Shown here piece by piece: positions 1 to 64,000 of a stretch of DNA of 64,000 nt. Below the pieces are notes generated by a model, which worked only from the letters and a program-made list of their open reading frames with translations, was not told the origin of the DNA and ran no database searches. Made by a program: the position numbers and the translations under genes. Source of the stretch: Alphaproteobacteria bacterium (GTDB taxonomy: Bacteria > Pseudomonadota > Alphaproteobacteria > Sphingomonadales > JAKSBY01). Each line of letters starts with the position of its first letter. The first letter of the stretch is position 1. Where the stretch lies: NCBI GenBank assembly GCA_021774625.1, contig JAJFIV010000008.1, forward strand, positions 295,045-359,044, written 5' to 3'.

Positions 1-66
1 TTACGTTACTCCTTTCTGAGTTTATGAGCATTTTGCTCTTGGGCATTCTTGCCCGACACCCATAAA

Positions 67-82
67 AGCAATGGCTGTGCCA
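67..82 (-). promoter_or_regulatory. sigma54 (-24/-12) promoter of a gene starting just left of the window (probably flagellin)
   Basis: Minus strand TGGCAC-AGCCA-TTGCT is an exact TGGCAC-N5-TTGCW match; SD AAAGGAG at about 9-15 on the minus strand. Confidence 0.85.
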
Positions 83-110
83 GAAAAATAACTAACGCGA
101 ATAAATATCA

Positions 111-123
111 TAAGCCCTTGAAA
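111..123 (-). promoter_or_regulatory. Putative IHF site
   Basis: Minus strand TTTCAAGGGCTTA resembles WATCAA-N4-TTR, in an AT-rich tract between enhancer and sigma54 promoter. Confidence 0.5.
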
Positions 124-173
124 TTAAAGAGTTTAACATATCATTTACCTTACTTAAGTAAGTGTGTACAGTG

Positions 174-228
174 GGCAGAAATTGCCGCATCCGGCAAAAA
201 TTGCCGGGACAGGCGGCAAAAATTGCCG
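174..228. promoter_or_regulatory. Three tandem ftr-like (FlbD enhancer) inverted repeats
   Basis: GGCAGAAATTGCC (174-186), CCGGCAAAAATTGCCGG (191-207), CGGCAAAAATTGCCG (214-228), about 100-150 bp upstream of the sigma54 promoter. Confidence 0.75.
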
Positions 229-286
229 GTTAACGTTTTTGACATTTTTCCGCGTCAAGGTAGGCCCGGTACCCCATTACGAGCGA

Positions 287-958
287 ATGAATATGACTAT
301 CCCGCTGCCCGACCGGGCCCACGCATTTGACTTTGAAAACAGTTTTTACCAGAGCTGCGACAAGGGCCGGTTCAACCGGATTATTGCCCATTACGAGCTT
401 TACAAGAGAGTTACCGGGCTTGCGGGGGCCATTGTCGAGTGCGGCATATTCAAGGGGGTTTCCTTTATCCGTTTTGCCATCTACCGCCATCTTCTGGAAC
501 CCGAAGCCGAACGCAAGCTGATTGGCTTTGATACATTCGGCTCGTTTCCGGAGACCGGATTCCAGGCGGATCAGGAAGAACGCCGCAAATTTATTGAAGA
601 GGCAGGGAATCAGAGCCTTACGAGAGGACAGCTCGTCCAAATTCTCCAGGACAAGGGGCTGGAAAAAGAGATTGAACTGGTCGAAGGGAATATCTGCAAA
701 ACCATTCCGGATTACGCTACGGCAAACCCGGAGCTGAAAATCGCCCTCCTGAATATTGATGTGGATCTGTATGAGCCGACCGTTACCATCCTCGACTGCT
801 TTTATGATCGTGTGGTGTCCGGCGGCGTGATTATTCTGGATGACTATACCGTATTCCCCGGCGAAACCAAAGCCATCGACGACTTCATCGCCGGAAAAGG
901 GCTAAAAATCGAACAGTTTCCCTTCTCAAAAGTGCCCGCTTTTATCATTAAGCCGTGA
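287..958 (+). CDS. TylF/MycF-family O-methyltransferase
   Basis: GAIVECGIFKG, GFDTFGSFP, IALLNIDVDLYEPT and GGVIILDDY motifs; start set at MNMTIPL. Confidence 0.85.
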   Translation: MNMTIPLPDRAHAFDFENSFYQSCDKGRFNRIIAHYELYKRVTGLAGAIVECGIFKGVSFIRFAIYRHLLEPEAERKLIGFDTFGSFPETGFQADQEERRKFIEEAGNQSLTRGQLVQILQDKGLEKEIELVEGNICKTIPDYATANPELKIALLNIDVDLYEPTVTILDCFYDRVVSGGVIILDDYTVFPGETKAIDDFIAGKGLKIEQFPFSKVPAFIIKP

Positions 959-1061
959 CTGGGGCCTCGGCCTCCACCGGTATCAACTGATCATTACGGG
1001 TACTCTGACCCGTTCATCCTGGGACGAACACTCAGCATGAAAATACAGAAGGGTCAGGACG

Positions 1062-1946
1062 CTAAAAATTTTCACCGAAAGCGCTGCGCAGCGCATCTTC
1101 CAGCACATCCAGCAGTTCGCGCGCTTCCTCGGGGGTCATTTTGCGGGCGTAGAATGACATGACATTACCGTAAAATGCCGGGGATATCCCCGAAGTATCC
1201 TGCAGGCGATCAAAATTATCGCGTGTAAAATAATTTGTGTCAAAGAACGGATATTCCGTTCTTGTCACCTTAAAACCTGTATCGCGCAAGAGCCGGCGCA
1301 GGGACTCCGGCGACAGACAGGTGACATGGGTGGGATCATCCAGAAAACGATAATTCTCGCCGAAACGGCGGGCGCAGCCGCTGTCAAAATTAGGGACAAT
1401 GATCACCAGGCTGCCCGCTGGCTTTATCACACGCCGGACTTCCCGTAAAACCGGCAGGGGATCGGCGATATGTTCCAGAACATGGTTGAAAAGAACAACG
1501 TCGAAATAATCGTCGGGATAACCGGCCGCATCCAGATATCCGCAATGAATTTTTCCCCATTGGGCGGCGTGTTGTGACGCAAATTTTGAGGGTTCCACGC
1601 CATGGCGCTCCCAGGCGTCGGAAATGCCGGAAAGCGCCTCGCCAAGGCCGCATCCCACATCAAGCAAACGGCCGGCCGGCAAGGCGTTGATATAGGCCAG
1701 CTCACTTTTGATATCAGCGAGTTTATGTTCCCGCTCCTCAAGCAGGTGGCGCAGCTTGCCGTCCGGGTCAACGGCTGTCGGCGTAAAATAATCCTCCTCG
1801 AAGGAAATGCGACCCTGCGGGGCGCGGCGCAAAAAATACTCGCCGGGTTTCAACTGATCGAACGGGCTGTTCTTCTCACACGGCGGCCGCCATTGCGGGA
1901 TAGCCGATACGACATTCCCATGTGTTTTTTTTGCGGCTGTCGGCAT
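1062..1946 (-). CDS. Class I SAM-dependent methyltransferase
   Basis: LLDVGCGLG motif I, HGVEPS, FDVVLFNHVLEH; starts 3 bp after the flaF stop. Confidence 0.85.
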   Translation of the reverse strand: MPTAAKKTHGNVVSAIPQWRPPCEKNSPFDQLKPGEYFLRRAPQGRISFEEDYFTPTAVDPDGKLRHLLEEREHKLADIKSELAYINALPAGRLLDVGCGLGEALSGISDAWERHGVEPSKFASQHAAQWGKIHCGYLDAAGYPDDYFDVVLFNHVLEHIADPLPVLREVRRVIKPAGSLVIIVPNFDSGCARRFGENYRFLDDPTHVTCLSPESLRRLLRDTGFKVTRTEYPFFDTNYFTRDNFDRLQDTSGISPAFYGNVMSFYARKMTPEEARELLDVLEDALRSAFGENF

Positions 1947-1949
1947 GAC

Positions 1950-2372
1950 CTATCCCACCGTCAAGCCACCGGCCGGAACATTCGTCGGACTGTTCGATTC
2001 CTGTGCGCTTGTCGCCTTGTTTTTTGCCTGCAAAGCCAGACCTTCCATAATCGACCGGTTGATATCGATCAGTGGGCCGACCGTTTCCTTGCGCCGGGCC
2101 ACCAGGCTGGTATGTTTCGAGACCCAGATACTGAGGGAAATAATCGCGGCGCGGGTTTCCTTCGGAAGCTGGTTTCCAGGCGCCGCACAATCGGTTGACA
2201 ATGTCGACCACATGCGGCGATTCCAGTCCAGCGCATTCATCAATTCCGTACCGGTGGCGCCGGTTTCCTGCGCATCCATCAGCGCACGGGTGACCTGAGC
2301 AAACAAACGATACTCGGTTTCACTTGAATTCTCTGCCGAAGCTTGAGCCTTCGTATAGGCGTTAAGCGACAT
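1950..2372 (-). CDS. flaF: Flagellar biosynthesis regulator FlaF
   Basis: MSLNAY...ETEYRLF...[28 protein letters not shown]...[12 protein letters not shown]; overlaps the flbT end. Confidence 0.93.
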
Positions 2373-2757
2373 ATGCGAGGCGGTCCTCCTCAAACTTGAA
2401 CAGCAGCTTGCAGGCCATCAGGGCCCGGTAATAGTGGCCGTTCATCACATCAGCGCTGATCGCAAGGCATTTCTGCAAAGCCTCCGGATCCTCTACGGCT
2501 TCCATGAATTCGGTCATACGTGTGGTGAATTCATCATAATAAGTGCCGGCATTGTCCGGATCGATGTATGACAGCATGATTGGAAAATAAATCCGCTTTG
2601 CCGGTGATGTGACATCCTTTTCCTGTATGATGTCCTTTTCTCGCAGAATCGAGACTTTATTCTGGATCACCAGACTGGCGCGACGTTCGCCATTGGCGAT
2701 GACTGCACCATTTACGACAAACTTTTCATTGGGTTTCAGAGAAATCTTGAGTGCCAT
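2362..2757 (-). CDS. flbT: Flagellar biosynthesis repressor FlbT
   Basis: [20 protein letters not shown]...ILREKDI...TSPAKRIYF...YYRAL; adjacent to flaF. Confidence 0.93.
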
Positions 2758-3077
2758 CTTCTATCCTTTAACTCCCGGTCAGGAGTTGATTAATTTAACG
2801 CGCAGTTCTTTCCATCCTGTTAATAAACCGGCCGCACCAGCGGATTGACCCGCGCTACCGGCCTATGGTCCACAAATAAAGTTAACAAATACTTCAGAAT
2901 ACTCTCGTATAAGTACTACTTTTGTAAGATTTTCTAGAATAAAGGGTAAATTTTTATCTCCGCTCTAAGCAGCATCAATACAACGGAACGAGGGTTTTGA
3001 TACTTCAAAGCACAGACTTAAAAAAGAAGGTCAGAGTTGAGAGGGAAAAGGCCGCGGGTGGAAAAATCCGGCCTGTC

Positions 3078-3091
3078 TTGATCCGTATCAA
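3078..3091. promoter_or_regulatory. FNR/FixK box
   Basis: TTGAT-CCGT-ATCAA is an exact TTGAT-N4-ATCAA match, about 105 bp upstream of the porin start. Confidence 0.75.
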
Positions 3092-3196
3092 TCACAGGGT
3101 TTTCTTAAATTTCAATTATAAGCGGCAGACTGGCCAAACCAGGGCTCCGTCATATTGGGAACCGTGCCGGGCATCTCTGCTGGAAGGAAATGTTAT

Positions 3197-4426
3197 ATGT
3201 TAATAAATAAAAAACTGGCTTTTACCTTGGCGGCCCTTGCCGGTTGGGGCATCTGCAAAACCTCCGCGCTCTCTGCTGATGAGGAAACAATCATCTCTGT
3301 TTTCGAGGATGCCAGGCTCCTTTTTGACAGCAGATTGCGTTATGAATTTGCTGACATGGAGGGGTTTGAGCGGAACGCGAACGCACTGACTTTTCGCAGC
3401 CGTTTTGGCTTTCAAACAGGGGATTACCATGGCTTTCAGGGCCTGGTCGAAGGCGATTTTACGCGCGACCTGGGTGTCAACAATTTCAATAGCACCACAA
3501 ATGGCCTTGTGCAGTTTCCCGTGATCGCCGACCCAAACTCGGAACGCCTCAATCGCCTGCAATTGAGCTATAATGGCATAACCGGCACCAATCTCACTGT
3601 GGGCCGGCAGCGGATCAAGCTTGATAATGACCGCTTTATCGGCAATGTCGGTTTTCGCCAGAACGAGCAGACATTCGACTCTGTCAGGTTAACCAATAGC
3701 GCCATTTCCAATCTGACCCTGGATTACAGCTATTTATGGCAGGTTAACCGTATTTTCGGCAGTAATTCGGTGAATGATCAGGCAGATGCAGACACCCATT
3801 TGATCAACGGGAGTTATGAGTTACCTTTCGGTAAAATTGTAGGCTATGCTTATTTGATCGATTTGGATGACTTGCCCCTGGCGTCCAACCAGACCTATGG
3901 CGGCCGATTGATTGCCAATCACAAAATTGATGAGGCGTGGACGCTCTTCCTGACAGCTGAGTACGCCAACCAACAGGATCTGGCCAACAATCCGGATGAA
4001 TTCAACCTGGATTATTTTTTGATAGAGCCCGGCGTTAAATGGAAACAGTTGACGGTCAAGGGGGCCTTTGAATCGCTGGAGGGAAATGGCCAAAGAGGTT
4101 TCGCGACGCCGCTCGCGACCTTGCACAAGTTTCAGGGTTTTGCGGACGTTTTTTTGAATACGCCGGCAAGCGGTATCGAAGATTTACAGTTTAATGTTGA
4201 TTATCGCCTTCAGGATGTCGCGGGCATTGGCCCGGTAAGGCTGGCTGCGTGGTACCATGATTTCAACAGTGAGACCGGCTCGCAAGGTCTGGGGCGCGAG
4301 TTTGATTTTGGCGTTTTTGTAACGCCCTGGAAAAATGTGACTTTCTCGGTGGAATACGCAAATTTCAATAGCAGCGCCCGTGCTGATTTACGGCGTTTAT
4401 TTCTCACGCTGGAAGTCAAATATTAG
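3197..4426 (+). CDS. Alginate-export-family outer-membrane beta-barrel porin
   Basis: Signal peptide; RLRYE, GRQRIKLDNDRFIGNVGFRQNEQTFD and FATPLATLHKFQGFAD motifs; C-terminal aromatic residue (EVKY). Confidence 0.8.
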   Translation: MLINKKLAFTLAALAGWGICKTSALSADEETIISVFEDARLLFDSRLRYEFADMEGFERNANALTFRSRFGFQTGDYHGFQGLVEGDFTRDLGVNNFNSTTNGLVQFPVIADPNSERLNRLQLSYNGITGTNLTVGRQRIKLDNDRFIGNVGFRQNEQTFDSVRLTNSAISNLTLDYSYLWQVNRIFGSNSVNDQADADTHLINGSYELPFGKIVGYAYLIDLDDLPLASNQTYGGRLIANHKIDEAWTLFLTAEYANQQDLANNPDEFNLDYFLIEPGVKWKQLTVKGAFESLEGNGQRGFATPLATLHKFQGFADVFLNTPASGIEDLQFNVDYRLQDVAGIGPVRLAAWYHDFNSETGSQGLGREFDFGVFVTPWKNVTFSVEYANFNSSARADLRRLFLTLEVKY

Positions 4427-4699
4427 AACCCTGATCCGGACTATCCGGCGCCTTACCTCTGGAGGGACGTTGCAACCTGTACATGTGATATGCTGGATTG
4501 GCGGGACAGTCTTTGCACTGAATCGAGTGCTGCGCGGAATTTCCGTTGGCGCGGCCCCCCTTGCTCTTCCACGGATGCCGCGGCGCTGCCTGCTAACAGC
4601 TGACCAGCCTGTCACCCTGATTTGTGAGAAAGTGCCTTGTTATTACCAGGCACTTTCCTTACCTATATGGCTCACTTTTGAGCCCTTATCGAGATTGAT

Positions 4700-5545
4700 A
4701 TGCAATTCAACGGCACCAAAAATTATGTGGCCACGGAGGACCTGCGGATCGCCGTCAATGCCGCCGCGACGCTGCGGCGACCACTTCTCATCAAGGGAGA
4801 ACCCGGCACCGGCAAGACCATGCTGGCCATCGAGGTCGCAAGGGCATTCGACAAAAACCTTATCGAATGGCACATCAAATCCACCACAAAGGCGCAGCAG
4901 GGCCTTTATGAATATGACGCCGTCTCCCGCCTGCGCGATTCCCAGTTGGGCGATGAAAAGGTTCAGGATATCGGCAATTATATCCGCCGCGGCAAATTAT
5001 GGGAGGCCTTTGCGGCGGATGAAGCCCCGGTCCTGCTGATCGATGAAATTGACAAAGCGGATATCGAATTTCCCAATGATCTTTTGCTGGAACTCGACCG
5101 GATGGCATTCCATGTCTATGAGACCGGCGAGACCATTAATGCGGTACACCGGCCTATTGTTATCATAACCTCCAATAATGAAAAGGAATTACCGGACGCT
5201 TTCCTGCGCCGCTGTTTCTTTCATTATATCAAATTTCCTGACCGGGAGACCATGAAGGATATCATCCATGTTCATTTTCCGGATATTCAGAAAAAACTGG
5301 TCGCCGAGGCGCTCAACCTGTTTTACGACATCCGCGATGTGCCGGGCATGAAAAAGAAGCCATCGACGTCTGAATTGCTCGACTGGCTGAAATTGCTGAT
5401 GGCGGAAGACCTGCCGCCGGAAGCGCTGCGGGCAAAAGACAGCCGCAAACTGATCCCTCCGCTCTATGGCGCGCTGATCAAGAATGAGCAGGATGTGCAG
5501 CTGTTCGAGCGCCTCGCCTTTATGCACCAGCGCGAGCGCAGCTGA
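4700..5545 (+). CDS. MoxR/CoxD-like AAA+ ATPase
   Basis: Walker A GEPGTGKT, Walker B LLIDEIDKAD, ELPDAFLRRC. Confidence 0.9.
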   Translation: MQFNGTKNYVATEDLRIAVNAAATLRRPLLIKGEPGTGKTMLAIEVARAFDKNLIEWHIKSTTKAQQGLYEYDAVSRLRDSQLGDEKVQDIGNYIRRGKLWEAFAADEAPVLLIDEIDKADIEFPNDLLLELDRMAFHVYETGETINAVHRPIVIITSNNEKELPDAFLRRCFFHYIKFPDRETMKDIIHVHFPDIQKKLVAEALNLFYDIRDVPGMKKKPSTSELLDWLKLLMAEDLPPEALRAKDSRKLIPPLYGALIKNEQDVQLFERLAFMHQRERS

Positions 5546-5618
5546 ATTTTCCTGATCTCCCGGTTTCATGAGAAGCCGGCCCTCACCACCGCAAGCATTA
5601 AGCTGTAGAGTCAGGACC

Positions 5619-5648
5619 TAGTCAGTTATTCTGTAGTCAGTTATTCTG
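5619..5648. repeat. 15-bp perfect tandem duplication
   Basis: TAGTCAGTTATTCTG twice (5619-5633, 5634-5648). Confidence 0.9.
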
Positions 5649-5993
5649 ATTGGTCGGACGGTCCGTGCGCCGGCGGCCGGGATTTTTCGCCTCGTCTTCT
5701 TCTGTTCCGGCATCCGGCCCCCGGCGGTCGCGGCGGTATTTGTCCGCATCCATCAGGGTCAGAGAGGAAATGATCTTGCTGTCGGGAAACGAGCCTTCGC
5801 GGGTGATCACAACATGAGGAATTTTACAGGATCCGGGCGAGCAAACCCGCTCAACCGTCCACACGGATGGACCCATGCCGACCTGGAAAAAGCGGTCGCC
5901 CACATCGACGGTCTGGTCAGGTAACCCGGCGCCCGATGATGAACCCCCAAAAAATCTTTGCCACAGGCTACGCTGCACCCCGTCCTTTGACAT
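5637..5993 (-). CDS. Hypothetical protein with Arg-rich C-terminal tail
   Basis: 118-aa ORF with SD AAGGA; tail YRRDRRGP...GRRRTD. Confidence 0.65.
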   Translation of the reverse strand: MSKDGVQRSLWQRFFGGSSSGAGLPDQTVDVGDRFFQVGMGPSVWTVERVCSPGSCKIPHVVITREGSFPDSKIISSLTLMDADKYRRDRRGPDAGTEEDEAKNPGRRRTDRPTNQNN

Positions 5994-6057
5994 TCTGTCC
6001 CGTCCTTACGCTCGGTATTGTGTCAGAAATCCGCTTTAGAATTGTGATCGTCCGATA

Positions 6058-6072
6058 TTAACATTCGGTTAA
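6058..6072. promoter_or_regulatory. CtrA binding site
   Basis: TTAA-CATTCGG-TTAA (TTAA-N7-TTAA) in the divergent hypothetical/parE intergenic region. Confidence 0.65.
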
Positions 6073-6198
6073 GCCCGGCAACCCGCCACAACCCCTGAGG
6101 GCAATCTATTTTTTTCGAAAATTCCATCAAGATATTGTTGTCGGAAAACATTACCCTACCCTATAGTGCGCATTGACCCCTTTGTCAGGTTAATTATT

Positions 6199-8178
6199 AT
6201 GAATGATCTTTTCGCGTCGCTGCCGGCAACCAAATCCGATTATTCGGCACGGGATATCGAGGTTCTGGAAGGGCTGGAACCAGTCCGCCAACGGCCCGGC
6301 ATGTATATCGGCGGCACCGATGAGCGAGCGCTGCATCACCTTGCCGCCGAAGTGATCGATAATGCCATGGATGAAGCGGTGTCCGGCCACGCCAACCGCA
6401 TCGACGTATCGCTGGAAGAGGACGGCAGCCTTTCCGTACGCGATAATGGCCGCGGCATTCCCGTCGACCGGCACCCGAAATTCAAGGACAAGTCGGCGCT
6501 TGAGGTCATTCTCACCACGTTGCATTCCGGCGGCAAATTTTCCTCCAGGGTTTATACCACTTCGGGCGGGCTGCACGGGGTTGGCGTCTCGGTGGTCAAT
6601 GCGCTGTCCGAATGGCTGGAAGTGGAAGTGGCCCGCGACCGTAATGCCTGGCGCCAGAGCTTTGCCCGCGGCAAGCCGGTCTCGAAACTGACGAATCTGG
6701 GCCCGGTGCAAAACCGCAGGGGCACCACGGTGCGGTTTAAACCCGACCCCGAAATCTTTGATGAAGGCATGGCGTTCAAGCCGGCCCGGCTTTATAAAAT
6801 GGCGCGCTCGAAAGCCTATCTGTTCAAGGGTGTGGAAATCCGCTGGTTCTGCGCGCCGTCTCTGCTGAAGGAAAATGACCCGACGCCTGAGGAAGCGTCG
6901 CTGCACTTTCCCGGCGGGCTGACTGATTTTCTCGCCGACAATCTGGCGGAAAAGGCTTGCGTGACCACCGAACCCTTTGCCGGCCGCGCTGATTTTGGCG
7001 ATACGGAAGGCAGTGTCGAATGGGCCGTTGCCTGGCCGGAATGGGGTGACGGCTTCGTCCATTCCTACTGTAATACCGTGCCCACACCCCAGGGCGGCAC
7101 CCATGAGTCCGGTCTGCGCATGGCGCTTTTGCGCGGCCTGAAAAATTACGGCGAGATGGTCAACAACAAAAAGGCGGCGCAAATCACCGCCGACGATGTG
7201 CTGGGAACCGCCTGTTCCATGCTGTCCGTTTTCATCGCCAATCCGCAATTTCAGGGCCAGACCAAGGATAAGCTGTCCAATGCGGAAGCGGCGCGGCTGG
7301 TCGAAGCCGCGATCCGCGACCGCTTCGATCACTGGCTTTCCGGCGCGCCGGACATGGCGAACGCGCTTCTCGGCTGGACCCTGGACCGGGCGGACGACCG
7401 GCTGCGGCGCAGGCAGGAAAAGGAAATTCAGCGCAAAAGCCTGGTCGGCAAGCGGAAATTGCGCCTTCCCGGCAAGCTGACCGACTGTTCCCAGGGCGAT
7501 GCGGCGGGCACCGAGCTTTTTATCGTTGAAGGCGATTCCGCCGGCGGCTCGGCCAAGCAGGCGCGGGACCGCAAAACCCAGGCCGTGCTGCCTATCCGCG
7601 GCAAGATTCTTAATGTGGCAAGCGCGGTGCTGGCCAAAATCAACGCCAATCAGGAAGTCTCCAACCTTATACAGGCCCTCGGCTGCGGCACCCGGGACAA
7701 ATATGATCCGGCGGCGCTGCGCTACGACAAGATCATCATCATGACCGATGCCGATGTCGACGGCGCCCATATCGCAACCCTGCTGATGACCTTCTTTTTC
7801 AAGGAAATGCCCGGGCTGGTGCGCGGCGGGCATCTTTACCTGGCGCAGCCGCCCCTCTATCGCATTGCGCAGGGCGGCAAAGTGCTCTATGCGCGGGACG
7901 ACCCCCATAAGGAGGAACTGATGGCCGCCGAATTTACCGGGCGCGGCAAAATTGAAATCAGCCGGTTCAAAGGGCTTGGCGAAATGCCGTCCGCCCAGTT
8001 GAAGGAAACCACCATGAACCCGAAGCACCGCACCCTGCTGCGGGTCACCCTGCCCGCGGAATATCAGGAGATGCGCGATACCGCCAATCTGGTCGAGGAG
8101 CTGATGGGCAAAAAACCGGAACACCGCTTCGAATTCATCCGCAAAAACGCACTGAATGCCGGCGAGGTGGATATTTAG
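6199..8178 (+). CDS. parE: DNA topoisomerase IV subunit B
   Basis: LEGLEPVRQRPGMYIG, EVIDNAMDE, SGGLHGVG, VEGDSAGGSAKQAR, MTDADVDGAHI, RFKGLGEM; about 660 aa, shorter than proteobacterial GyrB. Confidence 0.95.
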   Translation: MNDLFASLPATKSDYSARDIEVLEGLEPVRQRPGMYIGGTDERALHHLAAEVIDNAMDEAVSGHANRIDVSLEEDGSLSVRDNGRGIPVDRHPKFKDKSALEVILTTLHSGGKFSSRVYTTSGGLHGVGVSVVNALSEWLEVEVARDRNAWRQSFARGKPVSKLTNLGPVQNRRGTTVRFKPDPEIFDEGMAFKPARLYKMARSKAYLFKGVEIRWFCAPSLLKENDPTPEEASLHFPGGLTDFLADNLAEKACVTTEPFAGRADFGDTEGSVEWAVAWPEWGDGFVHSYCNTVPTPQGGTHESGLRMALLRGLKNYGEMVNNKKAAQITADDVLGTACSMLSVFIANPQFQGQTKDKLSNAEAARLVEAAIRDRFDHWLSGAPDMANALLGWTLDRADDRLRRRQEKEIQRKSLVGKRKLRLPGKLTDCSQGDAAGTELFIVEGDSAGGSAKQARDRKTQAVLPIRGKILNVASAVLAKINANQEVSNLIQALGCGTRDKYDPAALRYDKIIIMTDADVDGAHIATLLMTFFFKEMPGLVRGGHLYLAQPPLYRIAQGGKVLYARDDPHKEELMAAEFTGRGKIEISRFKGLGEMPSAQLKETTMNPKHRTLLRVTLPAEYQEMRDTANLVEELMGKKPEHRFEFIRKNALNAGEVDI

Positions 8179-8879
8179 AGTGGTTCCGCTAACCAATCTC
8201 TGAGCGCAGCCGTCACTGCATCCGGTTTTTCCATCGGCGCCATGTGGCCGCATTCCTCGATAACTTTCATAACGGAATTGGAAACCAAATTTACCATCTT
8301 CTGGTGTACCAACGGCGGTGTCAGTTGATCCTGGCGGCCGCAAAGGATCAGGGTCGGGCGCTGAATGTTTTTCAGCACATCCGTGGAAAGGCCGCGGCCC
8401 AGATTGGCCTTTTGCTGGCGGATAAAAGCGTGAGCCCCTAAACTGTGCGCCATTGTCCTGATGGCGCTGATCAATGTTTCATCTTTTTGCCGGTCCGGAT
8501 GAACCAGCAGCGGCATCATCTGGCTGATGGCATCCGCATAGCGCCCGTTTTCCGCCAGCCGGATAGACGTAAGGCGCCGCCGGGCGGCGGCTTCGTCGTC
8601 CTGGGAATGTTTGGCGCCGATCAGGGCCAGGCGGGTGATCCGCTCCGGCGCCGTGCGCATCATCTCCATGGCGATATACCCGCCCATGGAAAATCCCGCG
8701 AGCGCGAACCGCTCCGGCGCGGCGGCCAGAATTTGCTCAACAATGCCGGGCATGGTTTCACTTCGCGTATGATCGGCCACCCTGATATCCGCGATATCGG
8801 CAAGACTGCGGACCTGATCCGCCCATAAGGCGGAAGTGCAGGCCAGCCCGGGTATTAAAAGAAGCGGCTGTTTATCCAT
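8175..8879 (-). CDS. Alpha/beta fold hydrolase
   Basis: GFSMGG nucleophile elbow, GRQD, CGHM. Confidence 0.88.
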   Translation of the reverse strand: MDKQPLLLIPGLACTSALWADQVRSLADIADIRVADHTRSETMPGIVEQILAAAPERFALAGFSMGGYIAMEMMRTAPERITRLALIGAKHSQDDEAAARRRLTSIRLAENGRYADAISQMMPLLVHPDRQKDETLISAIRTMAHSLGAHAFIRQQKANLGRGLSTDVLKNIQRPTLILCGRQDQLTPPLVHQKMVNLVSNSVMKVIEECGHMAPMEKPDAVTAALRDWLAEPL

Positions 8880-8929
8880 CTCTCTCCTTTACAAGTTCCG
8901 CCGCGCCAACAACAAGCTGATGAAACGCG

Positions 8930-8957
8930 TTGACAAGAAACAACATATGCCTATGGT
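8930..8957 (+). promoter_or_regulatory. Putative sigma70 promoter of the helicase gene
   Basis: TTGACA-16 bp-TATGGT. Confidence 0.45.
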
Positions 8958-9022
8958 CTCGCCTCATGAAAAGAGTTATAAAGGATCAAAGGGCTAATCC
9001 TTCCTCTAAAGTATAGAAGAGC

Positions 9023-10396
9023 ATGAGTTTCGAACATCTCGGTTTAAGCGATGGGATTCTGGCGGTTGTAGCCGATGCCGGCTACAGCGAGCCGACGCCT
9101 ATCCAGCATCAGGCGATCCCCTCCATTCTAATGGGGCGGGACATTCTGGGTATTGCGCAGACCGGCACCGGGAAAACCGCATCCTTCACCCTGCCCATGA
9201 TCGACATTCTTTCAGAGGGAAATGCCAAGGCCCGCATGCCGCGTTCCCTGATTTTGGAGCCGACGCGGGAACTGGCGGCACAGGTTTCGGAAAGCTTTGA
9301 AAAATATGGCAAGAATCATTCTCTGACCATGGCGTTGCTGATCGGCGGCGTCGCCTTTGGCGATCAGGATAAAAAACTGGACCGCGGGGTCGATGTGCTA
9401 ATCGCAACGCCGGGCCGCCTGATGGACCATTTTGAACGCGGCAAACTGATGTTGAACGGCGTTCAGATCCTGGTGGTGGATGAGGCGGACCGCATGCTGG
9501 ACATGGGCTTTATTCCCGACGTGGAACGCATCTGCACCATGCTGCCGAAAACGCGCCAGACCCTGTTTTTTTCGGCGACCATGCCGCCGGCCATCAAACG
9601 GCTGACCGATCAGTTTCTTGATGATCCGAAGCTGATTGAAGTGACTCCGGAGGCCGCGGCGGCGCCGACCGTCGTGCAGTCCATCATACAGGTCCATCCC
9701 CGCAGCAAACTGAAAACCCTGCGCAGCCTTTTGGAGCAAAAGGAAGTCGGGACCGCAATCATCTTTTGCAATCGCAAGGTTGAGGTGAAAAGCGTCTTTC
9801 CATCGCTGAAGAAATTTGGCTTTAATGTCGGCCAGCTTCACGGCGATATGGCCCAGACCGAGCGCATGGCCGAACTGGCGCGGTTTCGCAGCGGCGAGAT
9901 GACCATCCTGGTCGCCAGCGATGTGGCCGCCCGCGGACTGGATATTCCCGAGGTGTCCCACGTCATTAACTATGACGTGCCGATGCAGGCGGAGGATTAT
10001 ATCCACCGGATCGGCCGGACCGGCCGCGCAGGCCGTGAAGGTCATGCAATTACCATCGCCACCCGGGCGGACGAAAAATACGTGGCGGCCATTCAAAAAC
10101 TTATTGGCGGTAAAATTCGCGAGGCTGTGGCCGGAGGCCAGGCGGAACAGGGCGGCAATGCCGAAAAGGGAAAAGAAACGCCCCCGCAAAAAGAAGCGGC
10201 ACCGGCAAAATCATCCAAAGATATGGCGGCTGATAAAAAAAGCGCCGGCAAGCCTGACCGGCAGAAAAAACAGCGAAGATCAAAATCCCCCGCGGATGAC
10301 GTTGCCGCCATGGCGGATGCCGACAACGTGGTCGGCATGGGCGGCCACGTGCCGGCTTTTCTGGCAACCCCTGTCGGACGCGCATCCAAAAAATAA
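9023..10396 (+). CDS. DEAD-box RNA helicase (RhlE-like)
   Basis: AQTGTGKT, PTRELA, TPGR, DEAD, SAT, ARGLD, HRIGRTGR. Confidence 0.95.
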   Translation: MSFEHLGLSDGILAVVADAGYSEPTPIQHQAIPSILMGRDILGIAQTGTGKTASFTLPMIDILSEGNAKARMPRSLILEPTRELAAQVSESFEKYGKNHSLTMALLIGGVAFGDQDKKLDRGVDVLIATPGRLMDHFERGKLMLNGVQILVVDEADRMLDMGFIPDVERICTMLPKTRQTLFFSATMPPAIKRLTDQFLDDPKLIEVTPEAAAAPTVVQSIIQVHPRSKLKTLRSLLEQKEVGTAIIFCNRKVEVKSVFPSLKKFGFNVGQLHGDMAQTERMAELARFRSGEMTILVASDVAARGLDIPEVSHVINYDVPMQAEDYIHRIGRTGRAGREGHAITIATRADEKYVAAIQKLIGGKIREAVAGGQAEQGGNAEKGKETPPQKEAAPAKSSKDMAADKKSAGKPDRQKKQRRSKSPADDVAAMADADNVVGMGGHVPAFLATPVGRASKK

Positions 10397-10428
10397 AACG
10401 GCGCCATTATCTTCATAACAGCGCCGTT
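10397..10428 (-). terminator. Intrinsic terminator between convergent helicase and XRE genes
   Basis: AACGGCGC...GCGCCGTT stem followed by TTATTTTTT on the minus strand. Confidence 0.6.
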
Positions 10429-10452
10429 AACTCTAATTTTGAAGAAATTTTA

Positions 10453-10854
10453 TTAATTGACTTTGGTTGCGCCCATTTCTTCGGCGAGAAGTTTCATTAT
10501 TTTGTAAAGCCGCTTGCGCATGGCGGGATCGTTAATGCCATAAAAAACCCGGATCCATTCAAGCATTTCCCGGTCACCCGGGGTTTCATCCGGTCCTTTA
10601 CGGCCCTTGCCGCCTTTCCATTCCATTCCTTCATAATCTTCAAAGAAAAATGCAACGGGAACATCAAGAATTGTGCTCAGCCGGTAAAGCCGGCCGGAAC
10701 CAATACGATTGACGCCCCGCTCATACTTTTGAATCTGCTGGAACGTGATACCAAGCGCTTTACCCAAATTTTGCTGGGTCATACCCAGCATCGTTCGGCG
10801 CATACGAACTCTCTGCCCGACATGGACGTCCATGGGGTCAGCTTTTGAAGTCAT
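10453..10854 (-). CDS. XRE-family HTH regulator, PraR/PhrR-like
   Basis: DVHVGQRVRMRRTMLGMTQQNLGKALGITFQQIQKYERGVNRIG..RL...L.VPVAFFFE. Confidence 0.88.
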   Translation of the reverse strand: MTSKADPMDVHVGQRVRMRRTMLGMTQQNLGKALGITFQQIQKYERGVNRIGSGRLYRLSTILDVPVAFFFEDYEGMEWKGGKGRKGPDETPGDREMLEWIRVFYGINDPAMRKRLYKIMKLLAEEMGATKVN

Positions 10855-11120
10855 TTTAGGCTCCCTTTTTACTCATGTACAAATATTTAAAACAACCTCT
10901 CGGACATATCCATAATAAAATGCTTTTCGCAGAAGTCGAGAAAGTTTTGAGTATTTTTTTCAAATAAAAAAATTAAAATTCTATTTTAGCGGCAAGTAAC
11001 GGCACCCACCGCTGGAAAACCATAATGTTAAGGGAGCCTGCAGATTATGGACTTATCCGGATGCGGCGGGCGACGCTGCCTGATTTGGTTTTTTAAGCCT
11101 TTGATTTATTTCTATAATAT

Positions 11121-12518
11121 TTAGGCAGCCAGGCGTTGCGTAGTCTTTCTTTGCCGCCTCCTTGCCCGCACTATCACCGGCCCTCCCGGCCTTAACGTGG
11201 TCATCGGCACGGGTTCCAGGATCTGACCGGGAACAAGTTCCAGTGCGAACTCTTTGGCGAGAATTGCCAGGGTTAATGTTCCTTCCATTTCGGCGAATCG
11301 GTTGCCGAGGCATACATGGGGGCCGCCGCCAAAAGGAAAAAAGGCGTATTTCAGACGTTCCTCATCGCGCTGATCAAGGAAACGGTCCGGATCAAACCCT
11401 TCAGGATTATCCCAGAAGCCGGGATGGCGGTGCATGACATAAGGGTTCAGCATAACGGTTCCGCCCTTGGGGATAACAAAGCCGTTGAGATTGTCTTCTT
11501 CCACGGCGGCCCGGGTCATTGTCCAGGCCGGGGGATAGAGCCGGAGAATTTCCTTAAACACCGCCCGGGTGTATGTCAGGCGGCCGATGGCGCCGATATC
11601 GACGGGGGAACCGTCCAGAACAGCCTCCGCCTCTTCGGCAACCCTGTTCGCCACCCCTGGATATTTCGACAGCATACAGGTCAGCCAGGCCAGGGAATTG
11701 GCTCCGGTCTCGTGCCCCGCAAGCAAAACGGAGATCACCTGATCGCGCAAAGATTTCCGGGAATTATCATCAAAGCCGGCGGCCTCTTCCATCAAAATCA
11801 GCATCCCGAGCAGGTCATCCCCCCTGTCCCGGGCGTCAAGCCGCTCATTGATCAGCCGATAGACAATGGCGTCCAGAGCCCCGACATGCGCCCTGAAGGC
11901 CCTGTTCTTTTTTGTCGGCAGCCAGTCAAGCACGGGGAAGAAAGTCCACATGCGCCGTTCCACCTCGCGCAGCAGCGCAGTGAGCGAACGATAGACCGTC
12001 TTGGCGTCGTCGTCTGTCAGATCATTGGAGAAAAAGGAGCGCATGACGACATCAAGGGTCAGATGGGCTGCCTCATATGACATATCAAACGCTTCGTCCC
12101 GGCCGTGATACTCACGGATCCGCCCAACCAGAGCCTGGGTGGAATTCACCATATGGGCAACCATTTTCTTCAGGTTTGGACCGCTTACGGAGGGCTGCGC
12201 GGCCTGGCGCTGTTTCTGCCAGCCTTTGCCTTCAAGGGTAAACAGACCCTCGCCTAAAATAGGGGAGAGATGGCCATAATATTTACTGCGGACATAATTG
12301 TCGCGGTTATCCTGAAAAATGCGGCGAATAAGGTCCGGGTGATTGATCATATAAACCATATCCCGGCCCAGTTTCAGGGGCACCACATGGCCATAATCCC
12401 GCGACGCGCCGGTCAAAAAACCAAGCGGGTCGCGCCAAATCAGCGGCAATACACCCAGAACGGGAACACCCTTGGGCCCCAATCCAGGTTTCTTGAGTTG
12501 AGGCGATGCATTAGTCAT
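11121..12518 (-). CDS. Cytochrome P450
   Basis: I-helix AGHET, ExxR (EILR), FDPDRF, heme motif FGGGPHVCLG; start overlaps the upstream stop (ATGACTAA). Confidence 0.95.
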   Translation of the reverse strand: MTNASPQLKKPGLGPKGVPVLGVLPLIWRDPLGFLTGASRDYGHVVPLKLGRDMVYMINHPDLIRRIFQDNRDNYVRSKYYGHLSPILGEGLFTLEGKGWQKQRQAAQPSVSGPNLKKMVAHMVNSTQALVGRIREYHGRDEAFDMSYEAAHLTLDVVMRSFFSNDLTDDDAKTVYRSLTALLREVERRMWTFFPVLDWLPTKKNRAFRAHVGALDAIVYRLINERLDARDRGDDLLGMLILMEEAAGFDDNSRKSLRDQVISVLLAGHETGANSLAWLTCMLSKYPGVANRVAEEAEAVLDGSPVDIGAIGRLTYTRAVFKEILRLYPPAWTMTRAAVEEDNLNGFVIPKGGTVMLNPYVMHRHPGFWDNPEGFDPDRFLDQRDEERLKYAFFPFGGGPHVCLGNRFAEMEGTLTLAILAKEFALELVPGQILEPVPMTTLRPGGPVIVRARRRQRKTTQRLAA

Positions 12519-12822
12519 CTTCAGTCTCCAATCCGAGCATGTTCTCGATCTGAGCCAGGCTCACCCGGCTAAAAGAATCCGCATCCAAAAACACGGTTTC
12601 TGATCCTGCTCTCTGGGGTGACAGGCCGGTCCAGCCGTCTTTACAGGGCCTGCCGAGATATTCATTGATGGCCAGCGACGCAGAATTCAGCAGGTCCGCC
12701 ACAAACGACATTTCGAGCTTCCGCGATTCTTTCGCCAGATATTCAATGGCAATTTTTATCTCGACAGGTCCCGGCAAATCAGCAAGGGCCAAATCTTCAT
12801 TGTCGCCGATATATGTTTTCAT
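12511..12822 (-). CDS. Small hypothetical protein coupled to luxI and P450
   Basis: 103 aa; TAATG overlap with the luxI stop, SD AAGGA, 8-nt overlap with the P450 start. Confidence 0.75.
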   Translation of the reverse strand: MKTYIGDNEDLALADLPGPVEIKIAIEYLAKESRKLEMSFVADLLNSASLAINEYLGRPCKDGWTGLSPQRAGSETVFLDADSFSRVSLAQIENMLGLETEDD

Positions 12823-13472
12823 TATGCTGCTATCCTTCTCGGCTCGGCATAGGTTTCCGCGATCACCGGGGCATATATTCCTGAATTTTCACGAATAACA
12901 GCCAGCATCCGCTCCGAAATTTCAAAGGTCGCGACCTGAGCGATGCTATGCGGCAGTCTTTTCGGCTTGCTTGACCAGACCGGACTTGCGCCGACACGCC
13001 GTAAAAGCCGGCCGACACGGACGTCGTAAACCGTGATCACTTCCCTGATGCCGTTCGGGATACAATATTCGCCGAGCGCGCAAAGGAGCTCGGCCGTAAT
13101 CCTGCCAAATGCTTTCAGGCCGCATTCCGTCTCGCAGTCGGCATCCACGGCAAACCGGCTTGCCTCCCACATCCGGCTTTTTTCGGGGACGGGCGCGCCG
13201 CCCATCAGATCAGAAAACACATCCCGCAGCATGTTGGGCCCCTGGGTCGGCAGAAGCCGCCAAGTGGCGTTGACTGCGCCCGTTTCATCACTGGATACAA
13301 AATAAATCGGATTGAGCGAGGGATCGTCAAACTCGTCAATTTCCAGACCATTTTGAACTTTTACCTGCCAATTCTGTCTTTCCTTAAAAACCCGATACCG
13401 CAGGGCATGGACTTCCGTGCGGACACGCGGATTTGCCGCAAGTGAAACACTGTCATAAATGTGTATCATCAA
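12822..13472 (-). CDS. luxI: Acyl-homoserine-lactone synthase (LuxI family)
   Basis: LRYRVF..RQNW, EIDEFD, RLLPT.GP.ML..VF, WEASRF; the start may be the ATG at 13469. Confidence 0.95.
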   Translation of the reverse strand: MMIHIYDSVSLAANPRVRTEVHALRYRVFKERQNWQVKVQNGLEIDEFDDPSLNPIYFVSSDETGAVNATWRLLPTQGPNMLRDVFSDLMGGAPVPEKSRMWEASRFAVDADCETECGLKAFGRITAELLCALGEYCIPNGIREVITVYDVRVGRLLRRVGASPVWSSKPKRLPHSIAQVATFEISERMLAVIRENSGIYAPVIAETYAEPRRIAA

Positions 13473-13501
13473 TCCTTACTCCATTGTTGAAGGAGTAAGG
13501 A
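13473..13501 (-). promoter_or_regulatory. 10-bp hairpin sequestering the luxI Shine-Dalgarno
   Basis: Minus strand TCCTTACTCC-TTCAACAAT-GGAGTAAGGA directly before TTG ATG. Confidence 0.65.
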
Positions 13502-13519
13502 GGGCGTATATGCCTCTCG

Positions 13520-13551
13520 AAAAACACCTACCCGGCCGGGTAGGTGTTTTT
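13520..13551. promoter_or_regulatory. lux box inside a 32-bp perfect palindrome (possibly also the luxR terminator)
   Basis: AAAAACACCTACCCGGCCGGGTAGGTGTTTTT; core 13526-13545 is ACCT-N12-AGGT. Confidence 0.8.
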
Positions 13552-13580
13552 ATAAGTTAAAATGCAATAGGTGCTGGGCG

Positions 13581-14330
13581 CTACGGACGGATCAGATGCA
13601 TGGTGATTGCCTTGGTCACCGCGTAAACACGGGAGCTGGCCCCTAATTTCCGGCAGGCATTCCGGATGTGAAACTTTACACCGTCTTCGGATATTCCGAG
13701 GATAACGGAAATGTCCCAGCTGGATTTGCCGCGCGCCACCCAGGTCAGAATATCCGCTTCGCGCTCCGTCAGGGCGGGGCTGGGTTCGCCTTTACTGGAA
13801 AAAAACTTATCCCACAGGACATTATGATAAAAATTACCCAGCAGAATGAGGTCGGCGGCTCCCACCTTGCGGATTTCATTCATTTCGGACGTCAGGCCGT
13901 CAAAAGAAAAAGTCAGACAGGAAAATTCACCATTCGGCCCATTGATAGGCACCGAAACGCCGCGCTCGATACCGGCATCCGAGCCTTCGCCGCATATGCG
14001 TTTCTGTTTTTTCGACAACTGGTTATAGGAGGTGGTTTCATCCCAGGAAAACGGCATGCGCCGCGTTCTTGCCTTCACCAAAACCGGGTCGCAGAAAATG
14101 TAGTTTTTTTCAACATAGCGCTGGAGCCAGTAATCCGGATAATTGGTCGCATAATAGGACCGCATATCGGGAAAAGGCGGATAAAAGGAAAGATAGCTGT
14201 ATCCGCCAAAACCCAGCGAACTGCAGAAATCGGCTAATTTACCTTCCAACGCGCTGGCAGAATCGCATGCCAGCATCTCATCGAAGGTTCCTGATGCAAT
14301 GTCCATACAGCCCACACATCCAAAGCACAT
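13581..14330 (-). CDS. luxR: AHL-binding LuxR-family transcriptional regulator
   Basis: NYP..W..RY...Y..CDPV, PFSW, GVSVP, LTERE..IL.W...GKSSWDI..IL..SE..V.FH; the start may be 14306. Confidence 0.95.
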   Translation of the reverse strand: MCFGCVGCMDIASGTFDEMLACDSASALEGKLADFCSSLGFGGYSYLSFYPPFPDMRSYYATNYPDYWLQRYVEKNYIFCDPVLVKARTRRMPFSWDETTSYNQLSKKQKRICGEGSDAGIERGVSVPINGPNGEFSCLTFSFDGLTSEMNEIRKVGAADLILLGNFYHNVLWDKFFSSKGEPSPALTEREADILTWVARGKSSWDISVILGISEDGVKFHIRNACRKLGASSRVYAVTKAITMHLIRP

Positions 14331-14415
14331 TCCCCCGGCATATCCGGTTGCAGAGTATATACAACTTTAATAAAAAGCCAATAATTGCGTAAAAGAAACG
14401 GAAAATAAATTAAAA

Positions 14416-14790
14416 TTAGGATCCGGACTGTTTCCTTTTTGTTTTCTTCCTCTTTTTCTGTTTCGCCCGCAGGGCGGCCGCCACACCCTCCCTTGCCCAT
14501 TCGATCAATAAGTCCTGATCCTCCAGGCAGCCTTCCGGCGCAGAATAATAGGACATGCTCGCCGTCTTTCCGTCCTTCATCACAAAAGTAAAAGGCGCCA
14601 GATTGTTGCGTTCAAATTCTGCCCGGTTTTCATTATCAACCTTAAAATACAGCGCCTCGTCATCAAGAATGGCGAAGAATAATTCATCGCAATAAAGCCC
14701 GGCCCCGCCGAACATGCGTTTTACGCGGATAACACCCAGCGGGCTGAGCTGATCGGTGATAAAATCGAGGAATTCCCTGCTGACCGCCAT
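14416..14790 (-). CDS. TfoX/Sxy N-terminal domain protein
   Basis: KRMFGGAGLY...FFAI...LYFKVD...PFTF...MSYY. Confidence 0.85.
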   Translation of the reverse strand: MAVSREFLDFITDQLSPLGVIRVKRMFGGAGLYCDELFFAILDDEALYFKVDNENRAEFERNNLAPFTFVMKDGKTASMSYYSAPEGCLEDQDLLIEWAREGVAAALRAKQKKRKKTKRKQSGS

Positions 14791-14791
14791 A

Positions 14792-15127
14792 TCAGCGCTC
14801 CTGCCTGTTTTTTGTCTCTGGCGGCAGCCTCAATGTAAGACCGTCCAATGCGTCGGTTACGACGATCTGACAGCCGAGGCGGGACGTTTTTGCAACCCCG
14901 AATGTCAGGTCCAGCATATCATCCTCCTCTTCCAGCGGCTTTGGAATTTTATCGAAATAACGCCGGTCCACCAGAACATGACACGTGGAGCAGGCCATTG
15001 CGCCGCCACACGCCCCTTCTATATCAAGGCCGTATTTATGGGCAATTTCCAGCACCGTCAGGCCGGGCGGGACATTGAATTCCGCCTGTTCCGACCCGTC
15101 GGCACTGATGAATATGATCCTTGGCAT
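14792..15127 (-). CDS. fdx: Adrenodoxin-type [2Fe-2S] ferredoxin
   Basis: EGACGGAMACSTCHV...EDDMLD...SRLGCQI. Confidence 0.92.
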   Translation of the reverse strand: MPRIIFISADGSEQAEFNVPPGLTVLEIAHKYGLDIEGACGGAMACSTCHVLVDRRYFDKIPKPLEEEDDMLDLTFGVAKTSRLGCQIVVTDALDGLTLRLPPETKNRQER

Positions 15128-16290
15128 CAGGACCCCGTCGCCGGGTTATTTTTGCGGACGGCTTCTATGATCCGCCCGGCGGCAAACTCAAGTTCTTCCA
15201 AAGTGGTGAAGCGGCCGAACCCGATACGCAGCGAAGAGCTTGCCGCTGCTTCATCCAGTCCGAGAGCCTGTAGAACATAGGAAGGCCCTTCCATCGCGGA
15301 CGCGCAGGCTGCGCCGGACGACATGGCGATATCCCTGAGGTCGGCCAGCAGCCGGTCGCCGTCAGCACCCGGAAAGGTCAGATTGAGATTGCCGGGATAG
15401 CGCGCCCTCTCACTGCCATTGATGACGAGATCCGGAAGGCCTTCGCGCAGGCGCGAGAGAAAATGCGCTGCATTCCGCCCGGTTTCGGCAAGTTCCCGTT
15501 CCCGGCGCTCCGCGGCAATCACCGACGCCGCCCCCAGCCCGGCGCAGAGCGCCGGTGAAAGCGTCCCGGAACGAATGCCCGCCTCCTGACCGCCGCCATC
15601 CATCTGCGGCACAATCCGGCTTGCTTTCAGGTTCCGGACATACAGCGCGCCAATGCCCTTGGGGCCATATATTTTATGGCCGGATATACTCATCAAAGCC
15701 GCATTGATGTCATCCGCTGACAGTGGAATTTTGCCGAATGCCTGGGCGGCGTCCGTATGGAACGGCACCCCTTTTTCGCGGCAGAGCTCACCGATCTCCG
15801 CCAGCGGCTGAATGACGCCGATTTCATTATTGACCGCCATGACCGAAACCAGGGCCGTGCGGCCGGTCATGGCTTCGGCCAGCTGATTCATATCAAGAAG
15901 GCCATCACTGCCGACCGGCAGATACGTGATATCCGCTCCCGAACGCCCTGCCGCCGCTGCTGATTCCAGCACGCATTTATGCTCGGTCGCCACCGTGATC
16001 AGATGGTTCTTGTGCGGCAGGGATGCCGCCAGTGTGCCCTTGATCGCAAGATTGTTGGATTCCGTTGCGCCGGATGTGAAAATCATATCGACCGGATCAG
16101 CCCCGATGACAGCGGCCACCTGTTCCCGCGCAAGATCAACGGCCGCCTCCGTTTCCCATCCGAAGCGGTGCGTGACGGAATGCGGGTTGCCGAATCTGCC
16201 CTGAAGATAAGGCAGCATGGCATCGAGCACAGCCGGATCCAGAGGGGTTGTTGCCTGATAATCCAGATAGATGGAAGGCGTTACTGCCAT
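15127..16290 (-). CDS. iscS: Cysteine desulfurase (IscS-like)
   Basis: YLDYQATTP, FTSGATESNN, HTDAAQ, SGHKIYGPKG, SSGAAC. Confidence 0.9.
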   Translation of the reverse strand: MAVTPSIYLDYQATTPLDPAVLDAMLPYLQGRFGNPHSVTHRFGWETEAAVDLAREQVAAVIGADPVDMIFTSGATESNNLAIKGTLAASLPHKNHLITVATEHKCVLESAAAAGRSGADITYLPVGSDGLLDMNQLAEAMTGRTALVSVMAVNNEIGVIQPLAEIGELCREKGVPFHTDAAQAFGKIPLSADDINAALMSISGHKIYGPKGIGALYVRNLKASRIVPQMDGGGQEAGIRSGTLSPALCAGLGAASVIAAERRERELAETGRNAAHFLSRLREGLPDLVINGSERARYPGNLNLTFPGADGDRLLADLRDIAMSSGAACASAMEGPSYVLQALGLDEAAASSSLRIGFGRFTTLEELEFAAGRIIEAVRKNNPATGS

Positions 16291-16294
16291 ATTT

Positions 16295-17437
16295 TTACTC
16301 CACCGCGCGCTGTGTGCTGCGGGTCCTGCTGCGCTGATAATGTTCCCGCCAGGCTTTTACCAGCAGATCGATATCCTCGGCGACCGTCTGCCAGCCAAGG
16401 CTGACCCGAATGGCGGAGCCTGACAAACTCTTCCCATCCGCCGCCATGGCGGCAATCACATGCGATGGCGTCACCTTGCCGGAAGAGCAGGCGGACCCGG
16501 AGCTGACACAAATGCCGGCAATATCCATCGCCATGACCTGGGTTTCGCCGGCAAGACCCGGGACCGCGAAACAGGAAGTATTGGCCAGCCGTGCGACCCC
16601 GGCGCCAAAAAACTGCGCTTCCGGGGCGATCACGGCAATTTCATTTTCCAGCCGGTCCCTGAATGCCGCCAGTTTTGCATAGCCGGACAGGTCCGCAACG
16701 GCGATCTCCACCGCCGCGCCAAACCCGGCAATGCCGGCGAGATTTTCGGTGCCCGAACGGCGGCCCAGTTCCTGGCCGCCGCCGACAATCAACGCGGAAC
16801 CGGGAACGGATTCCCGGATCACCAGCGCGCCGACACCATGCGGCCCGCCAAGCTTGTGGGCGGAAATGCTCATAAAATCCGCACCGAGCGTCCGAAAGTC
16901 CACCGCTATCTTACCAAAAGCCTGGACTGCATCGCAGTGCAGAAGGCCGCCTTTTTCATGCACCAGCGAGGCAATAGCCGCTATCGGCTGAATGACGCCG
17001 GTTTCATTGTTGGCCAGCATGATCGAAACCAGCACCGGCATCTCACTCTCGCCCAGCATCTTTTCAAGCGCCGCCATGTCAACAAGACCATGACGATCCA
17101 CCGGGACAATCGAAACCGGCAATCCGCTCACCGCCGCCGCCGCACGGACGCTGTCATGCTCGATCGCCGAAAGGATCAGCGATTTGGCGCGGTTGTTCCT
17201 GAGCGCCGTATTGTTGGATTCCGTCCCGCCGCTGGTGAAGATGATTTCCTGCGGCTTGCAGTTAAGCGCGGTTGCGATTTTGGCCCGCGCCCGCTCGACG
17301 GTTTGCCGCGCCTGCCGCCCTCTGGCATGAACCGAAGAGGGATTGCCGCCGGTTGCAAGCATCGCGGTCATCATCTCGACCACCTGGGGTCTCGGCAATC
17401 CGGTCGCGTTATAGTCAAGGTAAATTTGTCGCTGCAT
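16295..17437 (-). CDS. Cysteine desulfurase family protein (NifS/IscS-like)
   Basis: YLDYNAT, FTSGGTESNN, HCDAVQ, SAHKLGGP, SSGSACSSG; start set at MQRQIY. Confidence 0.9.
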   Translation of the reverse strand: MQRQIYLDYNATGLPRPQVVEMMTAMLATGGNPSSVHARGRQARQTVERARAKIATALNCKPQEIIFTSGGTESNNTALRNNRAKSLILSAIEHDSVRAAAAVSGLPVSIVPVDRHGLVDMAALEKMLGESEMPVLVSIMLANNETGVIQPIAAIASLVHEKGGLLHCDAVQAFGKIAVDFRTLGADFMSISAHKLGGPHGVGALVIRESVPGSALIVGGGQELGRRSGTENLAGIAGFGAAVEIAVADLSGYAKLAAFRDRLENEIAVIAPEAQFFGAGVARLANTSCFAVPGLAGETQVMAMDIAGICVSSGSACSSGKVTPSHVIAAMAADGKSLSGSAIRVSLGWQTVAEDIDLLVKAWREHYQRSRTRSTQRAVE

Positions 17438-17589
17438 GGCAAAGACATAAGCCGTTGGCCGCCGGCATTCAATTTTTTTGATGCTCCGCACTACTTCAAG
17501 TAAAGACAATCCTTGCACGGCGGGGGACAAAATCTATATAAGAGCGGTTCCGCAAATGCGCTAGGCGCACCAGTAAAAAGTACCTATCT

Positions 17590-18228
17590 ATGCCCGAAGT
17601 CATTTTTAACGGACCGGAAGGCCGGCTTGAAGGCCGCTACCAGCCCGGCAAAACGCCCACTGCGCCGATGGCGCTGATTCTTCATCCCCACCCGCAATTT
17701 GGCGGGACAATGAATAATAAGGTCGTTTACTATCTCTATCAGTCCTTTGCTAAACGCGGCTTTGCGACGTTGCGTTTCAATTTCAGAGGCGTCGGCCGCA
17801 GTCAGGGCGAATTTGACAATGGCCTCGGGGAGCTGTCCGATGCCGCGACGGCGCTGGACTGGATGCAGTCCTTCAACCCCAATGCCAGCGGCTGCTGGAT
17901 TGCCGGATTTTCCTTCGGCGCATGGATTTCCATGCAGCTTTTGATGCGCCGCCCGGAAATTCAGGGTTTTATCTCCGTGGCCCCGCCCGCCAATCTTTAT
18001 GATTTCAGTTTTCTTGCGCCCTGCCCGTCCTCCGGGCTTATTTTGCAGGGGTCCATCGACGATATCGTGCCGCCCTCCGCATCGCTGAAACTGGCCGAAA
18101 AACTGAAAACCCAGAAAGCGATCACCATCGACTATGAAATTGTCGAGGGCGGCAATCATTTCTTCGAGGGTCTGCTTGACGAGATGAATGCCGAAGTGGA
18201 CCGCTATCTCGATAAACGGCTGGGATAA
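17590..18228 (+). CDS. Conserved alpha/beta hydrolase
   Basis: HPHPQFGGTMNN, RFNFRGVG, GFSFG, HFF. Confidence 0.9.
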   Translation: MPEVIFNGPEGRLEGRYQPGKTPTAPMALILHPHPQFGGTMNNKVVYYLYQSFAKRGFATLRFNFRGVGRSQGEFDNGLGELSDAATALDWMQSFNPNASGCWIAGFSFGAWISMQLLMRRPEIQGFISVAPPANLYDFSFLAPCPSSGLILQGSIDDIVPPSASLKLAEKLKTQKAITIDYEIVEGGNHFFEGLLDEMNAEVDRYLDKRLG

Positions 18229-19334
18229 AAACAGCCGCCGCTCACCGCTTGCTTCGCGCCGGTGGTTGCCGGCAGGCTTAATGGCAGGCCAAGACGGGAA
18301 CGGATAGCGAGATAGGCGAAAAGTTCGGCTTCCAGGCTGTCGCCGCGCCAGCCGAGAATTTCCACGGGGGCCACGCTCACCTCCAGTGATTTCGCCAGAT
18401 AATCCATGAGAACCGGGTTATGACGGCCGCCGCCGGTCACATACCAGGCAAGCGGAGGCGCAGGCAGATGCGCCAGCGCCGCCCTGACCGAGGCGCTGGT
18501 AAAAGCCGTCAGGGTCGCCGCTCCATCCTCAACGGAGAGGAGTTCCAGTCCCTGAATGGAAAAATCGCCGCGATCAAGGGATTTAGGGGGTATGCGGTCA
18601 AAATAGGGATGGTCCATCAGCCGGGCAAGCTGCTCCTCATCCACGCCGCCGCGTCCCGCATATTCGCCGTTCAGATCGCAGGAAAGCCCCTTTTGCTTTT
18701 GCATCCAGTCATCAAGCAGGGAATTGGCCGGGCCGGTATCGAAGGATAGGATTTCCCTGCCGTCCGCCGCAATCCAGGTGACATTGCCGACCCCGCCGAG
18801 ATTGAGAACGGCAACCGGGCCGGAAAGGGTTTCCTGCCGCATCAGCGCTGCATGATAGAGCGGTGCAAAGGGCGCTCCCTCCCCGCCATGCGCCATGTCA
18901 TTGGCGCGAAAGTCATTGACCACGGCAATCCCGGTCTGCGCCGCAAGCCGCGCCCCGTCTCCTAACTGCCAGGTAAAACCAAGGTCGGGCCGGTGCAGGA
19001 TGGTCTGGCCATGAAAGCCGATCAGATCAACCTCGCCTGCTGTCAGCCCCGCCTGCTGCAATAATTCCATCACCAGTGCCGCATGCCGGTCCGTCAGTTC
19101 CTGTTCAACCACCGCAACCACAACGTCATCGGGTTGGCGCTGTTCAAAACCGGCAACATGCTGAAGAATGGCGCGAAGGCGGTTATGGAAGTCCGGCGTG
19201 TAGGGGTGGCTGAGGGCAGGCCCGAGCCGGTCAATTTTTTCGCCGTCACTGTAAATAACGGCGCCATCGATACCGTCCATGGACGTTCCGCTCATCAGGC
19301 CGATGGCGCAATATTGCTGTTTGGTGTTTTGCAT
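18204..19334 (-). CDS. anmK: Anhydro-N-acetylmuramic acid kinase
   Basis: IGLMSGTSMDGID, GFHGQT, DFR..D...GGEGAP, LNLGG, FDTGPAN, GGGRHN. Confidence 0.95.
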   Translation of the reverse strand: MQNTKQQYCAIGLMSGTSMDGIDGAVIYSDGEKIDRLGPALSHPYTPDFHNRLRAILQHVAGFEQRQPDDVVVAVVEQELTDRHAALVMELLQQAGLTAGEVDLIGFHGQTILHRPDLGFTWQLGDGARLAAQTGIAVVNDFRANDMAHGGEGAPFAPLYHAALMRQETLSGPVAVLNLGGVGNVTWIAADGREILSFDTGPANSLLDDWMQKQKGLSCDLNGEYAGRGGVDEEQLARLMDHPYFDRIPPKSLDRGDFSIQGLELLSVEDGAATLTAFTSASVRAALAHLPAPPLAWYVTGGGRHNPVLMDYLAKSLEVSVAPVEILGWRGDSLEAELFAYLAIRSRLGLPLSLPATTGAKQAVSGGCFYPSRLSR

Positions 19335-19391
19335 CGCCGGTCAGATATGCTACATGGGCGCGCGCCTGTCTAGAAACTAAAAAGAGCGATT

Positions 19392-20648
19392 ATGACCCGG
19401 TTCGATTCGGAATTTCTGCAAACCCTGGATACCCGCGGTTACATCCATCAACTGACCGATGGCGCGGCTTTGGATTCCGTCTGCAAAAAGGGCCCGGTCA
19501 CCGCCTATATCGGCTTTGACTGCACCGCGCCCTCCTTGCATGTCGGCAGTCTGGTACAGATTATGATGCTGCGGCATCTGCAGCAATGCGGCCACAAGCC
19601 GATCGTGCTGATGGGTGGCGGCACCACCATGATCGGTGATCCGTCGGGCAAGGATGAATCCCGCCAGTTGCTGAGCGCCGACGCCATTGCTGAAAATATG
19701 GCCGGTATCAAAACGGTGTTTGAACGATTCCTCCGGTTTGGCGATGGCGCGGCGGATGCCGTGATGGTCAACAATCTCGACTGGCTGACAGCATTGGACT
19801 ATATTCCGTTTCTGCGCGATATCGGCCCGCATTTTACCGTCAATCGCATGCTGACCTTCGATTCCGTGAAACTAAGGCTGGAACGCGAACAGCCGCTGAC
19901 TTTCATCGAATTCAATTATATGATCCTGCAGGCCTACGATTTTCTGGAACTCAACCGGCGTTACGGCTGCATTCTGCAAATGGGCGGCTCCGATCAATGG
20001 GGCAATATCGTCAATGGCATGGAGCTGACCCGGCGCGTTGACGGCAAGACCGTCTACGGCCTGACCACACCGCTGGTGACACTGGCCGATGGATCAAAAA
20101 TGGGCAAAACGGCCAGCGGCGCTATCTGGCTCAATGAAGACGCCCTGTCCTCCTATGATTACTGGCAATATTGGCGCAGCGTGCCCGATGCGGATGTCGG
20201 CCGCTTTCTTAGACTTTTTACCGAACTTCCGCTGGCTGAAATCGCAAAACTGGAAAGGCTTGAAGGCGAGGAAATCAACGCGGCCAAGAAAATTCTCGCC
20301 ACCGAAGCCACACGGCTGTGCCGCGGAGAGGCCGGCGCCCGCGAAGCGGCGGAAGCGGCCAGAAAAACCTTCGAGGAAGGACGGCATGCCGAAGCCCTGC
20401 CCACAATCATGCTATCCCGCACCGCCCTTGCAGCCGGACGTCCGCTGGTTGACCTTTTCGTGGAAACCGGCCTTGCCGCTTCCAAAGGCGAGGCCCGGCG
20501 GCTCATCAGGCAGGGCGGCGCCCGCATCAACGGCGAAAAGATCAATGACATCGAACAGACGGCCGGTTCAGGCGACCTGACCGGCGACGGGGTCATCAAA
20601 CTATCCGCCGGCAAAAAACGCCACGCCCTGGTCGAAGTCCAGTCTTAG
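19392..20648 (+). CDS. tyrS: Tyrosine--tRNA ligase
   Basis: [30 protein letters not shown]-terminal S4 domain. Confidence 0.97.
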
Positions 20649-20691
20649 GGCCTCCATCCTCCGGTCCCGTTCGGGTGGAGGAGGAAAGGTT

Positions 20692-22467
20692 CTAAGCGTC
20701 CAGGTCGATGATACGGAGATTCAGTTCACGGAGATGTTTCGGGGAAACACCGGAGGGCGCGCCCATCATCAGGTCCTCGGCTTTCTGATTCATTGGAAAC
20801 AGAATGACTTCCCGGATATTGGGCTCATCCGCCAGCAGCATGACGATGCGGTCCACACCAGGCGCAAGCCCGCCATGAGGCGGGGCGCCGTAGCGAAAGG
20901 CGTTGAGCATGCCGGGAAATTCCTTTTCCACGGTTTCCGCATCATAGCCGGCAATGCCGAAGGCTTTCAGCATGATTTCCGGCAGATGGTTGCGGATCGC
21001 GCCGGAGGAAAGTTCCACTCCGTTACAGACAATATCATACTGGTAGGCAAGGATATCCAGCGGGTCCTTGCTTTCGAGCGCGTCCAGCCCGCCCTGCGGC
21101 ATGGAAAACGGATTATGGGAAAAATCGATCTTCTTTTCCGCTTCGTCATATTCAAACAGCGGGTAATCGACAATCCAGCAGAAGCGAAATTCATCCTTCG
21201 CCAGCAGGTCGAGATCCAGCCCTATTTTCCCACGGGCAAGACCGGCGAGCCTGGCGGCGTCGGCTTCCTTGGCACAGGCGAAAAACACACCGTCATTGTC
21301 ACCTAAGGATAATTGATTTCTGAGGGTTGCTGTTCGATCTTCACCTAAATTCTTAGCAATAGGACCGCCCGGCGATCCGTCCTTGATATTGATATAACCG
21401 AGCCCGGCATACCCTTCGCTCCGCGCCCAGTCATTCATCTTGTCGAAGAAACTGCGGGCAAGGCCTCCTGCCCCCGGCGCCGGGATGGCCCGGACCACGG
21501 CCCCGCCCTCGATCATTTTTGCAAAGATGCCAAAGCCGGAGCCGCGGAAAATTTCCGTGACATCCTGAATTTCGATGGGATTGCGCAAATCCGGCTTGTC
21601 AGAGCCATATTTCAGCAGCGCTTCCTTATAGGGAATCCGGGGATAGGGCGCGGGCGTGACTTTGCGGTCCCCGGCAAATTCCTCGAATACACCGGTAATG
21701 ACTGGCTCGATGGCGGCAAAGACGTCGTCCTGGGTGACAAACGACATTTCGACATCCAGTTGATAGAACTCGCCCGGCGAGCGGTCGGCGCGCGCATCCT
21801 CATCCCGGAAACAGGGAGCGATCTGGAAATAACGGTCGAAACCGGCCATCATGACCAGTTGTTTAAACTGCTGCGGTGCCTGCGGCAGGGCGTAGAATTT
21901 TCCCGGATGCAGCCGGGACGGCACCAGAAAGTCCCGCGCGCCTTCCGGTGAAGAGGCGGTCAGAATAGGGGTCTGGAACTCCTGAAAGCCGGCATTCCAC
22001 ATGCGCTTCCGGATTGAGGCGATCACCTTGTTCCTCAGCACGATATTGGCATGCATCTTTTCCCGGCGGAGATCAAGAAAGCGGTAGCGCAGCCGAATAT
22101 CCTCGGGATATTCCTGATCACCGAAAACCGGCATCGGCAGTTCACCGGCGGCGGACTGAAGTTTACAATCCTTGATCACCAGTTCCACCTCGCCGGTGGG
22201 CAGACCGGCATTGACCGTATCCGGCGTCCGCTTCACGACCTTGCCGGTGACCGTGATCACGCTTTCCGCGCGCTGCGCCTCGATTTCCTTGAAAACCGCT
22301 TTATCGGCGTCAATCACGCACTGGGTCAGGCCATAATGATCACGAAGGTCAATAAACAGCAGATTGCCATGATCCCGCATGCGGTGAACCCAGCCCGAAA
22401 GACGGACCGTCTCCCCGACATGATCGGTACGGATATCGGCACAGGTGTGGGTGCGGTAGGCGTGCAT
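20692..22467 (-). CDS. aspS: Aspartate--tRNA ligase
   Basis: [38 protein letters not shown]. Confidence 0.97.
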
Positions 22468-22750
22468 AGAATTCTCAATTCTTATCGGTGATTATTGGCC
22501 CGGAAAAGCGCATGGAACAACGGTTTTGTCAAGGCTTCAGGGCCAGGATTCGTAAAATTCATGCGCAGGGTTCCCCGTCTCATACGTCCGGGGTAAAAAA
22601 TCCTGCGGGCAAATGATAAAACACGCATTCATTCAGATTGCCGGACATTAGTATGCTTCGGTTGACCTTGCCGGCTATTCGGCGTACGGATAAGCTGGGT
22701 CGGGGGAATTTTCCAGTCCCTTTACAAATTATTTCAATCAGGAGTGGAAT

Positions 22751-23251
22751 ATGTTACGTATCCTCGCTTCATCCTTTCTTTTAATGCTTGCGGTTGGTTT
22801 TGCACCGGCGCTTTATGCTCAGTCTTCGCAAGACAAGTTCGAAGTTTCATTTCAGGCCAATGAGACCAAGCGGCGCGCGACGATCGCCAGCGTCATGCTG
22901 TTCACCGGGGCGGAAGCGGCAAAATTCTGGCCGCTTTATGACGCCTATCGCGCCAGAGTGAAAGACCATCAGCTGCAACGCATCTTAATGCTTGAAAAAT
23001 TATCAGAATCGATGGTCGGCATGGGGGACGAAGTTGCAACGGAAGTTGTCAATAACGCCCTGCAACTGGAACGGGATCAGGAACGGCGGAAGCGGGACTT
23101 CATTTCCGACCTGCATCCGATTCTGACGGGGGCGCGGTATTTCCGTTATTATCAGGTGGAAACCAAATTGGACGCCATGTTTACTTACGGGTGGACGCAG
23201 CAAATTCCCCTTGCCATCACCGAAGATGAAGCCAAAGGCGCGAAGCCTTAA
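22751..23251 (+). CDS. Secreted alpha-helical hypothetical protein
   Basis: SD GGAG, signal peptide, FTGAEAAKFWPLYDAY. Confidence 0.75.
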   Translation: MLRILASSFLLMLAVGFAPALYAQSSQDKFEVSFQANETKRRATIASVMLFTGAEAAKFWPLYDAYRARVKDHQLQRILMLEKLSESMVGMGDEVATEVVNNALQLERDQERRKRDFISDLHPILTGARYFRYYQVETKLDAMFTYGWTQQIPLAITEDEAKGAKP

Positions 23252-23271
23252 CTGCGATAGAGCCAAAGACA

Positions 23272-25599
23272 TTATCCGCCATTGGCCGCAGCCAGCGCCC
23301 GCCAGATTTTATGAGGCGTTGCGGGCATGTCGATGTGACGGATGCCGCGCTCTTTCAGCGCATCCAAAATAGCGTTCATGATCGCTGGCGCGGCGCCGAT
23401 GGTTCCCGCCTCGCCGCAACCTTTTACGCCGAGCGGATTGGTCTGGCAGAGAATTTCATTGTAATGGAAAGTAATGTCCGAGGCATCATCGGCCCTTGGC
23501 AGACCGTAATCCATAAAGGAACCGGTCATCAGCTGCCCCGATTCGCCATCATACACGCAATTTTCCAGCAAGGCCTGACCGAGCCCCTGCACGACGCCGC
23601 CATGGACCTGGCCGGCGACAATCAGCGGGTTGACGATGCGGCCGAAATCATCGGCCACCGTATAATCAACTATTTTCAGTGACCCTGTTTCGGGATCAAT
23701 CTCGACTTCCGCAACATGACAGCCATTGGGAAATGTGGAATCGGTCTTGGTATAAACGGACTTGCTGTCCAGGCTTTGCGGCAAACCGGCCGGCAGGTCA
23801 TTCCGTTCATTTGCTTCCCGCAAAAGATCGAAGACCGAAAGAAACATGTTCACCTTGGGGGAAGTAAAGACGCCGTCTGCAAATTCCACGTCTTCACCCG
23901 GAACATCCATAATATGCGCGGCAAGTTCCTTGCCCTTGCCGATAATATCGTCGCAGGCGGCCAGCGTCGCCCCACTGATCATATGAAGAGAGCGCGAGCC
24001 GGCCGTCCCGCCGCCGGTATTTTTACGCTTTGTGTCCCCCTGGACGAGATCGACTTTGTCCGGGTCAATCCCGAGCTTTTCCGCAATCAACTGCGGAAAG
24101 GTTGTTTCGTGGCCCTGCCCGTTGGATTGCGTGCCGACCAGAAGCTCAACCCGGTCTTCGCTGGTGAACCGGACTTCCACCTCTTCCGACGGCAGCCCCA
24201 GGGTGCATTCCATATAATAGGCCATGCCGATCCCGCGCAGCCTGCCCCGGGCAAGCGCGTCAGCGCGCCGTTCCTCAAAACCATCCCAGCCGGCGTGCGC
24301 CTTGGCATCTTTCATATTGCGGGCGAAATCACCGCTGTCGAGGATGGTGTCCGTCGCATTCTTATAGGGAAAGGCATCGGGCGGAATAAAATTCCGCGCG
24401 CGAATCTCGTCCTGGCCCAATCCTAATTCCGCCGCCGCCTGATTGACGGCCCGTTCCAGCATATAGGCCGCTTCGGGACGCCCAGCCCCGCGATAGGCAT
24501 CCACCGGGGCCGTATTGGTCATCACCCCCCTGACCCTGACATGGATATGGGGAATCTTGTAAACGCCTCCCAGCACCTGGACCGCCGTCAGGGTCGGGAT
24601 GAAGGGTCCGAATTCGGAAAGATACCCGCCCAGATTGGCATGGCTGGACACCCGGTAGGCAAGAAAATGACCATCGGCATCAAGCGCCAGCTCGACATCG
24701 GAAAGAATGTCGCGCCCGTGCGTATCGGCAAGAAAAGCTTCGCTGCGATCACCTGTCCAGCGCACCGGCCGGCCGGTGCGCTCCGCCGCCACAAGCACCA
24801 TCACATGTTCGGGATAGGTAAACATTTTCATCCCGAAACCGCCCCCCACATCGGGCGTTATGATATTCAGTTTACCGGCGACGGCATTGGGCATGATCTC
24901 CCCCAGCATGGGCAGCAGGCCGGCAACGCCCTGGCTGTTTGTGTAAAGCGTATGACCGGCCTCCGGATCAAACATGCCGATGGCGGCGCGCGGTTCAATC
25001 GGATTTGGCACCAGACGGTTATTGATAAGGGTCACTTTCGTAATGTGATCCGCAGCCTGAAAAGCCGTTTCAACAGCCGCCTTATCCCCGACATCCCAAT
25101 CGAAAGCCAGGTTGCCCGGCGCCTCCGGCCAGATATCCGGGGCCTCATTTCGGCATGCGGCCTCAATGGTGCCGGCAGCATCAAGGGGCTCATACTCAAT
25201 CTCGACCCGTTCTGCCGCGTCTTTGGCTTCTCTCAGGCTTTCCGCAATAATGAAGGCGACCGGGTCGCCCACGAAACGCACCCTGTCGCGCGCCAGTATC
25301 CACCGCTCCGTCAACGCTATGGGGGTGCCGTCGCTGTTTTCGATGGCGCGGGAACACGGCATCACACCCACACCGGCCGCATCCATCTCGGCAATGGTAA
25401 GAATATCGATAACGCCGGGAGCGGCTTTCGCCTCCGTCAGATCAAGCGAGCTGATATCCGCATGGGCGTAAGGCGACCGCAGCACATATCCCACGGCCTC
25501 ATTCTCAAATCGATAATCACTGGTATACCGGCCCTCGCCTTTCAAAAAACGCACATCCTCCACACGCCTGAGGGGCTGCCCGACACCGAATTTCTTCAT
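23272..25599 (-). CDS. Xanthine dehydrogenase family molybdopterin-binding subunit (CoxL/CutL-like, AYRGAGR type)
   Basis: RVEDVRFLKGEG, LRSPYAHA, VGGGFG, AYRGAGRPE, QGHET, GVKGCGE; start set at MKKFG. Confidence 0.9.
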   Translation of the reverse strand: MKKFGVGQPLRRVEDVRFLKGEGRYTSDYRFENEAVGYVLRSPYAHADISSLDLTEAKAAPGVIDILTIAEMDAAGVGVMPCSRAIENSDGTPIALTERWILARDRVRFVGDPVAFIIAESLREAKDAAERVEIEYEPLDAAGTIEAACRNEAPDIWPEAPGNLAFDWDVGDKAAVETAFQAADHITKVTLINNRLVPNPIEPRAAIGMFDPEAGHTLYTNSQGVAGLLPMLGEIMPNAVAGKLNIITPDVGGGFGMKMFTYPEHVMVLVAAERTGRPVRWTGDRSEAFLADTHGRDILSDVELALDADGHFLAYRVSSHANLGGYLSEFGPFIPTLTAVQVLGGVYKIPHIHVRVRGVMTNTAPVDAYRGAGRPEAAYMLERAVNQAAAELGLGQDEIRARNFIPPDAFPYKNATDTILDSGDFARNMKDAKAHAGWDGFEERRADALARGRLRGIGMAYYMECTLGLPSEEVEVRFTSEDRVELLVGTQSNGQGHETTFPQLIAEKLGIDPDKVDLVQGDTKRKNTGGGTAGSRSLHMISGATLAACDDIIGKGKELAAHIMDVPGEDVEFADGVFTSPKVNMFLSVFDLLREANERNDLPAGLPQSLDSKSVYTKTDSTFPNGCHVAEVEIDPETGSLKIVDYTVADDFGRIVNPLIVAGQVHGGVVQGLGQALLENCVYDGESGQLMTGSFMDYGLPRADDASDITFHYNEILCQTNPLGVKGCGEAGTIGAAPAIMNAILDALKERGIRHIDMPATPHKIWRALAAANGG

Positions 25600-25604
25600 A
25601 AAAT

Positions 25605-26396
25605 CTATTCCTTGTAACTTTGATCTTTCCAATCGATCATGCGCAACACCGCCTGCCAGGTAATTTCCGCCACACCGCCAAAGGCCGGCCCCCGGCCCTG
25701 CTGAGCGACCTTTTCACCAAGCTCGTCCGGCAGCATCGTCAAGGCCGCACCGCCCGATTGGGCCGCAAGCTGCTGCTCGCACGCCCGCTGCAGAAAATAC
25801 ATGCGCAGAAATGCCTGCTGAACATTGCCGCCAACCGTCAATAGCCCGTGATTGCGCAAAATCAAACACCCTTTGTCCGGGCCGATGTCGGCGGCGAGCC
25901 TTTTCCGCTCGCCTTCCTCCAGCGCCAGCCCTTCATAGTCATGGTAGCCAATATCCCCATAAAGCGTCATGGCATTCTGGCTAATTGACAGCAGACCTTT
26001 TTTCTGGGCTGAAACAGCAACGCCCTCGGTGGTATGCAGATGAAGGGCGCAATGGGCATCCTCCCGCGCTTCATGAATCGCACTGTGCACGGTAAAGCCG
26101 GCCGGGTTGATGCCATGGCCGTTGGGCAATTGAATCCGGCCCTGAAGGTCCACCTTGACCAGATTGGACGCGGTAATCTCGTCAAACAGCAGGCCGAACG
26201 GATTGATCAGATAATGCCGCGCCGCGCCCGGCACCCGGGCGGAAATATGGGTGAAAATCAGATCGTCCCAGCCGAAATGCGCGCAAATCCGGTAACAGGC
26301 CGCCAGGTCAATGCGGATTTTCCACTCGTCCTCACTTACCTGATCTTTGATCGGCATTGGTAAATCTGCCACCTCGTTGTCCTTTTTCTGTTCCAA
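25605..26396 (-). CDS. Class II aldolase/adducin family protein
   Basis: FTHISAR, INPFG, HSAIH...HLH, LRNHG; exact start uncertain. Confidence 0.9.
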
Positions 26397-26455
26397 ACCG
26401 GACTGCTTCCCCTATATTAGAACAGGACCCATCAGAAAACCAACAAGGTTTAGGC

Positions 26456-27445
26456 ATGATCGACCCCTTCGGACGAAAAATCAGTTACGTGCGGCTTTCG
26501 GTGACCGACCGCTGCGACTTCCGCTGCGTCTATTGCATGGCGGAAAATATGAGTTTTCTGCCCAAGCCCGATCTTCTGACCCTGGAGGAGATTGACCGGC
26601 TGGCGACGGTCTTTATCGAAAAAGGCGTCGATAAAATCCGCATTACCGGCGGGGAACCGCTGGTGCGGCGGGATATTATGGACCTGTTTCGCTCAATCGG
26701 CCGGCATCTGGACAGCGGCGCGTTAAAGGAACTGACCCTGACCACCAATGGCAGCCAGTTGCCGCGCTTCTCTAAAGACCTGTATGCGGCGGGCGTACGC
26801 CGGATCAATGTCTCGCTGGATACGCTGGATGAGAAAAAATTCGCCCGCATCACCCGCTGGGGCCGGCTTGAACAGGTATTGCAGGGGATCGAAGCCGCGC
26901 TTCTGGCCGGCCTGAAAGTCAAAATCAACACCGTCGCCCTTAAAAGCATCAACGACGATGAACTGGACCGGATGATCAAATGGTGCGGCGACCTCGGTAT
27001 GGACCTCACGCTGATCGAAACCATGCCCATGGGCGAAATCGACGAGGACCGGGCAGACCGCTATCTGCCGCTTTCCACGGTGAAGGACGATCTGGCAAAA
27101 CGCTGGACCCTTGAGGACAGTTCCCATCAAACCGGCGGGCCGTCGCGCTATATGACCATCGCCGAAACCGGGCAGAAACTCGGTTTCATCACGCCGCTCA
27201 GTCATAATTTCTGCGAATCCTGCAACCGGGTGCGGGTGACCTGCACCGGCACGCTTTATATGTGTCTGGGTCAGCAGGATGCCGCCGATTTGCGGACGCC
27301 GTTACGGGCCAGCCCCGATAACGCGCTGATTTCTGACACAATCGACGAAGCCATTGGCCGCAAACCCAAAGGACATGACTTTGTGATTGAACGCACGGGT
27401 CAGGCGCCTTCGGTGCCGCGTCACATGAGCGTCACCGGCGGATGA
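26456..27445 (+). CDS. moaA: GTP 3',8-cyclase
   Basis: CDFRCVYC radical SAM motif, [14 protein letters not shown]...C, C-terminal GG. Confidence 0.96.
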
Positions 27446-28206
27446 GCAGCAAAATTGCCATCATCGCCAGCGATACGGATGAAGCCGCCAGGGCGCAGAC
27501 GGATCTTTCGGCGCTTTATCCAACTGTGCCGATGGATGAGGCCGATATTATTGTCGCGCTTGGCGGTGACGGATTCATGCTGAACACGCTCCATGCCTGT
27601 ATCGGCGCCGCCAAACCCATTTACGGCCTGAATATGGGGACCGTCGGCTTTCTGATGAATGAATATAAAACCGGCGGGCTGCTGGAGCGCATCGAAAAGG
27701 CCGAACTTTTCACGCTGCATCCTTTGCGGATGATGGCGACGACCGTTGACGGCACACGTCATGACTCGGTGGCGATCAACGAAGTCTCGCTTTTGCGGCA
27801 AACCCGGCAGGCGGCAAAAATCCGTATCACCATTGACGGCAAAGTACGGCTCGATGAGCTGATCTGCGATGGCGTCATGGTGGCGACCCCCGCCGGGTCG
27901 ACCGCTTATAATCTTTCCGCCCACGGTCCGATAATTCCGCTGGGCGCGGGCGTTCTCGCCCTCACGCCGATCAGCGCCTTCCGCCCCCGGCGCTGGCGCG
28001 GTGCGCTGCTGCCCCATGAATCCCGTGTGAGTTTGAGTATTCGGGATGGTAAAAAACGTCCGGTTTCCGCCGTGGCCGATCAGACCGAGATCAGAAATGT
28101 CAGCGAAGTTGAAATCCGCGAAGACCGCACCGTGTCATTGAAATTACTGTTCGACCGTGAACACGGGCTTGCAGAACGCATCCTGATGGAGCAGTTTATC
28201 GACTGA
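27442..28206 (+). CDS. nadK: NAD kinase
   Basis: [24 protein letters not shown]; ATGA overlap with moaA. Confidence 0.93.
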
Positions 28207-28230
28207 ACTGACAACAAAAACCGGGAGGAA

Positions 28231-29910
28231 ATGATTATGTTGCGTTTAGGTTTGACCGGGCTTTCCCTGGCCGCCCTGATTTTGACGGGGTGCGATGCCA
28301 CGGTAACCCTTGATTCATCGGATGAAAGCACGCAGGAATTTTCCATTGTCGATGAGGCGAATGGCGACAATGTCCGCGCTCACATGACGTTTCTCGCGCA
28401 GGACTTGCTCGAAGGCCGCGACACCGGAACCCGCGGCTATGACATCGCACGGCATTATGTGGCGGCCCAGTATAAACTTTTGGGATTGAAGCCTGCCGGC
28501 GATAACGGCAGCTATTTCCAGACTGTACCCCTGATGGAGGCCCGTACCATCGATAGCGGACACGCCATGCAGATTGTCCGCGGCGGCACTACACAGGATC
28601 TGACATTCCGCGAAGATTACCTGCCGGGGACAAGCTATGGCGATACGGAACAGGCCCTGAGCGCAGAGGTCGTGTTTGTGGGATATGGCATTACCGCGCC
28701 GGAACTTTCCCATAATGATTATGACGATCTGAATGTGGAAGGCAAAATTGTGGCGATGCTGCCGCGCGCACCGGCTAATTTCCCCAATGACCAGCGGGCT
28801 TATTATTCGTCGAACAGCGTTAAGGCGCAAAATGCCCTGGACCGCGGCGCCGCTGGAGTGATTGGCCTTTGGACGCCTGAACAGGAGACCGTTTTCTCCT
28901 GGGACCGGGTGAACGAGGCGGTTTGGGATCCGAGATTTCGCTGGGTCAATGCACAAGGCGAAGCCTTTAACGGCTTCCCGAGTCTGGCGTCCGGCGGCGT
29001 GCTCAGTCTGGAAGGCGCAACCAAGCTTTTTGCCATGGCCGAGCTCGATTTTCTGGAGCGGGTTGAACGCGCAGAAGCCGGGGAACATGTCTCGACCAAT
29101 CTTCCTGTCACCCTCTCCTTTACCAATGAATCCGAGCAAAAAATCATTGATAGCTATAATGTTGCAGCGCTTCTTGAAGGCAGCGATCCCGATCTGAAGG
29201 ATGAATATGTGGTTGTCACCTCCCACCTTGATCACATCGGCGTCATGAAGGATTCGGACGAGGAAGATGTCATCCGTAATGGCGCTTATGACAATGCCGC
29301 AGGCATCGGCGTAATCCTGGAAATGGCGCGGCTGATCGACGAAATGCCGGAAAGGCCGCGCCGCTCGATCTTGTTTGTCGCGGTCACGGCAGAGGAGAAA
29401 GGCCTGATCGGGTCCGATTATTTCGCTCAAAATCCGACCATTCCGGCGGAGGCCATCGTTGCCAATGTCAATATCGACATGCCGATCTTTCTCTATCCGC
29501 TTGGCGACGTGATTCCCTTCGGAGCGGATCATTCCTCCCTTCTGACCGAAGTGACCGAAGCCGGAAACGCCACCGGGTTCGCGCTGGCTGAGGACCCCTT
29601 TCCGGAACAGACCATTTTCATCCGTTCGGATCAGTTTTCCTTCGTCAAGACCGGGGTACCCGCCGTCTTTCTCGTTCCCGGCATGACCTCAAATGACCCC
29701 GAAATCAATGGCCAGGAACAATGGGGAGGATTTCTGGGGGGCCACTACCATCGCCCGACCGATGATCTTTCCCGGCCCTATGATACGGATTCCGCGGCGC
29801 GTTATACGGCGATGAACACAATGATCACACTGGATATCGCCAATGAGGAGACCCGTCCGACATGGAATGAAGGCGACTTTTTCGGCGACAAGTTCGGCGC
29901 AAACCGCTAA
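28231..29910 (+). CDS. M28 family metallopeptidase with PA domain, lipoprotein
   Basis: Lipobox LTGC, HLDH, GAYDNAAG, AEEKGL, NID, RSD, YH. Confidence 0.9.
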   Translation: MIMLRLGLTGLSLAALILTGCDATVTLDSSDESTQEFSIVDEANGDNVRAHMTFLAQDLLEGRDTGTRGYDIARHYVAAQYKLLGLKPAGDNGSYFQTVPLMEARTIDSGHAMQIVRGGTTQDLTFREDYLPGTSYGDTEQALSAEVVFVGYGITAPELSHNDYDDLNVEGKIVAMLPRAPANFPNDQRAYYSSNSVKAQNALDRGAAGVIGLWTPEQETVFSWDRVNEAVWDPRFRWVNAQGEAFNGFPSLASGGVLSLEGATKLFAMAELDFLERVERAEAGEHVSTNLPVTLSFTNESEQKIIDSYNVAALLEGSDPDLKDEYVVVTSHLDHIGVMKDSDEEDVIRNGAYDNAAGIGVILEMARLIDEMPERPRRSILFVAVTAEEKGLIGSDYFAQNPTIPAEAIVANVNIDMPIFLYPLGDVIPFGADHSSLLTEVTEAGNATGFALAEDPFPEQTIFIRSDQFSFVKTGVPAVFLVPGMTSNDPEINGQEQWGGFLGGHYHRPTDDLSRPYDTDSAARYTAMNTMITLDIANEETRPTWNEGDFFGDKFGANR

Positions 29911-29972
29911 GGAAGCCGTACAATAAACGCGGAAATACGCTCTGACAAACATGCAGGGCGGCGGGGAGCGGT

Positions 29973-31481
29973 ATGTCGGATAACATCGGGGCCGGTGGCG
30001 TCAAAATAAAAAGCAAATACCAGAAGCATCTGGCGGCTGTTTTAAATGCCGATCATCCGTCCGGTATTAACTCCTTCGGGTTGATCAACAGCGGGCTCGC
30101 GCTTGTCTTTGTTATCCTTTCGGGAGTCTTCGCCTGGATTGTCTTTGGCGATAGTCCAAACAGTATTTTTATTATCCTCGCCGCCACCATCGGTGCCTAT
30201 ATGGCAATTAATATCGGCGCCAATGATGTGGCCAACAATATCGGGCCGGCCTTTGGGTCCAAGGCGCTGACGATGGCCAGCGCCTTGGTCATTGCCGCAA
30301 TCTTTGAAACCAGCGGCGCACTGCTGGCAGGCGGCGACGTTGTCTCCACCATTGCAAAAGGAGTTATCAGCCCCGAATCGCTTGAAGGCGGCCATATCTT
30401 CCTCTGGGCGATGACTGCGGCTTTGCTTTCTGCGGCCCTCTGGATCAATATCGCGACCTGGGCCGGCGCACCGGTTTCAACCACTCATTCCATTGTCGGC
30501 GGGGTGATGGGCGCCGGTATAGGGGCTGCCGGCCTCACCTCGGTTCACTGGGGGACGATGGCGCAGATTGCGGCAAGCTGGGTGATTTCGCCGGTTATGG
30601 GCGGACTTGTCGCAGCCCTGTTTCTTACCTTTATCAAAAACAATATTCTGCGTCAGCCCGACAGGATCAAGGCGGCCCGGCACTGGGTTCCTGTTCTGAT
30701 CGGCATCATGGCCGCGGCTTTTGCCATGTACCTTTCCATCAAGGGATTGAAGAAAATCTGGAATCCGGAAATCTGGCAGATGTGGGCGTTCACCCTGACC
30801 GCCTTTGTTGCCGGGTATTTCCTGAGCAAACCGGCGGTTGAGCGTAAGGCCCAGGGCCTGGAAAACCGCAAAAAAGCCGTCAATACGCTCTTCACCCTGC
30901 CGTTGATTGCCTCCGCTGCTCTGCTTTCTTTTGCCCATGGCGCCAATGATGTGGCCAATGCCGTGGGGCCGCTTTCCGCCATTGTCAGCGTCGTCACCGG
31001 CGGCGCCGTTGGAAGCAAGGTCAGTATTCCGCTCTGGGTGATGGTGATCGGGGCGCTGGGTATTTCGGTGGGCCTTCTGTTATTCGGGCCGAAACTGATC
31101 CGCACGGTCGGCCAGAAAATCACCCGCCTGGATCAGATACGGGCCTTTTGTGTCGCGCTGTCAGCCGCCATTACCGTGATCGCCGCTTCCTGGCTCGCCA
31201 TGCCGGTGTCCTCGACCCATATCGCGGTTGGCGGTGTCTTCGGCGTTGGATTTTTGCGGGAAGCTGTTGCGAACCGGCAGCGAAAGCGCATGCTGGCCAT
31301 TCTGAATGAGCGGCAGCGTGAACTGCCGCTGGATTATCCCGACGAACTGGTTATGGGTAAACGCCGTCTGGTGCGCCGCCGGGCGCTGACAACCATTGTT
31401 GCCGCATGGCTTATCACCGTCCCCTGCACGGCTGCCCTGGCGGCGGTGTTTTTCCTGCTGCTGAACGGAATGATCGGATAA
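29973..31481 (+). CDS. Inorganic phosphate transporter (PiT family)
   Basis: Two GANDVAN and two PVS(T/S)TH motifs. Confidence 0.92.
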   Translation: MSDNIGAGGVKIKSKYQKHLAAVLNADHPSGINSFGLINSGLALVFVILSGVFAWIVFGDSPNSIFIILAATIGAYMAINIGANDVANNIGPAFGSKALTMASALVIAAIFETSGALLAGGDVVSTIAKGVISPESLEGGHIFLWAMTAALLSAALWINIATWAGAPVSTTHSIVGGVMGAGIGAAGLTSVHWGTMAQIAASWVISPVMGGLVAALFLTFIKNNILRQPDRIKAARHWVPVLIGIMAAAFAMYLSIKGLKKIWNPEIWQMWAFTLTAFVAGYFLSKPAVERKAQGLENRKKAVNTLFTLPLIASAALLSFAHGANDVANAVGPLSAIVSVVTGGAVGSKVSIPLWVMVIGALGISVGLLLFGPKLIRTVGQKITRLDQIRAFCVALSAAITVIAASWLAMPVSSTHIAVGGVFGVGFLREAVANRQRKRMLAILNERQRELPLDYPDELVMGKRRLVRRRALTTIVAAWLITVPCTAALAAVFFLLLNGMIG

Positions 31482-31572
31482 AACCGGCCATGAAAAAACA
31501 ATCATTTCAACGATCTTCATCTTTTTTATTAGCTTAATTTCATAAGCCATTGTATTTGAAGAGGATAAAACA

Positions 31573-31953
31573 ATGAAATATTTAAATTCCGACGCGCATA
31601 AAGCGGCTAACCTGCCGTTTTCCGAAGCCGTGCAGGTTGGCAATATGCTCTATCTTTCCGGCCAGATCGGGATGGATTACGGCACGCAGAAACTGGCCCC
31701 CGGCGGCATCGGCCCGGAAACCCGCCAGACCATGCAGAATATCAAAGGCACGCTGGAACGTTTCGGCGGTTCCATGGACCGCATCGTAAAATGCACGATC
31801 TTTCTGGCGGATATGGATGAGTGGACTGCGATGAACGCAGAATATGTGAAATTCTTCGAAAAACCCTACCCTGCCCGCTCCGCCTTCGGGACAAGCGGCC
31901 TCGCCCTTGGCGCTCGCGTGGAGATAGAGTGCTTTGCAGCGCTTGAAAACTAG
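31573..31953 (+). CDS. RidA/YjgF family protein
   Basis: PFS.AV..G..LYLSGQ, PARS, VEIE. Confidence 0.92.
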   Translation: MKYLNSDAHKAANLPFSEAVQVGNMLYLSGQIGMDYGTQKLAPGGIGPETRQTMQNIKGTLERFGGSMDRIVKCTIFLADMDEWTAMNAEYVKFFEKPYPARSAFGTSGLALGARVEIECFAALEN

Positions 31954-31955
31954 GC

Positions 31956-32797
31956 TCAGGACCCATTCGCAACTTGCGCCGTATCCACGGCCAGTATCCG
32001 TACCAAATCATCGATTGTATACGGTTTCTGGATCTCTGGCGCGTCGGGATAGGATTCCCGAAGATGAGCATTATCGCCATAGCCGGTTGTCAAGGCAAAC
32101 GGTACCCCCGTACTTGCCAACAGTTTTGCAACAGGTTCGCTTGTCTCCGCTCCCAGGTTGATATCCAGCAGCGCAAAATCCGGGGCGTTTTCCTGAATCG
32201 ATGCGATTGCTCTGGCCACATTACTCGCCAGCCGGACAGATTCGATTCCAATCTCCTTGAGGCACGCCTCCGTTTCCATGGCGATGATCATATTATCTTC
32301 CAAAACGAGAACGGATCGAATGTGCTCCTTTTTCATCTCCGGCGGTTGATCCGTCATGTCGGTGGCCTCACCCGGCCCCTGAGCCCTATCAATGAATTTT
32401 CCCGGTATCACAAACAAAGCCTTCACGCCTGAGATGTCATAGCTGACTTCGGCCTTTCCCTCCAGTTCATAAGGAACCGAGCGTTCGATGATAGTACTGC
32501 CGAAACCCCGCCTCACTGGGGGCTTAACCGGTGGTCCACCCTCTTCTTGCCAGGACAAGGAGAGTTCACCATCAGACGTCTCTCCTATAAGGATGACAAT
32601 CCGCCCTCCACTGCTCCGCAGCTCCAGGCAGATTGGCCTTCACAAAAGGAAGCTTTAATGGTTACATAATAGGTGGCTGCGTCATCGGGGGCAGGTCACG
32701 ATACCTACGCCCCAAACGATTGAATCCGCCCGGGCGTATGGATCGGCTCCCGGTCGCAATTGGTAAGATCGACTGTGTTCATCTCCCCGTCCCCCAT
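31956..32797 (-). pseudogene. bphP: Internally deleted bacteriophytochrome (HWE-kinase/receiver type)
   Basis: My translation of 32782-32705 gives MNTVDLTNCDREPIHTPGRIQSFGA*, with the bilin-binding Cys. After about 80 bp of unrelated DNA come the HWE kinase end (SGGRI...LSWQEEGGPPV.PP.RRGFGS) and a complete receiver domain. Confidence 0.88.
32672..32698 (-). mobile_element. IS3-family (IS407-like) terminal inverted repeat remnant
   Basis: Minus strand TGACCTGCCCCC...GCCACC at the bphP breakpoint; resemblance recalled, not searched. Confidence 0.5.
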
Positions 32798-32802
32798 ATT
32801 TC

Positions 32803-33363
32803 TCACCGATCCATCGATGACACCAGTTGTGCCTGCGCCTCATGATATGCGCACTCAAACATCCCAAATGCCAAAACTGCACCCTTCACGATGTCATCTA
32901 AAAGAGATGCATCAGAGTCGTCATTCCCTATTTTTTTGCTGAATGCCCGCCAATACCGTCTCATACAATCGCTGGATAAGTAAGCGCCTGCTTTCAAAAC
33001 CACCGGGTCATCTGATTTCCGCCATCGTGTGCGGAGCACGGCACTGCCAAAATGACTGCCGGCGATCACATAGACCATTCCGGCCGGATTTGCACCCGCC
33101 GGAACAGACAATGGCGTAACGGAGGTAACAGCAACGCCCAATGCCCTCAAGTCTTTTTGTGCCAGAGCAGATAGGTCAGGAGGGAAATCTTTCCAAGAAC
33201 CGGCCCTCACAATAGCCTCCTCCATTGGCTTTAAGGCCATATGATGGGCCAGAAGAAAATGCGCCAAATCTTCGCGCCGGGATAGCCGGAGCCGGCTGTA
33301 GAGCCCGTCGATGCGATCATGGCATACTTGCGTTCGCTTTTTCAGAACTCCTCTCAAATCCAT
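32803..33363 (-). CDS. bphO: Biliverdin-producing heme oxygenase
   Basis: LKKRT...H proximal His, GMVYVIAGS.FG; directly upstream of the bphP remnant. Confidence 0.8.
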   Translation of the reverse strand: MDLRGVLKKRTQVCHDRIDGLYSRLRLSRREDLAHFLLAHHMALKPMEEAIVRAGSWKDFPPDLSALAQKDLRALGVAVTSVTPLSVPAGANPAGMVYVIAGSHFGSAVLRTRWRKSDDPVVLKAGAYLSSDCMRRYWRAFSKKIGNDDSDASLLDDIVKGAVLAFGMFECAYHEAQAQLVSSMDR

Positions 33364-33520
33364 ACATCGCGATAAGATATTTTAAGGCATTGGACAAACA
33401 ATTTCTTTTGGTGGGCCGACAATACCTGACTTGTTCATTTTTTTGATTGCCCGTTGCTCTGGCAGCGGATTTTTCTTGCCCAAATGCTGCGGGCGCATTA
33501 GGTAAAGTTCGTCATCATCC

Positions 33521-33596
33521 GGGGCCGTAGCTCAGTTGGGAGAGCGCTACGTTCGCAACGTAGAGGTCAGGGGTTCGATTCCCCTCGGCTCCACCA
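33521..33596 (+). tRNA. tRNA-Ala(CGC)
   Basis: 76-nt cloverleaf GGGGCCG...CGGCTCC-ACCA, G3:U70 pair, anticodon loop TT-CGC-AA, GTTCGA T-loop. Confidence 0.97.
33585..33596 (+). repeat. attL core (tRNA 3' end)
   Basis: TCGGCTCCACCA, repeated at 53055-53066. Confidence 0.8.
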
Positions 33597-33639
33597 TCTT
33601 ACCCCTTGAAATTGCTGGTATTTCTATCTCTATGACCTG

Positions 33640-33933
33640 GCTCGCAATAAGCCAGGGAGGCCGTTTTGCAATGGATTTGCAATGGAATGTTGCAAAAAGG
33701 TTCCGGTCTGTTCTCTTATTGAGCTCCCGGAGGTAGGCATCCGTGGCGTCCGCCGCGTCCTTGAGATAGACCGGATCGAACTCGCCATAGGAGCGTGAGG
33801 TGGTCCGGCTTTCCTCCTGATCCGCATGGCCGAGCCACAGGGACCGCTGCGATCCCGGCACCTTCGCCATCCGCATCACCGTGCTCGCGGCATGCGGAAC
33901 GACTATAATCACATCAGACCCCATTCTGCGCAC
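33640..33933 (-). pseudogene. Tyrosine integrase C-terminal remnant
   Basis: HAASTVMR..VP....WLGH.....TT..Y pattern; S-F-R-H box recoverable only with a frameshift; N-terminus absent; boundaries approximate. Confidence 0.65.
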
Positions 33934-33964
33934 GGCGGCAGAACACCAGCGGAAATTGCCGCAA

Positions 33965-33995
33965 AATCAGATAAGGGGTTAACCCTTATCTGATT
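33965..33995. repeat. Near-perfect 31-bp palindrome
   Basis: AATCAGATAAGGG-GTTAA-CCCTTATCTGATT. Confidence 0.85.
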
Positions 33996-34112
33996 GCACC
34001 AATCGCCCAAATCGGGCATCAAACCAAGGAAAGGACTCTACTTTCAGGTGGATGAAAGTTGGGGCTCAGGTCAGACAGTATATAATTTATGGTAAACAGA
34101 AATTAAGGGGAC

Positions 34113-34150
34113 GTCATCAAATTGCGTCAAACTAATCAGAAAAGACTCTA
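34113..34150. repeat. 38-bp dispersed repeat, copy 1 (IS/MITE-end-like)
   Basis: GTCATCAAATTGCGTCAAACTAATCAGAAAAGACTCTA, 37/38 identical to 61932-61969. Confidence 0.88.
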
Positions 34151-34381
34151 GTTGGACAAAACAGAGTGATTGCATAAAAGAGTGTTTTCGAGTTCAGGAG
34201 GGTGGAACGGCCGAGACTCCAGCTAAAAAACCGGTTCACGTAGTCCTGCCGATGGGGTCCAATCACTTCCTCATCGTCCGTCTCCTCAAGACGGACGGCT
34301 CTCATATCAACTGCGAGACCCTATGGGGAGCCGGTCACGAAGAACCGCCGCTTCTGTTTTATACCAACGCTTCGCTCGAAT

Positions 34382-35278
34382 TCAGGCCGCCGACTTACGA
34401 CGCCGCGCAAAGCCAAGACCCGCGAGGCCGAAGCCCAAAAGCGCCAGCGTGCCGGGTTCGGGGACGGACACGAAGGGAAGAAAGACAACACCTCCAACAC
34501 CCTCAGGACCGGTAACATCAAGACCACCGCTCAAACCCTTGCTGCCGGCCAGAATGCCCGTGCACGTGCCGCCGAGGGTGTTTTGATCCAGCGTCACCGC
34601 AGCAGTATCCGCCAGGGCCCTGCCGCAAATATCCGTCGCATTGGTGTTCATGGTGATGCTGGTGAGCGCGAGAATATTGCCCAGGAATGTCGTGCCCACC
34701 TCAATGGTCGCGGAGCTGCGGACATTCCAGAACAGGCCGGCGCCCGAACCGGTACCGATCACGTTCACGACCGAGTTGGTCGAGGTGATCAGCGAGCTCT
34801 CCATCTGAAACACCCAGGCCGCGTTGGCGTCGCCCCCGCCGTCGAGGGTGAGCGTTCCCGACAAATTGGTGGTCCCCGCCTTAACCGTATAGACGCCTGG
34901 CAAGAGTGTGAGCCCGGTCAGGTCCGGATTTACCAGGGTAATGCCCGGCCCCAGAGAATCAAGATTGTCCCGCGCGGTGGTGAGTTGGCTCTGGGCCAAC
35001 GCGGCATCCGCCGTCGTCGCGTGTACCAACCCCGAAGTCACCTGCGGGTCCGCAACCGCGACGCCTGGTGAGGAGTTGAAGCCCGTGATTGAAACACCCG
35101 GTGAAACACCGACATTGCCGATGATCGCGCTCGTGGGAATATTGGTCACCGTTGAGGCGCCCAGAACCGTGAAACTCTCGAGCTCCGGACCCAGAATCGG
35201 CGTGGCTGATGCGGGCGCGGCGCAAGCGAGGGCGGCGCACAAGGGGAATGCCAATCCGGCGACTGTGAAGTGTGACAT
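34382..35278 (-). CDS. Ice-binding family (DUF3494) protein with PEP-CTERM sorting signal
   Basis: Signal peptide; F.VLGASTVTN...GNVGVSPG.SITG, L.PGVY, LTLDG.GD.NA.WVFQ, FWNV.SSAT....F.GNILA.TSIT, GRALA; C-terminal VPEPGTLALLGFGLAGLGFARRRK. Confidence 0.9.
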   Translation of the reverse strand: MSHFTVAGLAFPLCAALACAAPASATPILGPELESFTVLGASTVTNIPTSAIIGNVGVSPGVSITGFNSSPGVAVADPQVTSGLVHATTADAALAQSQLTTARDNLDSLGPGITLVNPDLTGLTLLPGVYTVKAGTTNLSGTLTLDGGGDANAAWVFQMESSLITSTNSVVNVIGTGSGAGLFWNVRSSATIEVGTTFLGNILALTSITMNTNATDICGRALADTAAVTLDQNTLGGTCTGILAGSKGLSGGLDVTGPEGVGGVVFLPFVSVPEPGTLALLGFGLAGLGFARRRKSAA

Positions 35279-35337
35279 TAGTCTCTCTCCTGTTATGCTG
35301 AATTCTCATTGAATCGCAGCTTATCTGATCAAACCCT

Positions 35338-35353
35338 TGCAAGAATCACGCCA
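35338..35353 (-). promoter_or_regulatory. sigma54 promoter of the PEP-CTERM gene
   Basis: Minus strand TGGCGT-GATTC-TTGCA (GG-N10-GC). Confidence 0.75.
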
Positions 35354-35416
35354 ACTTTTATGTTTGAACAATTCCAATGCCTTAGCGTTGTGGTTAGCGC
35401 TGCCACAAGTTCCGAT

Positions 35417-35433
35417 TGTAAAGAATTCCGACA
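35417..35433. promoter_or_regulatory. PEP-CTERM box (PrsR-type enhancer)
   Basis: TGTAAAGAATTCCGACA (TGT-N11-ACA); a weaker second site ends at 35483 (...CCGACA). Confidence 0.7.
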
Positions 35434-35638
35434 CTTTTCCGGCGATTTCAGGCTTTCGGACGAAAAGTTGAAATCTACCGACACCGGCGCGGTTCGCGGT
35501 TAACCGTGGCGGTGTTGAAGCATTTACCGGTTTTACCATCGTCGGCAGGCCGACCGGAAGAAACGGCCGGAAAACACTCTCTTATGCAATCACCCTGTTT
35601 TGTCCAGCTGGTTCTGACGGGGTACAATCCCTGCCGAC

Positions 35639-36187
35639 TTACAATTGTCCAAAAACACGTTCAATTCCTGCGGATCGATCTTGTCTCGCCATTGGCTGAT
35701 CAATTGATTCTATCCTTATGTGATCTGGAGCCGGCGTTAAATTTTCTCTCGCTTGGGTCAACTTCGCACGAACTGATCCCACGCTAGATGCCATGATTGT
35801 AGCGATATCGTCGTAAGAAAACTCCCCCATAGTCACGAGAAGCAAACAACACCGTTGATCAAAGGGAAGAGCCTGCAGCGCGGCGATTAGAGTGTCTTCA
35901 CCACTCAGAGAGTTAGCCCGCGCATCATTATCACTTCCGCCAGCCGACTCTGCCAGGGTTTTAAAACGAACCGATTTGACTCGGCGATCTTCCAAAAGCG
36001 CCTGAAGATTTGCAAATACCTCCCGGCGGTGAGAAGTTTCCTCTTCCCGCTGTTTGATTTGCGCCAATGTCCGCAAAAGTGCTTCCCTGACAAGCTCGTC
36101 AGCCTCGTTTGGTGCGCAAATAACTGAATGCGCGTACTGACGCAAATGCGGTATCGCAGTAATCAAAGCATTCTTATAAGCTGACAC
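35639..36187 (-). CDS. Degenerate ECF sigma factor (EcfG-like or PhyR sigma-like domain)
   Basis: IPHLRQYA.S......ADELV.E.LLR region 2; LP.DQR..LLLV....FSY.DIA.I....G.VR..L..AR region 4; GTG start with SD GGAGG. Confidence 0.7.
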   Translation of the reverse strand: MSAYKNALITAIPHLRQYAHSVICAPNEADELVREALLRTLAQIKQREEETSHRREVFANLQALLEDRRVKSVRFKTLAESAGGSDNDARANSLSGEDTLIAALQALPFDQRCCLLLVTMGEFSYDDIATIMASSVGSVRAKLTQARENLTPAPDHIRIESIDQPMARQDRSAGIERVFGQL

Positions 36188-36382
36188 GATCTTTCCTCCC
36201 AATCTGCCCAGAAGTGAGCCGCCGAACCACATAAGGGAAGCACACATCAACGCCCCTCACATTAACTCAAGTGAATCGCCGCCATCACGACGATAATATC
36301 GGAGGAGACATACACCACAGGATACAAAACATATGGGATGTCCCGCCGCAAAGCGATCGACCGGATCCCCCGCCCGGCGGGA

Positions 36383-36616
36383 TCAGCGGCGACGGACGAG
36401 GATGAGCCAGCCGGCGGCGGAGACAAGGATGGTCCCGGCCATCGCCCAAGCCCCGAGTAGCCAGGAGGTGGACATGGCAAGCCCTGCGGGGACCCCGGCC
36501 GCGGCGCCGAGGAAGCCGGCCAGAAAACCGAAAAGGGCGATTTCCCAAGGCGTCAGGCGTGCGATGAGCGCCACATCATCGTCGTTCGCGCGTTCGACAC
36601 AGTCGTCTCGTATCAT
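36383..36616 (-). CDS. Small two-TM membrane protein
   Basis: Two hydrophobic segments followed by an RRR terminus. Confidence 0.45.
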   Translation of the reverse strand: MIRDDCVERANDDDVALIARLTPWEIALFGFLAGFLGAAAGVPAGLAMSTSWLLGAWAMAGTILVSAAGWLILVRRR

Positions 36617-36809
36617 ATAAAATTCCTGAGATATGTCCTCATCGGGACGGCATTTCAGACCATCCGCACTGGTCTTCCTGATTTGCATAAACAGCGTCGA
36701 AGCCTCCTGTATTCCGGTAGAAGGCGGAGCCGCCGGATCGGGAGATCCGTCAATCCGCCCCTGAAAATTCTCTTTGAAATAAATTAAAAATATCGAATAT
36801 CAGTATAAA

Positions 36810-36998
36810 TTAATTGACATGCATATTCCCTATAGAATCTAAAAGACCAAATGTCCGAAGAAGCCACAATATAACTGCAATAACAACAACGATATTCAGG
36901 ATATTCTTTATCTTTCGGTCCATGGGAATGTATGTATTGATTACCCATAGCAGAACGCCAACGACAATTAATACAATCACTATATTGAGCAATGACAT
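36810..36998 (-). CDS. Small membrane protein (Thivi_2564-like)
   Basis: LIVVGVLLWVINTYIPMD.KIK.ILN.VVVI.V.LWLL..FG. Confidence 0.8.
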   Translation of the reverse strand: MSLLNIVIVLIVVGVLLWVINTYIPMDRKIKNILNIVVVIAVILWLLRTFGLLDSIGNMHVN

Positions 36999-37070
36999 TG
37001 ACCGCTGTCCCGTTCATTCCATGTATTAATAAAAAACGAGATTACCGTCCCGGGGCCGGCGGCAAAAGGT

Positions 37071-37092
37071 TCGGAATCTACGCAAGGCGTTG
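37071..37092 (-). promoter_or_regulatory. Shared 22-bp putative activator site, copy 1
   Basis: TCGGAATCTACGCAAGGCGTTG (+ strand), 18/22 identical to 43138-43159; 26 bp upstream of a -10-like TAATCT. Confidence 0.6.
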
Positions 37093-37222
37093 TCGAAAGA
37101 AAGAGCCTTAGATTTCAATACATTGAATGTCCCCCGGGGGACGGAACCGGGAATGACGCGGGTATTGGAGCATCCTCTGGGATCGCCGAGCCTTGGTATG
37201 AGTCGCGGCCGAACGCTCAGAT

Positions 37223-40200
37223 TTACGCGGCGGTATCGCCGCCGGCGGCGACCACCAGCCGGGCGAGAGCGGGAAGGGATTTCACGCCGGTCCTGCTGTA
37301 GATGGCCGCGCGGTGCTTCTCGACCGTACGCTGGCTTAAGCCGAGATCGGCCGCGATATTCTTGCTCGGATGGCCGGTGAGCACCATCCCCATGATTTCG
37401 CGCTGTCGCGGCGTAAGCCCGGCGAGGCGATTTGCGGCGCCGTCCCGCCAAGCCGAGTCCTTGGCGGCATCCGCAGACCGCGCGAGCGCCTGTCTGACAT
37501 GGTCGATCAGATCCGCAGCACTGACCGGCTTCTCGATAAAATCGGAAGCCCCGGCCTGTATCGCCCGCATGGCCATCGCGACGTCGCCAGTGCCGGTGAT
37601 CAGGATTTTGGCCAGCCGGCGGTCAACATCCCCGATCCGCTCCAGCAGGGCGAGCCCACCCATTCCGGGCATGCCGACATCGGCTAGCAGGCACGCCACG
37701 CGGCCCGGACGCCAGGAGTCGAGAAAGGATTCCGCGGTGGAGAAAGCTTCAACAGCCAGACCGTCCTCCTCGAGCACATGGCGCAGTTCCTCCAGAACGT
37801 GCAGGTCATCGTCGATGACATAGACGACAGACGTTACCGCAGCCCCATCCGCCGCACCGTCGCTGCTCCGACCGCGCGCGTCCGTCGCCGATGAGGGCGG
37901 CGGCAAAAGTTGACGGATCGCCTCGCTCAGGTCCGCCTGCTGCACGGGCTTGCTGAGATGAACACAGCCCTGTTGCGCGATGTCGCGCAGAGTGCCGGTC
38001 GAGATGTCGCCGGTCAAAATGATGGCCGGCAGCGTCAGGTGGAACCGGTCCTGCATCTTTTCGATGAGCAGGAGACCGTTCATATCGTTCGGCAGATTGA
38101 AATCGGCGATGATGAGGTCCGGACGGACCGCCATCCCGGGGATCATGTCCAGCGCGCTGGGACCATCGGCTGCCGTGACAACATAATGGCCTTCGTCCTT
38201 CAGGGCGAGCCTGAGCGTCCCGCGGACCTCGGGATCGTCCTCAACCACCAGAACCACGCCGGTGGCGTGCGGGGCCGCGCCCTGCGGCTCACCCGATGCG
38301 CTCTCCGGGTCCGACGATGCCCACGCTTTCACGCCTGCCGTGCCTTGCGCCGCCTGCCCGGCAGCATGAGGCGCAAGCGGGACCTCGATGATGAAGGCCG
38401 AGCCCTTGCCGACTTCCGAGCGGGCATGCACCCGATGGCCGAGCAGGTCCGAGAGACGTTGCACGATGGAAAGTCCGAGGCCGAGGCCGCGGCTCGATTC
38501 CCGGGCCGCATTGTCGAGTTGATGATATTCCTCGAAAATTCTCTCCAGCGACTCCCCGGGGATGCCGACGCCGGTGTCCCGGATCTCGATACTAACCATG
38601 CCCTTCCGTCTCCGGCACCCTATCAGGATCTTGCCGTGACGCGTGTATTTGAGGGCGTTAGAAACCAGATTCCGGATCATTTGCTCAAGCAGGTGGGGAT
38701 CACTATGGATCCAGCAGCCGCAGCGGACGAGGCGCAAGTCGAGGCCCTTCGCCCTTGCAAAATATGCGAATTCGTCCTTCAGCCGGCCGAGCGCCTCGTC
38801 AACCGGGAAATCGACCCGGTCCGCGATCACGATGCCGGCCTCGATCTGGTTGAGGTCAAGAAGCGCGTTCAACATGCTCGCCATGGCGGTCGAGGTTTCG
38901 CCAAATCGCCTGACAAGGTCGCGGGCTTTCTCCCCCTCGACCGTTTTGGCCAGAATCCCCTGAATCAGCGTAAGCGTCTGAAGCGGCTGACGCAGGTCAT
39001 GGCTGGCGGCGGCGAGAAAACGCGATTTCGCGAGATTGGACCGCTCGGCCTCACGTTTGGCCGCCTCAAGGGCTTCTGATATTTGCCGTCGTTCGGTGAT
39101 ATCGGTATAGGTGATGACAACGCCACCGTCTTCATTGTCGTCGGTGCGGTAGGGCAGAACGCGGCGGACGTACCAGGCTCCGTTGCGCTTCGCGATTTCG
39201 TGCTCGAGCGTCACCCGGGTCCGCAACACGCGCCGGGCGTCGTCCAGAAGGGCGCTGTCGTCGGCCAGCGCCTGAAGATCGGCGAGCGGCCGCCCGATGT
39301 CGCTCGAAATGACGCTGAAGAGGGATTTTGTTGCCGGCGTGAAAAAGCGGATATTGAGGCCGGCGTCGAGGAAGAGCGTCGCGACATTGGTGCTGTAGAG
39401 AACGTTTTGCAGATCACTGGAGACCGTTTTCTCGCGTTCCAGCGTTTCATGAAGCTGGCTGTTGAGCGCGGTCAGTTCTTCATTGAGCGACTGCAATTCC
39501 TCCTTCGAGGTTTCCAGCTCCTCGTTCGTCGCCTGGAATTCCTCGTTGATGGACAAGGCCTCTTCGTTGATCTCCCTTTGCTCCTGCGTCATGTCCTCGA
39601 GATTGCGCACGGCATCCGAAAGCTCGGTTCTGGTGGCTTCGAGCTCCCGCTCGAGCTCTGCGACCTTCGATGCCTCTTCCGGCGCTACGGGGCGATCCTG
39701 CGGGGGTTCCTGATCGGGCCTTTCGACAAAGCAGACCAACAGCAGCGAGTCGTCTTCGAACACAACCGGTCTTATGTCGATGTCGAATACCTGGCCGTCG
39801 CGGTTACGGCCGATTGAACCCGAGGCAAGGAGGATGCGTTCCTCCTTTTGCATGGCCTGCCGCACTGCCGCCCGGAGTCGGGTGCGCACGCCATCGCGGG
39901 CCATGGCGAAAATGTCGTGTTTCGGCGGTCCGGGAACGACGCGAAGATAGCGGTCCGTCGGCCCGAGCGTGTAAAGGCACTCATAGTGCCGATTGATCAG
40001 GGCCGCCGCGGGGGCATGGTTCTCGACCACCAGGCGCTGGCACAGGGCGGCAAGAGCGCCCTGACGCGAGGCCGGCCTGAGCTTGTACTGCCCGGGGACA
40101 TGTATGCTCTCGCCGCCGCCGATCGCAAAACCGAGGTCGCCGGGCCGGGTTCTGGCGGCGTGGCGGTAGACCCGCTCGGGCTTGGACATCATCTCGAAGC

Positions 40201-41635
40201 GATCATCGTCAGAACCGACCGATTCCGATCCGCCGAGAAGAAGGAAGCCGCCCTCGCGCAGCGCGAAATGAAAGAGCGCGAAAATCTTTTCCTGGGCTTC
40301 CGGCCGCAGGTAGATGAGAAGGTTCCGGCAGGAAATCAGGTCGAGCCGCGAAAACGGCGGATCGGAAAGCACGTCCTGAACCGTGAAGACGACCGTGGCG
40401 CGGATTTCCTGCAAAATCCGGTAGCCATGATCCTCCTTGGTGAAGTAGCGGGCAAGCCGTTCCGGCGTGACATCCGCCGCGATCGAGTCCGGATAGAGGC
40501 CTTCACGCGCGATGGCGATGGCGTCCGGGTCGATATCGGAAGCGAAAATCTGCAGCCTTGCCGACTGCCTTGCCGCAGCGACCTGCTCGTGGAGGAGGAT
40601 CGCCAGCGAATAGGCCTCCTCGCCGGAACTGCAGCCGACGCTCCAGATGCGCAGGGGGTTGTCGCGCGAATGCCGGCGGACGAGGTCGGGGACGATCTTT
40701 TCGGCGAGGGAATCGAAAACTGCGGGATCGCGGAAAAAACTGGTGACGTTGATCAGCATGTCCTGGACGAGCAGGTCGATTTCCTTCGCATCGCTTTCGA
40801 GAAGATCGAGATAACGGCCGATATCACCGCGATCGATGGCCGCGAGCGCCATCCGCCGTTCGATCCGCCGCTGCAGCGTTCCGGGCTTGTAGGGTCTGAA
40901 ATCATGACCGGTTCGGGCGATCAGCAAATCAAGGATTTCTGACAGGCGATCCGGCGCGGCAGGCCGCCGGCTCTTTTTGCTGCCCGCGCCCGCCGGCGCA
41001 AGCTTGCGGAAATAATTGACCAGGGCCCCGGGAATCTTTGCCACCGGCAGCACGAGGTCGACCGCGCCGGTCATGATCGCGTTTTGCGGCATGCCGTCAA
41101 AGCCGGCTTCCTCGGGGGCCTGCGCAATGACCAGCCCGCAGTTTTCCTTCACCGCCTTCAGCCCGAGGCTGCCATCGGCTCCCGTCCCCGAGAGGATCAC
41201 GCAGGCGGCACGGTCGCCGGCATTCTCGGCCAGGGATCGTAGAAAGAAATCGAAAGGAAGGCGGGCGCCATGACGTTCCTTCGGCTTCGACAGCCGGAAG
41301 ACACCCCCGCTTATGGCGAGATAGGCGCCGGGCGGAATGATAGTGATGCTGTCGGCCTCGAGCCGCATGCCCTCGGCGGCATGCCGGACCTGCATCGGCG
41401 TATGCTTGGCGAGCAGGTCCACCATCATGCTCGGATGCGTCGGATCGAGATGCTGGATCAGGACGAAGGCCATGCCGCTGGCGGTCGGCAAGGCCTTGAC
41501 GAGCTTGCTGAACGCCTCCAGACCGCCGGCCGACGCGCCGATGCCCACCACAGGCAGGCTGTCAGGCCGATCCGGAATCCTGCTGGCCGATGGCGCACGT
41601 GCGCGCGATCCGACCGTGCGCGAACCTTTGACCAT
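37223..41635 (-). CDS. CheB-CheR-coiled coil-PAS-histidine kinase-REC-REC-LuxR HTH hybrid
   Basis: CheB GASAGG/QH/GTGADG; CheR NVTSFFRD, GCSSGEEAYS; H-box SHDLRQP; DTGVG and GLGLGL; two receivers; LTPRQREI...TVEKHR; start set at MVKGS. Confidence 0.92.
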   Translation of the reverse strand: MVKGSRTVGSRARAPSASRIPDRPDSLPVVGIGASAGGLEAFSKLVKALPTASGMAFVLIQHLDPTHPSMMVDLLAKHTPMQVRHAAEGMRLEADSITIIPPGAYLAISGGVFRLSKPKERHGARLPFDFFLRSLAENAGDRAACVILSGTGADGSLGLKAVKENCGLVIAQAPEEAGFDGMPQNAIMTGAVDLVLPVAKIPGALVNYFRKLAPAGAGSKKSRRPAAPDRLSEILDLLIARTGHDFRPYKPGTLQRRIERRMALAAIDRGDIGRYLDLLESDAKEIDLLVQDMLINVTSFFRDPAVFDSLAEKIVPDLVRRHSRDNPLRIWSVGCSSGEEAYSLAILLHEQVAAARQSARLQIFASDIDPDAIAIAREGLYPDSIAADVTPERLARYFTKEDHGYRILQEIRATVVFTVQDVLSDPPFSRLDLISCRNLLIYLRPEAQEKIFALFHFALREGGFLLLGGSESVGSDDDRFEMMSKPERVYRHAARTRPGDLGFAIGGGESIHVPGQYKLRPASRQGALAALCQRLVVENHAPAAALINRHYECLYTLGPTDRYLRVVPGPPKHDIFAMARDGVRTRLRAAVRQAMQKEERILLASGSIGRNRDGQVFDIDIRPVVFEDDSLLLVCFVERPDQEPPQDRPVAPEEASKVAELERELEATRTELSDAVRNLEDMTQEQREINEEALSINEEFQATNEELETSKEELQSLNEELTALNSQLHETLEREKTVSSDLQNVLYSTNVATLFLDAGLNIRFFTPATKSLFSVISSDIGRPLADLQALADDSALLDDARRVLRTRVTLEHEIAKRNGAWYVRRVLPYRTDDNEDGGVVITYTDITERRQISEALEAAKREAERSNLAKSRFLAAASHDLRQPLQTLTLIQGILAKTVEGEKARDLVRRFGETSTAMASMLNALLDLNQIEAGIVIADRVDFPVDEALGRLKDEFAYFARAKGLDLRLVRCGCWIHSDPHLLEQMIRNLVSNALKYTRHGKILIGCRRRKGMVSIEIRDTGVGIPGESLERIFEEYHQLDNAARESSRGLGLGLSIVQRLSDLLGHRVHARSEVGKGSAFIIEVPLAPHAAGQAAQGTAGVKAWASSDPESASGEPQGAAPHATGVVLVVEDDPEVRGTLRLALKDEGHYVVTAADGPSALDMIPGMAVRPDLIIADFNLPNDMNGLLLIEKMQDRFHLTLPAIILTGDISTGTLRDIAQQGCVHLSKPVQQADLSEAIRQLLPPPSSATDARGRSSDGAADGAAVTSVVYVIDDDLHVLEELRHVLEEDGLAVEAFSTAESFLDSWRPGRVACLLADVGMPGMGGLALLERIGDVDRRLAKILITGTGDVAMAMRAIQAGASDFIEKPVSAADLIDHVRQALARSADAAKDSAWRDGAANRLAGLTPRQREIMGMVLTGHPSKNIAADLGLSQRTVEKHRAAIYSRTGVKSLPALARLVVAAGGDTAA

Positions 41636-41689
41636 GTTGCTCTTTTTCCCTCGCACATCCGGTGAACTTGCGGGCCGCAAGTGTAGCAC

Positions 41690-41711
41690 AATTTTGGATT
41701 GATCCAAAATT
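41690..41711. promoter_or_regulatory. 22-bp palindromic operator upstream of the CheBR hybrid
   Basis: AATTTTGGAT-TG-ATCCAAAATT, 4 bp upstream of a minus-strand -10-like TACACT (41685-41680). Confidence 0.55.
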
Positions 41712-41740
41712 AAAGCTGTCGTTCCTGGCAAGAAAGCCGA

Positions 41741-41771
41741 AACCCGGCAGTTCCAAGGGAACTGCCGGGTT
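41741..41771 (-). terminator. Probable terminator after the YSC84 gene
   Basis: 14-bp perfect stem AACCCGGCAGTTCC/GGAACTGCCGGGTT with an imperfect U-tract. Confidence 0.6.
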
Positions 41772-41852
41772 CAGGAGGGCGCCCCGACCAGAACACGCCC
41801 CTTGGGGGGGATGGCGTAACGCGTATTCCGACACGGATCGCGCTGCTGTTTC

Positions 41853-42422
41853 TCAGCGCTTGATCTCCGTAATCTTCGTTCCCTCAAGGCTGATTCCGAT
41901 CATCAGGCCCGATTGATCGAAGATGAAGGCATAGGCGTCGTCCTTGAGCGAACTCGTCGACAGATTCTTGGCCGCGCCTTCATCCATGAAGACCACCGTT
42001 GGCCCGACGCCGATCTCCCACCCCTCGGAATCGTGGATATAGTCGATCGCCTTGTCGTTCATCAAAAAGACCACGTAAGCATAAGATTGGCCACCGATCT
42101 GCAGTCCCCAGGATCCAGTGAAGGAATTGTAGTAGCCGTCAATGGTTCCTCCGTGCTTCAGCACGCCTTCGCCGTAAGCCGCGCCGAAAATGAGACCGGC
42201 TTTCACGATGCTCGGAAAGATGAGGACGGCCTTCGACTGCTTGGCGATCGCCGCCGCGACCGGGTTGGTCGATGTCAGCAGCTTCAGCCCCTGATCGGCA
42301 TCCTTATGCAGATCTTCCGCGGTTGCGGCCCGAGCGACGTTCGCCACGCCGACGGCGCCGATTGCCGTGAATGTGGAGACGGCGAGCAAGCTCGCGACCA
42401 TTATTTGACGAAATCTGTTCAT
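41853..42422 (-). CDS. YSC84-related (SYLF) secreted protein
   Basis: Signal peptide; VLIFPSIVKAGLIFG.AYGEG, SWGLQIGGQ, GLM.GISLEGTKI. Confidence 0.88.
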   Translation of the reverse strand: MNRFRQIMVASLLAVSTFTAIGAVGVANVARAATAEDLHKDADQGLKLLTSTNPVAAAIAKQSKAVLIFPSIVKAGLIFGAAYGEGVLKHGGTIDGYYNSFTGSWGLQIGGQSYAYVVFLMNDKAIDYIHDSEGWEIGVGPTVVFMDEGAAKNLSTSSLKDDAYAFIFDQSGLMIGISLEGTKITEIKR

Positions 42423-42531
42423 AGTGAATTCCTTGTTTTATGTGAAACTCGCCCGCGCGCCGGACCGGATCGGGCGACAGTCTCCCCGTCCGGTCAAAGC
42501 GGCCTGTTCAGGCACCATGCCGGCCCTGGGG

Positions 42532-43008
42532 CTACGTGCAGCGGAACGTGACGGATCTGCTGCCATCCGTGTTCATCGCGGTAGTGGAAGTGGTCTGTTG
42601 CGAACCGGCATTCAGGCACTGGATCTGGGCATTGCGCGACAGGTTGAGGAGTTCCTGGTCGGTCCGGTAGGTATAGGTTTGCGTGGGACTGAACTGCTGG
42701 ACCGGTTGCACCAGGAGCGTCGGCGCGACGCAATCGAAGATCACGACCTTACCGCCGTTCGGATCATTCGAAAAATTCGAGGGCTGCGGAACCAGATTGT
42801 AGCCGTTGCAGTACAACACCGCACGCTGATTGGCCTGAACCAGTTCGTCGTCATTGCGATATTCGTATGTCACGCTCGGCGCGCTCGTGGCGATCTCCTC
42901 CGGCGAGGAGTTGCGGCTTGACGAGACACAGGAGACCGTTGTCAGGGCGACGAGTGCCGTCGCCGACACCGCGATCCCCGAACGGATGAGTGCTTTGGTG
43001 GTAATCAT
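42532..43008 (-). CDS. Hypothetical lipoprotein with two internal repeats
   Basis: Lipobox-like TVSC; TYEYRNDDEL...C...DC and TYTYRTDQEL...C...RC. Confidence 0.75.
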   Translation of the reverse strand: MITTKALIRSGIAVSATALVALTTVSCVSSSRNSSPEEIATSAPSVTYEYRNDDELVQANQRAVLYCNGYNLVPQPSNFSNDPNGGKVVIFDCVAPTLLVQPVQQFSPTQTYTYRTDQELLNLSRNAQIQCLNAGSQQTTSTTAMNTDGSRSVTFRCT

Positions 43009-43137
43009 TGTTTTGCCTGTCTCTGATCGTTTCCCTGTGCATCATGCACAGGCGCGAAACCCGCGGATGAGGCAGCATGCCCCGGCGCGAATCTCACCCG
43101 CGCGGATTCTACGTGCAAAGCTGCAACACCGGCAGAC

Positions 43138-43159
43138 TCGGAAACTACGCATCGCGTCG
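43138..43159 (-). promoter_or_regulatory. Shared 22-bp putative activator site, copy 2
   Basis: TCGGAAACTACGCATCGCGTCG (+ strand); 26 bp upstream of a -10-like TAGAAT. Confidence 0.6.
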
Positions 43160-43277
43160 ACCGAGAGCGGTCGAGAGCGAGGTGGAAGACATTAAGCGCC
43201 GTCCCGCCCTTGAGGACGAGCCGCGCCGGGAGGACCGGATCGCGGGCGATCTCCTGCAGCAAGTCCAAGAGCCGCGC
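43156..43277 (-). pseudogene. AbiEii-type nucleotidyltransferase toxin fragment
   Basis: [28 protein letters not shown]...R(fs)SVD; truncated on both sides. Confidence 0.65.
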
Positions 43278-43400
43278 CGCCGCGATCCTGCACGCCTGCG
43301 GAATGCACGCCGGCCGTGAGGATTATGCCGAGACTACCGACGACGATATGGCGTTTGCGGCCTTTCACATTTTTCCCTGCATCAAAGCCGACATTGCCAC
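43278..43400 (-). mobile_element. IS5-family transposase fragment
   Basis: [20 protein letters not shown].....[12 protein letters not shown]; boundaries approximate. Confidence 0.75.
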
Positions 43401-43540
43401 GCGCATCGGGCCGGTTTGTTCCGGATAAGTTCACGAAACTTGCCGCGGTTACATGTCCGGAAACCCCAGTAAAACCGCCAAATATGCGCTTATTTGATCC
43501 TTTCGCCTTGTAGTCCGCAGCCGTTTCTGTCTCCCGTTTC

Positions 43541-45709
43541 TCAAAGCTTCAAACCGCGCAACCGCAAAGCATTGCTGATCACGGAGACCGAGCTGAAACT
43601 CATAGCCGCCGCCGCAAACATTGGCGAAATCAGCAGACCGAAGAACGGGTATAAAATCCCCGCCGCAACCGGTACGCCAAGCGTGTTATAGGCAAGGGCA
43701 AAGAACAGATTCTGGCTGATATTACGCATGGTCGCGACAGACAGGCGCCGGGCGCGGACAATGCCGTTCAAATCGCCCCTGATCAACGTGAATCCCGCAC
43801 TCTCGATCGCGACGTCAGCGCCCGTCCCCATGGCTATTCCAACATCCGCCTGAGCCAGAGCCGGGGCGTCATTGACGCCGTCGCCCGCCATCGCTACGCT
43901 TTTACCCGCGGCTTGCAGTTCCTGAATGATCCGCGCCTTGTCCTCGGGCATAACGTCAGCACGAATATCGTCAATGCCCAGGCGGGCGCCGATGGCTTTT
44001 GCGGTCCGTTCATTATCGCCGGTGGCCATGATGATGTGAAATCCCTGCCGGTGCAACTCTTTCAAAGCCTCTGATGTGGTTTCCTTGATCGGATCGGCGA
44101 CTGCGACAAGGCCCGCGATCTCACCATCAACCATCACAAACATGACCGTCTCGCCCTCATCCCGCCGGGCATTGGCAACCTCCATCAGCCGGGCGCTTTC
44201 AAGCCCGAGATCACTCACCAGCCGGGCATTGCCCAGCGCGAGCTTTTTCCCGTCCACAACACCGCGGACGCCCTTGCCGATGATGGCCTCGAATTCGCTG
44301 ATCTTGACAAGTGTGATGCCGCGTTCCTCGGCCGCCGAAACAATCGCTTCGGCCAATGGATGTTCAGAACCCCGCTCCAGACTGGCTGCCAGCCGTAAAA
44401 TCTCCTGCTCATCCTGTCCCGGTTCCGGCAGCACGGCAGTCAGCTGTGGCTTACCAACCGTCAGAGTGCCGGTTTTGTCGACAAGCAGCGTGTCAACCTT
44501 GGCAAAGCGTTCCAGGGCTTCAGCATTCTTGATCAGTACACCCGCCTGCGCACCGCGCCCGGTCGCCGTCATGATTGACATGGGCGTCGCGAGGCCAAGG
44601 GCGCAGGGGCACGCGATGATCAGCACCGCCACCGCAGAGACCAGCCCATAGGCCATCGCCGGTTCCGGGCCCCAGATTGACCAGGCAATGAAGGAAAGGA
44701 GTGCGACAGCAATGACCGCCGGGACAAATTTCCCCGAAACACGATCCGCTATCTTCTGGATCGGGGCCCGGCTGCGCTGGGCATTGGCCACCATCTCGAC
44801 AATCTGGCTCAGTATGGTATCGGCACCCACACGACGCGCCTCAATGACAAACGTGCCCGAGCCGTTGATGGTCGCACCGGTCACATCGTCGCCGGTGGTT
44901 TTTTCGACCGGCACGGGTTCCCCGGATATCATGGATTCATCGACAGAGGAATGTCCTTCAACCACAACGCCATCGACCGGAATTTTGTCGCCGGGGCGGA
45001 CCCGCAAGCGGTCGCCCACCATAACATGCTCCAGCGGAATTTCCTCCTCCCGCCCGTCATCCCGAATGATCCGCGCCGTTTTGGCGGCAAGGTCCAGCAG
45101 CGCCCGGATGGCCGATCCTGTCCGTTCGCGGGCCCGGAGTTCCAGCACCTGACCGAGCAGGACCAGCACCACAATGACCGCACCGGCTTCAAAATAAACG
45201 CCGACCGTACCATCGGCCTGACGAAACCCGTCCGGAAAAATTTCCGGAAACAGCACGGCAACGATACTGAACCCGTAGGCGGCGCCGACACCCATGCCGA
45301 TCAGTGTGAACATATTGAGATTAAAATTGATCACCGACTTCACTGCGCGCACGAAAAATGGCCAGCCCGACCAGAGAATAACCGGCGTGGCAAGAGCCAG
45401 TTCAATCCACAGGGTGATCTGTTCTCCAAAAAATGCCCGGATCCCGGTTATGCCAAGGAAGGGGCCCATGCTCAGAATTAACAGCGGAACTGCCAGAATG
45501 GCGCCGACCGTAAATCTTCGCCGGAAATCTATCAGTTCAGGATTGGGCCCTTCCTCATCGAGGGATATACTCTTTGGTTCCAATGCCATGCCGCAGATCG
45601 GGCACTCGCCGGGGCCAACCTGCTCGATTTCGAGGTGCATCGGGCAGGTATATATTGCCGTGAGGCTGTTTGAGACGACGGATGGTTTTTCTTCGCTATG
45701 ATGTGACAT
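43541..45709 (-). CDS. copA: Cu(I)-translocating P1B-type ATPase
   Basis: YTCPMH...CPICGM metal-binding domain, SGE, CPC, DKTGT, SEHP, GDGVND, YN, M..SS. Confidence 0.93.
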
Positions 45710-45717
45710 TTTTTACC

Positions 45718-46755
45718 TCATGAAGTCTGCAGGTGAATAATTTTCCATAAGCCGGACACTTTGGTGAGAACGGCGGTACCCATACCGTGACGGCTCCTCT
45801 TTTCTCCTTTGAATACAGCTTCGAAATCATAATCGAAGACCGTATAGGCAAGCGACGCACCGGTTGTCACCTTGATGTTGGAAAGGCGGTAGCTTAAAAT
45901 TTCCAAGTCAGGGGAGTTCAACTCAGGCGTCAAATGATTATCCCGGTAATCCGCCCAGCCCCAATTGGCATGGCCGCCTTCGATAATGCTGAAGGCATCG
46001 CTGGCAACCACATACTGCTCGATCCCCGCGATGTCGGCGGCGTCGATCCGTTTATTATAGGCAAGCAGGACTGCTTTAACGGCTTCGGCTTCGGGGTCAT
46101 TCGCAGAATGCGCATCGGAGGCCTGTTCATTCCCGGGATGCCCATGAGGGGTTGCGTCATGATCTGCCTCTGGTACGGCATCGCCGTCATGAGAATGGGG
46201 CGCCGCATCATCGCCATGTTCGTGCGAGTTATCGCCATCGGCAACGGGCGGCGTGTCGTGCTCTTCACCGGCAGCATGCTCATGGTCATGACCGTCGCCT
46301 TCCGCCTGAGGCAATGACATCACGCCAAGCCCATGGCGATAAACCGCCTCGCCCCCTTTGAAACCGGTCACACCAAGCGCCGCTGACGCAACAATGAGTA
46401 TGGTGATAAAAATCAGGCCCGGTCTGTCCCGCTTGCGAAATTCCCAAAGCGACCACAACGCCAGTGCCAAAAAAGCAGTTGCTGTCGGCAGCGCCCAGTT
46501 CCTGTGGTCGGTCATGGCGCTGTGCGACGCTGTATCATGGGCAACCGTGTTATAGGCATAAAAGCCGGCGGCGATTGTGCCAAGCGTGAGGAACGCCCCT
46601 AGCCAAAGATTCCAGCGTCCCGCCGCGACAAGACCGTTTGACCAGGATTTCCCGGCAAACAAACGTCCGGCAACAAAGAAAGCGGTGGCCGTGAAAAACA
46701 AGGCGATCGTGAAATGCACCAGGAACGGGTGCCAGTTGGGGATGATTTCGATCAT
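45718..46755 (-). CDS. DUF2231 membrane domain, His/Asp-rich linker and SnoaL/NTF2-like domain
   Basis: HPFLVHF...H...GGEAVYRHG; DGHDHEH...HEH...HSH linker; WKIIHLQTS end. Confidence 0.78.
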   Translation of the reverse strand: MIEIIPNWHPFLVHFTIALFFTATAFFVAGRLFAGKSWSNGLVAAGRWNLWLGAFLTLGTIAAGFYAYNTVAHDTASHSAMTDHRNWALPTATAFLALALWSLWEFRKRDRPGLIFITILIVASAALGVTGFKGGEAVYRHGLGVMSLPQAEGDGHDHEHAAGEEHDTPPVADGDNSHEHGDDAAPHSHDGDAVPEADHDATPHGHPGNEQASDAHSANDPEAEAVKAVLLAYNKRIDAADIAGIEQYVVASDAFSIIEGGHANWGWADYRDNHLTPELNSPDLEILSYRLSNIKVTTGASLAYTVFDYDFEAVFKGEKRSRHGMGTAVLTKVSGLWKIIHLQTS

Positions 46756-46756
46756 G

Positions 46757-49700
46757 TTAAGTCCTTTCCAGGGTTGGCGGGATTAAAGTTTTTCGTTTTT
46801 GTTTAAGACCGGCGCGCTTCCACAACAGGAACATCGCCGGAATCACCAGCAGCGTTAAAACCGTCGCGCTCACCATGCCGCCGACCATGGGGGCGGCGAT
46901 CCGGCGCATCACTTCCGATCCTGTGCCGGTGCCGAGCATGATCGGCAACAACCCGGCGATAATCACCGAGACCGTCATCATAATGGGGCGGACGCGCATC
47001 AGGGCGCCGTTGATGACGGCGGTGCGGAGGTCTTCTTCCGTCGCGGCGCGGTTTTGTGTCTGGGCCTCGTCATTTTTTTGAGCCCAGGCCTGGTTTAGGT
47101 AAACCATCATCAAGACACCGATCTCGACCGCCACCCCGGCGAGCGCGATGAAGCCGACACCGACCGCCACCGACATATTGTAACCAAGAAAATACAGGAA
47201 CCAGAAACCGCCGACCAGTGATAATGGCAGGGTTCCCATAATGAGCGCCACCGCCATCAGATCACGAAAATTGAGATAGAGCAGCAGCAAAATGATCACC
47301 AATGTGACCGGCACAACCACGCCCAGCCGCTTTTTGGCGCGTTCCATATATTCATATTGGCCCGACCAGGCCAGCGAATATCCTGGCGGCAGATCAATCC
47401 GTTCCGCGACCGCAACCTGGGCGTCGGCCACGTAAGAACCGATGTCGCGCCCGGAAATATCGACATAAATCCAGCCATTGAGCCGGGCGTTCTCGCTCCT
47501 GATAACGCCGGGGCCATCGGATACCGCGATGTTAGCTACCTTGCCGAGCGGGATTTGAGCGCCGGAAGGGGTCACAATGGGGAGCGATCTCAGGCGGTCC
47601 AATGAGTCCCGGACTTCCCGCGGATAGCGCAAATTAACCGGGTAGCGTTCCAACCCCTCAACGCTTTGGGTGACCGTCATGCCGCCGATGGCCGTCTGTA
47701 TGATATCCTGGACGTCGGCGATATTGAGCCCGAAGCGGGCCGCGGCCGCGCGGTCGATATCAATATCGATGAAGCGCCCGCCGGTCACCCGTTCGGCATA
47801 GACGGACGCCGTTCCCGGCACCTCACCGATCACCGCCTCGATGCGTTCGCCAATCTCGCCGATGATATTGAGGTCCGGTCCCGCCACCTTGATCCCCACC
47901 GGCGTTTTGATGCCGGTCGCCAGCATGTCGATGCGGTTCTTGATCGGCATGATCCAGACATTGGTGAGGCTGGGAATTTGCACCAGGCGGTCAAGCTCGC
48001 GCTTGAGTTTTTCCGTCGTCATGCCGGGCCGCCACTCTTCCCGCGGCTTGAGGCGGATCGTGGTCTCAACCATGGTCAGGGGCGCAGGATCGGTCGCCGT
48101 ATCGGCACGTCCCGCCTTGGCGTAGACACTCGCCACTTCCGGCACCGTCATGATCAGCTTGTCGGTCTGTTGCAGAATCTGGCTCATCTTGCCGGCGGAG
48201 ATGGCCGGAAACGCACTCGGCATATAGAGAAGATCGCCTTCATCAAGGTCGGGCATGAACTCACTGCCGAGACGTTGCAGCGGCCAGAGGGCGCTGGCCA
48301 TAATCAAAAGAGTGACCAGAACCATGGATTTGGGGTGCTTGAGCACCAGATCGATGAAGGGCTTATAGCCCGCGATCAGGCCGCGATTGATCGGGTTTTT
48401 GTGCTCGGGCGTGATGTGGCCGCGGATAAAATAGCCCATCAGCACCGGCACCAGGGTTACCGACAGGCCGGCCGCCGCCGCCATGGCATAGGTCTTGGTA
48501 AAGGCCAGCGGGTGAAAAAGCCGTCCCTCCTGCGCTTCAAGCGCAAAGATTGGCAGAAAGCTGAATGTAATGATCAGCAACGAAAAGAACAGCGGCGGCC
48601 CGACCTCAACGGATGCTTCCTTCACGATGCGCCATCGGTTTTCAGACGTCAGCGGTTCCCGCTCCATGTGTTTGTGCATATTTTCGATCATGACGATGGT
48701 GCCATCCACCATGGCGCCGATGGCAATCGCGATGCCGCCCAGCGACATGATATTGGCATTGATGCCCTGGCTGTTCATGACAGCAAAGGCGGCAATAATG
48801 CCAAGCGGCAGGCTTAAAATCACCACCAGCGCCGAGCGTAAGTGAAACAAAAAGACCGCGCAGACGAGGGCGACGATGATGAACTCCTCAAGCAGCTTTT
48901 CGCTGAGGGTGCCGACGGCGCGCTCGATCAGTGATGAGCGGTCATAAGTCTCGACGATCTCGACGCCTTCGGGCAGGCTTTGCTTGAGAGTTTCCAGCCG
49001 TTCCTTGACCCGGTCGATGGTGGCGAGCGCATTTTCGCCAAACCGCATGATGATGACGCCGCCAACCGCTTCCCCCTCGCCATTCAGCTCGCCGATGCCG
49101 CGGCGCAATTCAGGGCCAAACCGGATATCGGCCAGGTCTTTGAGAAAGATCGGCGTGCCCATCTTGGTAACGCCGAGCGGAATTTTCCGCAAGTCGTCCA
49201 GATCGTCGATATAGCCCGAGGCCCGGACCATATATTCGGCTTCGGCCATTTCGATCACCCGGCCTCCGGTTTCCTGATTGCCGCGCCGGATCGCCTCGCT
49301 TATCCGGGTGAGCGGAATGTCATAGGCGCGCAAACGGTTGGGGTCGACCACCACCTGATATTGCTTGACCATGCCGCCGATGGTGGCGACTTCCGAAACG
49401 CCCGCGACCGTCTGCAATTCATATTTCAAGAACCAGTCCTGAATACTGCGAAGTTCCGAGAGGTCGTGACCGCCGGTTCGATCGACCAGAGCGTATTGAT
49501 AGACCCAGCCGACGCCGGTTGCGTCCGGCCCCAGCGCCGGGCGGGCGCTGTCTGGCAGCAAAGGGGCGACCTGGCTGAGATATTCGAGCACCCGGGAGCG
49601 CGCCCAGTAAAGATCGGTACCATCCTCGAAGATGATGTAAACATAGGAATCATTGAAAAAGGAATAGCCGCGCACGGTTACAGCGCCAGGCACCGCCAGC

Positions 49701-49918
49701 ATGGCGGTGGTCAGGGGATAGGTCACCTGATCTTCCACCACCTGCGGCGCCTGGCCCGGATATGTGGTTTTGATGATCACCTGTACGTCGGAAAGGTCCG
49801 GAATGGCGTCCAGGGGGGTTTTGCTCACCGTATAAAGCCCGCCAGCGGCCAGGAGTACTGTCAGCATCACCACCAGGAAGCGGTTCGCGACCGACCAGCG
49901 GATGAGATTTGCGATCAT
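46757..49918 (-). CDS. cusA: CusA/SilA heavy-metal RND efflux pump
   Basis: DAIPDLSDVQV, LGPDATGVGW, GAMVD, MPDLDEGDLLYMP, RIDMLATG, RVRPIMMT. Confidence 0.95.
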   Translation of the reverse strand: MIANLIRWSVANRFLVVMLTVLLAAGGLYTVSKTPLDAIPDLSDVQVIIKTTYPGQAPQVVEDQVTYPLTTAMLAVPGAVTVRGYSFFNDSYVYIIFEDGTDLYWARSRVLEYLSQVAPLLPDSARPALGPDATGVGWVYQYALVDRTGGHDLSELRSIQDWFLKYELQTVAGVSEVATIGGMVKQYQVVVDPNRLRAYDIPLTRISEAIRRGNQETGGRVIEMAEAEYMVRASGYIDDLDDLRKIPLGVTKMGTPIFLKDLADIRFGPELRRGIGELNGEGEAVGGVIIMRFGENALATIDRVKERLETLKQSLPEGVEIVETYDRSSLIERAVGTLSEKLLEEFIIVALVCAVFLFHLRSALVVILSLPLGIIAAFAVMNSQGINANIMSLGGIAIAIGAMVDGTIVMIENMHKHMEREPLTSENRWRIVKEASVEVGPPLFFSLLIITFSFLPIFALEAQEGRLFHPLAFTKTYAMAAAAGLSVTLVPVLMGYFIRGHITPEHKNPINRGLIAGYKPFIDLVLKHPKSMVLVTLLIMASALWPLQRLGSEFMPDLDEGDLLYMPSAFPAISAGKMSQILQQTDKLIMTVPEVASVYAKAGRADTATDPAPLTMVETTIRLKPREEWRPGMTTEKLKRELDRLVQIPSLTNVWIMPIKNRIDMLATGIKTPVGIKVAGPDLNIIGEIGERIEAVIGEVPGTASVYAERVTGGRFIDIDIDRAAAARFGLNIADVQDIIQTAIGGMTVTQSVEGLERYPVNLRYPREVRDSLDRLRSLPIVTPSGAQIPLGKVANIAVSDGPGVIRSENARLNGWIYVDISGRDIGSYVADAQVAVAERIDLPPGYSLAWSGQYEYMERAKKRLGVVVPVTLVIILLLLYLNFRDLMAVALIMGTLPLSLVGGFWFLYFLGYNMSVAVGVGFIALAGVAVEIGVLMMVYLNQAWAQKNDEAQTQNRAATEEDLRTAVINGALMRVRPIMMTVSVIIAGLLPIMLGTGTGSEVMRRIAAPMVGGMVSATVLTLLVIPAMFLLWKRAGLKQKRKTLIPPTLERT

Positions 49919-51165
49919 GGCCGTGGTTCCGTTTTTACATCCATATTTGTTTCTTTCCCGGCATCCATACGCATGAAAGTGCCAGCCAGGCTCGCCTCGG
50001 AATCGAGCAGAAACTGTCCGGAAGTAACGATCATTTCGCCTTCATTCAGTCCGCTCAGGATTTCCACGCGGTCACCGGACTCGATCCCCGTTTCAACCAT
50101 GGCAGGTTGGAATCTGCCGTCCCCGAGCGCCAAAATCACCCGTTCCGACCTGCCGGTACGGATTAAGGCTTCCCTGGGAATATTGAGTGCATATTCCTGC
50201 GGCGTCGCGGACACGCGAACCTCGGCATACATGTTCGGTTTCAAAGTCTCTTCAGGATTTGCGAATACGAGGCGCACCTGGGCTGTGCGGCTTTCGGGCT
50301 GGACCGTCGGGTATACATAGTCGACCGTACCCTGCCATTCCTTGCCCGGGAGAAACACCAGGCTCAAAACGGCGCGCTGGCCTTCTTTCACCCAGGCCAC
50401 CTGATCCTCGAAAATATCAACCATGACCCAGATCGACGAAAGGTCGGCGAGCGTAAGGACCGTCGTGCCGGGTTCAATGAACATCCCTTCGCCGACATTC
50501 AGTTTAATGACAAAGCCATCCTGTGGGGCCCGCACTTCGACAAGCTGATCGATCTTGCCGCTTTTACCCAGAGCTTCGATCTGGGGCCGCAGCATGCCAA
50601 GTGCGACGAGACGTTCCGCGGCGGCGTCCGCCAGCTTGCCCTGATTGATGCGCAGGGCCTGCAGATATTCGGCCTGGGCGTTGACGAGCGTCGGCGAATA
50701 CATTTCGAAAATGAGATCGCCCTTGCGCACACGCTCGCCTTCGCTCTTGACCAGGAGCCGTTCGATCCAGCCCTCGGCCCTGACATGAACATGGCTTATC
50801 AAATCATCATCGGGGGCAATGAAGCCCACCGTTTCGATCTCGCGGTATAGCGTGTCCCGCGTTACCGTTGCCGTGCGAACGCCAAGATTGTTAATGACGG
50901 CGGGGCTGATCCTGAGCGTAGTCCCGGCGTTGGCATCAGACTCTTCTCCCTCATAGACCGGAATCAAATCCATCCCCATGGGGGACTTGCCGGGTTTGTC
51001 CGACCGGAAATTGGGGTCCATGGGCCCGCGCCAATAGAGGATTTTTTTCTCCGTTCCTGCATTGTCCGCCTTGCCATCGCCGGGACCGAGCCGGGCGATC
51101 CCGTAACCAAGGGCAATGCCGCCAATAAGAACAGCGGCAATGAGGGCTAAAATTTTCCTGCTCAT
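49915..51165 (-). CDS. cusB: CusB-type periplasmic adaptor
   Basis: YW..PMDP....DKPGKSPMGMDL.P, EGWIERL, LKPNMYA, SGQFLLDSE. Confidence 0.92.
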   Translation of the reverse strand: MSRKILALIAAVLIGGIALGYGIARLGPGDGKADNAGTEKKILYWRGPMDPNFRSDKPGKSPMGMDLIPVYEGEESDANAGTTLRISPAVINNLGVRTATVTRDTLYREIETVGFIAPDDDLISHVHVRAEGWIERLLVKSEGERVRKGDLIFEMYSPTLVNAQAEYLQALRINQGKLADAAAERLVALGMLRPQIEALGKSGKIDQLVEVRAPQDGFVIKLNVGEGMFIEPGTTVLTLADLSSIWVMVDIFEDQVAWVKEGQRAVLSLVFLPGKEWQGTVDYVYPTVQPESRTAQVRLVFANPEETLKPNMYAEVRVSATPQEYALNIPREALIRTGRSERVILALGDGRFQPAMVETGIESGDRVEILSGLNEGEMIVTSGQFLLDSEASLAGTFMRMDAGKETNMDVKTEPRP

Positions 51166-51166
51166 C

Positions 51167-52426
51167 TTATATTCCTTCCAGGTAAAGAAGACGGGCCTGT
51201 GCCTGAGCGCGGTCAACCTTCAGGCGAAGCAGCGTCAGTTCCGCATCAAGTTCGGCGAGCCGGGCGCGGATAAGTTCGGCGAAATCCGAAACACCGCTTC
51301 GATAGGCCCCAAGCGCTGCATCCGTGGTCTCACTCGCCCGGTCAATCACGACTTTTTCGTAAAGGGAAATGCGTTCATCGAGACGCCGCCAGTCAGCGTA
51401 GGTCCGTTCCAGCACCTTGTTCAATTCAAGCAGGGTTGCGTCCCGATCAAGCACCGCGGCCTGCCGTTCACGCTTTGACGCGGAAACATTACGGTCCTGG
51501 CGCTTGCCGGTAAAGAACGGGAGATCAATCGCAACGCCAACGGTTGCGAAGTCGGCGCGGTCGCCGCCGCGCACGCCGTAATTGCCATCAATCGACCAAC
51601 CCGGCTTATATTGCTCGTTCGCAATATCGATGTTGCGTTGGCGAACTTCGATGGTTGCATCGTTCGCGGTAACCGCCGGGTGCTGGGAAAGCTTGTCGCG
51701 CAAGACATCCCTCGGTGAAGGAACCGTCAAAACCGGAAGGAAAGTTGCGAGAGGCCTCGATGCAGGCATCTTGCCAACCAGACGAGAGAGCTCGGCCCGC
51801 ATAATATCGATGCGCCGCTCGAAGTCGACAACACGGTCGTTGAGAATACTCAGTTCCAATTCGGCCCTGAGAACGTCCTGACTGGTCTGACGGCCGGTAG
51901 CGAATGTCGCGGTTGCCACTTCCACCAGTTCCGACACGGCCTGGCGGCTCTCCAGGACCTTTTGCCGCCCGTTGATCCAGTAATAAAGTTCAAGCCACAC
52001 ATCGCGCGCATTCAACGCAATGTCGCGTTCCTGAAGTCGTAATTTCGCGCGCTCAATCCTGGCCTCGGCTTCCCGGCGTTCGCGTGTGAACGAAAGCGTT
52101 TTACCGCGCGGAAAAGCCTGTCTCAGGCCAACCTGGATTTGTGTCATTGCCTCCTGACCAAAGCGAAAGCTGTCGGTCGGAAAATTCAACATCCTGAACG
52201 TCATCTGTGGATCGGCAAGCTGCGAATCGGCGATGGCGCGATCACCAAGGGCAGACGCCCGTTCTTCGAAACGGGTAACGGTGGGATCACCAAGACTAAG
52301 CGCGATCGACACCGCTTCCTCGAGGTCCAGTTTTTCTGCGTCGGACGCTTCCTCGCCCCAGCTTTCAGCAGGGAAAAGGGGAGCGCAAAGCAGTGCGATT
52401 GCAGTGAATATCATATATCTAAGCAT
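51167..52426 (-). CDS. TolC/CusC-type outer-membrane factor
   Basis: Signal peptide, QEAMTQ...Q.FP, helical outer-membrane efflux protein repeats; first gene before cusB. Confidence 0.85.
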   Translation of the reverse strand: MLRYMIFTAIALLCAPLFPAESWGEEASDAEKLDLEEAVSIALSLGDPTVTRFEERASALGDRAIADSQLADPQMTFRMLNFPTDSFRFGQEAMTQIQVGLRQAFPRGKTLSFTRERREAEARIERAKLRLQERDIALNARDVWLELYYWINGRQKVLESRQAVSELVEVATATFATGRQTSQDVLRAELELSILNDRVVDFERRIDIMRAELSRLVGKMPASRPLATFLPVLTVPSPRDVLRDKLSQHPAVTANDATIEVRQRNIDIANEQYKPGWSIDGNYGVRGGDRADFATVGVAIDLPFFTGKRQDRNVSASKRERQAAVLDRDATLLELNKVLERTYADWRRLDERISLYEKVVIDRASETTDAALGAYRSGVSDFAELIRARLAELDAELTLLRLKVDRAQAQARLLYLEGI

Positions 52427-52531
52427 GATTGCCTCTTCAAATGGGGACGAAACCTGGCCGCAAAATCTTGCAGCGGAAAACAACCCCGCTAACGGAAAGC
52501 TCCGAAACGTGGCGTTGAGAGTTTTAGGTTT

Positions 52532-52951
52532 TTAGACTCGGGGAGGAGGGGTCAGAAATTCTACCGGGATCTGAGCAGGCACGACAATCGCCGGCATGGA
52601 CAGTATTTCGCGAGAGAGCCTGTGTGCAATACTGCCGGTTGGTGCAAGAACAGCCGGTGCGATGGTCCCGCAGGCCGTGAGGCACATGGACAGGCAGTCA
52701 GTATCGCACATGTTTTCGTGCACGGGACACGGGCATTCATCCTGCTCACTCATGGCCCGGTGAGACATCGCCGGCATTTTAGATGAGGATATTTCAGTGC
52801 GCTGGTTATGACCGGCATCGCCGCCGTTCGGACAGTTCGCCATTGCCACCGCCATGTTGACGGCTAAGAACTGACTTGCCAGCAAAGTGGCGCTTATCGC
52901 CGCCGTAACAATTATTCGGAATGCTTTGCTATACGTCAGTTTCAATGCCAT
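52532..52951 (-). CDS. Cys/His/Met-rich leader protein (CopL/DUF2946-like)
   Basis: N-terminal TM segment, CPCPVH..MC...C...C...C, C-terminal TPPPRV. Confidence 0.65.
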   Translation of the reverse strand: MALKLTYSKAFRIIVTAAISATLLASQFLAVNMAVAMANCPNGGDAGHNQRTEISSSKMPAMSHRAMSEQDECPCPVHENMCDTDCLSMCLTACGTIAPAVLAPTGSIAHRLSREILSMPAIVVPAQIPVEFLTPPPRV

Positions 52952-53054
52952 GATGTTCGGAATATTGTTCCTTGCAAGCATTTGTCAAGAATATAAGCAC
53001 TGAGAGCCATTTCCACCTTAAGCATAATCAATACAATACTCAAATATTTCGTGA

Positions 53055-53066
53055 TCGGCTCCACCA
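53055..53066 (+). repeat. attR core (duplicated tRNA 3' end)
   Basis: TCGGCTCCACCA, identical to 33585-33596. Confidence 0.8.
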
Positions 53067-53175
53067 ACTTTCACCAGCCCGTTTTATCCCGATAGCTTAA
53101 CGGAAACAGTTGTTGCCGCCAGCTGGGCAGACTATAGTCCCGGCAAATATACATCACACAGGAGAGGGTTTACCC

Positions 53176-54804
53176 GTGAAAAACTGGATTTGCGTTGCAG
53201 CGGCCATGACCCCGTTGCTGGCTTGCTCACCGAATGCCGATGAGAATGCGGCGTCTTCCGCAATGGACACGGCGCAGATGCAGGATTATGCGCCGGAAGG
53301 CTGGGCTGCAAAGTCATTGCCGGAAATTGCCGAAGCCCTGCAAAAGGGCGAGATATCCGCTGAAGAGTTGGTACAAGCCTATCTCGACCGTATCGGGCGC
53401 GTTGACCGGTCCGGACCTACCCTGCAAAGCGTATTGACCCTGAATCCCGATGCGCTCGACGACGCCCGCGCCCTTGATGCCAAACGGGCGGCGGGGGAAG
53501 AACTCGGCCCGCTTCACGGCGTGCCGGTCCTGTTGAAGGATAATATTGAAACCAGGGATCCCATGGCGACCACCGCGGGGGCGCTGGCCCTGAAGGAAAA
53601 CGTGACCGGCCGCGATTCGCCGCTGGTGGCAGGTCTGCGGGACGCCGGCGCGATCATTCTCGGCAAAACCAATCTCAGCCAGTGGGCGAATTTCCGCTCC
53701 AACGATTCCATGAGCGGCTGGACCGCACTCGGCGGACAGGTCCGCAATCCCCATATGCTGGACCGCAATCCCTGCGGGTCCAGTTCCGGATCCGGCGCGG
53801 CGGCGGCGGCATCCCTCGCCGCGGGCACGGTCGGCACGGAAACCAACGGGTCGATCATCTGTCCGGCCAACGTCAATGGCGTTGTCGGATTTAAACCAAC
53901 CGTCGGCATGGTTTCACAGCAATATATCATCCCGATCTCGGCTTCTCAGGATACAGCCGGGCCAATGACCAAAACCGTAAAGGGCGCCGCCATGATGCTA
54001 AACGCCATGGCCACCGACGGCGCGAAAACCGATTATGTGGCGGCGCTTGATGAAAATGCGCTGGCCGGAGCCCGGATTGGCGTGTTGCGCTATTCCGTCG
54101 GTGGTAATGCAGATATTGTTGAACGCTTCAATGCCGCACTGAGAGTGCTGGAAGACGCCGGGGCGGTTCTGGTAGAAATCGCGGAACGCCCGACGCCAGC
54201 AGAGAATTTCGGGCGCTATTCCTATGACGTTTTGAAATATGAATTCAAGGCGGGGCTTAATGATTATCTGGCATCAACGCCGGACACCGTAAAAACCCGC
54301 ACCCTTGCCGACCTCATTGCGTTCAACAACGCGCATGCCGATATCGAACTCGCGCTGTTTGACCAGAGTATATTCGATGCTTCGGAAGCGATGGGCGATC
54401 TTGACGATCCCGATTATATCACCGCCCGCGATACCGTGCAGGCCGCCACACGGGAAAACGGGATCGACGCGCTTCTGGCAGAACATAATGTGGATATTCT
54501 GGTTTCTCCCTCGGGCCCGGTGGCATCGCGCATTGACCCCATTAATGGCGATGTCTGGCCGAATTTTCCCGGCGGCGGCGGTATGGCGGCCATTGCCGGA
54601 TATCCCCATATCACCGTGCCCATGGGCACGGTTCAGTCTGTGCCGGTCGGCTTTTCCTTCATTGGCGCAAAGGATGAAGATGCAAAAGTACTGTCCTATG
54701 GCTACGCCTATGAACAACGCACGAAGCTGCGCGCCGAACCGCACTATCTGGAGGGCGCGGAAGCGCTCGAAGATGTCGCAAAAGCGATGAAGCGGAAGAA
54801 CTAG
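53176..54804 (+). CDS. Amidase signature family lipoprotein
   Basis: Lipobox LLAC, KDNI, GSSSGS, GTETNGSI; GTG start with SD GGAG. Confidence 0.9.
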   Translation: MKNWICVAAAMTPLLACSPNADENAASSAMDTAQMQDYAPEGWAAKSLPEIAEALQKGEISAEELVQAYLDRIGRVDRSGPTLQSVLTLNPDALDDARALDAKRAAGEELGPLHGVPVLLKDNIETRDPMATTAGALALKENVTGRDSPLVAGLRDAGAIILGKTNLSQWANFRSNDSMSGWTALGGQVRNPHMLDRNPCGSSSGSGAAAAASLAAGTVGTETNGSIICPANVNGVVGFKPTVGMVSQQYIIPISASQDTAGPMTKTVKGAAMMLNAMATDGAKTDYVAALDENALAGARIGVLRYSVGGNADIVERFNAALRVLEDAGAVLVEIAERPTPAENFGRYSYDVLKYEFKAGLNDYLASTPDTVKTRTLADLIAFNNAHADIELALFDQSIFDASEAMGDLDDPDYITARDTVQAATRENGIDALLAEHNVDILVSPSGPVASRIDPINGDVWPNFPGGGGMAAIAGYPHITVPMGTVQSVPVGFSFIGAKDEDAKVLSYGYAYEQRTKLRAEPHYLEGAEALEDVAKAMKRKN

Positions 54805-54812
54805 GCGGGCGA

Positions 54813-57800
54813 TTAGTCCGCAAGTTCTTCGAGCAACAGGGCAAGTTCGTCCGTAGGGGCGCGGCGGTCAGGGTCTTTTTCGGCAATCGTCTCAAGTCCG
54901 TCATTGCCGCTCTGGATAACGGAAATTTCCTCAAGGCTTTTACCAACCTGCCCGGCAATGATTTCCATCAGCCGGTCACGGTCGATGGGTTTGGAGATAT
55001 AGTCATTCATGCCGGCATTAAGATAGGTTTCCCGGTCGCCGACCATGGCGTTGGCGGTAATTGCGATAATGGGAATGCGTTTTTTTGTCCCTTTCAGCTT
55101 TCTGATTTCATTGGTCGCCACCAGGCCGTCCATTTCCGGCATCTGCACATCCATCAGCAGGATATCATAGACATGGTCTTTAACCGCCTGCACCGCCTCG
55201 ATGCCATTCTGCGCAATATCAACATGATGGCCATAACGGCCGAGCAGTTTGGAAAGCAGCACCTGATTGACAGGATGATCTTCCGCAACCAGTATTCTGA
55301 GACACTCGGCGGATTGCCGGGCGGTATTATTCCGGGATTCAACTTTGGACGGCCCCCGCCCTCTAACGGCTGGCGGACCTCCGGCAAGGGCGCTATAGAG
55401 CACCGACGGGCAAACCGGTTTATCGAGCACCGCTGTCGATTCGTCCCAGCCGGTGTCAAAGGTGGTTGCCAAAGATTTCAGAAGAATTGTGGGGACCTTG
55501 GAAGACAAGCGCAATTTGCGCCACAAAGCAGTCCTTGCAACAACGTCTGCCGACAGCAGGGCGTCATCCACAATGACGGCATCAAAGCGCCGGCCCGCCG
55601 CGGTCAGACTTTCAATCCGCCGTTTTCCCGATGAGAGACCGGAGTGCGCATAGATGCGGGCCTTAGACGCCTTCAGCTGTTTTTCAATCGCACTGGTATG
55701 AAGAGATTTGGGAGCCAGCAGCAGTATGATTGTTCCCTGGGGCACGCCTCTGTCCCGGCCGGACTTGTTTTCAGCGGCTTTCAATTCAAGATCAAACCGG
55801 AATTGGCTGCCCTCGCCAACATCGCTCGCGACCGATATTTCCCCGCCCATCAATTCCACAAGCTGCTTGCAGATGGACAGCCCCAGCCCCGTCCCGCCGA
55901 AACGGCGCGTGGTGGAAGAATCCGCCTGGGAAAATTTCTGAAACAAACTGGGAAGCGCCGTATCCGGAATGCCGATCCCCGTATCCGTGACATCAAACCT
56001 TATGGTTGCCTTCCCGTTTTTATGTTTCCGCAATTGAACGGAAAGCATGACGCCGCCCCGGTCGGTGAATTTGATGGCGTTGCCGATGAGATTTAAAAGG
56101 ATCTGCCGGATGCGGCCGGCATCGCCTAATAAACCTGCCGGAATCGCCGGGTCAATAAAGACGGCCAGCTCGATAGCCTTTGCCTGAGCCTCTGGACTCA
56201 TAAGCTGGACAGCGTTTTCCGCCGTACTGCATATATCGAATTCAATCTCCTCCAGATCGATCTTGCCGGCTTCAAGTTTGGAGAAATCCAGAATGTCATT
56301 AATCAGATTAAGAAGCGCGCCGGCGCTATGTGATACTGTTTCCGCATAGCGCCGCTGCTCCGGCGTCAGGGCAGAATCGAGCAGCAGGCCGGTCATGCCA
56401 ATGATGCCGTTCATCGGGGTGCGCAATTCGTGACTGACCGTTGCAAGAAAGTTTGACTTTGCCTTATTGGCATTTTCGGCCTCGTCCCGTGCCACGGCGA
56501 TGTCGTCCGCAAGCGCTTTTAGGGCGTCGCCCTGTAATTCCAACCGTTCGCGAGCGTCCTCCAGTTCCGAAACCCGTTCATTCAGGGCGTCTTCCGCTTT
56601 CTTGCGGTCTGTAATATCCCGATGAACGCCAATAAGGGCAACAATCTCGCCATCGTCGGCTCTTAATGGCACGACAGTGGATCCCGCGATAATCAGACGG
56701 CCGGTTTTATGTTTGAACATGGCCTCTCCGGTCCATCTTTTGCCGGCCCGAATATGTTTTAATACAGTCTGTGTCCGTTCGCGCACCCGTGCGGCCCATT
56801 TCTCCTGTTCCAAAGCCGGCACGGCATTCCGGTTAGAAAAAATCTTGATCATATTCTCGCCGACGACTTCTTCCTTTTTATAACCGAACAGTCTTTCTGA
56901 CCCCGGATTCCAGTCTATAACATTGTAGGTGAGATCGGTCACAACCACGGCGTCGGACATTTGCTCCATCACCAGGGCCTGGCGTTTGAGGAGAGCCTCG
57001 GTCCGCTTGCGCTCGGTGATATCATGGACGAGGGCAATATGGGCCAGCTGTTCGCCGCCAACATCCACCAGATATTGCAGGGAAACTTCCAATTCGCCCC
57101 GGCTGCCGTCCGGCCGGATGAAATCAATATCCCGCGACCAGGTTCCCTTTTTTCTAAGATGGCGCAGAACGCAGGGTGTGTCCCTGATGAAAGTATCGGT
57201 CGTGCCGACAATATCCGATAAATAGCGGCCGATGATTTTTGATTTGGGAAGTCCGACCAGCTGCTTCGCCGCCGGGTTGCAATCCTCCACCAATTCATTC
57301 AGGCCGATGACAAAAACCGCATCCGCCATCTGCTCGATAATGATGGATTGACGTTTCAGAATGGTTGCGACTTCCAGACTTTGCGCCGCACCCCTGCTGA
57401 TCCACATGCGGGATGCCTGCACGGTCGCCTCATCAAAAAACGGGATCACGCTGGTTTCAAGATGAATTTGCTGGCCGTCCGCCCGCTCCATTATCTTTTC
57501 AAAGAAATACCGGCCCTTCTCCTGCAGATGGGTTTCAACTTTGACCTGACGCGCCTTTATTTTGGCGGCGCTGGCGTTCCTGCCCATGCCATAAATATTG
57601 CTGCCAATCATTCTCCTTTCCGGCCGCCCCCAAAGATGCGCCGCCGTCTGGTTGCAATCGAGAACAATTCCTTCCCGGTTGGTGACCACAATCGGCGTAT
57701 CAATCTGATCCATAACGAAAGTACGGCGTTTATTGTCACTGAGCCTGCGCTCCTGCCAGGTTGACGTATGCAAAAGCGCGAGATAATGATTTCTGCCGCT

Positions 57801-58496
57801 GATTTTGATGCTTGAAAGCGACATTTCCAGCGAAACGGCGCCGCCTGTCTTCTTACTTACCGAGACATCGCACCGGCCCTGAAGCAACCGTTCGCATATA
57901 TTGGATCCTGACGGTGCGGGTGTAATCAGGTCAAAAACCGGCTGCCCTGAAAGCTCGCCCTTATTATATCCCAAAAGCTCCTCTACCGCAGGATTGGCGG
58001 TAAGAATTTTTCCGCCCGGCCGGACGGCAATGATACCGTCATCTACATCGGCAAATATCTTGCCGCATAATGTTTTGGTGTCTTCCTTCAGGCCATCGGG
58101 AGAATTGAAATCAATCGCCTGAATACTGAACCCCTTAACGCCTCCATCCCCAAGAGTAACATCCGGCACCGCCCTGGTATGGACATGATACTGATGATTG
58201 ATATCCTGACGCTTACCAATATGAGTGTAATGATCAACGGTTTCCCCGCAGAAAATCTTCTGCAGTTTGGGCTTGATCCGCCGATATTCTGATTGTGTAC
58301 GGATTTCCTTTAGTGACTGACCGGGCGAGGCCGTTTCCCGCTTCTTCAGCCCCCAGCGTTCCAGATAAAGCGACGTGTAGCGATATCGTTCCCGGTCATC
58401 GATATAGCCAATGGTGAAGGGACGGCATTGAGAGAGCCGCGGCCAGAAAGCTTCCGTTCCGCCCAGGGGTGATTTCCCTTGCTTTCCTTGCCCCAT
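54813..58496 (-). CDS. Cytoplasmic multi-PAS hybrid histidine kinase
   Basis: Four to five PAS/PAC repeats, [21 protein letters not shown], degenerate REC plus intact REC (AEDH...MDVQMP...KP); start set at MGQGK. Confidence 0.9.
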
Positions 58497-58560
58497 ATAG
58501 CGGAAGTCCCCATACTCATATCTATAGAAATAACGAGGGGTTCTTATAAACCTGAATGGG

Positions 58561-59553
58561 TTAACGTTTTGCAAAATCCAGAATGATTTTACCGTTGCGC
58601 CCGCCCCGGATGGCGGATTGCAGGGCTGATTTGATTTCAGCCAGGGGATAAGCCCGGTCAATTTTTGCCCGCAGCCGGCCCTCGGCGATCATGGTTGCGA
58701 GTCTGGAATAGAGCGGCTGCGCTCTTTGCGGGTTCTTTTCAAACCAGCGGGCGAGCCAGAACCCGGACAGGCGGATATCCCGGAAAATAAGCTGTTCCGC
58801 CGATAATTTACAGGCTTTGCCGCTCATAACGCCATAATTGACAATGACCCCGCCCGCGGCAAGGCAGCCGGCCAGCAAAAGGGTTCCATCGCCACCCACG
58901 GCGTCAATGCCATAGGCAGGGAGGGCGCCGCCGGTGATTTCCCTGATCCGTGCGGGCAAATCCGGCTCTGAATCCATCAAAACCGCATCCGCGCCAATGT
59001 CCGATAGTTCGGCCCGCAATTCTTCCCGGCGCACCAGATTAACCGTTCTGATGCCCGCCAACCCGGCAAGCTGAATGATATAGCGCCCCACCGCGGAATT
59101 GGCGGCATTCTGGATCAGCCAGTCCCCGGAATTCAAAGCGGCGATTTCATGCACAAGCAGATAGGCCGTCGGCGGGTTCACCCGCAGCATGGACAGCTGC
59201 TTTGGATCACCATGGGGCGGCAGTTTCAAAAGTTCGGTTTCGGCAATCCGTCTCTGTTCGCACCAGTTTCCGTAAGCCGGCAACATCACCTGATCACCCG
59301 AGGCCAGGTGTTTAACCCCCTCGCCCACCTGTATCACCCGGCCAACACCTTCAATCCCGGGCACCGCCGGAAGCTTTGGCAGGCGGCCATATTGTCCTTG
59401 CAGGATAAAAATATCCGCCGGGTCAATCGGGCTTGCCAGTGTTTCGACCAGAACCTCTTCGCTTCCGGGCTGACCCGGGTCCGCAACGTCGCAAACCTCT
59501 GCGACTGCAATGGGATCGCCGAATTCTGAAAATTGAATTGTCTGCATAGCCAT
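58561..59553 (-). CDS. MDR-family 2-enoyl thioester reductase-like oxidoreductase
   Basis: PIDPAD, PGIEGVG, VNPPTA, QNAANSAVG. Confidence 0.88.
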   Translation of the reverse strand: MAMQTIQFSEFGDPIAVAEVCDVADPGQPGSEEVLVETLASPIDPADIFILQGQYGRLPKLPAVPGIEGVGRVIQVGEGVKHLASGDQVMLPAYGNWCEQRRIAETELLKLPPHGDPKQLSMLRVNPPTAYLLVHEIAALNSGDWLIQNAANSAVGRYIIQLAGLAGIRTVNLVRREELRAELSDIGADAVLMDSEPDLPARIREITGGALPAYGIDAVGGDGTLLLAGCLAAGGVIVNYGVMSGKACKLSAEQLIFRDIRLSGFWLARWFEKNPQRAQPLYSRLATMIAEGRLRAKIDRAYPLAEIKSALQSAIRGGRNGKIILDFAKR

Positions 59554-59748
59554 TTTCGCTCATTTAGTCGCCGAGTTTAGCCCTTTACAGCCATAACCCA
59601 ACGCCGCAGAATGTCCAACAGTCATTTGTGTTTTACATTTCGTCGTTTAAAAAGAACGCTTCACCGTAAATTTGAAATTCATCTTTGCGTATTGATAACA
59701 GACAAGCCATTAAAGGTCAGGTTCGGCAGCGGGTCGTTTTGTATTATT

Positions 59749-61890
59749 ATGTATCATCCGAAACCACTTAAGCGGCAAGCTTCCTGCCTGACCGGACTGC
59801 TGGCAGCATGCCTCTGCATGACCCCGCCTGTCTTGGCGCAGGAACGGCCGGGAGCGGACGCTTCCGGTGAAGCCGCTGAAAATTCAACAATTATTTACGA
59901 TCAGAATTTCATCAATCAATATAAAAATGCCGTATCCATTATTGATATCATCCGGCGCATCCCGGGCGGTCAGCAGATACTGGATTCCGGCGGCGGGGAT
60001 GGCGGCCGCGGTTTTTCCGCCAATGACGACCGGGTCCTGATCGACGGCAAGCGCCTGTCCGGCAAATCCAACGATTCCGAAAGCGCGCTGGGCCGCATCA
60101 CCATCGACCAGGTGGAACGGATTGAACTGATCCGGGGGGCATCCCCGGACGTCAAGACGTCAAGTCAGGATGCGATCATCAATATCGTCCTCAAGCCAGG
60201 GGCCGGGGGCGGCTCAGGCTCCTGGCGGGCCAAGGCGCGAAAAGCGCAAAATGAAGACCGGGTGAATTTTGGCGGATTTCTGTCCTATGGCGGCTCGGTT
60301 GGAGCGCTGGAATATTTCGCCTCCGGCGAAATCGTGCCCGACCAGCGGACCGTCACCCAGGTAGACCTGGAATTCGACGGAAATGGAAACCTAATCCGCC
60401 GCCTGGAAGAATCCGGCCGGAGAAACAAGACGGAATATGAACTGACCACCAACCTGATATACAATTTGGCGAATGGGGATCAGATCCGTCTCAATGGTCT
60501 TTATTCCGATGATAACAGCTTCCGTGAAGCGCAACCCGGCGTATTTTTTGAGCCTGACCTGTCCGGCCGGCTTGTGGAAGCGGGCCGTTCCTTCCGGCTG
60601 GGCGAGAATGATAATCCGGCATGGGAAATTGGCGGCGACTATGAAACCGCTTTTGCTGATAACCTGCAATTCAAAATTCTCGGCCTGCATTCCTGGGAAC
60701 GTAACACCCGAACCAATGAAGAGGATTTCGATATTGCCGGGACCAAACCGGAAGTCGATTTCCGCTCTGTTAACAAGGTGATTTCCACCGAAAGCATTGG
60801 CCGTGCGTCCCTTGTCTGGACCGCCAGCGCAGCCCATGAAATCGAATACGGCTCGGAATTATCCCTTAATAAGGAAGATGTGAAATTGCAGTTTTTTGAC
60901 CGGATTGACGGCGATCTGGTTCCCCGCGATGTGTCGGCCGCCGATGTAGTGGTCAAGGAAACCCGCAATGAAAGTTTCCTTATCCACACCTGGAAACTGA
61001 ACGCCGCCATGTCATTGGAGAGTTCGATTTTCAGTGAATATTCCCGCATCAGTCAAAATGGTGCCGGTGTTTCCCGCAGCAAAACATTTTACTTCATCCG
61101 TCCAAGCACCGACTTCCGCTATAACATCACCAGCCGCGACCAGCTTCAGCTGTCGGTCAGGCGCGCCATAGCCCAGCTTGAATTTGGAGATTTCGCATCT
61201 TCGGTCAGCGACGATGATGAAATCATTGCGGGAAATGAAAACCTTGCGCCATCAAAATCCTGGGAATTTGAAGCCAGCTTCGAACATCGATTTATCAATG
61301 ATAACGGGTCTGTCAAATTCAACATCCTGAATGAACAGATCAGCGATTTCATCCAGCGGATAGAAGTGGCGCCGGGTGTTTCTGGGGTTGGTAATTTCGG
61401 CAGCGCACGGAAGACGGAACTCGAATTGGAAGCCAACCGCCGCCTGGCCGAACTGGGCCTGCCGGATTTTGTAGTGGAAGCAAGCCTTAAATACCGTGAT
61501 AACAGCGTGCTTGACCCATTCACGCTGGAGCGGCGTCCGGTTAATTTCTACTCAAATACCATCGCCGAAATTTCCTTCCGCCACGATGTGAATGCTTTGG
61601 GCCTTTCCTATGGCGCGGAAATCGAACGGGAATCCCGATCCCGGTTTTTCGATATCGATGAACGGATTGTCTTTTCCCATCCGCGCTATTCTGTCGACAC
61701 CTTTATAGAAAAGAACATTTTCTGGGGCATGATTTTGCGCTTTGACGCCTTCAATCTGGTCAACACCAATTTTGGCCGGGATCGGTTTCGTTTCGACAAC
61801 GGGGTAGCGATCGGCCTCCTCACCGGACGCGAACTTCGCGAGCGAAGAGCCGGCCGCCGTTTCGAACTCACCCTGCGCGGCATTTTTTAA
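59749..61890 (+). CDS. TonB-dependent receptor / outer-membrane beta-barrel
   Basis: Signal peptide, plug VLIDGKR...VERIELIRG, GNENL.P, C-terminal F. Confidence 0.85.
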   Translation: MYHPKPLKRQASCLTGLLAACLCMTPPVLAQERPGADASGEAAENSTIIYDQNFINQYKNAVSIIDIIRRIPGGQQILDSGGGDGGRGFSANDDRVLIDGKRLSGKSNDSESALGRITIDQVERIELIRGASPDVKTSSQDAIINIVLKPGAGGGSGSWRAKARKAQNEDRVNFGGFLSYGGSVGALEYFASGEIVPDQRTVTQVDLEFDGNGNLIRRLEESGRRNKTEYELTTNLIYNLANGDQIRLNGLYSDDNSFREAQPGVFFEPDLSGRLVEAGRSFRLGENDNPAWEIGGDYETAFADNLQFKILGLHSWERNTRTNEEDFDIAGTKPEVDFRSVNKVISTESIGRASLVWTASAAHEIEYGSELSLNKEDVKLQFFDRIDGDLVPRDVSAADVVVKETRNESFLIHTWKLNAAMSLESSIFSEYSRISQNGAGVSRSKTFYFIRPSTDFRYNITSRDQLQLSVRRAIAQLEFGDFASSVSDDDEIIAGNENLAPSKSWEFEASFEHRFINDNGSVKFNILNEQISDFIQRIEVAPGVSGVGNFGSARKTELELEANRRLAELGLPDFVVEASLKYRDNSVLDPFTLERRPVNFYSNTIAEISFRHDVNALGLSYGAEIERESRSRFFDIDERIVFSHPRYSVDTFIEKNIFWGMILRFDAFNLVNTNFGRDRFRFDNGVAIGLLTGRELRERRAGRRFELTLRGIF

Positions 61891-61931
61891 GATCAGGCAA
61901 AGGCCGTAAGGCAGCCGGTCGGCCACCTCAA

Positions 61932-61969
61932 GTCATCAAATTGCGTCAACCTAATCAGAAAAGACTCTA
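61932..61969. repeat. 38-bp dispersed repeat, copy 2
   Basis: GTCATCAAATTGCGTCAACCTAATCAGAAAAGACTCTA between convergent genes. Confidence 0.88.
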
Positions 61970-61978
61970 ACAGCCGGC

Positions 61979-63802
61979 CTAAAGCTTGTTGAGCGGCAAA
62001 TCCGCGCCGGTGGCCGAGGCTTTCCTGTAAAGCGCTGCCGTTATTTCAGCCGCCGGATCTCCCATGGCCTGCTGCGCCTTCCACAGTCCGTAAAGCGACC
62101 AGGCATTGTTCGGATGGCCGATCAGCGCATGCCGGAAAGCGGCCGCAGCGTCTTCATAGCGCTCCGCCTGCAGATAGACCGCCCCGAGCGTCTGGCGCAC
62201 CGGATAATACCAGTGAGCCGGTTCGGTATAAGTCAGATTATCCTGCAATTCCGCGGCCTGTTCCAAAAGCGGAATGGCGGCCTGATAATTTCCGCTATTT
62301 TGCGCAGCGCGGGCCCGCAGGGTATTTTCCGCAATCGTCAGCACATCGGCGGTCGGAATGCGGCCTTCTTCCAATGCCGCCAGTTTTTCATTGCCCTGCA
62401 AAGCGGAAACGGCATCCGCTTCAGCCAGCACGGCGGCGTTATCGCCATTACGGGCATGAACCAGTCCCCGCGCATAATGCCAGGACGCCTTGATATAGGG
62501 ATAGTCCATCCCGGGATCATCAAGCGATAGAACATCATCATCCTCGCCGAACTGCGCCCAGGCGAAATAGGCCGCCTGTTTGATGGGTTCCATCCAGGGC
62601 GCGCCGTCCATGGCCGCGAAAGGGATGAGGTCATCAAGTTTATCAGCGAATTCCAGCGTGATTTCCCTGTCTCCCGCCATCTGGCCCGAAACCAGCACGA
62701 AATGAACATTGTGCGGGTAATAGCCATAACGGTAGAGATCGGAACCTTCGGTCACGGCCAGATAGTCTTCATCCGCCCTGGTCGCCAGCACATTCACCTG
62801 CAGCGAGTCCAGATAGCGTCCGACCCGGAAATAGGTGTGGCTCGGCATATGCACCAGATGCCCGGCGCCGGGGATCAGCGGCGCCAGCCTGTCCGCGTAC
62901 GGTTCCGCCCTTTCCGGCGTCTGGGAGGCTTCCGTCAGATGGATGTAAAGATGGATCGCGCCGGCATGTTCCGGATTTTCTGCCAATACATCCTCAATTG
63001 CTTTAATCGGCTGGGCCATATGGGGTTTCGGGGTGATGAAATCCCGCTCCCAATATTCCCATGGCGTGGTATCCATCGCCGCCTCGGCATAAAGCGCCGC
63101 GATAAAATGATCGTGCGGATAGGCCTGATGGACATCCGCCATCGCGTCGGCGAAAGCCTGATCAAGCGCTGCCCGGTCCGCATTTTCATCAGGCGAATAG
63201 CGTGTGGCCAGCGCATTGATCAGCGCCTGTTCCTTTGCGCTTGCGCCTGATTTCACAGCCAGGGCTTTGGAAATGGCGGCAAAGGCCGGCTCCACCGCGC
63301 CCGGATCCATCGGCGCATTGATATTGGGGCCGTGCGCAAAGGCTTCCGCCCAGTAGCACATGGCGCAGGCGGGATCGATCGACTGCGCCTTTCTGAACGC
63401 GCGGATCGCTTCCCAGTGGTTAAAGCCGTAAGTCAGCCTCAGCCCTTGATCGAAATAGGCCTGCGCTTTGGGGTTATCGGTGGTGATTGAATAGCTGTAA
63501 TCGCCAAGGTTATCCCACAGCGGCGGGCCGTCTTCTTTCGGCGCATCGGCCTTCGCAGCGCCGGCCAGCGCCAGCCGGAATTCCGGCCGGAAAAAACCGC
63601 CGCGCGCCTGGCCGTGCGATCCGCATAATGTGCGGGCGATCAGCGCCGGATCCAGAAGTTCCGCCAGCATTCTCTCGCGCTCCGTTTCGGCTGCAAAATC
63701 AGCCCCGGCTTTATCGCCCCGCTGTTCAATACTGACCGATAACGCAAAACCGGCCGCAAACAGACCGGCCAGCGCCGTCGTCCCCTTCAATAAATTCGTC
63801 AT
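61979..63802 (-). CDS. Exported TPR-containing protein with conserved His motifs
   Basis: AQAYFDQGL..YGFNH.EA, GPNIN, HAGAIHLYIH, HLVHMPSH, YYPHN, TEP. Confidence 0.82.
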   Translation of the reverse strand: MTNLLKGTTALAGLFAAGFALSVSIEQRGDKAGADFAAETERERMLAELLDPALIARTLCGSHGQARGGFFRPEFRLALAGAAKADAPKEDGPPLWDNLGDYSYSITTDNPKAQAYFDQGLRLTYGFNHWEAIRAFRKAQSIDPACAMCYWAEAFAHGPNINAPMDPGAVEPAFAAISKALAVKSGASAKEQALINALATRYSPDENADRAALDQAFADAMADVHQAYPHDHFIAALYAEAAMDTTPWEYWERDFITPKPHMAQPIKAIEDVLAENPEHAGAIHLYIHLTEASQTPERAEPYADRLAPLIPGAGHLVHMPSHTYFRVGRYLDSLQVNVLATRADEDYLAVTEGSDLYRYGYYPHNVHFVLVSGQMAGDREITLEFADKLDDLIPFAAMDGAPWMEPIKQAAYFAWAQFGEDDDVLSLDDPGMDYPYIKASWHYARGLVHARNGDNAAVLAEADAVSALQGNEKLAALEEGRIPTADVLTIAENTLRARAAQNSGNYQAAIPLLEQAAELQDNLTYTEPAHWYYPVRQTLGAVYLQAERYEDAAAAFRHALIGHPNNAWSLYGLWKAQQAMGDPAAEITAALYRKASATGADLPLNKL

Positions 63803-63946
63803 GTCCCTTCTCCCTGTGTATTTTCCGAGGTTTCAAAAGACGCGCCGCCCGCCCGCAGCGAAGCCGCAGGGTCTTCATCACGAAAATGTTACTCGGAAAG
63901 TACAGGCGTTATAATGCCGCCGGAACATCGAGGCAAGAATAAAGTG

Positions 63947-64000
63947 TGTGCGGTCTGAGAGATAGGTAACACATTGTACCGGAGACATGGGTAACACTTT
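63947..64000 (+). mobile_element. Probable IS481-type element end (cut by the window edge)
   Basis: TGT start, then GAGAGATAGGTAACAC (63957-63972) and GAGACATGGGTAACAC (63982-63997), 14/16 identical. Confidence 0.55.

Follow-up and report, generated by a model that had tools for sequence, protein, structure and literature searches.

How does a cytochrome P450 come to be encoded in one operon with an acyl-homoserine lactone (AHL) synthase, and which molecule does it oxidise? This question is raised by a 64,000-nucleotide stretch of an alphaproteobacterial genome (GenBank assembly GCA_021774625.1, contig JAJFIV010000008.1, positions 295,045 to 359,044; hereafter the window, in whose numbering all coordinates are given). 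A preliminary description of the window, made from the sequence alone, had noted a luxR-luxI-orf103-P450 cassette with overlapping genes under a lux box and had proposed that the P450 either tailors or quenches the AHL signal. The observation itself is confirmed by our analysis, while the interpretation attached to it is only partly supported. In our view the P450 may oxidise the AHL made by the neighbouring synthase, although this reading remains tentative.

We first re-examined the genes and their junctions. All four open reading frames lie on the minus strand. The luxR gene (14330-13581, 249 aa) encodes an AHL-binding LuxR-type transcription factor, which matches Autoind_bind (PF03472, 3e-29, 101.9 bits) and GerE (PF00196, 3e-18, 65.6 bits), with LasR (1.5e-24) and TraR (4.4e-23) as the best solved relatives. 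As the preliminary description had stated, the conserved W, Y, D-P, W and G positions of the ligand site are retained in the alignment to LasR (YPDYW, RY, CDPV, FSW and GVSVP). The luxI gene (13472-12822, 216 aa from the TTG at 13472, with an ATG at 13469) encodes an AHL synthase matching Autoind_synth (PF00765, 4.4e-36, 124.6 bits against a cut-off of 24), whose best solved relative is LasI (9e-25), and it is the only strong luxI in the genome. It is followed by orf103 (12822-12511), which has no Pfam or NCBIfam hit, and by the P450 gene (12518-11121, 465 aa; PF00067, 2.7e-84, 284 bits). Reading of the reverse complement confirms both overlaps: luxI ends in GCA GCA TAA and shares one base with the ATG of orf103 (TAATG), whereas the ATG of the P450 gene lies within the GAT GAC TAA end of orf103 (ATGACTAA, an 8-nt overlap).

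The P450 carries the hallmarks of the family. The heme-thiolate loop of the type FxxGxxxCxG (F394-P-F-G-G-G-P-H-V-C403-L-G), with the heme ligand Cys403 in FPFGGGPHVCLG, the ExxR motif (EILR, E323 and R326) and the acid-alcohol pair of the I-helix (AGHETG, E270-T271) are invariant in an alignment of seven sequences. It is the only P450 in this 3.0-Mb genome.

Upstream of luxI we found a perfect 20-bp palindrome, ACCTACCCGGCCGGGTAGGT, at 13526-13545 (24 bp with flanks), which occurs once in the genome at up to three mismatches, while the backwards-read control gave 0. A lux box is an inverted repeat of about 20 bp centred near -42.5 from the transcription start; here, where the position could be measured only against the start codon, the centre lies about 66 nt upstream of the luxI ATG at 13469. 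In 13 of 27 related luxI loci the best 20-bp palindrome in the upstream 130 nt is likewise centred 60-71 nt from the luxI start, and many share ACCTCCCAA..TGGGAGGT-like half sites. The element is a lux-box-type candidate operator, but as a GC hairpin flanked by T runs it may also, or only, terminate luxR. The luxI leader additionally contains a predicted stem-loop (13473-13501, minus strand) which pairs the Shine-Dalgarno sequence GGAGUAAGGA with an upstream UCCUUACUCC (10-bp stem, 9-nt loop). Its MFE is -19.8 kcal/mol with z values of -4.6 to -4.75, the second lowest z among the leaders of 38 long open reading frames in the window, and across related loci the pairing probability of the Shine-Dalgarno sequence is 0.72 for luxI against 0.51 for luxR. 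A search of positions 10800-14500 against Rfam returned nothing that reached a gathering score.

To evaluate whether the P450 is linked to luxI by more than chance, we examined P450 homologues in other genomes; that homologues would lack such linkage had been named beforehand as grounds for rejecting the idea. In the order-level sample, the six best homologues (37-52% identity) all have luxR-luxI directly upstream on the same strand, whereas 23 weaker hits do not. In a first tree of 99 rows, nine of nine linked P450s form one clade (support 99); from this tree we left out the loci L017, L041, L042, L097 and L104 (stop in the extracted frame), the duplicates L034, L036, L056 and L082, and hits shorter than 380 aa. 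In a second tree of 72 P450s, 28 form one clade (support 96), of which 27 sit beside luxI and the 28th lies at a contig end, its luxR-luxI-small ORF being located at the start of another contig; none of the 44 other rows is linked. This second tree omitted the duplicates L171 and L205, the loci L158 and L162 (no intact single-frame P450 extracted) and, for speed, about 60 outgroup rows of the first tree. The clade spans at least 14 families, and three genomes carry two cassettes, each with its own P450. The linkage is not chance, and the outcome is in favour of the preliminary description. Overall, the gene order recurs in at least 24 other genomes, and at least 18 of 400 sampled alphaproteobacterial species carry the cassette. 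The latter count is a lower bound, as it excludes 16 hits without loci in an earlier search and 62 weaker P450 hits without loci in a later one, of which only G406, G450:C117, G563:C1 and G641:C111 (genome and contig handles) were retrieved. In a phylum-level sample of 400 genomes only two hits reached E<=1e-100, one from the same class, which is luxI-linked, and one from another class, which is not. The best P450 hit on plasmids (Skermanella pTT6-1, 36% identity) has no luxI nearby. Cultured Pelagibius strains have named close hits to both the P450 and the small ORF.

The small orf103, which the preliminary description left without a role, is not an orphan. It encodes a small helical protein of an unnamed family (core VEIKIAIEYLAKESRKLEMSFVADLLNSASLAI), for which a profile search found 199 representatives at E<=1e-3, spanning 53-135 aa. 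Members usually sit directly after luxI, with or without the P450; the open reading frame lies there in 17 of 30 class-level loci and in most cassettes. We considered an acyl carrier protein, a ferredoxin or a RiPP precursor and rejected these identities, since the family has no conserved Ser or Cys, no Pfam or NCBIfam hit and no PDB sequence match (best E 0.22). An obligate P450 partner is also unlikely, as the P450 occurs without the small ORF at the loci L036, L200 and L202, and the small ORF occurs without the P450. A search of plasmids with the family member P0028 returned nothing. The position of orf103 matches that of CinS and MmaP, small proteins which are co-transcribed with luxI homologues and bind the regulator PraR (PMC4149787, PMC10790750). 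In line with this, a gene for a PraR-family XRE helix-turn-helix regulator, likewise overlooked before, lies directly downstream of the P450 (10453-10854, minus strand, 133 aa; HTH_3, 6.8e-12 at residues 17-69, compared to residues 19-73 of the approximately 140-aa PraR of R. leguminosarum, PMC4149787). The genome holds four such genes. The copy in the window is followed by a convergent DEAD-box helicase gene and thus lacks the downstream metK that marks the canonical praR (PMC10790750); a copy on another contig (C20), 55% identical, does have metK downstream, so that the window gene is a paralogue and not the orthologue. PraR-type genes lie within the retrieved flanks of 6 of 23 cassettes, in three different arrangements, and beside a lone small ORF (locus L139). 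A complex prediction of orf103 (residues 1-65) with the PraR-like protein gave a score of 0.00 against a mark of 0.32, which counts neither for nor against binding.

Taken together, we propose the following circuit for this LuxR/LuxI quorum-sensing module. The luxR gene would be transcribed on its own, and LuxR bound to signal would activate the translationally coupled luxI-orf103-P450 operon through the palindrome. LuxI would make an AHL, probably with a long chain, and the P450 would oxidise the acyl chain of that AHL, so that the released and sensed signal is an oxygenated AHL. Electrons would come from a reductase-ferredoxin pair encoded on another contig (C2) or from the nearby 2Fe-2S ferredoxin (14792-15127); the latter, to which the preliminary description alluded, sits in an Fe-S assembly operon, and the former pair is the better candidate. 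In this view orf103 is no P450 helper but a separate output arm, made in step with the synthase, that binds and inactivates a PraR-type regulator, most likely the paralogue encoded right after the P450. The gene identities, the overlaps, the palindrome, the exclusive luxI linkage of the P450 clade and the recurrent nearness of PraR-type genes follow directly from the data, whereas the substrate and product of the P450, co-transcription and the binding of orf103 to PraR are inferred. The proposal gains some support from other cassettes, in which further tailoring or activation genes follow the P450 (a PhyH dioxygenase, an AMP-binding acyl-CoA ligase in two intact cases and one split case, and an SDR with an EamA transporter), giving the locus the look of a small biosynthetic cluster. 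On the other hand, the cassette in the window has none of these extra genes and encodes no redox partner, no chemistry or expression data exist for this organism to support the reading, and the nearest characterised P450s act on terpenoids, carotenoids and sterols.

Two further arguments of the preliminary description are weaker than they appeared. The Thr in VITV of LuxI had been taken as a hint of a 3-oxo acyl substrate, but in an ungapped block it aligns with T142 of LasI, while the 3-oxo determinant of LasI is T144, a position occupied by Tyr149 here; the 3-oxo inference therefore has no support. The comparison with the fatty-acyl hydroxylase CYP102A1 is likewise weak, as the similarity to its heme domain is only 1e-36 and a fused reductase is absent.

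Among the alternatives, built-in signal turnover survives best, although we regard it as unlikely. Hereby the P450 would oxidise the cell's own AHL to an inactive product, so that induction of the operon also induces decay of the signal and sharpens or resets the quorum response. Co-expression with the synthase and the strict luxI linkage of the clade fit this reading equally well, the P450 sits behind the putative lux box in what would be the autoinduced operon, and the only published P450-AHL chemistry known to us is the inactivating oxidation reported for CYP102A1 (Chowdhary 2007, cited in PMC5479921). Sequence alone does not separate tailoring from quenching. However, translational coupling of a synthase to its own destroyer would be wasteful and no such case is known to us, the ligase, PhyH and SDR genes of other cassettes look biosynthetic, and the similarity to CYP102 is distant.

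Somewhat less likely still is precursor tailoring, in which the P450 would oxidise a free acid, acyl-CoA or acyl-ACP that LuxI then couples to the homoserine lactone ring. An acyl-CoA ligase gene follows the P450 directly at the loci L151 and L160, and in split form at L155, which fits LuxI enzymes that use CoA-activated unusual acids, and BjaI and RpaI, which use CoA substrates, are detectable relatives of the LuxI studied here (5e-12 and 2e-7). Yet the window has no ligase next to the cassette, its LuxI is closest to the ACP-dependent LasI, and the ligase was seen in only 3 of the 20 cassettes whose downstream genes were listed. Finally, a quorum-controlled effector acting on an unrelated terpenoid, sterol or xenobiotic met at high cell density would agree with the closest characterised P450s, with the target genes often carried behind luxI and with orf103 as itself a proposed output gene in that position, but it is similarly doubtful, as a mere target gene would not be expected to form a clade that is luxI-linked in 27 of 28 members across at least 14 families, nor to be duplicated together with luxI.

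Our literature searches found no paper describing a P450 linked to luxI. As far as we know, AHL diversity has so far been attributed to the acyl donor choice of the synthase. A dedicated oxidase genetically welded to the synthase would add a post-synthetic layer of signal diversification, or a built-in signal clock, and would explain reports of unusually hydroxylated AHLs in marine Alphaproteobacteria. It is possible, though tentative, that a whole subfamily of P450s has co-evolved with LuxI synthases in Alphaproteobacteria, and that P450-oxygenated AHLs are the true ligands of the neighbouring LuxR proteins. These would then be an unrecognised chemical class of quorum signals, present in roughly one in twenty alphaproteobacterial species and produced by a compact four-gene cassette together with a CinS-like antirepressor that rewires a PraR-type regulator. 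The small-ORF family, currently unannotated in public databases, would extend the CinS/MmaP idea from two model organisms to a class-wide module, in which a synthase-coupled antirepressor acts on PraR-type regulators.

Compared to known systems, the closest parallel in gene arrangement is that of CinS and MmaP. As in these cases, a small open reading frame with no known domain lies directly after the luxI homologue and is coupled to it, and PraR-family regulators are present, four in the genome and one adjacent. MmaP, with 59 aa (PMC10790750), falls within the size range of the family found here. The likeness is one of position, no hit named CinS or MmaP appeared in our searches, and orf103 has a 40-residue C-terminal extension shared only with the sequence P0002. 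Moreover, a P450 follows the small ORF here, and none is described for cin or mma in the accounts consulted. Chemical evidence that alphaproteobacterial AHLs can carry extra hydroxyl groups comes from the poly-hydroxylated AHLs of the marine Rhodobacteraceae strain MOLA 401, for which the authors guessed that a P450 is responsible (Doberva et al. 2017, PMC5479921); no gene linkage or enzyme test is described in the account consulted. The closest solved structure is that of CYP170A1 (albaflavenone monooxygenase, 3dbg), which matches at 2e-59 over residues 4-451, with CYP97 and CYP46 also among the nearest solved relatives. The corresponding NCBIfam model NF051859 scores 3.7e-81, but its 273 bits are far below the cut-off of 700, so the P450 is not an equivalog, and there is no terpene synthase context. 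CYP102A1 (P450 BM3) of Priestia megaterium belongs to the same broad Pfam family and can hydroxylate acyl chains of AHLs (cited in PMC5479921). It is, however, a fused P450-diflavin reductase of about 1050 aa, which acts as a quencher in a Gram-positive bacterium that makes no AHL, whereas the protein described here is a stand-alone P450 with a single p450 domain, encoded in the synthase operon of the predicted producer itself.

All genes of the cassette lie on the minus strand. Hereby, luxR (14330-13581) encodes a protein with an autoinducer-binding domain and a GerE helix-turn-helix, luxI (13472-12822) encodes an autoinducer synthase, orf103 (12822-12511) matches nothing in Pfam or NCBIfam, and the last gene (12518-11121) encodes a complete cytochrome P450. 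Reading of the reverse complement confirms both gene overlaps, i.e. the luxI stop and the orf103 start share one base (TAATG), and the P450 start lies 5 nt before the orf103 stop (ATGACTAA). In an alignment to LasR, LuxR keeps the conserved ligand-site residues. The P450 possesses the heme-thiolate loop with Cys403, the ExxR motif and the I-helix Glu-Thr pair, all of which are invariant among its closest relatives. The arrangement reported in the preliminary description, a luxR-luxI-orf103-P450 cassette with overlapping reading frames, is therefore correct in every detail.

A perfect 20-bp palindrome, ACCTACCCGGCCGGGTAGGT (13526-13545), is located between the luxR stop and the luxI start. It occurs once in the 2.99-Mb genome, even when 3 mismatches are allowed. 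To evaluate whether this element is conserved, we determined the best 20-bp palindrome in the 130 nt upstream of luxI for 27 related luxI loci. In 13 of them it is centred 60-71 nt from the start codon, compared to 66 nt here, and many share the half site ACCTCCCAA. A terminator would conserve structure, not sequence and distance, and we therefore read the palindrome as a putative lux box. In this genome it is also flanked by A and T runs, so that it could terminate luxR as well.

Directly before the luxI start, a 10-bp stem pairs the Shine-Dalgarno sequence with an upstream complement (13473-13501, minus strand; z about -4.7). Among the leaders of 38 long ORFs in the window only one folds more strongly relative to shuffles, namely the 56-nt region around the start of the long ORF at 37223-41731 (minus strand; -32.6 kcal/mol, z -6.9). 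Stem-loops sequestering the Shine-Dalgarno sequence recur, with different sequences, in most related loci (luxI leaders of loci L034-L037, L056 and L151-L170). Across related loci, the Shine-Dalgarno region of luxI is more paired than that of luxR in the same loci, with mean pairing probabilities of 0.72 and 0.51, respectively (paired Wilcoxon p = 1e-5 on 22 loci, which are, however, related to one another). This may represent a translational brake on the synthase. No Rfam family matches the region.

The genome contains one strong luxI and exactly one P450. To evaluate whether the linkage of the two genes is conserved, we first searched 400 genomes of the same order, of which 45 besides the window's own show a P450 hit at E<=1e-40. 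Of the 29 loci examined, the six best (37-52% identity, three families) all have luxR-luxI directly upstream on the same strand, while the 23 weaker ones do not. A scan of named genomes added two more linked loci, from an Alphaproteobacteria MAG and a Rhodovibrionaceae MAG, whereas P450s of similar identity from Acidobacteriota, Rubrobacter and other phyla have no luxI. In a tree of 99 P450s, the nine linked ones form one clade with support 99. We then repeated the test on 400 alphaproteobacterial species, with the loci annotated by our own profiles. Here, a tree of 72 P450s contains a clade of 28 with support 96, of which 27 are next to luxI, and the 28th lies 230 nt from a contig end in a genome whose luxR-luxI-sORF lies at the start of another contig. 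None of the other 44 P450s is linked. At least 18 of the 400 species, in at least 14 families, carry the cassette, which is a lower bound because weaker hits were not all examined. Three genomes carry two cassettes, each with its own P450. In one cassette (L162, 3227-4669, genome G646) the P450 matches the profile in two pieces within one frame region (3227-3685 and 3707-4669) and may carry an insertion or be damaged. In a phylum-level sample only one further linked case was found, again in the same class. The test named beforehand as one that could contradict the proposed connection, namely whether the P450 homologues are not linked to luxI, thus fails to refute it.

A direct search with orf103 returned one homologue among 5.8 billion proteins. 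However, small ORFs (sORFs) in the same position in related loci share a core, I/L-K-x-A-L-E/D-F/Y-L-x-x-E-[SA]-x-x-L ... A-x-L-I-G-x-A. A profile built from ten of these ORFs found 199 representative proteins of 53-135 residues in 1.84 billion, none of which has a Pfam domain or any name but 'hypothetical'. In the class sample the family occurs in 34 of 400 species plus the window's genome. Of the 30 loci fetched, 14 are luxI-sORF-P450, 3 are luxI-sORF with no P450 in the flank, and 13 have the sORF without luxI. Two of those 13 (L128 and L129) lie directly after an orphan luxR gene, and one (L139) lies next to a PraR-type regulator gene with no quorum-sensing genes in the 1.5-kb flanks. The window's genome itself holds a second family member (contig C32, 3779-3991, plus strand, locus L150; 70 aa, profile E 1.9e-7), which stands alone next to a mutL-like gene and is not beside luxI. 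Divergent copies fill the luxI-P450 gap in the cassette loci L185, L186 and L206, while L036, L200 and L202 have no room for one. The sORF and the P450 are therefore separate modules, each attached to luxI.

A possible role for orf103 is suggested by CinS, a small protein that is co-transcribed with a luxI homologue and binds PraR (PMC4149787), and by Methylobacterium fujisawaense, in which the 59-residue MmaP is encoded directly after mmaI, is co-transcribed with it, and pulls down with PraR (PMC10790750). The gene right after the P450 in the window (10453-10854) encodes an XRE regulator with its HTH at residues 17-69. The genome contains four such paralogues, and the one on contig C20 (55% identical) is followed by metK, the context used to recognise praR in Methylobacterium (PMC10790750). 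PraR-type genes lie within the fetched flanks of 6 of 23 cassettes, in three different arrangements, i.e. after the P450, before luxR on the same strand, and divergent from luxR. With about four copies per 3-Mb genome, fewer than one such neighbour would, by our estimate, be expected by chance in 23 loci. We therefore read orf103, by analogy, as a putative CinS/MmaP-like antirepressor aimed at the neighbouring PraR paralogue, although a complex prediction gave no verdict and binding remains an inference.

The sequence of the P450 gives no substrate. Its nearest solved relatives are CYP170A1 (2e-59), CYP97, CYP46 and CYP102 (1e-36). LuxI is closest to LasI, which weakly suggests a long acyl-ACP substrate. 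The Thr of LuxI that the preliminary description took as a sign of a 3-oxo substrate aligns with LasI T142, while the position corresponding to T144, the determinant in LasI, is Tyr here, so that this inference is unsupported. The proposed interpretation as a whole, a P450 that either tailors or quenches the signal, is partly supported. The context favours a role in making the signal: the clade is exclusive to luxI (27 of 28 members, with the remaining one close to a contig end), the P450 sits inside the presumably autoinduced operon, and it is duplicated together with luxI. Moreover, in other cassettes it is directly followed by a PhyH dioxygenase plus a second sORF paralogue, by AMP-binding acyl-CoA ligases, or by an SDR plus an EamA transporter (L034, 6371-7464, also L168; L151, 8856-10385; L160, 8834-10375; L154, 8799-10608), which look like small signal-biosynthesis clusters. 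Poly-hydroxylated AHLs have been reported from a marine Rhodobacteraceae strain, whose authors guessed at a P450 without noting any linkage (PMC5479921). While the gene identities, the overlaps, the palindrome, the luxI linkage of the P450 clade and the recurrent proximity of PraR-type genes are direct results of the analysis, the substrate and product of the P450, co-transcription of the cassette and binding of orf103 to a PraR-type regulator are inferred. On this basis, we tentatively favour oxidation of the finished AHL, without considering it established. Self-quenching of the signal appears unlikely but is the best of the alternatives, followed by oxidation of a precursor, which we consider somewhat less likely still. 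That the P450 acts on an unrelated quorum-controlled substrate appears equally doubtful.

Electrons could be supplied by a putidaredoxin-reductase-like flavoprotein (404 aa, Reductase_C 1.3e-29) whose gene is directly followed by that of a small 2Fe-2S ferredoxin on contig C2 (locus L216, 1447-3042, minus strand). As the genome has a single P450, this pair is a plausible redox chain for it. Alternatively, the 2Fe-2S ferredoxin encoded at 14792-15127 (minus strand; fdx_isc-like, 6.6e-22) is a candidate. The latter ends an operon with two cysteine desulfurase genes (15127-17530), and a TfoX N-terminal domain gene (14416-14790, minus strand) lies between it and luxR.

Full-text literature searches found no description of a P450 linked to luxI. 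What appears new is the conserved combination, the exclusive P450 subfamily and the breadth of the sORF family, while all the parts belong to known kinds, namely LuxR/LuxI, a P450 and a CinS-like output, the last of these by inference.

Follow-up and report, generated by a model that had tools for sequence, protein, structure and literature searches.

Two FixJ-type boxes flank a CheB-CheR hybrid kinase gene and are probably read by its C-terminal HTH domain

Two copies of a FixJ-type promoter box stand on either side of the gene for a 1470-residue CheB-CheR hybrid kinase in the window, the 64,000-nucleotide stretch of alphaproteobacterial DNA analysed here. The sites are unique in the genome, conserved elsewhere, set in a fixed promoter geometry and linked to the hybrid gene, whose HTH module resembles FixJ. 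From sequence comparison, we give a probability of about 0.7 to the reading that these are class-II-type FixJ boxes which are recognized by the hybrid's own HTH and drive a Thivi_2564-family gene (box 1) and a lipoprotein-YSC84 unit (box 2). The features concerned are:

35639-36250, minus strand: ECF sigma factor gene with PhyR-sigma-like hits (Pfam, NCBIfam), possible further member of the box-1 unit
36383-36688, minus strand: 101-aa ORF, possible further member of the box-1 unit
36810..36998, minus strand: Thivi_2564-family small membrane protein gene, 62 aa (NCBIfam NF041949, E 8.1e-22, 77 bits, cut-off 33)
37039..37044, minus strand: -10-like hexamer 1, TAATCT (AGATTA on the plus strand), 26 nt past the core of box 1
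37064..37084, minus strand: FixJ-type box 1, TGCGTAGATTCCGAACCTTTT in minus-strand reading (matrix score 28.0, second best in the genome)
37071-37092, plus-strand letters: 22-mer copy 1, TCGGAATCTACGCAAGGCGTTG
37223..41635, minus strand: hybrid gene, 1470 aa (Pfam: CheB, CheR, PAS_10/PAS_4, HisKA, HATPase_c, REC, REC, GerE (LuxR-type) HTH)
41740..41772, minus strand: strong terminator-like hairpin separating the YSC84 gene from the hybrid, 15 pairs and a T-rich tail
41853..42422, minus strand: YSC84/SYLF-domain lipoprotein gene, 189 aa, second in the box-2 unit (Pfam Ysc84 3e-11)
42532..43008, minus strand: gene for a 158-aa lipoprotein without a family match, two internal repeats containing Cys, first gene past box 2
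43106..43111, minus strand: -10-like hexamer 2, TAGAAT (ATTCTA on the plus strand), 26 nt past the core of box 2
43131..43151, minus strand: FixJ-type box 2, TGCGTAGTTTCCGAGTCTGCC in minus-strand reading (matrix score 29.4, best in the genome)
43138-43159, plus-strand letters: 22-mer copy 2, TCGGAAACTACGCATCGCGTCG
43160..43434, minus strand: gene debris directly upstream of box 2, a weak AbiEii N-terminal fragment and an IS5-type transposase fragment

A sequence-only reading of the window had drawn attention to the two 22-mers as 18/22 identical, each lying 26 nt from a minus-strand -10-like hexamer. On recounting, the identity is correct and the gap is exact for both copies. An 18/22 match is by itself weak and not beyond chance: the window contains 185 direct pairs of 22-mers that agree at 18 or more positions (two block shuffles gave 45 each). 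This count would suit a chance likeness, or direct repeats that remain from the arrival of the 6-kb segment on a mobile element or island, as would the placement of the copies as direct repeats on either side of the hybrid and the debris adjoining copy 2, whose matches all fall under the family cut-offs (Pfam AbiEii E 0.0023, DDE_Tnp_1 E 0.002, NCBIfam IS5 E 2e-4). The warning that copy 2 overlaps the AbiEii junction was roughly right, the weak match (ORF residues 3-34, about 43262-43167) stopping a few bases outside the copy. Nevertheless, we regard chance or repeats as a very improbable explanation: 15 other genomes and 80 metagenome loci have this box, at an unchanged distance from the -10, in front of unrelated genes, and blastn of both intergenic regions against this genome gave no repeat family that covers the boxes. 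An att-site or island boundary was rejected, as blastn of the flanks gave no repeat around the boxes, and so was the end of a repeat or mobile element, the flanks being unconserved between sites.

The rarity of the element is apparent at the scale of the genome. Its 11-nt core, TCGGAAWCTAC, occurs exactly twice in 2.99 Mb, both times at these sites, while the reversed control pattern occurs five times. A weight matrix built from related genomes gave 29.4 for copy 2 and 28.0 for copy 1, with the next best site at 16.5 and a reversed-matrix control maximum of 21.1. In genomic context, comparison at the sequence level thus confirms that the two 22-mers exceed chance and carry what appear to be real promoter signals.

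Alignment of sites from different genomes redefines the element. In the direction of the genes it reads T-R-R-GTAGWTTCCGA-N-CCTGCC, followed after 25-27 nt by TAnnnT, and it takes in the left half of the 22-mer and continues for about 10 nt more in the direction of the -10; box 1 (37064..37084) accordingly covers the left 14 nt of 37071-37092. The apparent invariance of the core is partly a matter of ascertainment, because the search patterns fixed it, and positions that the patterns left free are also conserved: T at -3 in 34/39 sites, C at +13 in 35/39 and T at +14 in 36/39. TAnnnT lies 25-27 nt past the core at 44 of 80 sites, against about 0.6 per position elsewhere, and at 43 of 81 independent metagenome sites. 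No other conserved sequence was found among the aligned sites, either between box and -10 or in the outer flanks. The copy 1 hexamer matches the -10 consensus at just 3/6 positions and overlaps a weak terminator-like hairpin (37052-37037) of a kind no commoner here than in shuffles. Transcripts would be expected to start near 37032 for box 1 and 43099 for box 2, which puts the conserved element at about -52 to -32, not at the -39 to -60 first proposed.

Other identities for the element were tried on the same alignment. The ACGC-N3-GCGT dyad described in the sequence-only reading is present in both window copies, while in the 78 remaining sites it does not rise above chance (mean symmetry score 0.925, null 0.915); being confined to the window copies, it was rejected as the recognition element. 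Lux-box-type LuxR sites are 20-bp inverted repeats near -42, and this type was rejected since dyad symmetry is not conserved across sites. EcfG-type promoters are marked by conserved -35 and -10 blocks with a spacing of about 16-17 nt. Neither strand shows a conserved stretch at that distance from the core, TAnnnT being the sole conserved downstream block, and an ECF sigma promoter was rejected. A sigma-54 promoter was likewise rejected, for either strand, on inspection of the aligned sites.

The promoter geometry is what suggests an activator. The -35 positions hold bases conserved as part of the box, with no good -35 hexamer, and the distance to the -10 is fixed. A poor -35 with a fixed -10 is the usual layout of an activator-dependent promoter. 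The box does overlap the -35 region, so the hybrid's HTH could conceivably act there as a repressor, or in both directions, blocking the region until a signal releases it; according to an excerpt of PMC13327599, FixJ binds the nifH and nifA promoters of Rhodopseudomonas palustris and represses nitrogenase expression. We consider this unlikely, given that box bases stand in place of a good -35 with the -10 kept at a fixed distance, and that FixJ binds the promoter of its main target, fixK, at -69/-44 and -57/-31 (excerpts of PMC4999443).

The boxes share several features with the FixJ boxes of FixLJ systems. Excerpts of PMC4999443 give the SELEX-derived FixJ sites as GTAGTTTCCC as well as GTAMGTAG (from Ferrieres and Kahn 2002, as quoted there) and the S. 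meliloti fixK site as TAAGTAATTTCCCTTA, and describe FixJ sites as 18-bp imperfect palindromes. Against the SELEX sequence quoted in these excerpts, copy 2 (GTAGTTTCCG) agrees at 9/10 positions and copy 1 (GTAGATTCCG) at 8/10. The core GTAGWTTCC is nearly identical to that sequence, and the first 12 nt of the box resemble TAAGTAATTTCC of the fixK site. Further points of likeness are the FixJ-like protein module and a site that overlaps or precedes the -35 of a sigma-70-type promoter. The differences are equally clear: the box is asymmetric and about 21 bp long in the aligned sites rather than an 18-bp imperfect palindrome, and its 3' half reads CGA-N-CCTGCC where the FixJ site has CCTTA, so that there is no palindromic end. 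Predicted to begin at about -52, it also lies about one helical turn closer to the predicted transcript start than the TAAG element of the fixK site, which the excerpts place near -64. The regulator here is fused to its kinase: where the canonical FixLJ-FixK cascade has a separate haem-PAS FixL and a free-standing FixJ, we found one polypeptide, and where it has a fixK-type target, the boxes are followed by the Thivi_2564 and lipoprotein-YSC84 genes. A literature search with the exact box strings returned unrelated primer lists, PMC4999443 being the only relevant item among the matches listed.

The last 215 residues of the hybrid, about 1256-1470, align over their full length with StyR (1yio, 4e-35) and FixJ (5xso, 3e-34), their best solved relatives. 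Both REC and HTH parts align with this FixJ/StyR subfamily of NarL-type response regulators, and the sequence shows the phospho-acceptor Asp as well as the T and K positions. FixJ and StyR are free-standing proteins of about 205 aa, whereas the module here is the C-terminal end of a much longer chain. Its recognition-helix region is almost invariant across hybrids. The PAS-kinase core, compared with solved structures at E<=1e-10, matched generic kinases, none of them named FixL.

The rest of the chain follows the CheB/CheR fusion hybrid histidine kinases, with which it shares N-terminal CheB, CheR, PAS_10, coiled-coil, PAS and kinase parts at about 35-48% identity. The relatives G044, G069, G298 and G441 have a split gene, in which the C-terminal part is a shorter protein of its own. 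With a cut-off of E<=1e-20, the C-terminal module finds 2591 long proteins, which carry only generic database names, and a literature search on CheB-CheR-FixJ or CheBR fusion kinases returned no paper that describes the family in its title or abstract opening.

The hybrid two-component systems of Bacteroides sit in the membrane, sense sugars in the periplasm and carry HTH domains of the AraC type. They are comparable in joining sensor, kinase, receiver and DNA-binding domain in one chain with targets nearby, and differ from the hybrid here, which has CheB/CheR parts, a FixJ-type HTH and, in a Pfam scan, no predicted membrane part.

Evidence that the boxes belong to the hybrid comes from its distribution. 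Boxes lie beside the hybrid in 16/16 genomes found whose hybrid carries the C-terminal REC-HTH. The genome contigs of the first four hybrid relatives each have 1-4 core copies within 7 kb. In a class-wide survey of 401 genomes, at least 12 have a hybrid match extending to the C-terminus, these hybrid counts being lower bounds given a stricter first-pass filter. The strict pattern occurs in eight of those 12, in 2/362 genomes without a strong match, and in 1/27 genomes with the CheBR-PAS-kinase part only; the box is thus missing in 26 of the 27 with HTH-less fusion kinases and accompanies the HTH-bearing form. Matrix sites scoring at least 25 were found within 13-20 kb around the hybrid in 12/12 genomes. 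No gene family other than the hybrid is common to the 16 loci; single receivers, the next real family, occur in six. In nine of the 16 a box follows directly on the stop codon of the hybrid gene and on its strand, as it does here. Among metagenome loci chosen by the box alone, 10/80 also encode a hybrid at >=40% identity. Together with the FixJ-like module and the SELEX match, the 16/16 linkage supports the earlier proposal that the two sites probably serve the HTH of the intervening hybrid.

Some observations would fit a different reader: the boxes could be real and yet be recognized by a separate FixJ-family regulator or an unrelated co-inherited factor, with the hybrid acting only as an upstream kinase or merely lying nearby. 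Most boxes of large genomes lie at a distance from the hybrid gene; in G042, which has 21 core copies, the highest count, four are on the hybrid's contig. In G428, a box precedes the gene of a separate REC-GerE regulator. Two genomes of one genus, G248 and G377, have boxes, and the C-terminal half of the hybrid was not detected in them at E<=1e-30; their assemblies are incomplete (81% and 67% complete), and the hybrid gene may be unassembled or the box may be read by another protein. Against a separate reader, tblastn with the FixJ-like module found no second protein matching the HTH part in this genome, and only three GerE proteins exceed the cut-off: the hybrid, a quorum-sensing-type LuxR (judged by eye) and a 266-aa ORF on contig C2. 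With the hybrid the only gene shared by all 16 loci and genomes with HTH-less fusion kinases nearly always devoid of the box, we judge a separate reader improbable and retain the hybrid's own HTH as the preferred one.

The genes behind the boxes vary. The Thivi_2564-family gene, first past box 1, has a GC content of about 40%, against 60-67% within the hybrid gene. No terminator-like site was called within 36300-36810, the scanned part of the gap downstream of it, and in G224 a box faces a unit with a similar ECF sigma; the box-1 unit may possibly extend into the 101-aa ORF and the ECF sigma gene. The YSC84 product also matches NCBIfam BPSL1445-like (6e-44, under the family cut-off), and a close homolog occurs in G069 inside a box-rich cluster adjoining the hybrid. 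DNA-level synteny searches of 41 relatives found no orthologous locus, the sole match being a YSC84 gene in G003. By tblastn (E<=1e-2), the Thivi_2564, YSC84, 158-aa lipoprotein, ECF sigma and 101-aa ORF products are all absent at the first four hybrid loci; conservation thus extends to the box and not to its target genes. In larger relatives the downstream genes include many stress, dormancy-type and envelope genes; the 108 downstream ORFs scanned include no CRP/FNR-type regulator, and no fix or nif genes were among the scanned genes downstream of 80 sites.

From these observations we infer binding by the hybrid, activation rather than repression, the positions at which transcripts begin, and a phosphoryl route. 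The most likely reader of the boxes is the FixJ-like REC-HTH at the hybrid's C-terminus. The hybrid's kinase would phosphorylate the terminal receiver and the HTH would then bind the box, at about -52 to -32 of a sigma-70-type promoter with a poor -35 and a TAnnnT -10. Bound over the -35 region, it would recruit RNA polymerase in a class-II-type manner. Activation at box 1 would turn on the Thivi_2564 gene, possibly through to the ECF sigma gene, and activation at box 2 the lipoprotein-YSC84 unit. The mini-regulon of small envelope proteins proposed earlier would describe this genome, with just two predicted promoters, and appears too narrow for relatives with larger genomes, where a far bigger set would include many stress and dormancy genes as well as envelope genes.

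More broadly, and at slightly less than even odds, CheB-CheR-PAS-kinase-REC-FixJ hybrids could form a widespread, unstudied all-in-one class in Alphaproteobacteria that has direct command of a stress, dormancy and envelope regulon by way of a distinct variant of the FixJ box. The regulon named under this proposal would comprise single receivers, BON, CBS, PRC-barrel, SPFH and HSP20 proteins, a ribosome hibernation factor, phosphoketolase, small membrane proteins and lipoproteins. Built-in adaptation may come from the fused methyltransferase/methylesterase pair, for which Glu-rich repeats in the coiled coil of the hybrid itself are a possible substrate. FixT of Caulobacter is a feedback element, and by analogy the box-driven single receivers may play a similar part.

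The result is a sharply defined variant of the FixJ box whose promoter geometry is fixed and which is linked to a large protein family. It offers a testable pairing of regulator, site and target, in a minimal two-promoter form here and, in relatives, as regulons with ten to twenty core copies or more. Named isolates of Rhodoblastus, Bradyrhizobium and Bosea carry members of the family, which makes experiments feasible and opens a route towards the function of the enigmatic CheB/CheR fusion kinases.

Both look-alike 22-mers picked out by the sequence-only reading were confirmed at their positions: they are identical at 18 of 22 positions, each contains an ACGC-N3-GCGT dyad, and each stands exactly 26 nt from a minus-strand -10-like hexamer. 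All genes relevant to the two sites are on the minus strand, and the lipoprotein and YSC84 genes look like a unit of their own, because a terminator-like hairpin parts YSC84 from the gene of the hybrid, the large CheB-CheR-kinase protein encoded between the copies:

36810-36998, minus strand: Thivi_2564-family membrane protein, 62 aa (NCBIfam E 8e-22)
37044-37039, minus strand: -10-like hexamer TAATCT, paired with copy 1
37071-37092, plus strand: 22-mer copy 1
37223-41635, minus strand: hybrid, 1470 aa, with CheB, CheR, PAS_10/PAS_4, HisKA, HATPase_c, two receivers and a GerE HTH
41772-41740: strong terminator-like hairpin between the YSC84 gene and the hybrid
41853-42422, minus strand: YSC84/SYLF lipoprotein
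42532-43008, minus strand: lipoprotein, 158 aa, without family
43111-43106, minus strand: -10-like hexamer TAGAAT, paired with copy 2
43138-43159, plus strand: 22-mer copy 2

As a bare statistic, the 18/22 identity is poor evidence: in the window, 185 direct pairs of 22-mers agree at 18 or more positions, and two block shuffles gave 45 apiece. What the sites share with other genomes is a more precise element. In a first alignment of 39 sites oriented along the downstream gene, conservation extends to several positions left free in the search pattern: -3 (T in 34/39), -2 (R), +13 (C in 35/39), +14 (T in 36/39) and +15 to +17 (G/C/C), with T, A and T recurrent at +37, +38 and +42. The element is thus T-R-R-GTAGWTTCCGA-N-CCTGCC, then TAnnnT. 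Among 80 non-redundant sites gathered in a second round (matrix score 22 or higher), 44 have a TAnnnT beginning 25-27 nt after the 11-nt core, against a mean of ~0.6 sites per position elsewhere. With the hexamer set at -12 to -7, the box lies at about -52 to -32, in place of a proper -35. The dyad did not carry over: it is complete (4/4) in the two window copies only, is at chance level in the other 78 sites (mean score 0.925, null 0.915) and falls mostly upstream of the conserved element. Back-to-back box pairs occur in divergent intergenic regions at four loci (L017 2834-2886, L049 12184-12247, L106 4901-4959 and L101 281-298), the L017 pair between a phosphoketolase gene and what by eye is an acetate kinase gene.

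Within this genome the two sites stand alone. The 2.99-Mb assembly has exactly two copies of the core TCGGAAWCTAC, those of the window sites (reversed control, 5), and the degenerate full 22-mer with up to two mismatches returns the same two. The weight matrix scores them 29.4 (copy 2) and 28.0 (copy 1) over the whole 3-Mb genome, where the next best site reaches 16.5 and the reversed matrix peaks at 21.1.

The box travels with the hybrid. No syntenic locus was found at the DNA level in 41 relatives, and a protein-based scan of genome contigs returned four loci with full-architecture hybrid relatives (47-56% identity), at all of which Thivi_2564, YSC84 and the lipoprotein are absent within 7 kb of the hybrid. 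The core is close to the hybrid at all four (1, 4, 3 and 1 copies; genome-wide 2, 21, 4 and 10, with reversed-pattern controls of 3, 5, 0 and 2). A strict 18-nt box pattern, searched in 401 genomes of the class, gave 36 sites in 11 of them, and its reverse six single matches, as counted from the table. Hybrid matches at E≤1e-100, a stricter first look and so a lower bound, occur in at least 39 of the 401. Of the 12 genomes in which the match extends to the C-terminal REC-HTH (in three of them over two adjacent frames), 8 have the strict pattern; so do 1 of the 27 with the CheBR-PAS-kinase part only (G232, a 260-contig assembly with pieces of the hybrid protein) and 2 of the 362 without a strong match. 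These two, G248 (81% complete) and G377 (67% complete), belong to the same genus as hybrid-bearing G069; the hybrid's C-terminal half was not found in either at E≤1e-30. The weight matrix, run over 13-20 kb around each hybrid, gave one or more sites with a score of at least 25 in 12/12, including four loci missed by the strict pattern.

When all ORFs of the 16 loci were clustered, no gene family but the hybrid was common to all; the next genuine one, single-domain receivers, occurs at 6/16, and the clusters ranked between the two consist of the hybrid gene's own shadow ORFs. A box directly past the stop codon of the hybrid, on the hybrid's strand, is found in 9 of the 16 genomes, just as copy 1 is here, and the next gene varies. 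An independent replicate, in which metagenome contigs were scanned with a 19-nt box pattern, yielded 80 loci (388 kb) and 81 sites, 43 of them with TAnnnT at 25-27 nt. The hybrid is encoded at 40% identity or more in 10 of these loci (4 of the 17 of at least 8 kb), where a rough estimate of chance for one 4.4-kb gene is well below 1 of 80. In four relatives (L099 in G069, L102 in G441, L103 in G298 and L018 in G044) the hybrid is broken near residue 800-1080 into two or three frames that adjoin or overlap, leaving a shorter kinase-REC-FixJ or REC-FixJ protein; the split may be natural or an assembly frameshift.

The hybrid's last 215 residues, its REC-HTH module, align full-length with StyR (1yio, 4e-35) and FixJ (5xso, 3e-34), and the recognition-helix stretch is near-invariant among 16 hybrids; the kinase core is generic and not FixL-like. 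PMC4999443 gives SELEX-defined FixJ site classes GTAGTTTCCC and GTAMGTAG, a Sinorhizobium meliloti fixK site TAAGTAATTTCCCTTA, and FixJ protection on the fixK promoter at -69/-44 and -57/-31. Against class GTAGTTTCCC as given there, the core matches at 9/10 positions in copy 2 and 8/10 in copy 1, and core variants among the collected sites include TAAGTAGTTTCC and TAAGTAATTTCC. A tblastn search of this genome with the module found no second protein matching its HTH part. Only three GerE domains exceed the Pfam cut-off: the hybrid's, one in a 266-aa ORF on another contig, and one in a 249-aa LuxR-type protein (window 13581-14330, minus strand), which by eye has an N-terminus like an autoinducer-binding domain and reads like a quorum-sensing LuxR. 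From these comparisons, we put at roughly 70% the probability that both stretches are FixJ-type boxes in class-II-type promoters, to which the hybrid's own C-terminal module would bind. Activation, rather than repression, is what we infer from a poor -35, a -10 at fixed distance and the FixJ precedent; since PMC13327599 reports a repressing FixJ, the module may instead repress.

Further features of the locus deserve mention. The Thivi_2564 region (window 36800-37099) has ~40% GC, below the 60-67% of the hybrid and the window's overall 56%, and the small gene may have arrived recently and been put under the box. Upstream of copy 2 are weakly matching AbiEii and IS5 transposase fragments; adjoining the latter is a 74-94-nt repeat (43410-43503), with copies 83-90% identical on contigs C32 (two), C2 and C24, that may be an insertion-sequence end or small mobile repeat. 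No FixJ-type box faces the hybrid gene itself. An inverted repeat with perfect 10-bp arms and a 2-bp centre, AATTTTGGAT-TG-ATCCAAAATT (41690-41711), lies 55-76 nt upstream of its ATG, directly past the YSC84 terminator, and may be an operator through which another regulator acts on the promoter of the hybrid gene. Glu-rich repeats (NEEL, KEEL, NEEL) occur in the coiled coil that separates the hybrid's PAS domains (39400-39560, residues ~690-740); they are kept in relatives' N-terminal halves and may be an internal substrate of the fused CheR/CheB.

Long proteins matching the module at E≤1e-20 number 2591 and carry names such as 'CheB/CheR fusion protein', 'response regulator' and 'histidine kinase': the hybrid family is large and generically named. 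Our literature search, with subscription journals mostly outside it, found nothing on the family's function or this box variant. Downstream of the boxes, a family-matched ORF starts within 380 nt in the correct direction at 47 of 80 sites. Single receivers are most frequent (8 sites, often oriented divergently to the hybrid gene; among them L015 6210-6599, L099 12105-12557, L094 12902-13354 and L102 3386-3742) and recall the Caulobacter feedback receiver FixT. OmpA-type proteins follow at 4 sites; BON, CBS, PRC-barrel, SPFH, phosphoketolase, DUF3309, DUF3141 and fatty-acid desaturase at two or more each; KaiC, HSP20, ribosome hibernation factor, LTXXQ, entericidin, MlaC, a P-type ATPase, an ECF sigma factor and two DNA-binding response regulators also occur. 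In G069, a YSC84 gene very similar to the window's sits inside a box-rich cluster adjoining the hybrid. Taken together, the predicted box-driven genes resemble a stress, dormancy and envelope programme, with which the window's two targets, the small membrane protein and the lipoproteins, fit.
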